A DNA stretch of 64,000 nt from NCBI GenBank assembly GCA_026023565.1, contig JAPETS010000021.1, forward strand, positions 186,001-250,000, in the 5' to 3' direction. The position numbers and the translations under genes were made by a program. The notes under the pieces were generated by a model. The model saw only the letters and a list, made by a program, of their open reading frames with translations. It was not told where the DNA came from and did no database searches. Positions 1 to 64,000 of the stretch are shown here, one piece after another (position 1 is the stretch's first letter; the number at the start of each line of letters is the position of its first letter). Source of the stretch: Cirrosporium novae-zelandiae. Lineage: Eukaryota.

Positions 1-784
1 GTTCAAGTCTTCCATACACACCACCACTACAACACTCCAGAAATTGTGGTCCACCATCGGCTTTCTTGTTTGTTCGCCTGGTTCCTGATTCTGTATAGCG
101 TATCCATCATCTTCCCCTCGAAATTCTGGTTGAAGTTGGAATAGTGGTAAATTTGATTTGGAAGCGCTTCTTTGTTTTGGTTCATGAAAAGTAAATTTCA
201 AGAAGAAGAAGAAGAAGCAACCTTACAAATAGTAATGCGCCTTAATAATTATCCCTCCCTAAATGCCGATGATGGATGGACAAAGCCGCAGAATGGAAGC
301 AGAAAGCGCTAAACGAGCACGCAATCCATCAAGTTCATGATGAGATTCCAAACAACGGTCACCAATAATGGAAAGTCTATCAAATACACAAATCAAGCAT
401 GAGTAATCCATTCAGCACGCAATCATTTTTTTTCTCTTCTATCGGTTCCACTCTGAGCCCTGGGTTTCTAATCTATGCTTGTTCAGTGAAGAAGTGTCAT
501 GTTAAATATAACAATAAATACTTCTCCCACTTTTTTTTTTCCAATATTCATTCCAGTGTCGTGTGCCTGTCTCTCTTCTCTATCCTTGGGTGGTTTCTTG
601 TCCGTCATCTTGACTGGCCTGCTCCGTTGACCGCAAACCAACCTCTACCTCGAACAAGAAAAAACTCCTTGACAGCTTGTGGAAACCCCACATCACAGTC
701 CCTCTTTAGACTGTCAAGATCCCTTTTTTTTCTTTTGGTTCGTCCCAGACCATTAGATATCGATAGAACTCCTGCCCTTCCAGC

Positions 785-1726
785 ATGTCCTCCTCCGAAC
801 ACGAAGAAATGGCAACTTCAAAGACCGAATTGGAATCAGGATACGCTTCAGCGTCTTCCTCCTCGCCCTCCTTTCCTCTAGTCCATCTCACCCCTTCTCA
901 CCTTACATTCTTGAACAATACGCTGGCCAATCTGCCTCCGCAAGACATCCTGAAGTGGGCTCTCCTTACCGTTCCAAATCTTTATCAAACAACGGCCCTA
1001 GGTCTTTCAGGTCTGGTCACCATGGACATGTTATCTAAGATCAACCTACCCAACCGGAAGGTCCCCGCCATCTTCCTCGACACACTCCACCACTTCTCCG
1101 AAACCCTGGATCTCCTGGACAGCATCAAGTCCCACTACCCTCGCCTGACCATCCACGTCTACAAACCATTGCACTGCGAGAGCGCAGACGAATTCGCCGC
1201 TATGCACGGTCCCGAACTCTGGAAGACCAACGAGCAACTCTACGATTACGTTGCCAAGGTCGAGCCCGCTCAACGAGCCTACTCTGAGCTCAATGTGGCA
1301 GCCGTGCTCACCGGACGTCGTCGCTCACAGGGGGCTGCTCGCTCGTCCCTCCCCGTCATCGAAATCGACGAGGCCGGCCTGCTCAAGCTAAACCCTCTCG
1401 CCAATTGGTCATTCTCCCAGGTATGGGCTTACATCAAAGAACACGACGTGCCCTACAACGCCCTAGTCGATCGCGGTTACAAGAGCGTCGGAGACTGGCA
1501 CAGCACAGAGAAAGTCAACGACAGCGATGGCGAACGCGGTGGTCGGTGGAAAGGAAGGGAGAAGACGGAATGCGGCATCCATAACCCCAGGAGCAAGTAT
1601 GCGCGCTTCCTGCGGGAGATGCAGATGAAGGAGAGTATGGAGGAGGGGGTCAGGAAGCGATTGGAGGGTGTGCAGCTAGCTCAATCAGGGTCCCAGGAAC
1701 AACCACAAGAAACCCAACAATTATAA
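785..1726 (+). CDS. MET16: PAPS (phosphoadenylyl-sulfate) reductase, single exon
   Basis: 313-aa ORF with QTTALGLSG, FLDTLHHF, TGRRRSQG, KLNPLANW, GYKSVGDWHST and the terminal ERGGRWKG..KTECGIH catalytic motif. Confidence 0.97.
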   Translation: MSSSEHEEMATSKTELESGYASASSSSPSFPLVHLTPSHLTFLNNTLANLPPQDILKWALLTVPNLYQTTALGLSGLVTMDMLSKINLPNRKVPAIFLDTLHHFSETLDLLDSIKSHYPRLTIHVYKPLHCESADEFAAMHGPELWKTNEQLYDYVAKVEPAQRAYSELNVAAVLTGRRRSQGAARSSLPVIEIDEAGLLKLNPLANWSFSQVWAYIKEHDVPYNALVDRGYKSVGDWHSTEKVNDSDGERGGRWKGREKTECGIHNPRSKYARFLREMQMKESMEEGVRKRLEGVQLAQSGSQEQPQETQQL

Positions 1727-2387
1727 CAATGCATAGCCCGAGTCGAGGCAAATGTATTGTAGATTTTTTTTGGCTGGATTGGTTAACGTTACCTTTTTGG
1801 GTTTTTTAGCATGGCGCTGGTGGATTTCTTTTCATGTTTGTAATGATTGATGTACATTTTGCGTACCTGTCGGTCTTGACGGTGAATGATGGATGGGATA
1901 GACGACAAAAATATTTTTATGCATGTTTTGATGTTGAACGAATGTTGGATCTAAAAAAAAAAGGGTTAGCCCTCTTGGTAAAAAAAAAAAGATTTAATGT
2001 ACATGTACTGTACCATGATTAAGCTTGACCTACTCTAAACGTGCCGACCTGTATGTAGTGCGCATGTAATTTTGTCACGGCAGGAGCGAACTGGGGTTCT
2101 TGAACCAATCCTGTTGGCTGTATATTGAGGCCTTTGGTAAAATAAGGGCAACAGTGGATTAAGATGGAACTCGAAAATAAATTGAAATATAGCAACTCTA
2201 TTTTACTTTTTCTATGGGCGCCTAAGTTTGTCCAAAAGCCCCCTGCCCTCCTCTATGTTATGCTTGGCTCCACGCCCATTCTCCTGATCTACCAACAGTT
2301 ATCCGGTCGCCTAGGACCAAAGTCCGTTCGTGGCCTCAGGTGTCTAGCAATGACAGCCTATCATGAGGGGTACGTGATCGTCCTAGC

Positions 2388-4347
<1,960 letters not shown>

Positions 4348-4737
4348 CTATCAGAGAAATAGTCAATTGAAAGAGACGGGTAGAAAATATAGGATGGGAG
4401 GATCGGACAGGAACAGTAGGTGAAGGTTAGCGTAAGACTTTGTAGTTTGGGACAGTTGTCGAAGGCGGAGACAGCGAATCAATTTATCAAAAAGAAATTT
4501 TACTTGGCCTCGCACCTCAAGATCGGCCGGGAATGGATGATTCCGTTTGAGCTATCGTTTTAGAATCAGGTTAAATCATGTTCCTGAAGCTTTCTTCGTA
4601 CACTGAGGTTACTGAGGTTTACTGATGTTGCTAAGGTGGCTTTTCTTTTACACGCGGCAGTCCATCACTTTTAGATTGCAGGTGCGTGATAACCCAATGC
4701 CAAGAGATACCAAACTGACCACCATGTAATCCATTCC

Positions 4738-4782
4738 ATGTAATCAATGTAATCAACGTAATCAACGTAATCAATGTAATCA
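4738..4782. repeat. Five tandem copies of 9-bp unit A(T/C)GTAATCA in the MET3/Rieske-A divergent intergenic region
   Basis: ATGTAATCA ATGTAATCA ACGTAATCA ACGTAATCA ATGTAATCA read directly. Confidence 0.9.
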
Positions 4783-4852
4783 ACTTGAATTGACACAAAG
4801 ATCATCAAAGTGACCGAGCAACCAAAGCCGTCCAAATGTCGTGATCAGCTAG

Positions 4853-4861
4853 GTCACGTGA
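4853..4861. promoter_or_regulatory. GTCACGTGA E-box (Cbf1/CDEI-type bHLH site) about 600 bp upstream of MET3
   Basis: Exact RTCACGTG match; Cbf1 uses this motif at yeast MET promoters; function here is inferred. Confidence 0.4.
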
Positions 4862-5306
4862 ATTCTCTTGGTCAATTTCAAATGTCGACAAACTCCAATC
4901 CCAAGATATAAAACCACATACGTATACCTGAACCAATGTACCACAATAGTAGCATTAGTACAACCATAACTACACTTAGTTCCTTGTCTTCAGAATCAGA
5001 CTTTCCATTATACTTTTGTACCTGTCGTGTAGATGCAGTCTGTTATCCTTATCAGACCCCTCCTTGTGATGCCATTTTTGCATCGTTCTGCAATGGGATC
5101 TTCTATCCATTTACGGCGAAGTGCAAAATATCCCAACATCATGCTAGGCCTTTATTCACCATGGGTAATAAGACATGAATATAACTTTGGAAATGCCGAA
5201 CAGTTTCTGTATAAAAGCAAAATCTTAATCTATCGTTTCAACTGTCTAGCAGCTTCCCGTTTATTCAGCCATATTAGAACCATACCCGTCCCAACCAGTC
5301 CAAAAG

Positions 5307-6586
5307 ATGTCTCCCCTCAACAAAACACTTCCGGCTTCATGGTACACAAGCTCGCCGCTCTATCAACTCGAGAAACGTTCCGTCTTCTCCCAAGTAATAC
5401 GGCCTTCAGCAATAAATGATAAAATTGGCTGACCGGTAGTGCTACAGTCCTGGTACCTACTCGGTCCAATTACCCGCTTTATTAATGAAGACAACGTTCA
5501 GTATGAGCTTGCTCAAGTGAGGCTTCATGTGTGCAAAGACACGTCCTTGCCACAAGAACCATTGCCACGAGCGTTGAAAGTTATTAACTCGGAAGATGTA
5601 TGGCAGCTTCTGTTAGACTCCTGTCTCTTCATTGACTGAACTACTCTTGGGTAGGGCACAGAGTTGAAAAGCCACATAACTTCAAGTGGCCTACTCTTCA
5701 CGTCTCTTTCAAACGATGCTCCAGACTTCGAGGAATATTTTCCTGAACTCGAGCCACTTTTGGCTCAAGTCGACTTCACAAAGTTGCCATATAGGAAAAG
5801 CTTAAGCTATGAAGGGAATTTCAACTGGAAAACAATGTAAGATTTCACTGCTAACCATGAAGCCAAATTCCATGAATCTTTAGAATTGACTTCTCTGTCC
5901 AATTGAGGGTCGATGGATATCAGGAATGCCTTCACTGCCCCTATACCCATCCGTCCTTTGCAAATTTTTACCCAACAACCTTCTATACTGTTCATAATCA
6001 TGGCGCATTTTCCCGCCATATTGCTGATCCTGACAAGCCTGATGATGGGTTGTTCCTATTCTTTTTTCCCATATGTAAGTGACTGGCAGCTACGCTCAAT
6101 CTTGTCAGAGCTAGGGCTTATCGCGACCTATATCTAAAGGTACGCTCAATGTCTATGGTGGAGGCATGTCCTGCTTTCGTGTCTGCCCCACAACCGATCC
6201 CAATATTACTCGTATGGAGTTTGACTACTATCACCTTGAAGATGGTGAAGCCTTCGAAAAATACTTTCGTTTCGTTAGGCAAGTAGCTCTGGAAGACTTT
6301 GAGCTCTGCGAAAAAGCCCAAGCAAACCTAAAACTTGGTGTTTATAGCCAAGGGATTCTCAATCCTATCAAGGAATCGGGCGTAGCTCGTGAGTACTACC
6401 ATCTCCACCAATTGTCTATTCTAGGCGGCTAACAAAATGGTTAAAGACTATCAGCAACGGGTTCGAAAGCTCGTCTGTCTCCAATTTGAGATTGAAAGAG
6501 AGGGGGCTTCTCCATCAAAATACCAGGAGTCATCTTCAAACGGTATAAACAGCACACCAGGATCAACCGTTCAGGTCATTCATTGA
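5307..6586 (+). CDS. Rieske oxygenase alpha-subunit-like protein A (choline monooxygenase-like): catalytic mononuclear-iron domain intact, Rieske cluster motif absent; exons 5307-5393, 5448-5597, 5655-5836, 5908-6074, 6140-6388, 6447-6586
   Basis: Spliced translation MSPLNKTLPASWYTSSPLYQLEKRSVFSQSWYLLG...NFNWKTMVDGYQECLHCPYTHPSF...VALEDFELCEKAQANLKLGVYSQGILNPIKESGVAHYQ; five GT-AG introns keep the frame. Confidence 0.85.
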
Positions 6587-7373
6587 ATCTCGCATGCAGC
6601 TTTCAATTTGTTTGTTTGACATTGTCTTGATTAATTGTATATTGATCAAGGAGGGGGGTAGTGTTCTTATGGGGTATTCAACATATTCAACAAATAGTGC
6701 TTACCATCATCGTCGATAATGAGCCAACCGTATCCTTGACATAATTGTACTGTACAAATGACGCAGCAGCTCGACTTTAATTACCCCACCATTGCCCCTA
6801 CTTCCTACTTCACCTTCTCACTCTCATGTACTGTACAGCAACACAACTCGACCCTTCATAGATCAATAGGCATCTGCTGTAGGATACTCTTCCCATCACA
6901 AGTTCCCACTCAAAACAGTGCACCCAATTTTTCACAATGTGGCTATGGCGCAACTTGGCCATTCAGAGCTCTCACCTTCTCCACCTTTCAATCCAGGAAA
7001 TTTTCGCCGTAAAGGGTAAACTCGACTTTGGATCTACATATGGGTTAGACTATGCATAAAGATAAGGATGCGACTAATAAAATATTCCCACCGCTGTCAA
7101 GCATAGCATGTCTTTGCTGTCTATAGAAAGGGAACCCCGAAAGGGGATCTCGTATCCCACCACAAGCATGAATGAATCCCTGGTTTCATCCTGATCGAAG
7201 AAGCTTAATAAGCCCTGGTTTATTTTGGCACCGTTATCTTGAAATTCATTCATGACCCGATTCTTTATAAAAATGGGAGCACCGGCGAGTTGGGAAATGT
7301 AAAATGCGAAATCATACTATATGATATATTTATTACCAAACAAAAAAGTAGATTTGTCTAATTAAATTTGCCC

Positions 7374-8909
7374 ATGGAAGATTCTAATTTGTCCAACAAC
7401 ATCTCGCTCTCCATGTTTGAAGACTTGCTCGTGCTCATTCCTGCTCTTGTTGTCATACCTTTCCTTTTCTACATCTCTAAACACCACCACCATAAGGCAA
7501 AGCAACCCCCTGAGGGGTTTGCGAGCCAGGTGCCGCTTGATGTTCCCTGGCTCCAGTCATCCAAGCTCCATGCCCTCGAGCACCGCGCCCTCCTAGCGGA
7601 TTTTCCTATATATACTGGCCACACCTCCCACATACCCCATCCCGGCTCCTATGCAAGCCCCCCACATGCCCCCCTTCCAATATTCCTCATCCGAGGCAAA
7701 GACTCCCGTATCCGCACATTCCATAACGTCTGCCGGCACCGAGCATATACGGTGGTGAGGAAAGAGCGTGGGAAGGCATTGGTGGTTAGATGCCGCTATC
7801 ACGGATGGTGCTATGACTGGAAGGGAAGCCTGGTTAAAGCACCGAGCTTTGAACTCGGGGATACCAAAGAGGAGAATAGGCTTTGGGTGGTCAAGACAAA
7901 GGCAATCGATGAAGGGATTTTGGTAAGCTGGTTCGGCAGCGGTGTTGCTGTTGCACCGTTGAAGGATCTACAGCTGCTGGAGAAATGGACAAAAAGATGG
8001 GACATTAAGAATGCGGGAGAGATGGTTAAAAACTGGAGTATAGCAGGTAGATTTAATTGGAAAGTTATAGGTATGTGTGTGGGAATATTGTGTCTTCATG
8101 TGATGATGATGGTGATGATGGTGGTGGAAGGAGAAGTTACTGAGCTCTTAAGTAGATTGGGAAAGCGAGCCCATTATAACTACCACCCAGCCTAATAATG
8201 CATCATCACCATCACGGGTACTTCCCTGGCTGTGGCAGCAATCGGAAAGAGGATGTCACCTTCGACCATTCACAAAATTCCACGCCTTTGGTCGTCGATC
8301 CGGCTGGCTCGCCATCGTACTTCTCCCCACGTCTGCCACGACCACAGCCGTTCATTTCGAACTTCATCAATGCGGTGGTGATGATAATGATGACTACTCA
8401 GTGAACGAAAAATTCGTGAGGAAGCTTGAGGAGGAGATGCAAATGAAAGTCCGTCGTTGGGAACTTAAGCAGGAGGAGTTGGAGTATGACGATGGGTAAG
8501 TTTAGTTGCACACACAAGACAAAAAATTTCGCCATCTTTTGAGAGAGAGAGAGAGAGACGGGGTGGGGGGGGGGGGGGGAAAAAATGAAATGTTTTTAAC
8601 AAAATAATTGCTTTAGAACTACTACGAGAGCATGGCCGAAGTCGCATCAATGGATGCTTCCCATCATACGGAATCATCTGAAGTTAGAGCAAGAACAAAG
8701 ACAAGAGATCCACCCGGCTGCGATGCAAAAAAATGATGCAGATGAAGACCTAGAGGCTATACAACGTAAGTCCCAACTATTTTTTTTGCTTTAGGAACTT
8801 TTTGTCATTAATTACAATGCATATAGTATGCAAAGACCTGGAGCGTCCGCAGGGACTTTGTTCAACGAATCACGCCGAGCAGGGGAAAAGAGTGGACCTG
8901 ATTTGGTGA
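7374..8909 (+). CDS. Rieske oxygenase alpha-subunit-like protein B: Rieske [2Fe-2S] motif intact, N-terminal TM helix, iron-binding catalytic motif absent; exons 7374-8070, 8156-8495, 8617-8765, 8827-8909
   Basis: FHNVCRHRAY...RCRYHGWCYDWKGSLVKAP; FNWKVI followed by DWESEPIITT with no ExxHCxxxH; C-terminal NHLKLEQEQRQEIHPAA...LCKDLE...DLIW* tail as in fungal Rieske proteins. Confidence 0.85.
8541..8579. repeat. (GA)n microsatellite followed by a poly-G run inside intron 2 of Rieske gene B
   Basis: gagagagagagagagaga cggggtggggggggggggggg. Confidence 0.85.
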
Positions 8910-9243
8910 TGTTGTTGTTGTTGCTGGAACTGAAAAAGTCAAGGGGACTAGGACGGTCTCGAATGCTTGCGTGAATCATAGCGATTGTGATAGATCTTAA
9001 TTAGTGGCCATGGGCTGGAGAGGGTAGATGGGAATTTGGTTTATTTCACACCCTCACGAGTACGGCAAGAGAAAAAACAAGGACAGTTTCATATCGAGGA
9101 ACTCCTCGTCCCCTCCTTGCTCCAGATAATTTCATCAGAGTAAACATCCAAACGGTGTATAACAAAGTTTTAACCGATAAGAACCAGAAGCACAGGAATT
9201 GACTAATGGCTCTTTAAAAGGTACAGTAGATCATCCTCAAGCA

Positions 9244-10889
9244 CTAGGGGAACCCTATTTTAACACATCCCCATGAACACCCCCTCCTTAGCAATGGCAC
9301 CCCCTGCCCTTCGTTAATACTCGTGCTAAGATATTCCAAATCCCTCATCGGAAACTGTGGCGGCACACAGCTCCACCATTCCACCCATTCTGTCCTAGGT
9401 AGCACAAAATCTCTCCTACACACACTGCATTTCCTCCCACCCTCCTCTTTGATTCTAACGGCCTCCTTAAGCGATCTGAACACCGCTGTGGAAGCGTCTT
9501 GTGGGAGAAGAGAAGATAGATGTGGGAGGAAAGGGCTGGAAGAGCAGGTACGGAGACAGTGTTCGAGAAGAGAAGGCACATGAGAATTTTGTGGAGGTGG
9601 TGGCGTAGAATTTAACTTGGATCGAGATACTGAGGGGGTTTTTGCAATTGTAATGGTATAGTTGGTAAGTGGGCGGCTTTGATTATCAAGAAAAGAGGGG
9701 GGGGTAAAGGATAAGAATGTTGGCTCCCAGGATAGAGGCCCTTCTTGAGAATCAACGCCAAGGGGAGCGTTGCCTCCAGTTGGAGCTATCGGCTCTAACT
9801 GTGCAGCCGGGGTTGATTTGGTTGAAATCGAGGTCATTGATTGTACAGATCCAGGAAAATCCCTTGCTTCGCAGAATGGATTGGGATATATACTTAGTAT
9901 TTTTAAATTCCTGTTCTTCCCAATAAGAAGTAGTAGAATTTCCCATGGTAGCCATTTCAACTTATTGCCGCTCACATTTAGCTCGACGAGGTTTGAAAGC
10001 TTATGGATAGCAGGAGGTATTTCTGTCAGTTTGTTGTTTTGAAGACTAAGCACGGTGAGATTATCAAAGTCAAATAGGGAACCGGGAAGAGATCGGAGGA
10101 TATTATGGGAGAGAAAGATGTGAAGAGACGGAGTCAGAGGCGCATAAAACTCTTGTGAAGGTGGGAAGAAATGCGCAGGTGGATGGCGAGTGAGGCATTT
10201 CAAGGGTTCAATCATATCACTGGTGAGCGATTTTAGACCAAGGTCGCTGGCGAAAAGGGCTAGTTAGCAAGTCTTGATAAACAATGAAGACAAACGGGGA
10301 ATACAAACGAGATATCTATATTTTCTTTTCCTTCCTCTAGACAGGCTTGGATGATTTGATTCGCCTTTTCCTCGAATGGATCGTGACCAGAATGGGCAGT
10401 CACAAGTTGAGGATAATTTGGATTGAATAACCAATTGACATTTGTTGCATCTTCTCTTCCAATATACGAACTGCCGTCAGTTATCTCCACTGAACTAGCC
10501 TCACTTCCTATCCAGACACCACTATCTAGGTTGCGGTGAAATTCGCGTTCCCATTTCTCCATAGTTTGGTGCGATTCACCAGCTTCTATATCCTCTTGTT
10601 CGACATTACCCCACCAGCCTCCCCGATATGTCCTCTTCTTTCTCTTCTTCTCGGGTAGATTGATGTAATCTTCCGCAGACGGCTCGCTGTCATCACTAGA
10701 AAAAAGCGGCGGATCGCTAGAGCTGCAATTTCCTGTGCTATCACAATATACCCATCGTGGCCTTTTACGGCTGTTGCATGTGGTCTGCGAAAAAGAACTA
10801 GCGCGTGAGAGAGGTGGGGATGGTGATGGTAGAGGAGGTAACTGGAGTACGTCTTGTTCGTCAGAATCATATATTGACTCTTCCATCAT
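9244..10889 (-). CDS. Leucine-rich repeat protein with BC-box-like segment and Cys-rich C-terminus; one intron about 10247-10308
   Basis: Acidic N-terminus, NIDIS|DLGLKSL junction, LRRs (LSHNILRSLP, LSLQNNKLTEIP, LNVSGNKLKWLP), PSLLEHCLRTC, CSVC, GCSWGC. Confidence 0.85.
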
Positions 10890-11659
10890 AGCAAGAGCAC
10901 GTAATAGCTCAGGATCTAGGAGAAATCACTAGGCAGTAACAATAATTTTATAAGGACTTGAGTAACTATTTAATCCGATAGACGCGCCTGTGTCTTGTTG
11001 CGTTAGAGGGACACGCTAAGATTGGCTAGATATCAGTCGCTAATCTGTACTTATCGGTTCATCTTATCTGCTTGCCCGCATTACTCAGCAATTAATTATA
11101 GAGCACTGGATCCATTGTGGTAGGAATAGCACAAATGAATATTTATTCTTTTATGCCTAAAGCTAAAGTCAAAGGTGAGTTACTTTAAAGTTCCCACTTT
11201 AAATAGTTGATAGAGTATCTAATAATTAGAATATATGATCAAGCTATTATGTTGACTAGAGCCAAACTTTGCACTGGACAAATACCATACATATTATGCC
11301 ATAATAAAAAAGTATGCGCTTCTAATCAACACGGAAAAAGAAACCACTTTTATAATCCATTATTCAAGCTCCAAGCCCTCAAACACGTTCCAACATCCAT
11401 CGTGAAGATAATAACAAGCCATAGCATACATCAAACCATTATCCGTCGAACCCACTAGCCCTCCGCCAAATCACACCTCAAGTGGAAATCAAATAGCTCT
11501 CCGAAGGTAAGGCAACACGTATTAAGAAACGAACAGGAAATATCGAGATAGACGAAGCAAAGAGAAATGCGAACCAAAGCAGCAGGATACCCGGGAAACC
11601 AAGTTCCATTATCACTACACACCATCCCTGGGCTCCAATTCCTATAACTAAGACCCGCG

Positions 11660-12058
11660 TTACATTGCAGATCCAAACACGACTGCCATCATTCCTGCGA
11701 TAGCAATAACGCCCACACTGCCCTTTTCAATAGCTGCAGCTCCTGCTGATTTCGTCGCGGTTCCAGTTGCGGTTCCAGTCCCAGTCGCAGTCCCAGCCAC
11801 AGTTCCGGTCATTGTTAGGTTAGATACGCTTGAAGCATGTGCCGCGCCAGTTGAAGCTATTGTAGACGTTTCTGACGTTGAATTGCTCATCGGATAGAAT
11901 GTTGACGAGCTGTAAACTGAGGTCACAGTTGTCGCATGGACAACGGTATAAGTCGTCGTCTGTGTTGTTGTTGCCGTAGAAGCTGATGCCGCCTCGGCAT
12001 CGAGCGCGAGGGCGAGGAGCAAAGGGCAGAGAATCGTAATGAGGCTTGCGACGTGCAT
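11660..12058 (-). CDS. Small secreted Ser/Thr-rich protein, probably GPI-anchored cell-surface protein
   Basis: Signal peptide MHVASLITILCPLLLALALDAEAA, Thr/Ser-rich core, GTAT repeats, hydrophobic C-terminal tail after SAG. Confidence 0.8.
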   Translation of the reverse strand: MHVASLITILCPLLLALALDAEAASASTATTTQTTTYTVVHATTVTSVYSSSTFYPMSNSTSETSTIASTGAAHASSVSNLTMTGTVAGTATGTGTATGTATKSAGAAAIEKGSVGVIAIAGMMAVVFGSAM

Positions 12059-13733
12059 TTTGGAGGTCTGTTTTGCTAAACGAGTAGACAATAGGTCGGC
12101 GCAAGATATACAGATATCCTTTTCTTGCTGTTGAGGAATTTAGATCTCGCGGAGATCCAACTAGTAAAGACGGTGTCTAGAAGGTCTAATCGAAGGAGAC
12201 GATTCAATGGATTGGAATAAGAAGCGTCCAATGATAACCTGAATATTGGTGCTAAATCACAAACTATGAAATGTTGCCTGACTGGTAGTTTTTATGTCAA
12301 GAGAGAGTAGTTGGAGCGCTGCTCGAATAAAGATAAAGGAAGGAGTGTATGAGTGGACGTCAAGATGCGATCCTAGATACAAGATGTAGGGGGGAGCCAA
12401 AGGGTAAGGAGAAGTAAATGATGGGCATACAACCCTACTTAACAGCCAGCAAGGCCTGCTTGGATGATAGGACTTGAATTGGGAAATGCTTATCGCAATA
12501 GTTACAGTAGTCACAATAGTCGCAATAGTTTTCTGTCAGTCTTCTAAAAGAAAACAGCCATTGGCTATAAAAGCCAACGGATATCACATTCATGCCATTG
12601 GATTGGTCAACAGCCGCCGTTCTCGTGGCCGTCTCAGGCTGTCCCTGGCGGTAACTAGTAAATGGTACACCGGCTTGCCTGAAGCTGGCACCAGAGATGT
12701 TTTCAAACCATTTAAAGACAAACATAAAACACCAACACCATAGAAACTTAGAAAGTGAGGGAGGCTAGTCTATCGCACAGCGATGATCTAACAGCTTGTA
12801 CAACGCTGTGTAGTATTTTTTTTCTGCATTAGGTAAGACAAAAAACACGATAGGCACGACATGTCAAATAAAAAACCAATAAAAGGGAAACTACTACGTA
12901 GTATACAGTGTAGTGTGTTATGTAGTTGGATTACTAGAATAGCTTAAGAGCCTAAGAGTGAAAAGTTTTCTCTCGCTAAATTCACTCGAATGATTACGGT
13001 CCATGCTGCAAGAGATTAAATGATGGGAAATTGCAAGTGTCATCAACAATTAACTTCACACCTGGTTTGCGAAGACCGCTAAACCAAATACGTTCAATGG
13101 AGCCTCTCGGTTGGCATGAGATATCGGCAATTACTCGAGACCATCCGATCAGCCAATACTTTACCTTGGATATTTCCATCCTTTTTCATTGTGCATTACG
13201 CAGAACCTGGGGAAATAAACCATTCGCCGGCCCGATGATACTAATATTATTAACAATATCGACCTTAAAGGTTGATAATGTCTGTAAATAGTAAACCTGC
13301 GAGTGCATATATATATTCAAGATTTGTCGCTCAAAGAGCTCAAACAGTGCTGTCATTAATCCAGTATTGTCATTGACCATGCGCCGTACATGAGAAATAT
13401 ACAATATCCAGACTCCAGTTGTTTTTTTTGTTGTTGTAGCATCAGGGTTCTAAATCTTCTATGTTCCAAGGATTTATTATAGATATTGAGCCAAGGGTGT
13501 CATTCCACACCAACTTCCAAGTGACCCAATCGAGGCTTTGTGGATGGAGGCGAGACTTGTTGAACAGAAGGCTCTATGCAAGAATTACGTATGTCTCTAG
13601 CTTAAAAATAACCAATATTGATAGAAGATTCTTGTTTTTTTTTATCATCATTAGCACTTGATGCTCGGATTGAGCCAGGATGACCATATTCCCCCGATAA
13701 CTCTTATCGGTCCTCTTGTTCAGATATCCTATA

Positions 13734-14308
13734 TTACATATTATGATTTCTTGCCATAATCAATGGGCGTCGATGAGCTCTGAGGAATGCTTGTGTTGCT
13801 ATTGGTGAGGTTTCCGCAGTGCGAATGACACTGCCTATGGACATGAAGAACCTGTGGGAAAAGATATGTTGGCTTGACATTGTGGCCCCAAGAATTCTCT
13901 GGTGGTGACATACCCGAAAGTAGCCGCAGACCCAAGCATGTACTTGCCCAATGTCCTTACAACGCCATTAGGGCCTGCCCCATATTGAAATATGTTGACC
14001 CCTCCTGTAAGATATTAGCATCAAGATAGATGGAGTGCAATTATTGCTCGAAGATCGTACCAAACAGGAACCCAATGATGAGGCCAACAGCTTTAAGAGA
14101 ATCAGCGCAAGAATTTAAAACGCATAGGCATAGATAAAAACGTACAGCCTCCCATCACAGCTCCCATCTTCCCTATTATACATCAGTAACTAGTAACCAA
14201 AATCAAGGATGACCGTTATAGATATTTTGGATGGGATGCCCTCTCACATTTGTCAAATGTCGATGGACCCTGTGAACCACTTGGTATGGATCCTACCGGA
14301 ACTGGCAT
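13734..14308 (-). CDS. MGR2: Mgr2/Romo1 (TIM23 complex subunit), 5 short exons, not in ORF track
   Basis: Spliced [81 protein letters not shown]...NHNM*. Confidence 0.9.
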
Positions 14309-15096
14309 TGTGATATATGGATGATTAAGTTAGAAGTTACTGATCGAAAATTATGCGCTCACAAAATCAGATCGAGAATATTTGAACTTATCTCATTCAT
14401 CCAATAGAGCTCTAAGCCATGGTGTTGACCTGCAGAGTCCAGAGGCGATTGCCAAGGAAATTTGTCACGTGATAAGCATTAGTGAGATCGGAAATCGCGA
14501 AACCTCTTCTTCCCCTTGTGCCTTCTCGCAAAGTAATCTTTAGTAGACTATATCCCTCGACACATCACTCATGATTCATTGCTTGACCGGTTGCTTCTTT
14601 TTTATGAGGTCTAGTGTGGTATCTTTCCTTACGTCGCAAAAACACAACACATCGAGTCTCTTCACTTCATCCGAAACGTTCTCTAGAACCCCTCCTATTC
14701 ATATCTAAGAGCACACGACCGGTACCTTACTGGGAAAATCAATGAGGGTTACTGGCTGTGAGTTTTTATGTCATTTTAATAGTTGATTGTCGTCACCTCA
14801 AATATGCACTGTCTTCTATGGGCCTGTCCAGTTCCCCATCAGCATAATTGGGCGTCTATCTGTTCCGATACGTACTAACTAATTCTCCAGAAGGTCACTC
14901 CATCTTCCTGATAACCAGATCATTCACAAGCTAGGCGTTTGAAATAGGACTGCGCTAAACGAGCAATTCAACGGCAAATGCACACAGATTATGCGCAGTG
15001 ATCCACCGTTACAAAAAATAGAACCGAAAATCTTAGCGACTACCCACACAAATAATTCTACAGACTTCCTTTGTCTGGATTGAAATATCATCACCG

Positions 15097-17371
15097 ATGA
15101 CTGCAGTCGCTTCTCCTACAGGGTTCCCATCACTACCTCGTCTAGGATGGAATAATGGGAGTTCAAGCCAAGGAGGGCTAAATTCTATGGGTTCAGACGA
15201 CGTCTCGCGGATGTTCATGCATAGGAAAAGTGTGCCACGATCCAACTCGTCGAGCTCGCTTTCATCTTCGACTTCGAATTCTACCGTGTCTATGCCTCCT
15301 CGACCAAGCGAGGTGTCAAATGCGAATGCAGACGGCACTTTTGCGTCGAGAAAAAAGACTACCAGGGGAATTTGGCCAGCTTCGAAGGCTGAGGCTGTAG
15401 CCGGCATTACGAATGCTCGCACCCAGCCAGTTGCTTCTCCATCTACAGGATCTGCAAGTTCCGCAATGTCTGCAATCCATCAATCACCAGCGCCACTACC
15501 ATCACAACACCTACAATCACAACAACTGAATGGCGTAAGAGTCAATGGGCAAGTTCAAAATGAATCACAGGCTATCTTAGTGTTATTGCCTATGAATGGC
15601 ACATTTGAACGAAAACATATTACTGTTCCTGTTTTTCCGGAGGTTTTAAAAATAGGAAGGCAAACTAATGCAAAGACTCTTCCAACACCAGTTAATGGCT
15701 ACTTTGATTCCAAGGTGCTCTCGCGACAACATGCCGAGATTTGGTCAGACCAAAGCGGCAAAATTTGGATTCGTGATGTTAAATCATCGAATGGCACCTT
15801 TGTCAATGGTCAACGACTTTCGCCTGAAAGTAAAGACTCGGATCCCCACCAACTACGAGAGCATGACATGCTGGAACTGGGAATTGATATTGTCAGTGAA
15901 GATCAAAAAACGATTGTTCATCATAAAGTATCTGCAAAGGTTGAACGGGCTGGAATATATAGGGATGGGTTGAATTTGATGGACCTTAATTTAGGTTGGT
16001 ATTTCTAATTCCTGTCTTATTATGTTAGGGGATGACTAATCGAGTAAAGGTCCTGGAAGTACAGCATCAGTTGGTTCGAATGCACGACTTTCATCCGCAT
16101 CTGGCTTGACAAATGGTAATATGGGTGCGCAACAGCGTCAAATCAACTTCTGGCTTGCTCCTATGACAGTTGAACAAGTAGTTAAAAGGCTTAGTGTAAG
16201 TAATCTAAACACTTTCAGGATGGTAATCTAACTTGTTATAAAGATGGAGATGAATCAGGCTAAGAAAGAACTCCTTGACCTTGATCGTGCCGAAGAAGTC
16301 TTGACGAAAGGCCAACCTATCGAAAACGAGCCTGAGAAGCCAAAGAATGGGGAAGTTGAAAGAATAGCTCAACATGAATCTAATGGTGCTTCTCTTCCGT
16401 TGAGATTCGATCATAATCCAAAGTTCTCTGAGCCTCCAGTACCGCCGCCACAGTTACCATTGCCCGACACACCAGAGTCTTCAAAATCTAGCCCTTCTGC
16501 CGATATGCTTCCCCATTCAGCCCTTAAACGTAATGAGACAGAAAAGCCGAAGTTACTAAGGACCGTTTCACCTAACAAGAATGAACATTCAAGTCAAATT
16601 CTTACACTTTTGGACGCTTTGCAAACTGCTAGGCGAGAGATTGATTCACAGGGGGTCAAAGTCAAGGAGTTGGAGGACCTGCTCCTACAAGAGCGTGCAG
16701 CTCGGGAGTCCGCTGAGAAGAAGATCCTAATACTGGAGGCTCGGCCAAACAACGAAGAGAAGAGTGAGATGATGTCAATATCTTTAACTGAACCCCTGAC
16801 AAACGGCGTAGATGGGACACACGATGATCAGAAACCTCTTTCAGATCCAGAACCAATTCACAAATCTCCCGAAGAGGTGACCGAGGGAGATGAGACTGAT
16901 GCTTCTGCTGCACTTCTCCAGCAACGTCTCGATCTCATGGTTGCCGAGATGGATGAAATGAAACAACAAATGGAAAGATATAGACATAGAGCTGAAGCTG
17001 CTGAGGAAGAAAGTTCATCCACACGTAACAGCCTTGCGGAAATGGTTGAGAGGATTCAGCAGGAGAATGCTCAAAATGATGCCGCTCACCAGCCTCAGAG
17101 AAATGGTGCATCCGACGTTGGCACAGATACAACTGTAGATCGGGGTCATCTTGATGCCGCTGCAGGGATGGATAATGAGTTACCGCAAGGTACAATCATC
17201 ACGCCAGGTAGCGTGAAAGAGCTGGAACAAGTTGTTTCAATGGCCCTCAGCAATCGCCACCCCACTAACCAGCTCACCCAAGCAGCCCCCTTTGCTTCAA
17301 TGCTAGGAGTAGTGCTTCTGGGCGTTGGACTCATGGCTTATCTCAATAGTTGGCAGAAGCTCGATAGATGA
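15097..17371 (+). CDS. VPS64: FHA-domain, coiled-coil, tail-anchored protein (Vps64/Far9, SLMAP/STRIPAK type); introns about 15995-16049 and 16196-16243
   Basis: FHA motifs IGRQTN, FDSKVLSRQHAE, DVKSSNGTFVNG; coiled coils; C-terminal TM ASMLGVVLLGVGLMAYLNSW. Confidence 0.88.
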
Positions 17372-18219
17372 GTATGACTTTGAACCTTTTTGGTCTTGGT
17401 TCCTGTATCATTCTAATATCCGGCGGTACTGCGGCGTTGCTAATAGGTAGTGGGATTGAAATTATTTATGGCTTGTCTTGGTGGAAAAGAGGTTTTGATG
17501 TGTTATGACCAGCATATGGCTTCTGATGAAGCATTTCTTGATTCATTCTTTTTTTTATTCCTTTGAGTTGGGATACCAAGGGTGTCGGGAGAATTATATC
17601 ATTGCTCTTTAAGTTGAGCATAGCGACATAGTGTCTACTACACTTCTTCATTTTTTTTGCCTTAGTTTTTTCATCTTTTTTTTCGAGTTCTTGGGGTCGT
17701 AAAGGGGAATACTTTCTACGTCTGCTATAGTGATTGAGAGCAGATCTTTTGTATGCTTTGGGAGAAGTCGGTGGGTACTACAAAGGTCCACAAAATGATT
17801 TGAGTACACCTATTGCTAAGAGTAATATACCATGAAAATGTGTAAGAGTTGGTTTTTTTTTTGAATATATTCACAACGTTCTTTCATGGTAGGACATGAG
17901 TAAGATCGCTCGCTCTCTCTCTCCAAATCTCTTTTTTTTTCTAGTTTGGGACCGTATTGAGACATTGATATCTCAATACGTGGCTTTTTATTTTTCTCGT
18001 TACCAGTTAGTATGACCAGTTATCACAGGTTGTTGTATAAAATGAAAATTAATCGAAAGGGACTTCAAAGAACGGTTTGACACACTTGACACGGTAGAAT
18101 CATGATTTATATAACGCTATATAGTCTATGTCATATATCATCCCCCAAAAATAAATCATGTTTCCAAGCTATATTAGCGTTGATCAAAGCGTCGCAGGTT
18201 ATTAGAGGCCAGAGTCATC

Positions 18220-19796
18220 CTAACGAGCAACCTCAATAGCAGTGGCAATGGGCTTCTCAGTTTCAGCATCCTTTGAGTAGCCTTCTTCAAGGGAGGTGTC
18301 GTCGCCCTCGACAATGCCCACATGAGACCCGCGGTAGCCATCGAGATCCTTAGCGCAGAAGAGATTGAGGTATACTGGGAATGACCATGAGACCAAGAAA
18401 GCAGCAAGGGGAACTGCCATTCCAATCTTGACATCGCGGGCATCGGTTACGGCACCGAGGATAGGAGGGAAGACCGCACCACCAGAGACAGAGGCAACAA
18501 GGAAGGAGGCGCCCCTCTTGGTGTGGCGACCAAGGCCACGGAGAGAAAGCGTGAAGATGGTCGGGAAGATGCAGGACTCGAAGAAGAGGACGAGGGACAA
18601 ACATGCGATGCCAGCGCTTCCTTCAAGACCCAGCGTACAGGAAATGAAAACGATGATCATAGTCATGAAAATCCAAAGAATCAGTCGAGGCTTTAGGACT
18701 TTCATGGAAAACCCAGCAACGAAACGGCCAATTGCAAAGAGTCCCTGGGCGACTGCGAGCAAGTCCGAGCCCCTGGAGGAGGAAGTCCCAGGTTTAACCT
18801 TGATGCAATATTTAATAAAGTAGTTTGCGATCGCAACTTGACCTCCGACGTAGCAGAATTGTGCGGCTACACCCCAGAAAAGTCGGTATTGCTTCAACAA
18901 CGGCTTGTCCTCGTATCCAGTTTCATAAAGGGCACCTTGCTCCTCTGAATCATTCATATCCGCATCTGTAATTTCAGGAATCGGGGCGAAGAAAAAAACA
19001 ACAGACAGCAAAAAGACGAAGACAGCAATACCGAGGTAGGTCCATTGAACCGAATCAAGAGACTTTCCTCCTGGGCCACCAACGTTGTTGAAGAATACAC
19101 GAGCAGCAAGAAGAGGTGCGACAACAGTCCCGATGGCCTGGAACGCTTGAGACAGATTCAACCGCATCTCGGAGTATTTAGGAGGACCACACACGGCAAT
19201 ATACGGATTTGCCGAAGTCTCGAGAGTGGAGAGACCAGAACCCACGATGAACATTGCGCCTACAAATCCTCCAAATGAGCGCTTGACAGCCGCTGGCCAG
19301 AACATAAGAGCGCCCACTCCGTAGATGCAGAGACCGATAATGAAAGTCCATCTATAGCCGAACCTTCGGACACACCAGCCGCTGTAGGTAAGGGGTCCGA
19401 GGAAGTAGCTTTTAACAAGTTAGCATTGCATCACTGTATGCGGGTATTAGATGCTTCTTACGCTCCGAAATAAGCGCCAGACAAATCGGCAGCTTGGGTG
19501 TTGGTAACATTGAGAGTCTCTTGGAAATGTTGATTTAAGACATCAAGAAGTCCATAGGCAAATCCCCATAGGAAGCTACACGGATCAGTCAGTTGTTATT
19601 ATTGCGATTAAATCGAGTGCTTCACGTACAAGAGGATCGTAACCAGACAGACAGGAACTATGGACTGTCGGGTGGTAATTCCAGAAGCCCCAGTTATCTC
19701 GTTGTCGTTGACAACTTTCACCTTGCGATCGTTGGCTATAACATCATGCGCTGAGGGATGCCGATCTTCCACAGCACTGAACTTTCGATCGGCCAT
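18220..19796 (-). CDS. MFS transporter, L-fucose permease/glucose-galactose (FHS) family; two 5' introns
   Basis: FLWGFAYGLLDVLN, LETSANPYIAVCGP, QFCYVGGQV, FESCIFPTIFTLSLRGLGRHTKRG. Confidence 0.9.
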
Positions 19797-20816
19797 GGTA
19801 GGAGGCTTGTAGACAATGAAGAAAGCGGAAAGTTGAAGCCGGGCGGGTAGAGAGAAGGATGAGAGAATGGCTCGGAATTCCCAGGCTGTCGACTTTATCT
19901 GGTAAGCTGGGGAAGAGCCGATTATTTATATGCTCGAGGCAAACGCAAATATGAGATATGGATTCATTCTCAGCGCCGAGGACAGAACGAACAGGTTCAA
20001 GCAAGGAAACAGAACTAAGACCGACGACAAATCCTGCTGAAAGATGAGATGTGGAAAACTAGGTGGACTAGAGTAGGCATTGACGATTTGAGATGGGCTT
20101 ACAGACCTCAGACCATGACAGAATAGTTGATATATCCGAAGTAGCTATCAGAGGCAATAGGACCTATTGGTCAAAGTAATTCGGTCGATCTTCGGTTTCA
20201 GGAGAGCGGTTTATCCCCACGGGAAGTTTAGAATATGGGGAACGTGCGGAGGAGGAAAGGAGGGGAAGGAAAGGACGCCAAGAAAAACCCAAGACATCCA
20301 CCAAGTTCTCCGGACAAGAGGAAATAGATAATTAAAAACGTAATAGAGAGGAAGGAGATACGAAATGGTCTGGAAGTTTTTGAAAACCTTTGAAAAATCT
20401 CATTTTCATTCTTCCCGCTGTGTAAACAAGTATTGCGTAGTAAATACTTTTAAATGTTAAAAGTAGGTCCGTAAAAGTGCCGAAGAGATGAATGCTTTAA
20501 AGTTTTTTGGGGTGGTTGTTAAATTTCTCCGCATTCAAATCCATCCTGTGATAGACTAAGTTGTGATGGTTATAGATGAGGTTTTGTTGTACTGTGTAGA
20601 TTTTACTAAAGTACCCTTCTAGTGTCTTTCTAGAAGACAGTGAAGGCATTACCGCTACCACATCCAGTAATTGGTACCTCAATATCTCAACAACATGCCC
20701 ATCAAACCTTAACCTACCCTACCATAGCTACTCGAATATGCTTCAAAAAAAAAGCACATCTCATCCAGCCCTCAATTCGCCCTCGCTAGTCGCTCCTGTG
20801 ACTTCAATCAGCTCCG

Positions 20817-21578
20817 ATGAAAACTACCCTTCTGGATGCAATAGGCAAAACTTCAAGCCGCCTCGGTCATCTTTCTATTCCTAGAACAATCTCCTATGCT
20901 CATGCATCTCGCCTCCAAAATATTCTGGCTGACCGTCTTCTCTCCTCCAAGTCACATCCTTCTTCCAAGCCTTTTCCTGATCCTGTAATCCTAACTGCTC
21001 AATTTCACCCCACATATACTTGTGGTAGACGTGAGGTTTCCCATGTCTCTAAGTCACATGTTGAATATCTTCGCGCCGATGGTCGTGCTGAATTTTTCGA
21101 ATGCCTACGTGGTGGCCAAACCACATATCATGGACCTGGTCAGATGACTTCGTATCCAATATTGGACTTGAAACGATTCAAATTATCTCCAAGGTGTTAT
21201 ATTCACCTACTCGAAGAAGCTGTAATCCGAACTATCGCAGGATACGGGCTTAGGGGAGTGCGAACAGAGAACCCAGGTGTATGGATGCCTGGTGGTGAGA
21301 AGAAAATATGTGCTGTAGGCGTCAGGTTGAGAAGGAACGTGAGCAGCCATGGTATCGGCCTGAACGTAAAAAAGGAGGTGATGTGGGGATTTAATAGGAT
21401 TGTGGCTTGTGGGTTGGAGGGAAAGGAAGCTACGAGTTTGGAAGGTGAAGGAGTAAATGGAGTAAATGTGGAAGAAGTCGGGAATATGTTCGTGGGTGAA
21501 ATGAAGAAGCTCTTGGGAGTAGAAGAGACTTATAGGCTACAAGAGCAGGCTGTTCTAGCGCTCCAGGCAGAGTCATGA
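20817..21578 (+). CDS. LIP2: Lipoyl(octanoyl) transferase (LipB)
   Basis: HPTYTCGRR, RGGQTTYHGPGQ, KKICAVGV, SSHGIGLNV, IVACGL motifs. Confidence 0.92.
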   Translation: MKTTLLDAIGKTSSRLGHLSIPRTISYAHASRLQNILADRLLSSKSHPSSKPFPDPVILTAQFHPTYTCGRREVSHVSKSHVEYLRADGRAEFFECLRGGQTTYHGPGQMTSYPILDLKRFKLSPRCYIHLLEEAVIRTIAGYGLRGVRTENPGVWMPGGEKKICAVGVRLRRNVSSHGIGLNVKKEVMWGFNRIVACGLEGKEATSLEGEGVNGVNVEEVGNMFVGEMKKLLGVEETYRLQEQAVLALQAES

Positions 21579-22131
21579 CCTTTGACGAAAAATAACTACC
21601 CAAAGATATACAGCGTTTCTTAACTGTTCAGTAAATTCTTGTAAGCTAGTGCTTGTACCGCAAATTTTCCGTTTACTCAATACCTTTTATAACACTAACC
21701 TATTCGCAGATAATATTCGTCAAGGTAATAATAAGCAACAAGAGGGGAAATTATTGAAGTCAATACACTGGGAAATGCATTCAAAAGGGGTTGAGCCGGA
21801 ATGTGATTAAAAGCAAAAGCTGCCAGATTTATTTATGAGAGAAAATGTATAGAAACTATGATACGGGTCCCAGGGTTCATGGAAAGGGAAACCCCCAATG
21901 TAAAACTGATAGCTATACAAATTTATAGGAAGGATGGTTCCCGCGAATGCTCTATTTCGTGAAACAAGGGGATCCCAAAGTCTGGTCATTTAAAATAGAA
22001 TATCTATGCATTGATTGTAAAACGAGGTAGAAATTTTGACAGAATCTCTATTCCCAGTTTTAGGAAACTTTCTGATACTGCTTTACATCATCCCAACAAA
22101 GACAAGTCCTTTCAAGTATAGCTTAGTCCCT

Positions 22132-22683
22132 TTAGTGTTTATCTGCAGGCTTTACTGCCTTCGCATTAGGATTTCGAGGGTCGTTCTTGAATTCATCGCC
22201 TGCGAATATTGACAATTAGCTCGAGGAGTACAATGGTACGGCATACCTGGGATGACTCCCAGTAACTAGAAGAGGGAATAGAACCAGGTATGCATGTGGC
22301 ACAAATGCATATATAAATATCATAGCTGAATAAAAAGGATACGTACTGTTCATCATGACATTTGCGAACGAATTAACACCGTAGAAGACAATTACTCCTG
22401 CACACTCTTAGTATCTTGTGATTACAGGGAAATAGTAACTCGAAAAGGCAAGCCTGGATGCGAATAGGACTAAAAAATCAACCGGGAAAGAGATTCTAAA
22501 GACTATAGTTCAGTGAAAGGAATGTCGAGACCATACCAGCGATCATGAAGGGAGCCATCGGCTTCACTATGCAATAGTTAGTCAATCCATCTTTCCGGAA
22601 AGTTTCACTGGTCCAAAGAATGGAACAGCGCAGGAATTGTACGTACAGACGGGAGTCGCGAACTTCTTGGGTAATAGAGACAT
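22132..22683 (-). CDS. ATP18: Mitochondrial ATP synthase subunit J/i, 4 exons, not in ORF track
   Basis: Spliced MSLLPKKFATPVLKPMAPFMIAGVIVFYGVNSFANVMMNSDEFKNDPRNPNAKAVKPADKH*. Confidence 0.9.
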
Positions 22684-22984
22684 TTTGACGACTGAGTTGA
22701 GATGTATAGGCACTTGAGGTTATGAGTGTCCAGGAGAGAACTTCAATGGAGGTTGTTGAAGTGGGAAAGTAGATGGTGGATTAGCCGGGATGGGGACTTC
22801 CAAAGCTTCGCGGGTTTGCGGTATTGTTAATGTAGGAGAAATCCAAGGCTGCTTTAAGGATACTAGATCAACTTAAAGCTTGCGTACTGATTACTGCATT
22901 ACACTGTTTTATGTCCACAATAAAGCATTTTGATACTTCTTGACGTCAACCTGAGTTCTTTGGTAATACATAACTAATGCCTCC

Positions 22985-23542
22985 ATGGCTAGCTCTCTTG
23001 GATCCTCCGTATCGTCGCTCCAGTCGTCGCTTTCATTACTCGAATCTACTATATCAATACTTGATTCTGGCGTTTCTGACTTTCCTCGTTTGGGAAAGGT
23101 TCTTCAAACTACACGTGTGGGTTCTTTTGACGAGGAACGTAATGTTTTCTTCCTAACTTGTATTTTCTAGCATTTCGAACTTCTACCAGAATCTCAACTA
23201 GCAGCCGCCCAGAGTGCCCTTCTTTCTGAACTCACACCTGCAATAGCCTCCTTGCTAGTTACCGTTTCCAACTATCTTGACAAGCTTGAACGTCGCGAAC
23301 AGACACTCATAGCAAAGTATCAATTACAAGAAGGCCGACTTTCACAACCAGGACGAGCTGGTCACGCAAATCGAGGTTCGGAACAGAAGAAGGCGACAGC
23401 TAGCAAACCCCATGACCCATACGAAGTTGAGATGAGAAGATTGAGGCAAAAGAAAGAGAGGTTAGAGCTGCAAGTCGAAAGATTGGGGTTACAAGCCGGG
23501 CAGAGGGAAAGGGAGCTCAGGAAGAGTATGGCTTTCCAATAG
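22985..23542 (+). CDS. SPC19: DASH complex subunit Spc19; intron about 23117-23170
   Basis: SLQSSLSLLESTISILDSGVSDFPRLGKVLQTTR|HFELLPE...LDKLERREQTLIAK...QKKERL. Confidence 0.85.
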
Positions 23543-23783
23543 TATATTTGGTCCAAACATATGGCCTTCGGGTCAGCTTAAACGTACCTGTCAGTTCGGA
23601 AAGTTATGGTAGGACCAATCATTCCAATGCGTGGCTGTTAACATGACGCACGTGTGGCTCGTGTATTATCCATGTTACAGTACACCAACATCATTGAAGG
23701 CATATACGCTGAAGAACTTGATCGGCAGGGGTCGACGTCGAAGATTCATGCTGAATGAGTAGCATTTAACACGACCAAGTATT

Positions 23784-24861
23784 TTACTCATCCCTACCCA
23801 TGACGATATCTAAGCTTTTCCTTGAAGTAGCTACATTATGTTCCAATACATTTAATTTTGCCATGACCGCCAACAAACTCGGGTCCTGACTATCCACCTT
23901 CACTTTCTCCTTAACCTTAACTTCGTGTCCCCGAAACGTAAAAATCTCACCAACTTCATCATGATCTGCTTTCCTTGGGCCACCAAGAGCAGCTGAGAGT
24001 CGATCTCGGATAGAGAACCCGGCGAAAGGGTCACCACTTGTAGCAGAAGAATCGGCAGGGCATACTGTACGTAGGTGTAATTCTAAAGCTGCTTCATATA
24101 TCGAGAGATGAAATGAGAGATGCGGGGGAAGCGGGGGATCAAACGTCTAATAAATTAGAAGTAACAATCAGCCACAGAAAAATAACATGAAGCAGAAGAA
24201 ATACTTTTTCATCAGCGCTCGTACTCCACCAATATCCTTGCGATTCGTCTCCTCCCCTTAGAGCTTGCTTAGCTTCACTTAGGTTATCATGAAGTATTTT
24301 AAGCTGCCCGGCAATGAAGTTGGCATCTCGATAATCACCGGTCCAGGTGCTTACATCAACGACATCAAGGGATTGGTTGATTAGATTACGAACGGATATT
24401 AGCTGTGTCAGTACGAGATCGGGAGCCGAAGGTTGGCTTGATAGCTTAAGGTGATACGATGGTTGACCGCGAGGTGGTGGGAGCGAATGGAGTTGAAGAT
24501 GGATATCCTTCCAAAACATGGTCAGACTACAAACTATTATTTTGATCGACAAAACATACACCTTTCACAATCCTAGAGCCAACTCTAGTAATCCAACCCT
24601 TGATACTCTCGGACCTTAGCGATGACAGGACAAGAGTTGAGCCTGGCTCTTCGGGGGCAAGCAGAACCATGCATTCCTCCAACCCGTTTTTGAGCTCTGC
24701 AAGTGAACTCTGAAGCGAATCAAGAAGCCAATCCAGCTCTTTTGCCTAGAAGATTGTTAGATCGGAGATGTTAGCTAGTACCGAAATATACTCACAAGTA
24801 ATTCATCCTCCTTTGCCTTCAGTTCATTTGAAGGCAAAGGGGGGTATACAGAAGTTGACAT
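23784..24861 (-). CDS. RAVE complex subunit 2 / Rogdi-like protein, multi-exon
   Basis: MSTSVYPPL..., ELDWLLDSLQSSL..LKNGLEEC..LLAP..PGSTLVLSS, VVDVSTWTGD, VKEKVKVDSQDPSLLAVMAKL...RKSLDIVMG. Confidence 0.82.
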
Positions 24862-25488
24862 AGTGAAATTTGGAGAACTTTTGGTTGGTTTTAAAGTTGA
24901 TCTGGAAGCTTTCTATCAATCATACATGGGCAGCTGTCGTACTTAGTACAACTAACACATGGCCTAAGCGTCAACCATCTTTATCTTATCATAAGATCAA
25001 TCGAACTACCGAGGAGCTTATGGAAATGACGTTATGACCCTAAAATGTTATTGAGGTAGGTACAAGTATAGTACATGTAACTAATTACATTACGCTGTAC
25101 CACAGTACTATTCCCATAAAACCCAGGAGCTTTGTTTATTGCCTACTTAGACCCCTCTCTTGTGTTCCTCCAAAGAAACAAGCTACCTAGCACATGACGC
25201 ATTCAGCTCAAGCCTTACACAGTACCACAGTAGTGTAGTAATTATTTAATTCCAACCGTCATTGCTGACCTTATTTTTTCCCCATAGAACCTATCGAACG
25301 ATAAGTTAGAATATTACTTTTGCAGAGGTTGGATCCCACGGAATTCAAGGTATGACACTGCATTTTCATCTCTTACTTGAAAATAAACCTGCATATTAAC
25401 CGTGACAAGAAAGGTTATTATTACATACTTGCCAGATAGGTGGTGCATCCCAGATATATTTCTTAACTGAGAGCAGCAATCAATCACC

Positions 25489-26396
25489 ATGACAGCTAGT
25501 AAGCTGAAGAATTTCCTCCTATCTCCAATTATTTGCTAACATGGCATACATCTAGGGCCAGGAGTCGCATTCCTTTCGCTTTTTATTCTCGCTGGTTCAA
25601 TCCTCCTGCTTTTTCTAGTTCTCCTCGCTGGTACCACCAACTCAGATCCTCTTAACCAAATCTACTTCCTACAAGTAGATACTTCCAATATCCCTAACGC
25701 CCCAAGCTTGTCGCGGTGGACCTTCTGGAATATCTGCAATGTTAATACCAAAGGCCGTAGTGTTTGTGGCCCCGTTCATCCAGCATTTCCTCTTGATCCT
25801 CCAAGTTGTCGTAACTTCTGTACTACAACAAATATACCGCATCAATTTATTGGGTAAGCCATCATACCGTGCAATTTTTTGCATGCATGTTTACCTAATA
25901 TATATTTAAGAACCCGACAATATTTTTACTTGACTCGATTCATGTTCGCATTCGTCCTCACTGCCATCTTCTTCGCCGTCTGCGCTCTTTTCGCTGGGCT
26001 TCTTGCTCTGTGCTCTCGAATTGGCAGCTATTTTTCGGGGTTCTTAGCCTCAATCGCGCTGTTCTTCCAAACTATTGCCGCAAGTTTGATGACGTGAGTA
26101 TGGCCCAACATCTAAAATATTTCCCTCAGAAAACTAATCGATCCAGTGCCGCTTATGTCAAAGGCCGGGACAATTTTCATTCTAATGGACAATCTGCTAA
26201 ATTAGGGGTCAAAGCATTTGCGTTCATGTGGACGGCCTTCGCATGCCTGTTTCTCGCCATGATTCTCTTCTGTATTGGCGGTTCTACGAACCGTGCTCCT
26301 TATACCGCGAAAAGAAGCCGGTTCGGTAGGAAGAGAAGCACGAGGTCAAGAGGAAGCTTTATCGAAAATAGAAGATCCAAAAATGAATATTCATGA
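25489..26396 (+). CDS. SUR7/PalI family tetraspan membrane protein, 4 exons
   Basis: TM1 then LNQIYFLQVDTSNIPNAPSLSRWTFWNIC, three more TMs, AKLGVKAFAFMW. Confidence 0.88.
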
Positions 26397-27030
26397 TTAG
26401 AGGGGGTGGTATTGTTGATAAAGCCAGGAATTGAAGACTTCAGCAACCTGGGTTATCTTACTTACGAGATACATACAATCAAGGAAATGAAGTGTGTAGG
26501 ATATGAATGAATATCCTTGAAGCCTATTGGTTTTCGGATAGTTTTAAACAAAAATTTGATGGCTCAAAGAGATACCAAAAGAAAAAAAATTCCTTACTTC
26601 CATGTGGAAACAGTGGGGACACTGTCCCAATATAACTGATTATCAGCCCAGCCCTGCACTTGGCTTTCGCTTGGTAGTGCATTTTCCTAGCTCAAAGAAG
26701 CTGGAAGAACGCCTCAGACTCTGATCGGCAACTTCTTCAGTGCATTAACTCATAGGTTTGATGTGGTCACTTTACTTTTGTAGTCCTATGTGTCAAATGA
26801 GGCACTAGGGTGTAACTACCTAGGTAATCATGTAGTCAGATTAAGTTGGCAGAATAAAAGGCGGTGAAGATGGTAGAACGAACAACATTCAGCTTCTCAA
26901 TTCTCCAACATGTCCAATTTCCACTATTTATTTATGACCAAGCAATAAGCTCCACCGAAAAGCTATCTAAAAACATTCCATTAAGACCCAAGACTTGTCT
27001 ACAGTCGAGACGTAAGAATTAAATTTCACT

Positions 27031-27512
27031 ATGGCTACTCCGTCACGCCCATATCTATCTAACGGTAAAATGCTAGAAAGGTGAGCTAGACAGTCGTGTG
27101 CCTCGACCAGTCTTTTTTCTACTAAAAACTAACCATGGCATATAGCCCTCCGCTTTCTGCAAAAGTACGGCAATTTTTCAGCAGCCTCTACATGTTCCTC
27201 GGTCTTTACATTACTACCCTCCTCTCGGTGAGACCTATCAAAATATCTTTCTGTTATTGAGTAAGCCGGAACCCTTGGCTAACTGTAGCCTAGCTCGATG
27301 CTTACGCCGCGGCTGAAAAATCACCATTCAATATCCGCAATCAATCAACTACCCCCAGACAACCTCGTAGAGGGTGGACTGGTGGGCTCGGGGGAGGCCA
27401 TGGTGGCAGCGGCAGTGGTCCCGGAGATGGAGGTCCTGGGAGTGGTGGCGGAAGCAAGAGAGTAGGGAGGATAGATGATATTAGAGGACCTGAGTGTAAG
27501 AGTTGTCAGTAG
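27031..27512 (+). CDS. Selenoprotein K (SelK/SelG)-like single-pass membrane protein, Cys form ending CKSCQ; exons 27031-27080, 27146-27227, 27294-27512 (116 aa), not in ORF track
   Basis: MATPSRPYLSNGKMLESPPL...FFSSLYMFLGLYITTLLS, Gly-rich linker, KRVGRIDDIRGPECKSCQ*; canonical introns with CTAAC branch points. Confidence 0.8.
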
Positions 27513-27551
27513 TTGTCAGTGAGGTCGCAGGTCTACGTCCAAATAATCGAG

Positions 27552-27585
27552 CCATCAACCCATCAACCCATCAACCCATTAACCC
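27552..27585. repeat. Tandem 8-bp repeat (CCATCAAC)x3-4 just 3' of the SelK-like gene
   Basis: ccatcaac ccatcaac ccatcaac ccattaac. Confidence 0.8.
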
Positions 27586-29077
27586 TCGGTCCATCACAAT
27601 TATGTCTGTCACTACTAGGCTAGATAAACGAATGTCAACGCCTCCTAAACTCGGTTCTAAGCCCATCAATTGGTATTGGCATACTGGGGAGACCTTGTGT
27701 CAAAGCGGGGCTTGACATACGATACAGATTTCACAGATTCCACTATCTTAGTTATCCCAGTCTTCAGTTAAGCTTGGACCTTTGCATTTAGGATATGGAG
27801 GAGGCGTTTATTCGGAATTGATTTAACAAGCGGTCTTATATTGTCGTCTCTACTATTTGAGTTGTTCATGAAACAAGGGAGATTTTAGAATACAGATATA
27901 AGAGAAGTTTCAGTACTTCTATGGCGTTTACAGTACATGGCATCTCGGGTGTGGGTGTATGGAGGCACATACGTAGTGCTGGGGAAGGATTTAGACAGGC
28001 CGAATATTTATCGCGACCGTTTGGGTATAAACTCAAAAGTAGAATTTCTCTCCATGGCTTAACTAGTAAAGATGCAAGAATGGTTAGGTTGTACCAAAGT
28101 ACAAAATAGTCAAGCGGAGGTGACCGCATTAATTAAAGGTAACTAGAGTATCGTACAGTAGCTAATAATTACGAACTTACGAGGGGTACAAAACTGTCAA
28201 GAGTTAAGACCATCAAAAGACCCTAATCAGCAAAATTTTCCGTCCGTCATCTTCCGTTTGGAGCCTTTTGCTCATCCAAGGCCAAGGAGGACACGAGGAG
28301 GTCGAGAACAATCGGATGACAGGATAACAATCCTTTTGATAATAATTATCAACTTGCGCATTTGTTGCACTGGTTTGTTTTTGTTTTTTTATTTTTGTTT
28401 ATATTTACCTAGGTGGTAGGTATTTAACTATCATAATAAAGAATAAATGGATTACTGCATGAAATATCTGTGCATATGTACGTCTGTGCATAATGGGGTA
28501 GAGTGAGTACTTAGTTCCTGTGGGGTTGCCTTAGTTACCTTGTCAATCCTTTTCTGGCACATCACATCTAGGAAGAGCTAATATCAAATACCCCCCATCT
28601 ACTTCGTACTTAAATCAAATAAAGGCGGCAAGGCTATCCCGACCAAAGCTGAGAGCTCGAAAAATCATCGGGTTAACAACCTGGTAATTCGTCGCCGCTC
28701 TCCGGTCCACCAAATGCCTCTTGGAAAATTGTTAGGAATAACATGTTACTTCTCCTCGTCTTATCAGAATCATGAAAACAATCCTCTCCCCACCTCCTTC
28801 GCCTGTCTTACTCCCATTGCGGCCAAAAGTCATCAACCTCCCCGCACTTCCCCCATTTCTTTCCAAATCCATTAACCTCCACTCCACTCAACCTTTTTTT
28901 CGCTTCTCATATTGACCATGTACTGTACCACATATACATGGAATCTTGTTAATGTATAATTCAACTCTTTGTTCAGCCCCTATCGAGTGTGCAGCTTGAA
29001 CTGCCAAACTTGAGGGAGATGAACAGCCTCCTTTCGAGCCTGGAACTACACAGTAACAACTGAACATTTGATTGAAC

Positions 29078-32000
29078 ATGCCTTATAAAGCCATGGCTCC
29101 GCATCATAAGGCTTTAAGTTTCCTTTTCCTTGCCGCAGGTACATACGCAGCTCCAACTGGTGGCAATCCAAATACCGAAGCCATTGATACCTATAATTCT
29201 TGGACTGCCTTACTCACCCATATTGCGCCGATTCTCATCTTACTAGGCGAGAAACATGTCAAATCCTACTTTAGATCTATGTCATCGACTTCACACCATG
29301 TTCTATATGCAGTATCGCCAATCGGACTTACTACTGCGCTAGTATCGTTAATCCGTCTACAAGGAGCACCTTTTATGCGCCGACTAATCGGGAGGGAGTA
29401 TGAGGATCGCCAGCAGGTATTGGGGGATATCAGCTCTATTAGCCAGGGAAGTGTTTGGTGGGATTTCAAAGGGGATAAAGAAATGACACAACAAGACGTT
29501 TCGCCGAGGATTCACGACCGAGCTCGTTTCCAGCTAATCTTTGGCAATTGCGGCGGTTTAACAGATGCTCTGCAGTTTGCCCAGAAGATCGAAGAATACT
29601 TAGCCAAGGGTAGAAGATACCCACAAATGACAGATGTATCAGGCTCGGTATTCAGCACTATTACAGCCTCAGGTCCTACGGCGCGAGATGATGCGAGAAC
29701 CTCTGCATCCGTTTTGCTGCAAAATAACCATGGAGGTTTGGATAGTGCAGACCGGAATCCTGCCAGTTGCCTCGTACAATCGGTTGCTTACATCAGTAAC
29801 GCAGGCGTCTCGCCCGTCCTCTCCATGGCTGCAAATGCATCAAACCATTTCTTTGCGGCCGCCCGACTTACTGGTGCGGTGCTTTGTTTAGCCCTTGAAG
29901 CTGTTATCATATATGTGGACTGGAGATCTCAACATAGTATCCCTACCACGGCTCTTTTGAGTGGCGGTCTCATTGGTCTTATATTATCATGTTGGATAAT
30001 TACCTTTGTTGTGGACCGGAGTACGGAGGAACAAACGATATCGTGGGAAGATCTCAACCCAGCATTGAGATTTGCCGGATTCAGTTCAGACAATCTTCCG
30101 GGACGATATTGGACCAAAGTCAACCTTGACAAGGTTGTTATATCAAGGGAGCGGCCGCTGATCTTCGAGAAGGCTTATAGCAAACTTCCCTGGAGCTCAA
30201 AGTTATCAGTTTGGTCCAATTTCTGTCTCATTTTTGCCAGTACTCTTGTGCCGTGTGTCACAGTTCTATCCATCTTGGCCTATATCGCTTTATATTTGGG
30301 CTTTCTCTCTGCTAGGTGGTGGACTTCTCTTTCGATGCTAGGGGTGTTTGGAATTGCTGCTTTAATGCGAAGTGCAACAAGCGTTTGTGTAAATCTGCAA
30401 GGACCCTCGAACTCCTCTACGGACCCTTTTCAGTCTCATGGCGACAACCATTGGCTTTGGACATTGATGGATGATCTTGCCAAAGAATATTCTTTGTGGA
30501 AATCTGGGCATGAGGAGTCCACTTTGGCGTTTCCTGCTATGGTTTTTGACCGTACATCCGAGAACTCAGTACTAAAAACTTCTCACTCAGATGATCTAGA
30601 GTATCAGCGCCTTGGGTCCAGGGGGCGATTGCAGAAGTCCCGTCATGGAAGTAATTCTTCTCGCTTATCTCAATATTCACAAAGCTCGGGTTGGAGTGAG
30701 AAGAGTGATTGCAGAAGGCGTAATCTCAATACCCATCCCTGGAAAGTAGTGGCAATTGAGCGACATACTGCATTGGATACTCCTTTGAACAGTAAAAGCC
30801 TCCTGCATGGTACCGACTGCCGTGAACCCGTTTTTGAAGCCCACTCAGTCGCAATTCTTCAAGGGGCCTTCGCTATTGCCGCCGAGATGCGAAGACAGTC
30901 TTTAAGTCTCCATGAATTAGCTGATGTCAACTACAAAAAACCAAGGACACAAAAATATAGTAAAGAGTGTGTTTTTATTCGTTCTGAATTCATTGGTGGT
31001 GATTCGGTTTGGCAACAAAGTTTAGATATTGCGGTTTCAGGTTCTTGGCTCTCCGACGATTCCATCCTATCTCTCTTGAAAGCATGGGCTAGTCAGGCAT
31101 TATGTGATCGAATTGAATTATGCAAAGAGTGCTTCCCTGATGCTGATGATCACTTTAAAACTCAGCAAATCACACGCCTCCTCCTTCCTTCTACAGTTAA
31201 CATTTGGAAGCGAAAGACGTCTCTATATGACTTCCTGCAAACTCAGAATGTCGATAAACAGCATATGGATACATTTCCAACCCCTCAACTTTACCCTACA
31301 AGTGAAACGAATCAATTCCCTACGTTCTCGAGCGTTCAATTGTCCCAGAGATCTCTCTGGTGCACCTGTTACGCCCTCTGGATGGCTGTAAAAATTATTT
31401 CTGTTACACGATACGCAGACAGTGAAGACCAGTTGGCTGAACGCGCTAACTTTTATAGAGACCAGCTAGTTTCAAATAGTCATTTCGATCCAGTTTCGTT
31501 GGAAGAGACACACCTATATATCCACCACATGTTATCCTTAAAACTGATCACTCGCCTCCCAACTAAGGAATACTATATGGACAAATACCAAGATGGGAAA
31601 CCATTTTCCAAAACTGGGGTTTCACCCGGATCGGCAAGTATGGATTATCGTTATTCTGGGGCGACAAGAGTAGAAGCTGGAACGCCGAAAGGTTCGAAGC
31701 CATTTCCCATATCAGGCGACCAGCCGACCTTTCCTTCTCCGTCAAATACTGGTTTTAATGATATAAGCAATACCGGCAAAGCCGAAACTGAGGACTGTCA
31801 TATAAAAGTCCATAAGGAGATGCTGAGGGATAGTAACGAATTTGCTACCAATAACCAAAACCCCCAGTCAAACATGTCTCTTGCTAAATCAAGGGGGGGA
31901 CTAGTAGAAGGCTACAGGCCAAGTTCACCGCGGGAATTTCCCCTTGTTCGACCTCCTCTTGTCAGACCTCCACCCATCCATACCGCAGTATCCCCCGATA

Positions 32001-32740
32001 CAAAAACGGGCTCTAGAACTTCTTTAACAGAGGCCAAAATGTCCGATCAGAACACAGATCTCGACAAATCTAGACCTGCTGCATCAAGCACCAGTTCAAC
32101 TTTTGTTAGCCCAGATTTTTCCAAGAACGGTGAAATCGCAGAATTGGCTCAACTCGATGCTTTAGAAATAGGCCAAAATAACTGTGAAATTCCCGGGGAT
32201 ACTAAAGCCATTGATAGACAGTCCGGTGTTGAGGCCTCAGGGCGGACCTCCCCAATCATCGAAATGCAGCCTATAGTATCTGAGTATTCTTACGAGACCC
32301 CCACCCGTTCACACACGCCCGTGACCAATTCCGATGATGAGAAGACCCCTACCGCAACTAGAACTGGGCCTCTTCGCGTGAGTAACACTACGGAGCAAAA
32401 TTTCCCGCCTCCATTACCTTTTTCTCCCCCTGAAGTTGATCCGGTACACATACCACTACCCAACAGTAAACAGCAATCCCGGGAAGCAAGCCTCCGTGCA
32501 CCAACCACCTCATCAGCCCGTACGAGTAATTACTCCCTGATCGAGCCGCCTGTAGAATACTCTCCAAATGGAAACACCTATTTCCACGCTAGCGCGATAC
32601 CAGGCCGTCCAGTAAGTCCAGGCTTGAATCTTGCAGAATCCATGTTCGGAAATTTGAGTGCAGACCCTTACTTTGGGTGGCATCCAAAAGATGAAGGGGA
32701 TGAAGGAAGTACTAAAAGCAGTGGAGCAAGCGTACAATGA
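29078..32740 (+). CDS. Large intronless hypothetical multi-pass membrane protein (about 1220 aa) with disordered Ser/Pro/Thr-rich tail
   Basis: Uninterrupted ORF; signal-like N-terminus, several hydrophobic helices in the first ~435 aa, low-complexity last ~380 aa. Confidence 0.8.
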   Translation: MPYKAMAPHHKALSFLFLAAGTYAAPTGGNPNTEAIDTYNSWTALLTHIAPILILLGEKHVKSYFRSMSSTSHHVLYAVSPIGLTTALVSLIRLQGAPFMRRLIGREYEDRQQVLGDISSISQGSVWWDFKGDKEMTQQDVSPRIHDRARFQLIFGNCGGLTDALQFAQKIEEYLAKGRRYPQMTDVSGSVFSTITASGPTARDDARTSASVLLQNNHGGLDSADRNPASCLVQSVAYISNAGVSPVLSMAANASNHFFAAARLTGAVLCLALEAVIIYVDWRSQHSIPTTALLSGGLIGLILSCWIITFVVDRSTEEQTISWEDLNPALRFAGFSSDNLPGRYWTKVNLDKVVISRERPLIFEKAYSKLPWSSKLSVWSNFCLIFASTLVPCVTVLSILAYIALYLGFLSARWWTSLSMLGVFGIAALMRSATSVCVNLQGPSNSSTDPFQSHGDNHWLWTLMDDLAKEYSLWKSGHEESTLAFPAMVFDRTSENSVLKTSHSDDLEYQRLGSRGRLQKSRHGSNSSRLSQYSQSSGWSEKSDCRRRNLNTHPWKVVAIERHTALDTPLNSKSLLHGTDCREPVFEAHSVAILQGAFAIAAEMRRQSLSLHELADVNYKKPRTQKYSKECVFIRSEFIGGDSVWQQSLDIAVSGSWLSDDSILSLLKAWASQALCDRIELCKECFPDADDHFKTQQITRLLLPSTVNIWKRKTSLYDFLQTQNVDKQHMDTFPTPQLYPTSETNQFPTFSSVQLSQRSLWCTCYALWMAVKIISVTRYADSEDQLAERANFYRDQLVSNSHFDPVSLEETHLYIHHMLSLKLITRLPTKEYYMDKYQDGKPFSKTGVSPGSASMDYRYSGATRVEAGTPKGSKPFPISGDQPTFPSPSNTGFNDISNTGKAETEDCHIKVHKEMLRDSNEFATNNQNPQSNMSLAKSRGGLVEGYRPSSPREFPLVRPPLVRPPPIHTAVSPDTKTGSRTSLTEAKMSDQNTDLDKSRPAASSTSSTFVSPDFSKNGEIAELAQLDALEIGQNNCEIPGDTKAIDRQSGVEASGRTSPIIEMQPIVSEYSYETPTRSHTPVTNSDDEKTPTATRTGPLRVSNTTEQNFPPPLPFSPPEVDPVHIPLPNSKQQSREASLRAPTTSSARTSNYSLIEPPVEYSPNGNTYFHASAIPGRPVSPGLNLAESMFGNLSADPYFGWHPKDEGDEGSTKSSGASVQ

Positions 32741-33132
32741 CGGACAAGTGGGAAATGTTTATATTCTCTCGGGCTAGGATGAGAGAATATATGAAAGTCA
32801 CATTGATAAGAAGTTATGGCAGGCAAAGGAAAAGTATTGGAATTGTTAAGTTCATTCTGGTCATTGATGGTCAACAAGCAGGAAATATGAATTGTTGTCA
32901 AATACCCATACATGTTAATATTTTGTAAGAGTGGATAGTTGATGAAGTTATCCACTGGATCACAGCTTGTACTGTACTGTACGTTAGTCTAGTTTAATTA
33001 CTTGTATTTTCTAAACAGTACGAAAGTAAAGTACATGTACTGTATGTACGGTAGGAAATTAAGATCTCCGCGCTAAAGGTCTCCGCGGTTCGGGTCTCCG
33101 TAGCGTCATTACGCGCACTGACCATATAGTCT

Positions 33133-33142
33133 ATGGCATCAT
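33133..33142. promoter_or_regulatory. ATGGCATCAT, CYS-3/MetR consensus (ATGRYRYCAT) about 220 bp upstream of siroheme synthase
   Basis: Exact consensus match with near-matches at about 33100-33109 and 33164-33173. Confidence 0.5.
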
Positions 33143-33360
33143 TACATGCGATAAGCTAATCCGATGGCACTATTGAAAAAAAAATCACCCTGTCAAAATT
33201 TGATTAGTCTGTGAACTGGTTCTGAGTAATGAAAATCCATGTATTAGTACCAACGAATCATCTAGGGAAACGAGACTGAAATTTTAATTTTCTCTAACAT
33301 TGCTAACAATTTTATTCTGTCCTGGGTCTTACAATACAGACTTTTATAACGTTATACGCG

Positions 33361-35069
33361 ATGCTTATGCTCACTGCACTGGATGCGACATCCCATGTTC
33401 ATTTGATTGTCGGATCAAATGCTCTCGCGGCTTCAAGATGTGTTAAAAGTATTGGATTCGGAGCGATACCTATTGTCATCACGGGAGAATATCTACAGCT
33501 ACATCATACATTGACTGAAAAAGCTGAGGACGGGAAGATATTGCTAGTAAAGCGAGATTTCCACGATAGCGACCTGAGTAAACTGGGGCGAAAAGAAACT
33601 GATCATGTGGTGGATGCTGTATTTCTGACAATAGAAAGGAGCGACCCATTGAGTATATTTTCAATTTATCAGCGGCTTGACCGGCAACTAATCGTCGTTC
33701 AGGTGCTCATATCTCCAAGTTGTGTCGCCGATTACGAATACCTATTAATGTTGTGGATGCGCCCGACCTTTGCACATTTACTCTACTTTGTACTCACTCT
33801 GACGGCCCCTTACAAATTGGCATCACAACATCAGGCAATGGATGCAAGCTCGCCTCTCGAATAAGACGAGAAATAGCAGCATCGTTACCACAAAATCTAG
33901 GAAGCGCAATAGATAGACTAGGAAGAATTCGCCGACGCATATGGGAAGAAGATCAGGCACCCGAAGTTTCTTGTGATACGGCACCAGAAGTCGAGGATGA
34001 CGACGCGACAGCTCAGAAATCAAATTTCAATGCACTTGTCTTGTCAGAAGACCAGAACAACATGAAAAACCGAAGAATGCGATGGCTTAAACAAATATGC
34101 GAATATCGGCCACTAACAGAGCTAGTTCGCATCACCGATGAAGGCGTGGATTCTGTATTGGCTGCTTATAAGTCAAACTCAGAAATTTCATCTCTAAATG
34201 AAAAGATCGTTAGTCATACAAAGAAAGGGAAAATAATACTGGCTGGATGCGGACCCGGCAATCCAGATTTATTAACCCGTGCCACATACAAAGCTATCAA
34301 AGCTGCCGATATTATTTTAGCAGATAAGCTTGTACCTGGTCCAGTTCTGGACCTTATACCTCGTCGTACTAAATGTGAGATTGCACGAAAGTTCCCAGGA
34401 AATGCAGACAAAGCTCAAGAGGAATTTTTATCTTTAGCCCTGGAAAACCTAAAGGCCGGCAGATACGTTCTACGGCTGAAACAAGGAGATCCTTATTTGT
34501 ATGGCCGAGGTGCAGAAGAATTTGATTTTTTCAGAAATGAAGGATACCTTCCAACCGTGCTACCTGGAATTACTAGCGCATTCAGTGCTCCACTGTTTGC
34601 TGGAATTCCATCTACTCACAGAGGGGCCGCAGACCGAGTTCTGGTTTGTACCGGTACTGGAAGAAAAGGTGTAGCACCGGACCTACCTTCATATAACTCA
34701 AATCAGACAGTCGTTTTTCTCATGGCTCTTCATCGTCTGGACTCACTTGTAGAATCTCTTACGAAAGAATCAAAGGGCGATGAAGCAATAAAAGCGGCAT
34801 GGCCTCTAGCTACACCATGTGCTGTCATTGAACGCGCATCCTGCCCCGATCAAAGAATTATACGATCAACCCTTGAACATGTATGTGCTGCCGTGGAACA
34901 AGAGGGGTCTCGGCCCCCCGGACTTCTGGTAGTGGGATGGAACTGTGGGGTTTTACACAAAATAACCGGACAGAATTGGGTTACAGAAGAGGGATTTGGA
35001 GGCTTCGATGATCTAGAGATGGAACCAGACGAACTCAAAAGGCTAAAAGAGGTGGAGGCTTGGAAGTAA
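33361..35069 (+). CDS. MET1: Siroheme synthase / uroporphyrinogen-III C-methyltransferase; intron about 33653-33702
   Basis: HLIVGSNALAASR, IPINVVDAPDLCTF, GCKLASRIRRE, AGCGPGNPDLLT, RLKQGDPYLYGRG, VLPGITSA. Confidence 0.93.
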
Positions 35070-35432
35070 TTATTATACCCATTTATATAAAGAAAGGTTA
35101 GTCGATAATCATATCATTGAATAAAATAAATATCTTTGCCACAATTCGAAGAATAATGTACAAAAGCAAAGTATTTAGTGAGCTTGGAACGCTAATGTAT
35201 GAAACTGAAGACATCTGAGATGGACATATAGATATGCTGTTTGTGCTGGTAGCTGCTAGCTGCGGCTACTAACGTAAGCGGAGCGGCTAATTAGCGACTC
35301 ATCTCAAGCTACTTCACACCTACCTCAGTCCTCTCTATCATCCCAATCTGCAAGCTCTTTACTTTCTCTTAACCTAAATTTCCCCAGTCATAAATTGTCT
35401 CTTCCGTTTTACCACCAGTCTCTATTTTCAAT

Positions 35433-37109
35433 ATGGCTGACGGCAGAATTCTCCATCCTGACAAGGACTTCTCGAAGGAGACGGACAAGCAAATCGGAGA
35501 AGCCCAAGAACTTGCAAAAGTACCGACTCGTAACACTCTTTACTTATCAAGCTGACCGGATTGCTAGCATGGAAATCTACAAGAGGGTATAGAGAAGCTT
35601 ACAGCTCTCGAGAAGCAAACTAGACAGGTAGGCATTCATCCCAACCCTTAGGTTCGTAACTATCACTCATTCTCGTCTATATCTTAGGCATCCGATCTTG
35701 CTTCGACATCCAGATTACTAGTTGCCGTTGTTACCTTATGCAAAGAAGGGGGAGATTGGAATTTACTTGATGAACAAATACTTCTCTTATCTAAAAAGCA
35801 TGGGCAGCTAAAGCAGGCTATCACCAAAATGGTCCAAGTCGTGATGGAATTTTTGGACGATTCTCCAAGCATGGATGCCAAATTGGCTACCATCGAGACT
35901 CTTCGAACTGTGACTGAAGGCAAGGTTAGGCTTAAATATCCCAGTTAAGACAAAAGTTCTTAAAACTAATTTTATATAATAGATCTTCGTTGAAGTCGAA
36001 AGAGCACGGGTCACTCGAATACTATCTCATATAAAGAAAGAACAAGGGGATAAGAAGGCTGCAGCCGATATCCTTTGTGAACTTCAAGTAGAAACCTTCG
36101 GATCTATGGAGAGGAGGGAAAAAACCGAGTTTATTCTCGAACAAGTTTCCCTTTGCATCGAAAATGGTGATTGGATGCAAGCAGGTATCTTAAGTCGCAA
36201 AATTAGCACAAAATATTTCAACAGGAAGCCAAAGAAGCCCGTTGAACAATTGGGAAAGGAGAAAAAGAAACCCGACGAGGAGAAGGCTCCCGAGAAGGAA
36301 GACGATGTCACCGATTTGAAACTTCGGTATTACGAACAACAAATTACCTTAGCCAAGCACGATGATAAATATCTAGAAGTTTGCAAGCATTATCGGCAAG
36401 TTTTGGATACAAAATCCGTTGAAGAGAGCTCAGAGCAACTGCGGGCTGTGAGTAGGGCCAGTTAATATTTGTGGTATTTTTCTAATTTCTCCAGGTACTT
36501 CAACGAGTAATCTACTTCATCATCCTGGCTCCATACGATAACGAACAGAATGATCTACTTCATCGCATTCAGAAGGATTCAAGGAATTCTATGATTCCTC
36601 CTGAGGCTCAGCTGCTCAAACTCTTCACCGTCCCTGAATTGATGAGGTGGCCCATGGTCGCAAAAACATTTGGCCCGCATCTCTGCAGCACAGATGTCTT
36701 TAGCCCCACGCAAAATAATTCTGCAGATGAAAAGGCCTTTCAACGATGGCAAGATCTCCGAAAGCGGGTCATCGAACATAACGTTCGAGTGATTGCCAAA
36801 TACTATACCAGGATAAGGATGGACAGATTAACACAACTTCTTGACCTGAATGAAGAGGAAACAGAAAAATATATCAGCGAGTTGGTCACAGCGAAGACCA
36901 TTTACGCTAAGATCGATAGACCTGCACGGGTTGTTAGCTTTGCTAAGCCTAGAGATGCAGACGATGTGCTTAATGAATGGAGTGGAAACATGAAGAGTCT
37001 ACTAGGTTTACTAGAGCGCATAGACCATCTAATCACTAAAGAGGAAATGATGGCGAGAATTCAGCCTTCTAACCTAGAGAAGGGTGGCAAAGCCGGAAAA
37101 GTTCATTGA
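35433..37109 (+). CDS. RPN5: 26S proteasome lid subunit Rpn5 (PSMD12), 5 exons
   Basis: LEKQTRQASD, SKKHGQLKQAI, TVTEGKIFVEVERAR, LQVETFGSM, PCI domain VIEHNVRVIAKYYTRI. Confidence 0.95.
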
Positions 37110-37325
37110 GGGAATACACAGGAAAATAGGAACGGATAGACCTGTATGTATATCAAATAACTTTATTAATGTGACGCCATCACAAATATCTCTCAAGATC
37201 TATTCTATATCATGTCGGTTCTATTGAAGAAATGTAACAACGCCCAACCAATTTCTAGTGACGATAGGTATCATGTAGCATTAGTAGTAAGAAGATTGGT
37301 GAAGTCACCTGTTAATTTGGGCCCT

Positions 37326-38256
37326 TTAGAATGGCACGTTCATGTCCCCCACATCATCTTCCCAGTCACTCTCGTTCGTTTTCTTGCCATTCCCGTTCAA
37401 ACAATCTTGAATAAAAGTGCCTACACCATCCAGATATGTTCGTTGGCTAGGCACAAAGTGGCCTCCAGGATGAATCAACGATCTTGCATGGTCACACCGT
37501 TCCATCAAGGTCCTACTGCGCTCTTCTCCCACCAATGTATCCAAACTACCTAGCACGTGTAGTGTTGGCGTGCTGATTCGGGGATTATAAAAACCCTCAT
37601 ACATCGATTGAGGGGCAGCAAATCCAGAATAAGCGACACAGAACTGGAGCTCAGGGTGTTCAAGCGCATCAAAAGAGGCAGGATATGGAATGCCACCCTG
37701 CTCTTTTTCTTTCTTTTTGAACGCTTCCTTCCGTTTCGGCTCCAATAACGACGCCACCATGGTCGCGGCGGCGGCTCCCTGACTAAACCCAATAACACCC
37801 GCGAACGGCCCTTCGGTCCTCAACGTCTCGGCAATCCGAGCAAACCCGCCATCAAGACCCCGATATTCCTGCGTATCATCATCCTTGCGCCACCACGCCC
37901 AGGTATCAGCCTCCTCCGGACGCGGTGGGAGATTTGCCTTGTCGACATAAGGCATCTCGGCCAGGTTGAGGTGATGTGGACCGGAAGGGTAGGAAAAGTG
38001 AAGGGTATAGGTCGGAAGCAGCTTGCGGATATATTTCTCGAGGGCTCGGGTCTTGGCATGGAAGGTGTCGCCAGATTGGGTGAACCCTTTTTTTTTTTTT
38101 GCGTCAAAACTTGTTTAATAAAGAAATCGAGAAAGCAATGAAAAACGACTAAAATGGAGGGATGTTTAAAATAACAATATAGATAGATAGATTACCATGG
38201 AGCATGAGGATCTTGAGATCGGGTTTTTTCGAGTCTGGAGAGGTGGTGGTGGCCAT
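37326..38256 (-). CDS. FSH1/OVCA2-family serine hydrolase; intron 38087-38195
   Basis: KILMLHG|FTQSG, GVIGFSQGA nucleophile elbow, LHVLGSLD, HPGGHFVP. Confidence 0.92.
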
Positions 38257-39371
38257 TGTTGTTGTAAAGCTTAGATGTTGTTGTTGTCGTCGTTGTGTAT
38301 GTTTAAACAATGATGTTTGTTTTGGTGGAAGCTGAGGGGGGCCAAAGCAAAAGAAAGTAGTAGTAGTAGTAGAACGTATAGAAAATTTCAAGCTGAGATA
38401 ATCCGTTATCAAATCAATCATTCCATAATAACTATGCAAGTAAGCACTATAAAACATTGTGTGCATCGAAAACAAAAACAAAAAAACTACCAGAGGTCTA
38501 ACTAAGCATCTTGGGACCTCCAGAAGTAAACATTATTAAAAAAACAGATGGTGAGGGGGGGTGGAACGGAACGCACCATACCAACTTATTAGAAATTTGT
38601 ATAGGCATGCGAAATTATTATATAGTTGGGTTGTGTAGATAAGTCTTTGATAATGTATGTAACACTTGCAGATATCTATGTTGTGTTGATAACCGTAGGT
38701 ACAGTAAGGTAAGATAAGTTACAAGTTCATTCTCTAGGAAAAATTTCGGAGGTCTAAATATCTATCTAGTAGCGAGCGCTCTCAAAAAACAATGAGACTA
38801 CAGCTAGCATTAGGGACAACCAGCAGTAGTAGCCGGTGATAGATAGGGAAATGCGGGCCTTTTTTGACTCATAGAAATAGTGGAGATGAGGATATATAGT
38901 TTGTCCTCATAATACAGTAGTTAGAATTATATCGCAGCAACAATACTGTCGATATTTAATACTGGTTATGTAGTTACATACTCGTCTTAATGATTTTTAC
39001 ATGGAAACTTTTTGGTCTTGTTTATATTTTCCAAAAGGCGGTAGAGTTCGAAGGTCACCAAACAAAATTAGGCCATTGTTCGAAATCGGTTTCTTGGTCG
39101 AAACCAAGCTTCACACTTGGTTTACTCTCTAGTAGGGATATCTTTCCAAGGAATAAAAAAATTGAGTTACAGGTATGCTGGTTTACTGCAGAACCCAATA
39201 CTCGTGGACGCGAGAATCGACTGGCGAGAAAACTTAAAGAAGATATTCAAACGCATCTGCAACTGAAACTTCATTGCTCGTAGCAACTGTAGCTATTCTG
39301 AGAATAGAAGTGTCCTTCTTGTAAGGTACATATGGACCCGGGAGAGAATGGCTCTTCCAGTAGTGCCAATA

Positions 39372-40690
39372 TTAATACTGGCATACATTTCCCTCCTTCA
39401 AACCCTTAGATAAGGATTTCTCGCATGGCTCTTGCTCTCCAGCCTGCCGTTCACATGTATTCACAGAATGTCCGACTTTCGAGCTATCAGAATGCCCGGC
39501 TGATTCCTTGAAGAATGAGAGTATAGATCTAGCAGCTTTGGGGAAAATGCATTCTAGTATGTAACCTTCCCCTGAGTAGTAGCACTTGCAACCGAATCGG
39601 GAACTCTCAGGAGCTTCCTCATCCAGGCCCCCCTCACCAGCGAAGTATGCACGGCAATGTTGAGCGAGGAAGTTTCGGAAATTTGGATCTGTAAGGTATT
39701 CGAAGTCATGGTATGGCTCGCTTAACGCTATAGCACTAGTGCAAGATCCCCATACGCTCCCTAGTAGAAGTTAGCTACCGTCCTACTTGGGATAAAGCAA
39801 CTAGCGATGTAAATCATACAGTTTCGATTTAGGAACTGAACAATGTCCATAGCACCTTCGCATACGCCGATGATGTCTAGTTTGGCATTTGGATTCACGT
39901 GGTTTTTGATGACATGATTGAAGATACTTGCAACGTGCTTTTGGCTATTTTCATTATCAGGTATGCAATTTTTAGTACTGTCCATTTGGATTGGAACTTC
40001 AACAGCAGATTTTTTGGGCAAACACTCCCAAGTGGCAAATGAAAGTGTCTGGGATTCACGACGGTGCCATACAAGTTGGCCGGGATTGGCGATAATGAAG
40101 CCCAGGGAATGTTCCTCGTTGTCAGGATTGATAGACCTAGCTAGTTTCACGATATCGATCAGGGAGCCCTTGGCAATGCCTTCGTGGCCGATTATACGGT
40201 AGGCAATTACCCCAAGCTCATTGCTTCTATCACCGATGTATACGAGCACTCTTTTCTTAGTAGAGAGGTCTTGAGAAACTAGGACTGGAACATGAGGTTC
40301 CGTTGTCGAAGCGCCAAGTGGGAGTCTTAGAATCTCTAGACCTAGATCCTGCAATCGACCTAGAATATTTTTTCGGATCCAGACTGGCAGAGTGATTTAG
40401 TTAAGCTCATAGAGAAACATAGCCTTATCCAAGACTTACTATGGATTGCCTCCTTGTGCATCTCATTGACACGATCATTCTTGCTGATGCGATATGGATA
40501 TTCCTGTTCAGGATTCTTGATCTGTCTGATCTGGTCTTTATCGTTGACGAATAGGCTAGCACATCCTTAGGTTAGGTTTTTATGAATAATAGCCATTTTG
40601 TACTAGAGAAAAGGTATCTCACCCTAGAGCCTCAAGGTTCGATGGAAATAGGGGATCTTTTGGCAAGGTATTACTTAAGCGGCGAAACAT
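39372..40690 (-). CDS. Arb2-domain protein (Argonaute-binding protein 2-like), multi-exon; 3' end uncertain
   Basis: MFRRLSNTLPKDPLFPSNLEALG|LFVNDKDQIRQI..., LRLPLGA..TEPHVPVLVS, FIIANPGQLVW. Confidence 0.78.
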
Positions 40691-41085
40691 GGTGAAAATA
40701 TGTTGAGGGCCCCTAGGTCTGTGGAGGTGGATATTTGTGTCATGTGAAGACAGAGGATTGATTTGATTAAGAAAACGGATGGAACAGAAAGGTTGAAAGG
40801 GAACCTGGGTAAAATAGATTATTGGGATGGAGAAGTTCGTAGATGGAGAGTGAGTGAATGTTAAGGACAGTGTTATGTTAAATGACGGGAAAAGATGCTG
40901 CTAGCCGAAATACGGTCACTATGAATTTGTGAAAGGTATAGAAAGTGAAGCAAATTTAAAGATACAGGAATGAACATGTCCTCTGAATCTCATTTCACCG
41001 GATTATTTTCCTTACATCTAGACTTTGGGATCGATGTATACACAACATGACAACTCTTCGTTGAAGACAAACCATACAATTTATT

Positions 41086-41624
41086 TTACCAGCTAGCCTT
41101 CTTCACCCCTGGTAAATTTCCTGCTAGTGCATTCAACCGAAATTGAAACTAAGGTGGATATAATATTAGTAAATGGTGTTCTCCAGTTTTAGTCGCGTGT
41201 AGAAAGATATAATATTGTGTATACAATGTCATGCACCAAAGACTCTTCGAAAAACGTACTCTTCCCATTCTGAAATCGCTGAAAATACCTCTGGCCTTGC
41301 CTCCCTCTATACACCTGTTCCTGATCTGCGTTGGCCGAGTATAGCAATGCATTTGTGAAAGTTCTAACTGTGCTTGTGCTCTCATTCTTTGTGGTAGGGA
41401 AGTATTGCGGATGATGTACCGAAGGGCTTGCCTACAGAACCAAGATACATTAGTTGATAAGAGATGCAAAGCAGCACACAAGCATAAGTGGTACGGAGTT
41501 CTGTATCAATTGCGTACCGTTCAGGCTCGAACTGTTCAACAACCTTTCTCTTTGTATGGTCCCTGATAACCCAAGAATTTATAAAGGAGCTTAGGTCAAG
41601 CTTTTTCGCGCGAAATTGTGCCAT
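41086..41624 (-). CDS. MRP2: Mitochondrial ribosomal protein uS14m, 3 exons
   Basis: MAQFRAKKLDL...IRDHTKRK, RQALRYIIRNTSLP, PTQIRNRCIEGGKARG, FRLNALAGNLPGVKKASW*. Confidence 0.93.
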
Positions 41625-41800
41625 GGTGTCGTCTGCTTATAACTGCACGACCAGAGATTTGTGAATTTCAGATATCCGAAAGTTGACCTTCGGCCCGTAA
41701 CGGCTGGTCTATTCGTCCAGTATCGGAAAGGAACAACATGGTGCCGGCAGTTTCTCCCACGCCGTTCGTGATAACTACCAACAAATTCAATTTTCTACCC

Positions 41801-42797
41801 ATGCCCCAACCAATACCACCTTTGCTTGCACCATATCTTAAGCTTCCATCAGGAGGTTCTTTGACTCTAGTCACATCTGTTCTCAATGCTAGGAGCAATT
41901 GGCTAGTTCTCCGCTTCTTATGCAATGCCCTGAACCCATTCCAAAATCGTAATAATAGGACTCGATTGAATGAGAATGGAGGTAATGGGGAAAAAGCCGT
42001 TGCCGTTGTGCTCATGAGCTTCATGAGAGACTTTGAATTCTGGAAAAGGGAAGGGCGAAGATTGGTTTGTTTGTGCTCTTCTACTTCAGACTCTCCTAGG
42101 TTTCTGAAGCGCAGACACTGACTATTACCGGCAACTCGTAGGGTCTTGACCTTGTTCGCCTCGGTCAAGATAAGAAATTTACTTTTATTGATGGTCTCAC
42201 ATTATTTATGCCTACAAGCTACTCGAAAGTAGGAGGGCCTCGTACTTCCGAGAAATTGCCCATAAACAGTCCGAAGGAGCTGTGTAAGAAGATACTCGAT
42301 GCTATGAATGAATTGAAAGTCGCTGGTCAGCAAGACGTCTTACTTGTGCTTGATCAGCTAGACCTATTTCATGCGGCAGCGGGAGATAATGCCAACCTCC
42401 CATCCATGCAGAATATGATTCTTAGTTTACAACAGGTAGGAGGGCTGTATTCATGTATTAAGTTGGTGGTATATTAACCGTGCTCTAGCATCTTGACGGA
42501 ATCCTCTTGGTCCTCTCCGCTGATGCACCTTTGATTCAAACATCATCTATAAGCACACCTCTTGAAGTCGACCACGCAGGATTCGTGGTTTCTATGGCAC
42601 ATCAGGCTAGATCCATACTTCAAATTAGAACACTAGATACCGGCGTTGCCAAGGATGTCAATGGAGTTCTTAAGTTACATCAGATATACGAGAGTGAAAT
42701 TGGTTCAAATATCCAGGGAGAGGAAGGAGAGGAAGGAGAGGTGTTGTATTCTCTTCAGGCTGATGGTAACGTTAAAGTGTTTGAGAGAGGTTATTGA
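41801..42797 (+). CDS. ELP6: Elongator complex subunit 6-like protein, 3 exons
   Basis: IPPLLAPYL.LP..SLTLVTSVL.A..NWLVLRFL, FTFIDGL, LVLDQLD, RTLDTGVAKDVNGVL, DGNVKVFERG. Confidence 0.8.
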
Positions 42798-43002
42798 TCT
42801 CACAGGCGGGTCGTACATATCACTGTAAGGTAGCAAACTACGATCGTAATACAAATGCAAATTCATGATTTTCATGTTATTGATCTTTTTAATCAAGACT
42901 CAAAGTGAAAAGTTCGTCTAGCACGAGCTCATAGGACCTCCATCCATTCGCCCTTCAAACACCCATCATCCCTATTGCCCCTCGCACGTCCTTTATCTTG
43001 CT

Positions 43003-43479
<477 letters not shown>

Positions 43480-43981
43480 CTTGATGGAGGAACTGCTGCG
43501 ATGAAGAACAGTTAGTGGTAATGGTCAGAGAAGTAGAGAAATAAGAATATGTTGTATGGGGATCTCACCTTCAACTTTGAAACGCGGTGTTTGGCTGTCT
43601 ATTGTCCGTCAAATCCAAAACTTGGAGTGTGTGTGGGCACTTTCTTCTGCCTTAGTCATCTATCACGTGTCGCTTATTACCCTAGACAAATTTGGCCAAC
43701 GTTGGTCCTTGCCAGGTTAAATTCTACGTCGGAAGAAGCCTTGAGCTATGTTAAGAAAGTTAAGATCCGCCGCTAGCAGACCAGCAACTGTGTCATCATG
43801 CCCTGCAAGGCTATCAACAGGGAAGGTGGATTTATCAGCTAAATTACAAAGTACTGAAGGAGTTCGTTCAATCTGTCTTCATCTGTTAGCACCATCTTCA
43901 ATTCGGTTGCTTGTCAGCTTCTTCTCTACTCTAAATTCTTTCTTTTTTTACTGCTTATCAACGACTCGGTATCATCCAATC

Positions 43982-45141
43982 ATGGTACTCTTTAAAACAA
44001 TTTTTGCTGCTTCTCTCTATGTCCTAGGCGCCAATGCTGCCTCCGCTGTCCTCGACCTGATCCCAGAGAACTTCGACAAAGTTGTTCTCAGTTCTGGGAA
44101 GCCGGCTCTAGTGGAGTTCTTTGCGCCTTGGTGTGGGCATTGCAAGAAACTTGCCCCAATTTATGAAGAACTCGCTCAGAACTTTGCCTTTGCCGAGGAT
44201 AAAGTTTCTATTGCCAAAGTCGATGCCGATGCAAACAAGGACTTGGGGCGACGATTTGGTGTCCAAGGCTTCCCTACCCTAAAATGGTTTGACGGAAAGA
44301 GCGACACACCAGAAGAATATAATGGTGGAAGGGACCTGGATAGTTTGATGGAATTCATTACAGACAAGACCGCTATCAAGCCAAAAGCCAAGAAGGGACT
44401 TCCTAGTGACGTTGAGATGTTGAGTGATCAAACATTCGAAGAAAAAATAGGCGGAGAAAGTCATGTGCTTGTCGCTTTTACTGCCCCGTGGTGTGGACGT
44501 AAATATCCCTAACTTCGTCCTAAGCTATTTCATCCACGCTAACCATCGCCTTAGACTGCAAAAACCTTGCCCCTATTTGGGAATCCCTTGCCCATGATTT
44601 TGCTGCTGAGCCAAACGTCATAATCGCCAAGGTTGATGCTGAGGCGCCCAATTCGAAGGCCACCGCTTTGAAATACGAGGTCAAGTCGTATCCAACTATC
44701 AAATATTTCAAGAAAGGCACGAAGAAAGATGAACCATACGAAGGTGGACGTAGTGAAAACGACTTTGTCAACTTTATCAATGAAAAGGCCAATACCCATC
44801 GTACGGTTGGCGGCGGGCTGAATGAGGAGGGGGGTAGGGTCGATATTTTGGATGCTGTTATCTCAAAGCTGCCCGCCAGTAGTCTCGAAGATGTCACAGA
44901 ACTGGCCAAGCAGGAGGCATTTGGGTTGGAGGCCAAATACGCGAGCTACTATTTGAAGGTCCTTGATAAGCTAGCAAAGAGCGGGGAGTATGTACAGAAG
45001 GAGTTGAAAAGATTGGAAGGAATATTGAAGAAGCAGAAGGCTGGATTGGCGCCAGAGAAAATTGACGACTTGATGTCACGGAGCAATATTTTACGGCAGT
45101 TCGCCAGCCAAGAGCAGGACAAGGGCAAGGACGAGTTGTAA
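43982..45141 (+). CDS. tigA: Protein disulfide isomerase, TigA/ERp38 type; intron about 44499-44554
   Basis: Signal peptide, two APWCGHCK thioredoxin motifs, C-terminal ERp29-like helical domain, KDEL*. Confidence 0.92.
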
Positions 45142-45373
45142 ATGGGGTTTTCCTTCAAACGTGATTTCTGTTGTGCTTTTCATGTCTCCAAGTTATAGAA
45201 ATCCGAACCTTTCAAATTGTACACGTTTCTTGAGAATGGTGTAATGCATTTATAGGCGATATAAATCACTGCCCTTATGTTAACCCTTGCGGGCTGTTCA
45301 TTATACTAGTACCACGCCCTTGTTGGATTAGAGTGATGGTATTCAGCTTCGATGCTACCAATAAGGGGCGGTT

Positions 45374-46182
45374 TCATTTTCCAGAACTAGCTTCGCCTCT
45401 AGCTTGAATTGCAGCCTCAAGATTATCCAATCGGCGAGACATTTCGTCCACTGTAGTTTTGATCAGTCTGGTTCCTTTGGGACGAGTAATGTAAAGAAGT
45501 AATATAGCTTACTTTTGCCAAATATTTCATTACTCGTAGAAGAGAATTTGCTAGTCAGTGAACTTAACAGTTCATCTACAGCAGCAGTGAGCTCTGCAGG
45601 TGCATCTTCGGATACCTTTGATATAAGAACGTATTGGCGATTGCATTCCTACTCAACACTTAATGATAGGAAAATCTATAAACTCACTGTTAAAGTAGGT
45701 TGACTATCATTCTTCGCTCTTGTTTCTGCGCCTCCTCTAGGGTCCATGCTCTTCTCCCTAGTTTCTCCTTCTTTTACAATAAGAACAGCTTCGCTTTTAC
45801 TCTTCTTTATTTCCCCTTCCCTCCCTAAGGATACAGGTTTTCCTAACTCCGATGCCGAATGTGCAACCGTCAAGGGCCTTGGCTCTAGATGAAGCGCGCT
45901 GATGTTCGAGGTCGTACGCTTGATGGTGGGGATAGAGAGTGAGTTACCTTTATAGATATAGGAGGACGGGAGTGGCTTTCGCAGGACTTGATAGTTGAGA
46001 TTGGTCCTTGTAGTTGTAGCAACTGGGGAGTAGCGCACTTTTTTCTTGATACCTGAAGTAATAACCTCAGTAAAAGGGTCGTTGACGTGCTCTAGCCGTT
46101 CGGTGGAGACGCTCGGCCCGTTGTCATGCCGTTCATGCGCAGGAACTGGGGGTGGCATCGGAGACAAAGGGACCGATGACAT
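45374..46182 (-). CDS. Heat shock factor binding protein 1 (HSBP1)-domain protein, 3 exons; start at 45747 (short) or 46182 (long)
   Basis: Spliced ...SQPTLT|VSEDAPAELTAAVDELLSSLTSKFSSTSNEIFGK|MDEMSRRLDNLEAAIQ...GK*. Confidence 0.78.
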
Positions 46183-46592
46183 ATTGTCGTTGATTGGCAG
46201 GGGAGTAAAGCTATCCAATATCAACACTTAAAGCAGATTACTTCATGTCCTAGCAAAAGGGAAGCTCCATAAAAAGAGAAAGAGTATTGCAAGCCAGATC
46301 TGTTGGTTCAGTTGGAAAGTCAACACTTTATGGTATGTCTATCTCTCATATTTCCTTTTGTATATTCCACAACACAAACTTCTTTACTGTACCAGCTTAC
46401 ATATTGGCACTGTGAATAGAATACGATCTCTTGGTAATCAGTTAAATTGTTCAGTTGATTATTCCCTAATCTATTCACATCTCGAAAAGAAAAGAAAAAT
46501 ACTGCTTGATGCCATGTCGCTTAAGCTATAGCAAGGGCTAATTCCTCATTCTTATCCAATCTAGACACTTGATTTCCGGTCCGCTACGAGCC

Positions 46593-48023
46593 ATGCCCCC
46601 CAAACGTATGACCGCCAACCCTACGAGGCCCGCCCGCTACCGTCCTGGAAAAGTAGTCGCGGAAGAGCCTTCATCCTCGTCTGAAGAAAGCGAAGAAGAA
46701 ACTACACAACAGCCTATTGCGAAACCCATACCTCCAAAAGCCACATCTTTCCCTTCTAACACCAATAAGCAAATTGACCCTAATGTTCGACGGCACGAGG
46801 AGGTAACACAAAATATCGAAGAGGAAGGGTTTGTCACTGAGGAGGAAGATAGCTCGCAAAGTTCAAATAGTGCTAGGGATGAAGAGTCATCTAACGAGGA
46901 TGAGTCCTCGGAAGAAGAAAGCAGCTCTGAAGAAGAGCCACGCCTCCTTCGTCCTACGTTTATCAGAAAAGAAGACCGCCAAAACGCTCGGAATTCCACT
47001 GCCCAAGACTCAAATTCTGAAGCGGCCAACGATGAAGCTCGTCGAAAAGAACGGGCCGATGCCCTCGTCCAAGAACAGCTTGATAAAGATGCTGCCGCTC
47101 GCGCCGCTGGTAAAAAATCATGGGATGACGATGAGGAGGTAGAGTTAGAACTAGTTGACGATCGTGATGGGATTGATCCAGATGCCGAATATGCTGCTTG
47201 GAAGCTTCGTGAACTGAAACGCGTGAAGCGTGACCGGGAGGCAATTGAGGCTACAGAAAAAGAACGCGAAGAAATTGAACGCCGCCGTAATCTTGCTCCT
47301 GAAGAGCGCGAAAAGGAGGACCAAAAATTCTTAGAACAACAGAAAGAGGAGCGAGAGGGAAGAGGTAAAATGGCATATCTCCAGCGTTATTTCCATAAGG
47401 GAGCTTTCTTCCAAGACGAAAAAGTGCAAGAGACGCTTCGTGAGAGAGATTTGATGGGGAGCCGTTTTGTGGACGAGACGGACAGAGGATTGTTACCTGA
47501 ATACATGCAAATTCGAGATCTCAGTAAATTAGGGAAAAAAGGACGAACAAGGTACAAGGATTTGAGAAATGAGGATACCGGACGATGGGGAGATTTTGGA
47601 GACAAAGCTAAGAAAGATGGCAGTGGGGGGAAAGTGGATGAAAGGTTTATGCCTGGTAGGCAGCAGGGAGGTCCTGCTGCTACTGGTGCAAACGCTGGGT
47701 TATTAGGAGAGAGGGGACAGGTTGATAGGGCGCCGGGAGAACCGAAGGCTATGAGAAAAGAACGGAGATATGGAGGTGGAGGCAGGGATGGAGGCAGAGA
47801 TGAAAGCGGTGATTCATATCGATCCGGTCAAGCACATAACAGAGACAGATATGGGGGAAGAGATACGTATAGAATGAGCCGGAGTCCTCGTAGAAGGTCT
47901 AGGACACGATCAAGGTCTAGACCAAGAGGAGACTATGATGATATGGACAGAAGGAAAAGAAGCTCTTCTTCACAGAGCGACCGTCATCGTCACGACAAAC
48001 GCCGAAGGGTAGAAGCAACCTAG
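46593..48023 (+). CDS. Spliceosomal B-complex protein MFAP1 homolog
   Basis: PARYRPGK, DDRDGIDPDAEYAAWKLRELKRVKRDRE, YLQRYFHKGAFF, GKKGRTRYKDL, RS-rich tail. Confidence 0.92.
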   Translation: MPPKRMTANPTRPARYRPGKVVAEEPSSSSEESEEETTQQPIAKPIPPKATSFPSNTNKQIDPNVRRHEEVTQNIEEEGFVTEEEDSSQSSNSARDEESSNEDESSEEESSSEEEPRLLRPTFIRKEDRQNARNSTAQDSNSEAANDEARRKERADALVQEQLDKDAAARAAGKKSWDDDEEVELELVDDRDGIDPDAEYAAWKLRELKRVKRDREAIEATEKEREEIERRRNLAPEEREKEDQKFLEQQKEEREGRGKMAYLQRYFHKGAFFQDEKVQETLRERDLMGSRFVDETDRGLLPEYMQIRDLSKLGKKGRTRYKDLRNEDTGRWGDFGDKAKKDGSGGKVDERFMPGRQQGGPAATGANAGLLGERGQVDRAPGEPKAMRKERRYGGGGRDGGRDESGDSYRSGQAHNRDRYGGRDTYRMSRSPRRRSRTRSRSRPRGDYDDMDRRKRSSSSQSDRHRHDKRRRVEAT

Positions 48024-48192
48024 TTTATACTGAATAAATTTGTCGTTGAAACTTAGGCTCTTCTTACGAAAATAAAATCCAGCGCCTCTGTAGTTCGCTT
48101 TCAGTAACTCCATTCATTATCATTTCCCATGGCATATTAGCTTGGAACGCCCAACAAAACGCCCCCATTTAGAAGCCCTGGCCCTGGCCCAT

Positions 48193-49064
48193 CTATTTTC
48201 CCCTCCCCTCTAATATCTTTTCCCTCTCAACCACTTTTTCATCAAACCGAATCAAGAATACCGTCTTTCCTGGCCACATATCGTTTCCCTGATTATGCGC
48301 CGACACATCTGCTTGCATACCGCAGCCATCTGCCACTCCTTCTATTATCCCTGCGACGAACGCAGCGCAATTCAATTGGCTCATTTCCTTTGGTATAGAA
48401 ATGTAGGTGTTGCATAGGGGCTCGTTATCGGTCAGCATATACTCGAGCTCATTGGTACTGGACTTTTCTAGAGCATCAGCCGGGCGGGAGAATAGATGTC
48501 GCCAAAGTGGGGTGTGTATAAATTGCAGAAGAGGGAGGATACGGGTCGGGCGGGGGGTGGGATTTGATGAGGGAGGGAGACGGTATATCAGGAGATTGAG
48601 CAGGCGGAGGCCAAGAGGGTGGCCTTGTTCATTTAATCTGCGAGTAGATAGGTTAGATTTACTTTTGGTATGCGATAGAAGTGAAAGATCGTAGCATCGC
48701 ATGACCCACACAGACGTACAGATTTAATACACAGAAAACAAAACGTAGAATTTTTTTTATTTGAACAGAACAGGAAAGCATACCGTCTTTCTAAATCTTG
48801 AATTCCTTTAACTCGTCGCTGTGCATAGCTGACCATCTCCATGAACAGATACGCAAAACTAGCCTTGCTCAGCTCCGCCGTCCGAGTCCGGTTTAAATGT
48901 CGGTCGTATATGGTCTTTCTATTTGAGGGTATTCGGAGGCCCCCCGGTGTAGAAGTCCGAGAGCCTACCTGAGAGAGTTGGTTTTGAGAAGTTGAGGATG
49001 GGTGGTTCGCGGGAGAGGCGGTGATTGTACCCGGTATCGACACATTTGGGGAATGGGAAGCCAT
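48193..49064 (-). CDS. TRS31: TRAPP complex subunit Trs31 (TRAPPC5); intron about 48639-48783
   Basis: ELSKASFAYLFMEMVSYAQRRVKGIQDLERR|LNEQGHPLG, LNCAAFVAGIIEG. Confidence 0.93.
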
Positions 49065-49506
49065 GATTAGATTCGGTGCTATGTCATAGATCGAGTATTA
49101 AATGCATTGGTAATGGATCAGCTATACTGTGAGTTTTTTTGAATCATTGTTTTTGGCGTTGTTAAGAAGATGTAACCTTCAGTCGGAGTTGGAAAGAAAT
49201 CTGTAGGGAGAGCGTAATTTATTGTCGATGCAAAAGGGACAGTAGCTTGACTAGAATTTACGAGTGACGAGAAGAAGTACTCAAATCTCATAAGTTTCTT
49301 AGAAGTACCAAAAAAAATATTTATTGGGCAAGGATGGCCACGGATATTAGGTTGTATAGCAATAATGTTTGTCCTTGCCAACTAGACCTAGTTTTCTTGC
49401 AATTAAGTGGGTGTACGAGACCTGCAAATCTACAAATCACCAATGAACTACTTTTCATTGCATTTCAACTATATACGAATATTCCGGGAACCCTACCTTT
49501 ACAATT

Positions 49507-51361
49507 TCAAGATCTTAATCTCAGTCCATTATCCTTGTCTGCTTCTTCCTGAAATCCTTTCTGCCTTCGTCGGGAGTTCCACTGTAATGTTCGCTGGATG
49601 CCCTCTATCCATTCATCTCTTTTAATAGCTTGTGGCATAACAGTCGGGAATGGATAGCGAGACGCTGAGATGGTTACATAGTCACCTTGCATAAGTTCCA
49701 CCCTGAGGGATGAGTCAGCCAACTTTCAAATATCTCGATAAATGTGCCTGACCTTTCTCTACCGTCGAAGCTAACCCATGAACTTGTCCGGGCATCATAA
49801 GGCACTCCAATCCTAAGCACCATAGTATCGGGAAGAATAATAGGTCGAAAAGATAGAGTGTGAGCACATATAGCTGTAACAAGTATAACTGGATTTTCTG
49901 GATGACAAAGGCTACCTCCAGCAGCTAGGTTATATGCAGTGGATCCTGTGGGTGTTGCGATACATAGACCATCGGCTTGAATAGTAGTGTAGTGCTGATC
50001 ATCTCCGAAGAATTCCAACGATGACATGGCTATGGTATGGTCAGTAACTTTCTAATCAAGCTAAGGTAAAAAGAAACACGAAGCCTGACTTGGGTGTGGT
50101 CCCCTGTCAACAACAATATCATTCATTATCTTGAACGACTTTTCTGGCTTATGGGTGTGGTTATTGTCGGCTTCATCACCGATAAGTTCTTCCACAATAT
50201 CCTTCGGCCCTAGTGAAGGCCTTTTCTGACTCCGCATGACGGTCCCCTCGAGACGTATTCTCAGGCTAACTTTAATACCTTCGCGGAACGCAAGAGTTAA
50301 AGCATCCTCATATTCACCATAATCAAACTTCGTAAGAAACCCAAGGGAGCCAAGAGCAAAAGAAAGAACAGGCGGAACAACTCTTTGGAAGAGCCAACTC
50401 GCATATAACACCGTTCCATCCCCACCAAGCTACTGAGCATTAGTAACGACTATTAGATAGATAACTACACTCACCGTAACAACGAAATCAAATGTATGCG
50501 GATGTCTAGCACAGAGGTTAACATCCCAATATTGAAGCCGTCCTTTGTACGTAGGATCTGTCTGGAGAAGCCCCTTGGCATCAAACAATGGGTCGTGTTC
50601 AAGGGTATCTTGAACAAATCTACTAAGTCTTAACAAGGAGGCCATCAGAACAGTTATTCGGAGCCTACACGATATAAGGAGTATCCCTTTCCTTTGAAAG
50701 CAGCCATGCAGCAAGGTTTCTAGTCAGAGGAACCAAAGACTTGTCTTGGGCTTTGGTGAGCAGAAACACCGTCTTAACTTTGAGCCTGAGACAGACGCGA
50801 GATAGCTTTTTTGACAGGTCTCTTACCCCCAGTAACATTTCGGATAATTGCTTCTTGGTTAGATGCCTCGTGTGCGAATTACCATTCGGTTCGGAAACGC
50901 TCTGTCTATCTGGAGTAAAGCAATCTTCTCTGATATCCTCGAGCGCTTCTCCATTTTTACGTCGTTTCTGTAATAAAGAATGCACAATGCACCTGGAATG
51001 GCTGGCTTGTTGATTTCGTTCCTGGATGGTACGAGCTGCATCGGCAATGGTCAGAGAGGACTTGCGGCGGTGGGCCCCCTCATGGTCCAGAACAACCTGA
51101 GCCCATCATCAGGGAATGGAATTTCAACTACGAAGGACGAAATAGATGGAGAGAATTTTTACCTCAAGTGCATGCTGATATTCCGACTCGCTTGCGCTTG
51201 ATTCTCCGAAGCTCTTAGGGATGATATTAGCTTCATGTGGTTACTATGATGGCCCATGTTGAAGATTTTATTCTGCAGACAAACGAACTCACCTCGTCTG
51301 TGCCTGTGAGGCGATCATCATTGCGGGGGACCTCCATTTCCGTAGTAGTGTCTTGATTCAT
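49507..51361 (-). CDS. ATP-NAD kinase (Utr1/Yef1 type), about 7 exons
   Basis: [62 protein letters not shown]. Confidence 0.92.
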
Positions 51362-51747
51362 AGTCCAACAGTTTGAATTATGTAAAATAATGTATACTAA
51401 AAACCTTCCTAAAACCCAGCCCTCTATTGTTTTGAGAGCTTACAAGGTAGAAATATCGAAAGTGAAGGGCTAGAGATGTAATGCGGTAGCTTTATTATTA
51501 AATCTTTCGTTTCGGTAGTATTTCGGCCACGGTCGAACTTTGAAACAGTCTTCTTTAACATCTCCTGTTCCACTCCACTCCTTTTATATTCTAATATTAT
51601 TGGTTGCTCAGCATTTAACATGTTTAGTATTACTATGTATTACTAAAGTAGACGTACAGTATTTTACTAACCAGCTGACGTCACACGACCCAATATGCCA
51701 CCCGTGTACACTTAATCAGTCCCTTAGTAATCAATTGCATATTCTCT

Positions 51748-53286
51748 TTATTCCAAGACCTCAATGGCATCCTCACCTCTCATCTCTCGCCACCAGTTGG
51801 ACTGGCTATGCAATTCACTATCTTTGCCTCCAATCAGCATCGACCACTTTTTTAAAAACCACGGCTCTGCCTCCCAACTACGTATGTCCCACGGAGCCCC
51901 CGTACCGCCTCCCACTGCTCCCCAACATATAAGACCGTTATTATCTATATCGCACATGAGTTCATCCTCGTCAAAGAATGGGGGATCCATAGATCCTAGC
52001 ACAATCATGCGCTCACGAAATTTCGGGAACGGGAGAAGATCAATGTAGAAGTAGTGGTTATGAGTTATTTGCGCAGACGTAGGTCGGAGGCTTTCTTTGA
52101 TGTGAGAGAAAGCTTGCTGGTAGGTGCTAATATGGTCGGGAGAGATCCCAGGTTGATAGAAGAAGGATTTGACGTCAGGGTGGTGAACATCATCACGAGA
52201 CACCCCTAAGACGTCCGTATTGATAAAGCATGCCGCATAAAGATTCAAGGAATGGATGCGAAGGTGGTTACGAATGGGACTAGGGAGTCTGGGGCTATTT
52301 GACTGTACTTGGGTAGGGCTTGAATCTGTCCGCGCATGGCGGACAACAGGCTGATATTGCCAGGTAGAGCTAGTTGTCATTGGTACTTCACAGTTCCGAT
52401 ACTGAAGACCAAGAACGTTCATGCCAGCTCGAATAATATCATCCAGCTGAATATTGCGCCTACTAGCAATTTGATGAGGGTTATTAGGTCCATATGATCG
52501 CGGATTATAATCAGGCGGAATGTCAAATCCGGAGTTTGCATCCCAGAAAGGTGTAATATCCTTCCTTTCATATTGAGTCTGGCTGGCACTAGCGCCAAAT
52601 GTTGAGAATGTAGGGTAGTCAAGGCCGCTAGGATCAAGGGTGACAGGGTTATCCTCGAGCAAATCGAGGTCCAAGACTCTGGCCTCTACTAGATCGTCTG
52701 AGATAATATCTTCCGACTGAGTACCCTCAACGACGTGCGGATACGCTATACTGCCTGATGGATTGATGTCAAATGTCCCTAAGCCGATCCCAGATGAGTT
52801 CCTTGTAGAAGTTGTGTTCACGGAGACGCAAGGTTCACTATAATTTCCTGATACATTTGCGACTACAAGTTCAGAAGTTGAGTCATATGTATCTTTATTT
52901 TTCCCTTTTGTGTCATTGTTTATAAGTTGTCCTTCAGGTATATATTCAAGATCGGAAAGATTGCTTATCGTTGCAGCACGATCGACATTTCCACTATCAC
53001 TTTCTAAGCCTCGAGGCAAGTGGTCAGGAATGGCAGGTTGAGATATGTTGGGAGGTCCAGAGGTTGCTAATAGATTAACAAACCCCTCAAGTTCTAGTAG
53101 CCGAAGCTTTTGCTTCTCACCTACGGGGAAGTTAGTTGGATATTTTGTTATGTCAACTGCAAGCTGACGCAATATGAAAGGCTGACGGTAATTCTTTTGA
53201 GCAACTCGGTTCTGAGCTCTTCTTTGTTCCGTTATAACACGCCGTTTACGTTTAGAAGGACCTGCTTCAGACGTTTTGGGTGGCAT
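51748..53286 (-). CDS. bZIP transcription factor with C-terminal DUF3425-like domain; in-frame intron 53121-53186
   Basis: RRAQNRVAQKNYR|EKQKLRLLELE; LRPTSAQITHNHYFYIDLLPFPKFRER, PWDIRSWEAEPWFLKKW, WWREMRGE. Confidence 0.9.
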   Translation of the reverse strand: MPPKTSEAGPSKRKRRVITEQRRAQNRVAQKNYRQPFILRQLAVDITKYPTNFPVGEKQKLRLLELEGFVNLLATSGPPNISQPAIPDHLPRGLESDSGNVDRAATISNLSDLEYIPEGQLINNDTKGKNKDTYDSTSELVVANVSGNYSEPCVSVNTTSTRNSSGIGLGTFDINPSGSIAYPHVVEGTQSEDIISDDLVEARVLDLDLLEDNPVTLDPSGLDYPTFSTFGASASQTQYERKDITPFWDANSGFDIPPDYNPRSYGPNNPHQIASRRNIQLDDIIRAGMNVLGLQYRNCEVPMTTSSTWQYQPVVRHARTDSSPTQVQSNSPRLPSPIRNHLRIHSLNLYAACFINTDVLGVSRDDVHHPDVKSFFYQPGISPDHISTYQQAFSHIKESLRPTSAQITHNHYFYIDLLPFPKFRERMIVLGSMDPPFFDEDELMCDIDNNGLICWGAVGGGTGAPWDIRSWEAEPWFLKKWSMLIGGKDSELHSQSNWWREMRGEDAIEVLE

Positions 53287-54014
53287 ATTGCACTTAGATT
53301 TTGGGATATGGTGAGAACAATGGTAAGGAAACAGACGATAGAATACAAAGTAGTAGTCGAAGGTCTAACATGTTCCCAATTCCTAGTTGTCCTATTTTGT
53401 GTCATCCATATGGCTCACGTCAGCCACTATTAGTAATATAGTAAACCCAAACATACTCGTAAGGAAAGATGATAATTAAAATATGGCATTGTTCAATGGC
53501 TAAGACGACCTCCTGTAAATATAAATATTGACATGTTGATTATATACATAGGGTTTTCCCTCTTTGTCATGATTTCTAGATAATAATTACTCTGGCTATT
53601 TAGGTGATATTTTCTTGGCTATTTATGGAGCAGAGATCCTCGGCAATTACGTTGGTAAAAAGTTGACTACTACGTAGCCGCGCTAATCTACATACCTAGT
53701 AATTAATGATTAGACAATTGTTGAATCTCATCTGTTGACAATCACTTTGATTTGGCTTATATGTTTTCGATCCACTTTACTACCGTGGCTCACATAACAC
53801 GACACAAGCACGTCGATGAATCTCATCATGTTGTCGTGTTAGGCTATAATGGATCACCACATCTCTAGTTTCACCACTCTTTTCCTACATCAATGAATGA
53901 CCACCATGTATAATTTCCGAGTATATAATAGCTCAGCGTTCCAGCGGTATCAAGTATAACCTGATCCCTAAGTCCATTGAATGTTTATATTTTACCCTTT
54001 CGTCTTAGCTCAGT

Positions 54015-54939
54015 ATGTCTCAATTTGGAACTTTCACAAAGAAATATCATCACACTGCTCAGGACATTGACGATTCCTTCTACTCTGCACTCTGTGTTAC
54101 AGGGAAAGTAGTTTTCATCACCGGGGGCGGGCGCAACATTGGTAAAAGCATTGGGCTCTCATTTGCAAAAGCGGGTGCGAGCGCTATTGTTATTACCGGC
54201 CGCACCGAATCATCCCTACTTTCGGCTAAGAATGAAATCGAGAACGCAACAACTGGAACCGTTGTGGTGCGCACATTTCTGGTCGATGTCCGAGATGCAA
54301 AGGAGACGAACGCTGTCTTCTCATTAGTGAGAGCGGAGCTAGGTCCAATCGACGTCCTTGTGACAAATGCTGGATATCTTGACCAGCATAAGACAATTTC
54401 AGAGTCCGACATTGAGGATTACTGGCGTTGCTTTGAGATCAATGTTAAAGGTATCTTGATCACGACGCAAGCATTTCTTAGGGGTTCTACCATGGAGGGC
54501 GCAACGATCATAAATATAACATCGGGTGCCGGACACATACCGTATATTCCGGGATATTCGGCTTATTCATGTTCCAAAGCCGCGGGGGCCAGGGTCATGG
54601 AGTATGTTCAAGCTGAAAACCCGAAACTACGGGTTTTCAACCTACAGCCTGGGGCAATCGAGACAGACATGAGCAGGAAAGCCGGGAACATGGAAACGGA
54701 GGACGATTTATGTAAGAGCACCTAGCTGTGTAGCTATATCCGCATATCATTTACTTACCCGACACATAGCCTTGCCTGCTGCCTTCAGCTTGAGACTTAT
54801 GAGTCCTGGTTTGGATTTCCTCAAGGGACGATTGGTGTGGGCCAACTGGGACGTGCAGGAGCTAAAGGAGAGAGAGAAAGAAATCATTGATGCTGACTTG
54901 TTAACAATGAGGCTGAACGGGTTTAGAAGTGGTCCCTGA
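54015..54939 (+). CDS. Short-chain dehydrogenase/reductase; intron 54712-54769
   Basis: TGGGRNIG, LVTNAG, YSCSK (YxxxK), LQPGAIETDM, FLKGRLVWANWDV. Confidence 0.92.
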
Positions 54940-55390
54940 GTTTCGTTTGAGGAACTTAGAAGCTATACGCTACCCGGTAAACATGATTGGATGTTGAGTG
55001 GGTGAATTATCTTGAGGTCCTGTTTTACTATAGTATTACTTAGAGGTTATCTACCTACACCATTTTACTATGCATGGCATGCAAGATCACATATGATTGG
55101 GAGGATCTCAAATATTTGAGAAGGATACGTTTTATAAGATGAGCTGGAGTGAGCTGGAGTGGGTTGGAGTGAACAGAGAGCGCTTCAATGTCTATTTCAT
55201 TAAAATTGCAGTATTTTATAACCGTATTAGGCAAGGGCAGTTACATAATGAGACACTACCGTATCGTGGGTATTATTAGATTAAGTAGTTATGGTAGCCT
55301 ACACGCCCCTCAGAGGGGTACTTAGTTATCTTATCCAATTTAAACAGCTTCCTACTCGATCTTGCTTTGTTCACCCACATATATAACAAA

Positions 55391-56371
55391 ATGGACATGC
55401 CCGTCAATGTTCCCGTTGATGATCCTAATGCTGACACTGAATGGTCTGATATATTCGTAACCTCATTCCAAGTCCCGACTAATAACAAATTTATCTAGGA
55501 ACGATATCCTTCGCAAGCATGGCATTATCCCCGAGAAGCCGCCTTCCCCTACCCCTCTTATCGAAGAAGCTATCATAGAAGCACGGAGGTTGGCACATGA
55601 GAATCGGCTAGAAGGCAAGGATCTCGATGAGCTGGATAGTCTTGAGGACGAAGAGGATGAGGAGTTCCTCAACAAATACCGGTAAAAGCTCACTGTAATC
55701 TACTTGGAGCTGAGTCTCGCTTCAAATCTTTCTGTTTTGCGTCCCACTAAGTTTTACTAAATAGTGCTCAACGGCTTGCTGAGCTGACAATTATATCTCG
55801 ATCCTCTATCTACGGTCAGGTCTATCCACTTCAGAAGCCCGACTATGCTCGTGATGTGACAGAAACTTCTAACAACAGTTTTGTCCTTGTCCTATTGACT
55901 TCTTCTCTGGGCACAAATGTGGAATCTCGACTTCTTAGTGAGATCTGGTCCCGATTAGCTTTAAAATATGGAGACATCAAATTTTGCGAGATGCGAGGAA
56001 ATCTTTGCATCGAAGGTTATCCAGAGAAAAACACGCCAACGGTGTTGATATACAAGGATGGCGAAATTAAGAAGCAACTCGTGACATTAAGGGAGATGAA
56101 TGGAAATAAGACTACATTAGAAGGTATAACCCTCTCGATCTATCTCTTTGCGAGGATTTGGCTATGCCAATGACATTGTCAATGATCTGTAGGACCTAAT
56201 TTAACATGTTGGACTTTAGATTTTGAAAAGCTCCTTTTACAGCTCGAGGCACTCAAACATAATGACCCCCGATTACGTGGCCCTCGTCGTGACGACAGCA
56301 ATCAGGCAAACTCCAGTATACGCCAAGGATCATTGAAGAACGATGACTCTAACGATGATGACTGGGATTAG
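55391..56371 (+). CDS. Phosducin-like protein (Plp2/PDCL3 type), 4 exons
   Basis: DPNADTEW|NDILRKHGIIPEKP, LEDEEDEEFL, CIEGYPEKNTPTVLIY, DDDWD*. Confidence 0.9.
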
Positions 56372-57854
56372 AGAATATTACCAACATAGCTCGTCTATGT
56401 TAATACTTTTAAGGCCATTACTACATCTCGTGGAGTTATCATCCCCTTACCCGGTATCTAATGCATACTCACCCTGGCTTCAGCTTACCCTTATACTAAA
56501 CCAATCCTTTCTAGGTGGTTTCTTGTCGGCTTGCAGAGATCGCCTTGATTGATATCTCATTCATCCTCTCTTAATGCGAGCAGGATTTGCTAGTGTTCTC
56601 AATATATCATAAACCATCAGATGAGCAAGATATACTGGGACTCACGGCCGACATATATCTAATCAGGGTGGCAACTCCATAGCCATACCTAAATTAAGTC
56701 AGTGGTCTAGATTTCCAGGAGACGTGCTAGATATAAAACGAATAATAAGTATTGCAATGTTATCGGGTATACCTATATATCACTTAGAAGCCTCAGAAAG
56801 TATATAAGACGTTCTTTATGAGCGATCTTAAGCTGAGTGGAGGAGCAGCCGAGATAGGAAATTTAAATAAGACCTCGAGATGATAATATGATTCAATACG
56901 TCATGCTAACAGATCAGATCTTCATATCCCTACTCAGAGTAGTACATGAATATCCCTTGACCTTAATATGACAACGAATGACTTATTAGCTTTAGGCATT
57001 TTCCAGTTCTACGTAACTTAGATGATGCCATGACTTTAATTTCACATCTATCCCATGTGTAGTATGTACATGTACTTGAGTATGCCCAAGGTATAAGTTC
57101 TTGTACTCGGTAATTTCTATTATTCTACTTTCGAAAGTAATAAGCTATTTGAGCTCAAACTGCCCTCCTCCTACACATGCCATCGGAGATGAGTAATCGT
57201 GCCAGGGTTTCGCGGAGTTAACCTCCTGCTTGCATACAACAATAAGGTATGTATACACTCACCATGGGCCGACCAATGGGCTAGTTTACCCTATTCTAGC
57301 TACAAGTTGTTATTCAGTAATAGAACAAGTCACGACAATATGGTTCGTCCAGAGCACCTGTAGGGGATTAATCGGCATTCATCTTGAAACTCTCCTCCTT
57401 CTCTTATTCTTGGACCAGCCATCTTTTGGGGGGGAGATTGGGGCACGCGGGGTTAGATATCTGTTGAGGTATACACCTCTTAACTCCTTGGTACTGTAGA
57501 CACCAAAGATAGCAAAACCACAGAGTATACACTACTGTGTACAAGTTTTCCCCTATACTATTGCACATTACTTGGCTACATATTTAGCTACGTATCCTCG
57601 TTGCAAAGTTAATTAACTACATTTCCAAGGCCAGTTAGGCCCGTCACAAAACCTGAACCAAACTAATAATAAACTGCAACCCACCGTGGTTAATAAACGC
57701 CTTACACCATGCTAAATCACAAATTGGATCATTTCCTGGAATCGAATATGACTGATCCGTTGACATATTGATAGCCTTGCATATCAAAATCCACTGGCCG
57801 TGATTTTCACAACCCCGCATTATCTGCTTTCCATAGGACCAAATTGGATTTATG

Positions 57855-58984
57855 TTAAATCAAACCATCTGTTCCGCCTCCACAACTCTCCTGGATGGCT
57901 CTTCGGATATCCTGTTCCTCAAAACAGGGACCTTGTCCATCACATTTCGTCTTTCCTTCTCTCTTTAGCCGCTCGCACACATCTGCAACATCCACCAAAC
58001 CATGTGCATATTCCTCTGTTGCTAGAATGAAATCCCACGTTGCACTTGCACTAAGAAGACGCTCGCCAGTTGACGAGATGGTCAAACGGTGGGTAGGATA
58101 TGTACTTGGCTTGGACACAAAATCTTTGCTGGAGTGGGAGGGGGTTGTGGTCGAAGAAGATGGGATAAGGAGGCGCGAGGAGAGGTCAATCGGAGAAAAT
58201 TTCATGTTTCCTGCCACTAGATCTTCGTCCTGGGATGTGTGTTGAGCACCGTCTGGGAGTAAAACAGAATGGCCTGGAGGACCAGAAGAAGTAGCGCGTA
58301 ATATCTCATTCTCGGTAGCTAGGCGTGCCATCTCACGTTTTAGACGTTCATTGTCAGCCGATAACGTAGATTGGGATTGTTGTAAAGAAGATAATTTAGC
58401 TTCGAGATCTTTAACATGGCGTTCCTTACGTTCCCGAAAGGCGCGCTGGCTATGCCAAGGGACAAAACATTTAGTAGGAGAGTTATATAAATGTAATCGA
58501 GGCGGATGCTTACGCAGCACGATTCTGGGCTTTCCTCCGACTCTGGGCTGGAGTAAGGTTCTCTTTCTCTTCACCACTACTGGTACTTCGAGCGCGAGTA
58601 TTAGGAGGGGAGTTATCTGTATAGCCGAGTGGGGGTTCTGCGGTTTCCTCTGGCACGGCAACACCGATGCCAGTGCCACTCGGTAGATTGAGTGAGTTGC
58701 GATTGGAAGAAGGTCGGGACTGAGGGGCGGCCAGGACAGAATCATGGTAGTGGAAGGTAGAGGAGTCCCACGACTGAAAATTTGGTTCAAAATTATCCTA
58801 TACGGTTTGGATCACATTAAATGTATGCATATATCTTGTTGCTCAACTATAGTCTTACAATGGGGGATCCACCGCCACCAAATTCATCCGAATGAGTAGG
58901 AGTATGTCCAGTATGGCCGGGAGTGGGAGGAAATCCGGTGTATGTGTAAGCTTGAGGAGCAGCTGTAAAGTAAGAGTAATCCAT
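57855..58984 (-). CDS. Yap-like bZIP transcription factor (Fcr3/RsmA type); introns about 58798-58858 and 58450-58513
   Basis: MDYSYF start, LTPAQSRRKAQNRAA|QRAFRERKERHVKDLE zipper, C-terminal ATWDFIL..VDVADVCERLK..KCDGQGP. Confidence 0.88.
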
Positions 58985-59051
58985 CTCGAGGTTCTCGATA
59001 TCAATTTAGGGTGCTTTCGTTGCGGTTATCTACTGCAAAAGGCAGGCAGCC

Positions 59052-59080
59052 GGTCGGTCGGTTGGTCGGTCGGTCGGTCG
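59052..59080. repeat. (GGTC)n tetranucleotide repeat in the 5' leader of the bZIP gene
   Basis: cggtcggtcggttggtcggtcggtcggtcg. Confidence 0.85.
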
Positions 59081-59943
59081 AAGCGGAATGCTACTCTTTG
59101 AGCTGTCTGATCTCACAAGCCCGCTCCTGATAATTGACAGAAAACGGTGGAATAATAAGTGAAGCGAAATGCGAAGATGCTGTTGAATGCATGGAATATT
59201 TTGATTAAATTCCCTCGCGTGGAGTGCGGGATGGAGAATGAAGATCGGGCTGAAATGGAAACAGAGAACAGTCAAATAATATACGAGGTACCAAAAGCAC
59301 AATCTACCAAGATGTTCAAACGGGACAGGCATATAATTATCTTAATACTCAATTATTGAACGGGAAAGGAGTTTCTATATTGCTACTTATCGTACTAGTC
59401 TATCTACATAATTGATTTGGAGATGGAGATCTGGTTTTCTAGCCGTCTGACTATTTTCATCTGCCATGATACTTAGTAGCAAACTGTTATATCAGCACGG
59501 TACATGTAGGCATCGAGACCCCAATTGAGTGGCTAAACCATTCGAGGGATATTTCAATATTCCCTGGAGTTTAGGTGCGATGCTGTCATGACCGAAGCCC
59601 ATTTTCTCTCCCTCACGCAAGATCAGTAGATCAGTAATCAAACTTCTCAAGATCACATTGACCTACCTAACATAGAAGGTCAGCATACATTCAACGTGTA
59701 CTGAACGTACACATAGTAACAGCCTTTAGTTCATGTTTTGGCTAGTATCCTAACCTCCCAGATTACATATTTCTCCAGCTCCCGTAGGGTCCCATAGTCT
59801 CCATAGGGCTGGGACTTGTAGAGTCAATGTTGCTACTGGCATGCGAGAATGAAGAGAGACAGCAAGATGCGGAAAGGGTTCATCCTTATGCACATCTACT
59901 TAAACTCCATAAAGGCACTCCAAAACCCCGCCAGCTGCCGATG

Positions 59944-60486
59944 TCAATGGCCTTCGTCATTGCCTCTCGGCTCGTATTGCTCATTTCTAGCACCCCGCGA
60001 CTCCTCCTTTTTTTGCCCCCAATTCCATGCTTCCCGTATGTGATCCATGATCAACCCACTGTAACCCTTTCCTTGCTCCAGCGCTTCTTTTTCCTCCTGT
60101 AGCCGTCTCTCTCTCCACCCTTCTTTCTCCTCTCCCAGCCACACCTTCTCTAGCAATGACTTGTCTTCTACTTGTCCCCTCAACTCTTTCTCCCTCCTTA
60201 GTCTTTCATGGACTAGTCTGGCCCTGTCACTTGGCAGTGATTCTGGGGCCAATCCACTAAGCCGTTGCATTATCGACCGCCCCGATTTTTCGTAGATGAT
60301 ATGGTTGAGCGATGCCACGAACGCGGCCCCCAAGCTGAAGGTGTAGAGATTGAGTTTGCGCGGTGGTGTAAGAACAATGAGTGGGGACACGACGATGAAC
60401 CCATAGGCAAGGTAATGTTGAAAACGTTGAAATTGATCAACTTCCGTTTGTGTTTGATGGCGGGAGGGGGGTTGAGGATTCGACAT
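59944..60486 (-). CDS. Small membrane protein of unknown function (2 TM plus charged tail)
   Basis: 180-aa ORF: LIVLTPPRKLNLYTFSL, KVWLGEEKEGWRERRLQEEKEAL..GKGY..LIMDHI.E.W. Confidence 0.72.
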   Translation of the reverse strand: MSNPQPPSRHQTQTEVDQFQRFQHYLAYGFIVVSPLIVLTPPRKLNLYTFSLGAAFVASLNHIIYEKSGRSIMQRLSGLAPESLPSDRARLVHERLRREKELRGQVEDKSLLEKVWLGEEKEGWRERRLQEEKEALEQGKGYSGLIMDHIREAWNWGQKKEESRGARNEQYEPRGNDEGH

Positions 60487-61157
60487 GATGCGAGCGAAAG
60501 AAAATCCTAGGCTTGGGTATTTCCCCTTCTCCGAGGGGAGATATTTACATACGAACAGTAATTACTTGGTAGTCTAGTATGAAATTCAATTGTTGCCGAA
60601 TATGTAAACGTAGGGTTTGATTATGAAAAGCTAGAATATGTGGAGCTACATCTACTTTGCACAGTATGCAAATCGCTAGCGCAAACCCAACTTTAAACCC
60701 CCTTCTAACTTCATAAGGCAGCAGCCATACATGTGCCATAGACTACTAAATATCTAATCCGGAGGGGTTGGTATTTATTGCTCTAGATATTGGCTTAATA
60801 ACTTATAGCAATATGTACGCCTGGAGTCTTTTCCGTTATATAATACTCCACCGACGAACAATACATAGGAATACGTATTTCTTATGCTTATACCTTCCCG
60901 TTCATTAGCAATAAATCAAGCGAGTCTACTATAGGATACAAAAGAAGGCCATGTCTTAATTATTGTCATCAATCTAGCGTTCCCCAGAGCCCCAGGTTCT
61001 CTGGGGTCCTGGCCAGTCAAACTCTTTCTTGCTTGGCTGCAATAACAATTGATGAAAGCTGAAATACGTAGAGCCTTTTTGACCTGTTTGGATTTTTATA
61101 AAGGGGCTTTCAAGCTTCCGTTACCTATGAACCTAAATCTAAGTACGTCTCCTCTCC

Positions 61158-62439
61158 CTACCACTGAAGCGTGCTCTCCCTAGAGGTAGAACGATAGTGT
61201 ATTTCACCGTTAGGTCCATAAGTAGCAGTTAAATAGCCACCCGATAGTTCGTCGACCATCTTACTATAGTCATCGCTTTCAGAGATCCTACATCTAGTGT
61301 TTGCAGATTCACAGTGTGCAAATAATGCCGCAACCGTTTCGAACTTACGGAGGCAAGATGGGCAGCTATCCAGGGATAAATATGAGAAGACTGAAACTCA
61401 CAACACATTCAGATTAAAAAACGTACCTTGCTTGGTTTCCTGAATGCGCTGGACTATCCATGTGAGCTTCGAATTGTGCGCTATTGGCATATGATCGGCT
61501 ATTTCTTTTAGTGAAATGTCCAATGATGGAATAAGGAAGAACGTACCCGCAGCCTGGATGGGGGCAGAGAAATTCACTTATGGAGATGTCCATGAAGCGA
61601 TGATGGTCGTTCGAGTTTGGATCTTTGGAATGAAATGACAGTAGCTGGCTATCATCTGAGAAGATGGTCGAAGAAGAGGCATAAGCTCCTAGATTTGGAG
61701 TAACAGATATATTGGCGAAAGGCTTTTCAGAACAAGATGTCTTCGTAAGAAATTGGTGTCCAGATCCTTCATGGGGAATATTGCTTGAAATGTTTGGATC
61801 GCCCCCGTGCTCTGGTTTCATGTCACGACATTCCTTTCCAGGGATAGTCGGCTCATGTTGGAGAACCTCCATGTAATTGGCATTAAGAGATTGCATAGCT
61901 GCTTCCTCTTCGATGGTTTCTACATCTATAAATGTCATTCGGTTTGATGTCTTCCCTGGATCACCAAGGTAAGAATTCAAGAGCCTTTTCTGAGATCGTT
62001 CTCTCTCAAATTCGCGCGGGCTGATTCCTGGGCATTCACCTGACTCGATATGCTTTACGAGACTAGATGCGAGAACAAATCCCTTGCCGCAGTTATTGCC
62101 CTTGCAAACAATATTCTGGCCTGTTCGATGCATCTAAGTAGATGGTTAGCAGCTGAGCTTTGATAAATGAATGGAATGTCAATATACTTGTTTGATATGC
62201 CGGTTTTTTCCTCCTTCAGATTTGAAGTCACAGCCACAATGTTCGCAGACGATATGCTTTTTGTCGGTCATCTGTACTTTGTGGATACGGAGAGAGTCTT
62301 CATCGTCAAAATCCAAGTCACAAGCCTTACAATAATCATGTTCTGGAGCGCTGTGCTTGTGACGCTGAAGAGCACCTAGGCTCTCGAACTTGGCTTGGCA
62401 GTTTTTGAAAGTGCATGGGATGTAGTTTTTAGAATACAT
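61158..62439 (-). CDS. C2H2 zinc-finger protein, about 4 exons
   Basis: CTFKNC..F..L..H..H, CKAC, CEHC, CKGNNCGKGF..LVKHIESGEC, CPHPGC, CPSCLRKF..LFAHCES. Confidence 0.85.
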
Positions 62440-63537
62440 CGTTAGTGATTAAAGAAGTAACACGTTTGAATCGAGGATAGAGTAGGCTTTTATGCGAAAG
62501 GGTTTGCCGTATAGCACGAGTATATAAGCAGCAGACCAGAATTGAAAGTGGCCTAAGGATTTTGGGTTAGAGTTAAGGGATAAGTCCACAAACAGGATGC
62601 AGGTGAAAGAGGCAAACTTGAAGTGAATATGAATGAATACCTTAGGCACTATAGATTCTTGGAGATACTAACGATGTGCACGTTGGCCAACTAATCTAGG
62701 TGCTAGACTGTGCTCAGCACGTATAAATTTGTAGAAAAATATCCATCAAAGCTGCACTCACATAGTATTCCCAATTATCAAAAAATCTTTACCAAAATTT
62801 TTAAGGACTATAGATATTCCACTCGATATTGTTTATCATGACGATAAAAACGCTAAGAGATCCGCCTAGAATACGCAAAGGAAAATCGCTTCATACACAC
62901 TCGATGCCAAACAGCCAGACGGAGTATCATCATCGGGCTAGGTGCTAGAGAAGATCTCAAGTAATGATATTTGAAATGGTCAGAACTACAAGGAATCCAT
63001 CCTCGCTGATTTTATCATTTTAACTATGAATGTCATTAGTTAACTCATCACAAAAACACTTCATTCTCAATTTAGATGGTTTCATTAGTCTTCATGTCAA
63101 TATTGAAATCACCAAGTCCAATGTATATTAACTTTGCTATAGATATGTTTCTTTAATACCTCTGATAATTTGAGGAGGTGATACTTCCCCTTGCCTTAGT
63201 ATGTATAGAAATTAGATCAATAAGGGTCTCATTACTAGACATCAATGAGGGATCTGAATAAATATCATAGGTAGCATCGTGCATAAGAAGAACTAGAGTG
63301 TAGCTGTTTAGTAGATAAACTTTTGAGTTCCAAGCCTTGGGTTCCTGAAGTTCTAAGTTTGCAATACATGTAGCATATGGATTATATGTTGATCCTAAAA
63401 TTAATATATTTAGACACGAACATCTATGATGGGCATTTAATATATAGATGCGGTAATTCGCCTGACTGACTAGGTCCAATGTTAGTACAGACCATACTAA
63501 CGTTTTGATATTAGCATACTATGAGTAGCATATGGAT

Positions 63538-64000
63538 TCAGAAACGTGAGTATGGGAGCCTTATATCATATTAGCGGGTGAGGAAATTTCGAAGGCCAAA
63601 TCATTGAACATACCACTTTCCACGGAGAGTAATGACAGCCCAGTTGTTACCATCTTTGTCAGTCTCTTTCTCGACTTTAGTGGAGAAAGATATTGCACTC
63701 ATGATACCATCGCCAAACTTTTCATTGAGAATTGCTTTATATGCATACCCGTAGTTCTGAATGATTTCGTATAGTCTATAGATTAAAGGTTCTTTTGGTG
63801 GCATATCCATAGCTCGGCCGCGATCAGGAAACCCACTCAACTGTTGGATCAAAGTCGATTTATCAATGCCAAGGACACGCGAAAGATTCTCGATATCATC
63901 CATGGATGCCTGAGCCTGCCCATAAAATATGGCTGCTATTGCTACTTCATCGCGGTTCAGCTCCTTAGCAATATCTTCAAATGATAGGTTATTTCTTGCT
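63538..64000 (-). CDS. cyn1: Cyanate hydratase (cyanase), 5' end outside window; last intron about 63560-63613
   Basis: [58 protein letters not shown]. Confidence 0.93.

Follow-up and report, generated by a model that had tools for sequence, protein, structure and literature searches.

Tandem Cmo1-type paralogs with complementary loss of cofactor sites in Cirrosporium novae-zelandiae: a candidate split Rieske-type monooxygenase of filamentous ascomycetes

Results and Discussion

Gene models and motifs of the tandem pair

The DNA analysed here, a window of 64 kb from Cirrosporium novae-zelandiae, carries two neighbouring genes in the same orientation, A and B (Table 1). The product of gene A corresponds to public protein P0001 (332 aa, MAG hypothetical protein M1834_003377, Cirrosporium novae-zelandiae) except at one splice site, for which the acceptor in P0001 is at 5884, and the exons of gene B reproduce P0121 (M1834_003378, 422 aa) exactly. 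The six exons of A and four of B translate without stop codons and the domains with retained cofactor sites are conserved across fungi, in agreement with the original prediction, which had cited clean splicing against simple pseudogenes.

Table 1. Features of the A and B genes, in positions of the window
Feature	Position	Strand	Basis or remark
Gene A, cluster-less catalytic paralog, ~324 aa	5307-6586	+	exon model, public protein, Pfam, AF2, Foldseek
Gene A exons	5307-5393, 5448-5597, 5655-5836, 5908-6074, 6140-6388, 6447-6586	+	stop-free translation
Intron of A, 57 bp, at the exact site of the ~48-residue gap	5598-5654	+	alignment with 12 intact forms
Y-Q-E-C-L-H-C-P-Y-T-H of A	5918-5950	+	sequence; alignment to CntA via intact relative P0205
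E-D-F-E-L-C-E of A	6292-6312	+	Asp is third Fe ligand (CntA D323) by alignment
Spacer, A stop codon to B start codon, 787 bp	6587-7373	.	sequence
Gene B, Rieske-bearing paralog, 422 aa	7374-8909	+	public protein P0121, PF00355, AF2, VIA
Gene B exons	7374-8070, 8156-8495, 8617-8765, 8827-8909	+	exact match to P0121
N-terminal hydrophobic helix of B, residues 12-37, probable membrane anchor	7407-7484	+	AF2 helix; Kyte-Doolittle
Rieske ligand motifs of B, C-R-H (7731-7739) and C-R-Y-H (7791-7802)	7731-7802	+	sequence
Degenerate catalytic domain of B: NWK 8055-8063 (end of exon 1), intron 1 (8071-8155), exon 2	8055-8495	+	
C-terminal extension of B, proposed CIA targeting-complex recognition tail	8617-8906	+	spans intron 3 (8766-8826)

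Gene A had been described as a catalytic subunit with a shortened Rieske region, and all of the motifs attributed to it (LPASWY, LEKRSVF, NWKTMVDGYQECLHCPYTH and EDFELCE) were found in its sequence. A check with the PF00355 and PF00848 models had been proposed and was run with Pfam; PF00848 was the only match in the exons of gene A (E 8.3e-8 and 3.4e-4), with no match to a Rieske domain there. Alignment to CntA identified equivalents of Y203, the bridging Glu E205, the flanking Cys pair C206 and C209, the iron-ligand histidines H208 and H213, and D323. The Rieske region is indeed short and without CxH or CxxH; compared with 12 intact relatives, ~48 residues are gone (FHNVCRHR...CRYHGW...KAPxF...), including both [2Fe-2S]-binding loops. 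A hidden exon that would give back CxH and CxxH was considered and rejected, because the gap lies on a 57-bp intron, which is too short for the ~48-residue segment; the segment is also absent from all 61 full-length homologs listed. The AF2 model of A (pLDDT 81) matched CntA best in Foldseek (6zgp, E 1.3e-14, TMq 0.68, ~360 alignment columns).

In gene B, the CRH and CRYH motifs are intact, as predicted, and exon 1 matched the PF00355 Rieske model (E 5.2e-12); exon 2 was without a match in the Pfam scan, which gave no PF00848 match for this gene. The iron motifs had been expected to be lost after NWKVI, and neither [DE]xxHxxxxH nor EDxxLC was found there. Sequence and AF2 model agree that the catalytic domain of B retains its fold and that the His/His/Asp ligands and the bridging acid are gone. 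In the AF2 model of B (pLDDT 72) the cluster loops are of low confidence (pLDDT 44-51). Comparison of this model with Stc2, 3n0q and CntA by VIA gave Z scores of 20-22 (20 for CntA) and rmsd values of 3.9-4.0, with ~292 aligned residues over 51-370. The two-domain fold, a Rieske beta-sandwich and a helix-grip catalytic domain, is present in the predicted models of both A and B, and the models indicate that B retains the alpha-subunit fold whole. A fold of this extent in the model (Z 22, ~292 residues) would fit a scaffold role in a ring.

The N-terminal helix of B has a Kyte-Doolittle maximum of 2.3 over 19 residues. An N-terminal maximum of at least 1.6 was found in 59 of 61 B-type proteins versus 1 of 52 A-type proteins, and the predicted helix points to a membrane anchor newly acquired by B. 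The B protein of the window forms the longest branch of the B family in the tree, with 1.91 changes per column, and its Rieske domain has just 46% identity to other B proteins.

Conservation and origin of the two families

Motifs were counted without a motif pre-filter among the matches listed, comprising 61 full-length A-type, 119 B-type and 120 intact proteins. Every listed A-type protein carries EC.HC...H and ED.xLC (61/61 each), and none has the Rieske motif or a C-terminal W or F (0/61 each). Conversely, the Rieske motif is found in 119/119 listed B-type proteins, with EC.HC...H and ED.xLC each in 0/119. The intact forms listed combine the Rieske motif (119/120) with EC.HC...H (120/120) and ED.xLC (119/120). 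The complementary loss of cofactor sites claimed for the pair thus extends to the families of both genes and, because it is repeated in all listed members of each type, the pattern in the window is not due to chance. A protein atlas search again recovered Ascomycota clusters with PF00848 alone.

Among A-type proteins, mean pairwise identity is 81% in the catalytic domain versus 58% in the vestigial Rieske part; the former value is the average among 51 other fungi, and 90 columns of the domain are invariant. Among B-type proteins, it is 71% in the Rieske domain versus 33% in the vestigial catalytic part. These values indicate that A and B are each constrained in exactly the domain whose cofactor is retained. 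A-type proteins of several classes are 56-67% identical to the A protein of the window. NWK is invariant in the B-type alignment, as are the four cluster ligands and the terminal W in 61 aligned B-type sequences, a set pre-selected for both features. Judged by these motifs, neither A nor B alone is a complete Rieske oxygenase alpha subunit, and all of the defining residues are present in the two jointly.

The claim that A and B are paralogs was upheld by hhalign, which aligned the A and B families with a probability of 99% (E 4e-18, 275 columns) and indicates homology from end to end. In BLASTP searches against the intact Geotrichum form P0254, A gave an E value of 7e-49 and B one of 2e-34. 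These similarities relate A and B to the single-gene Cmo1 type of yeasts, basidiomycetes and chytrids. The ancestor would be of the fungal Cmo1 type, which is nearer to CntA than to plant CMO. In a tree made by a quick method, with long branches flagged, A and B each form a clade with 100% support and were not recovered as mutual sisters; in the same quick tree the A, B, intact Pezizomycotina, yeast and basidiomycete clades all join in one polytomy.

C-terminal tail of B and Fe-S delivery

The C-terminal extension of B has the pattern H..LE..G..I.PA ... C..L[DE] ... with a final L-I-W (8898-8906), which is common to intact fungal Cmo1-type proteins. According to the accessible part of a preprint (bioRxiv 10.1101/2023.05.19.541488), cytosolic Fe-S delivery uses a TCR signal of the form [LIM]-[DES]-[WF]-COOH; there, the tripeptide ends an extension that is absent from bacterial and plastid homologs, fungal choline monooxygenases are among the CIA clients with such a tail, and the tail and the Fe-S ligands have been lost together in other protein families. 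Among the matches listed, a terminal W was found in 68 of 80 B-type proteins of at least 380 aa and in 112 of 114 intact proteins of at least 400 aa, and a terminal W or F in none of 61 A-type proteins. The B-type proteins that end in W include 47 with LDW, 11 with LAW, 4 with LEW, 2 with FDW, 2 with VDW and 1 with LIW. B and the intact forms, as candidate CIA clients with a TCR, close with [LIVMF]-x-W after a C-terminal extension, and the cluster-less A does not; the L-I-W of the window's B and the L-A-W of 11/80 B-type proteins have a middle residue outside the published [DES]. The distribution of these endings indicates that the putative Fe-S targeting tail stayed with B and was not kept in A, segregating with the cluster, and the CIA complex would recognise B. 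One element, AEQLCKELD of B, was considered as a relic of the EDFELCE of A and rejected; it belongs to the fungal C-terminal tail, because intact forms have AEQLCKELD and EDFELCE-type elements alike.

Linkage of A and B in other fungi

The synteny check that had been called for showed the arrangement of A followed by B to be kept in at least 12 species, in which the contigs of A and B agree in length and the genes keep the same order and orientation; contigs were paired by eye from the match tables, using the best 120 matches of each search. In six of these species (Cirrosporium, Polytolypa, Kalmusia, Neocucurbitaria, A. niger and P. malachiteum) A and B have consecutive locus tags. In addition, 21 public gene models among the best 120 matches fuse A and then B, bridging the equivalent spacer in other fungi. 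These models, of 600-820 aa, come from Aspergillus, Penicillium, Blastomyces, Venturia, Lophiotrema and Neocucurbitaria; the A motif lies N-terminal of the B part in 21/21, and the B Rieske motif is found in 20/21 (not in P0035). No long open frame joins A and B across the 787-bp spacer of the window. The 21 models very probably fuse A and B wrongly. The adjacency itself could partly be a leftover of duplication instead of a product of selection.

A proposed split oxygenase and the alternatives

Taken as a whole, the sequences make it fairly likely that A and B each supply one half of a heteromeric, split Rieske-type monooxygenase that arose by duplication and complementary loss. The ancestor would have been a single-gene, Cmo1-type enzyme that combined a Rieske domain with a catalytic domain of the CntA kind and, at its C-terminus, a tail for Fe-S delivery; tandem duplication of its gene may have taken place early in the filamentous ascomycetes. 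By its sequence, copy A is without the loops that bind the cluster and without the delivery tail, and it retains the 2-His-1-Asp iron site, the CntA-type quaternary-amine aromatic residue and the inter-subunit bridging Glu. By sequence and models, copy B retains the Rieske cluster motifs, the W-ending tail and the two-domain fold, is without the iron-site residues and has the added N-terminal membrane helix.

In CntA the subunits form a head-to-tail ring, and electrons cross from one subunit to its neighbour and in no other way. The two products may therefore form the obligate heteromer of the original prediction, co-assembling through their retained scaffolds. B would receive its [2Fe-2S] cluster from the cytosolic CIA machinery and would be reduced at a membrane by an NAD(P)H-dependent reductase; no candidate gene for a reductase, including a CntB-like one, was found in the 64-kb window. 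Electrons would then pass from the cluster of B through the bridging Glu of A to the iron of A, the putative site of O2 activation. The conserved bridging Glu of A supports a split enzyme, since inter-subunit electron transfer from the Rieske cluster is the only role given for the CntA residue in the portion of PMC7948474 available to us, where E205 mutants are reported to be inactive. Strict alternation of A and B is impossible in a closed trimer of head-to-tail subunits, so that there would be at most one productive junction per trimer, or another stoichiometry. The substrate class is the least secure step, and would probably be a quaternary or methylated amine, for example choline, as for yeast Cmo1.

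A more specific version of the split-oxygenase reading can be put forward tentatively, namely that, in all filamentous ascomycetes with the pair, one-gene Cmo1 gave way to an obligate hetero-oligomer of two full-length paralogs. In each subunit one domain would be live and the other dead, productive junctions would run from B to A exclusively, the assembly would be tethered to a membrane by the helix of B, and Fe-S delivery would go to B alone. This would be a case of duplication, degeneration and complementation at the level of cofactors, locking a homomer into a heteromer, which we regard as conceivable and somewhat short of probable.

It is unlikely, by comparison, that A and B work independently, with A fed by another donor, B serving as a membrane Rieske carrier or non-catalytic scaffold, and the two being neighbours through duplication only. 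A precedent is NdmCDE, in which the Rieske domain that serves an oxygenase without one lies on another protein (accessible text of PMC4408171), and B evolves much faster than A, which is unusual in a tightly co-adapted pair. However, order and orientation are kept across several classes, in the species with contigs of equal length and in the fused models, and in all members examined the losses complement each other exactly. B also retains the invariant NWK and a degenerate catalytic fold, features for which a simple ferredoxin-like carrier would have no use, and the 64-kb window showed no other Rieske donor.

We consider it very improbable that A and B are one gene in which a long intron removes the stop codon of A, yielding a permuted polypeptide with a catalytic half, a membrane helix and a Rieske half. 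This would account for the fused public models, but A in the window closes with a stop codon and is followed by a spacer that holds no joining frame, two genes are annotated here and in most genomes, and 99/120 listed matches are of 400 aa or less. Moreover, B-type proteins begin with their own Met and the conserved hydrophobic helix, and several fused models are mis-spliced elsewhere, with P0014 and P0035 being without parts of A or B. Least credible of all is decay of one or both genes into functionless remnants of a duplicated oxygenase; although in each gene one cofactor site essential to the canonical enzyme is missing, and the window's B is unusually divergent, the frames are open through all exons of both genes, the catalytic domain of A is strongly conserved in other fungi and the unfiltered count found the Rieske motif in every listed B-type protein.

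Relation to known systems

Among the matches listed, the closest full-length relatives of A and B are Cmo1, a putative choline monooxygenase, of Scheffersomyces stipitis and other budding yeasts. Both genes share with Cmo1 the TLPASW...LE+RA.F start and NWK, while its catalytic motifs are found in A and its Rieske motifs and W-ending tail in B. Cmo1, in contrast, is a single polypeptide of ~440 aa that holds both sites and has no N-terminal membrane helix; here the sites lie on two genes. [quoted passage not shown] This role in choline use is a genetic result for Sch. stipitis alone, and for A and B we infer the substrate.

The best solved relative is CntA of Acinetobacter baumannii (PDB 6Y8J and others), to which the intact form P0205 is related with an E value of 2.3e-39. 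The resemblance extends to the folds of both models, to the catalytic residues kept in A and to the four Rieske ligands kept in B. CntA, however, is an alpha3 homotrimer with both sites in every subunit and with CntB as its reductase, whereas A and B hold one site each.

Two described systems also place the sites on separate polypeptides. For the heterodimeric chlorophyllide a oxygenase (CAO) of Micromonas and relatives, a preprint, in the section available, reports that MpCAO1 and MpCAO2 carry the mononuclear-iron motif and the Rieske cluster on separate genes and that activity needs both (bioRxiv 10.1101/2025.02.10.637544, citing Kunugi 2013). This is the division found in A and B, but CAO belongs to a PAO/CAO-type Rieske family in the plastids of another kingdom, and in fungi the Rieske half, and not the other, has in addition a membrane helix and a tail for cytosolic Fe-S targeting. 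In the N7-demethylase NdmCDE of Pseudomonas putida CBB5, NdmC has a non-heme iron and no Rieske cluster, the cluster coming from another polypeptide (PMC4408171, in the part accessible). There the reductase NdmD and the Rieske domain form one fusion protein and the GST-like NdmE is required, whereas the fungal Rieske domain remains on a full-length oxygenase paralog. A literature search, part of which was too broad to inform, found no description of a split Cmo1/CMO-like enzyme in filamentous fungi in the parts of the sources accessible to it.

If the split-oxygenase reading is correct, one highly conserved enzyme that is widespread in fungi is annotated as two unrelated proteins ('hypothetical' or 'choline monooxygenase, chloroplastic') or mis-fused into one, and gene models could be corrected in dozens of public genomes. 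The pair would be a clean natural example of how a homo-oligomeric metalloenzyme turns into an obligate heteromer when its copies lose complementary cofactor sites. It would also allow an internal check of the published rule by which the W signal at the C-terminus and the Fe-S ligands are kept or lost together. Through the pair, the biochemistry of Cmo1-type enzymes in fungi could become accessible, namely their substrate, their reductase and the release of trimethylamine from quaternary amines. The family occurs in Aspergillus, Penicillium and the dimorphic Onygenales.

Gene models and domain content

The Pfam scan proposed with the original prediction, which held that genes A and B are tandem paralogs with complementary loss of the two iron sites and together form a split Rieske oxygenase, found only the catalytic domain PF00848 in gene A (E 8.3e-8 and 3.4e-4) and only the Rieske domain PF00355 in gene B (E 5.2e-12). 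All of the motifs that it had quoted were located in A and B where it had placed them. The window, which is 44% G+C, comes from a member of the Xylobotryomycetes (Pezizomycotina) according to a taxonomy look-up. The product of gene B is identical to the public protein P0121 (M1834_003378, 422 aa), and that of gene A is identical, except at one splice acceptor, to the public protein P0001 ('MAG: hypothetical protein M1834_003377 [Cirrosporium novae-zelandiae]'). P0001 uses acceptor 5884 in intron 3 (5837-5907), by which nine residues replace the single Met after NWKT; this net gain of eight residues beside the iron motif is absent from all other aligned A-type proteins (database homologs of gene A). 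Acceptor 5908 restores NWKTMVDGYQEC, and the comparison suggests that P0001 is probably mis-spliced at this intron. Gene A ends in a stop codon, and no open frame bridges the 787 bp from there to gene B. Two introns of gene B have low-complexity features: repeated ATG/GTG triplets in intron 1 (8071-8155), which read as poly-His on the opposite strand, and in intron 2 (8496-8616) a (GA)n stretch with about 20 consecutive G bases after it.

Coordinates and evidence for genes A and B and other genes in the window
Feature	Coordinates	Strand	Evidence
PAPS reductase	767-1726	+	PF01507, E 7e-50
ATP sulfurylase with APS-kinase-like domain	2388-4055	-	PF01747, E 1.3e-87
Gene A (exons)	5307-5393, 5448-5597, 5655-5836, 5908-6074, 6140-6388, 6447-6586	+	Spliced translation
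Gene B (exons)	7374-8070, 8156-8495, 8617-8765, 8827-8909	+	Letter-perfect match to P0121
Leucine-rich-repeat protein	9244-10925	-	Pfam
MFS transporter	18220-19419	-	Pfam
Lipoyl ligase/transferase-type protein	20802-21578	+	Pfam
Siroheme synthase-type methylase	33681-35069	+	PF00590, E 2.7e-41
Two-thioredoxin-domain ERp29-type protein	43745-45141	+	Pfam

Complementary loss of cofactor sites in full-length paralogs

Motifs were counted without a motif pre-filter among the best 120 matches (E ≤ 0.001) of searches with an exon of A (231 proteins), with exon 1 of B (684 proteins) and with P0205 (3838 proteins), an intact relative; 'intact' here denotes the single-gene fungal form with both sites. 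The counts confirmed the complementary loss of cluster and iron site, as no A-type protein carried a Rieske motif and no B-type protein (homolog of gene B) carried an iron-site motif. The ligand columns that are invariant in the A-family and B-family alignments come from motif-preselected sets, the unbiased figures being those tabulated here.

Motif counts among the best 120 matches of each search
Group	n	Rieske (CxH...CxxH)	EC.HC...H	ED.xLC	C-terminus
A-type, 290-400 aa (best 120 of 231)	61	0	61	61	W/F 0
B-type (best 120 of 684, minus P0205)	119	119	0	0	W 68/80 (≥380 aa)
Intact (best 120 of 3838)	120	119	120	119	W 112/114 (≥400 aa)

Mean pairwise identity with 51 other A-family members was 81% in the catalytic part, 58% in the vestigial Rieske part and 17% in the tail; with 60 other B-family members it was 71% in the Rieske domain and 33% in the vestigial catalytic part, both inflated by a Penicillium-rich set. 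Constraint thus appears to track the retained cofactor domain in each family.

Alignment of 12 intact, 11 A-type and 11 B-type proteins showed that A lacks about 48 residues covering both cluster-binding loops (FHNVCRHR to just beyond KAPxF), as well as a variable catalytic-domain insertion and the entire C-terminal extension. Since the 48-residue gap coincides exactly with the 57-bp intron 5598-5654, an unannotated exon cannot restore the cluster ligands there, and a hidden exon was ruled out. B has retained its Rieske domain together with the C-terminal extension, and its sequence after the invariant NWK is unrelated to the iron-site motifs. The predicted structure of B (pLDDT 72) superposes on complete alpha subunits across residues 51-370 (stachydrine demethylase, 3n0q and the carnitine monooxygenase CntA; Z 20-22, rmsd ~4 Å, 280-293 residues aligned), which argues that its catalytic domain, as modelled, is a degenerate copy and not foreign sequence. 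The best match of the A model (pLDDT 81) was CntA (Foldseek E 1.3e-14, TMq 0.68). Profile-profile comparison of the two families (probability 99%, E 4e-18) aligned 275 columns, starting at the N-terminal motif and reaching the last helix. The paralogy of A and B thus spans their full length, and the predicted tandem paralogy is borne out.

Probable origin from a Cmo1-type gene

The intact form, represented by Cmo1 of Scheffersomyces stipitis, was found among the matches listed in budding yeasts (Geotrichum, Pachysolen, Ogataea, Candida, Clavispora, Scheffersomyces and Brettanomyces), basidiomycetes (Gloeophyllum, Heliocybe, Fomitiporia and Rhizoctonia), chytrids (Gonapodya and Hyaloraphidium) and, among filamentous ascomycetes, at least one helotialean, Stipitochalara longipes (P0241). 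CMO1 is reported to be required when choline is the only source of nitrogen for growth; Cmo1 is proposed to yield trimethylamine and glycolaldehyde and is described as having a conserved, fungus-specific C-terminus (PMC5816127, citing Linder 2014). Such proteins have been named 'fungal CMO-like', with no biochemically characterised members (PMC6157903).

In a quick maximum-likelihood tree of 58 rows, P0241, which carries both sites, clustered tightly with P0205, P0242 and P0243. A and B each formed a clade with an SH-aLRT of 100, A with a long stem (1.7) and short tips and B with a stem of 0.59 and long tips; A, B and the intact Pezizomycotina-like, yeast and basidiomycete groups met in a polytomy. 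The simplest reading would be that a Cmo1-type gene was duplicated in tandem early in the history of the filamentous ascomycetes, of which the tree gives no proof. A B-type protein in Maublancomyces (Pezizomycetes) suggests that the A/B split is old, and this row, which has a gap after NWK in the alignment, may be a faulty gene model. Of the members sampled, the window's B diverges most, with a branch length of 1.91 and a Rieske domain 46% identical to those of the others; it ends in L-I-W and has cluster loops modelled at low confidence. B may be under relaxed constraint in the Cirrosporium lineage, although it matches all of the invariant columns of the motif-preselected B-family alignment.

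Linkage of A-type and B-type genes

Pairing by species was assessed by eye from the tables of the best 120 matches to the A exon and to exon 1 of B. A-type and B-type proteins shared the same 'longest contig' length in at least 12 species (Cirrosporium, Polytolypa, A. niger IFM50267, Pyrenochaeta, Neocucurbitaria VM-36, Amniculicola, Saccharata, Corynespora, Trichodelitschia, Kalmusia, Lophiostoma and P. malachiteum), with consecutive locus tags in 6 of these 12. Moreover, 21 of the best 120 of 231 matches to the A exon were gene models of 600-820 aa in which A is fused into B (P0014, P0021, P0028, P0031, P0035, P0040, P0046, P0056, P0058, P0062, P0071, P0077, P0078, P0083, P0086, P0093, P0095, P0100, P0102, P0105 and P0107; Aspergillus, Penicillium, Blastomyces, Venturia and others). 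All 21 have the EDxxLCE of A N-terminal of the B part and 20 have the Rieske motif of B, which P0035 lacks through mis-splicing. Several skip stretches of A or B, and the fused models are likely annotation errors that are still useful as evidence of adjacency. Since all read A before B, an A-then-B order on one strand recurs, in Aspergillus, Penicillium, Blastomyces, Venturia, Lophiotrema and Neocucurbitaria. The expected synteny was thus recovered among the matches listed.

C-terminal tail and probable membrane helix of B

A C-terminal [LIM]-[DES]-[WF] tripeptide ending an extension is reported to recruit the targeting complex of cytosolic Fe-S assembly (CIA). The same work counts fungal choline monooxygenases as [2Fe-2S] proteins that have this kind of extension, and describes other families in which signal and cluster ligands disappeared together (10.1101/2023.05.19.541488). 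In the family counts, the tail follows the cluster, A lacking both and B having both, which provides independent support for A as a putative cluster-free protein and B as a predicted cytosol-facing Fe-S protein. The tails (8617-8906 in gene B) of the intact forms and of B-type proteins have H..LE+..G..I.PA in common, along with a Cys in C-x2-L-[DE] that a second Cys often follows after a few residues, before the final W. Conservation of C397 and L400 in the B-family alignment is 90% or more. The element is not known to have a role.

An N-terminal hydrophobic helix (residues 12-37 in the AF2 model of gene B) was found in 59 of 61 B-type vs 1 of 52 A-type proteins, and a comparable extension is absent from all 12 aligned intact forms. 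We infer that A and B would form a complex anchored in a membrane, possibly close to a microsomal reductase.

A putative heteromeric oxygenase

CntA is the closest solved enzyme, matched by P0205 over its whole length (E 2.3e-39). It is described as a head-to-tail alpha3 trimer in which cluster and iron lie 44 Å apart within a subunit vs ~12 Å across the interface; Glu205 bridges the two and its mutation abolishes activity, Tyr203 binds the quaternary ammonium group, and His208, His213 and Asp323 are the iron ligands (PMC7948474). Through the P0205-CntA alignment, transferred via the 34-protein alignment, Y-Q-E-C-L-H-C-P-Y-T-H of gene A (5918-5950) matches Y203-M-E205-C-Y-H208-C-G-P-A-H213 of CntA position by position; the cluster-less A therefore keeps the residue that is described as receiving electrons from the neighbour's cluster. 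This Glu is retained in all 61 full-length A-type proteins from the best 120 of 231 matches.

The best mechanism, which we consider somewhat probable from these sequence patterns, is a putative heteromer of A and B, in which the degenerate but retained domains would act as scaffold for ring assembly. One weak point is that a trimer is unable to alternate A and B. The interpretation originally offered is thus partly supported: its testable parts, paralogy, complementary loss and linkage, all held. The putative substrate is extrapolated from the yeast genetic result and the CntA aromatic residue.

Split Rieske oxygenases are already known, as had been pointed out: chlorophyllide a oxygenase of Micromonas and relatives is reported to be encoded by a pair of genes, each providing one cofactor site and neither dispensable (10.1101/2025.02.10.637544), and NdmC is described as lacking a Rieske cluster and using the one fused to its reductase NdmD (PMC4408171). 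The fungal pair resembles these in its putative split function, but differs in belonging to the Cmo1/CntA lineage, in the complete two-domain fold predicted for both halves, and in its Rieske half, which has a new membrane helix and, alone of the two, the Fe-S delivery tail. A literature search, with Linder 2014 outside its coverage, found no description of a split Cmo1/CMO-like pair in filamentous fungi.

Other genes in the window

The Pfam scan of the 64-kb window found no ferredoxin-reductase-type gene. The leucine-rich-repeat gene lies directly downstream of B, and the PAPS reductase and ATP sulfurylase genes directly upstream of A. With the siroheme synthase-type methylase gene, three sulfate-assimilation-linked genes share the same 64 kb with A and B.
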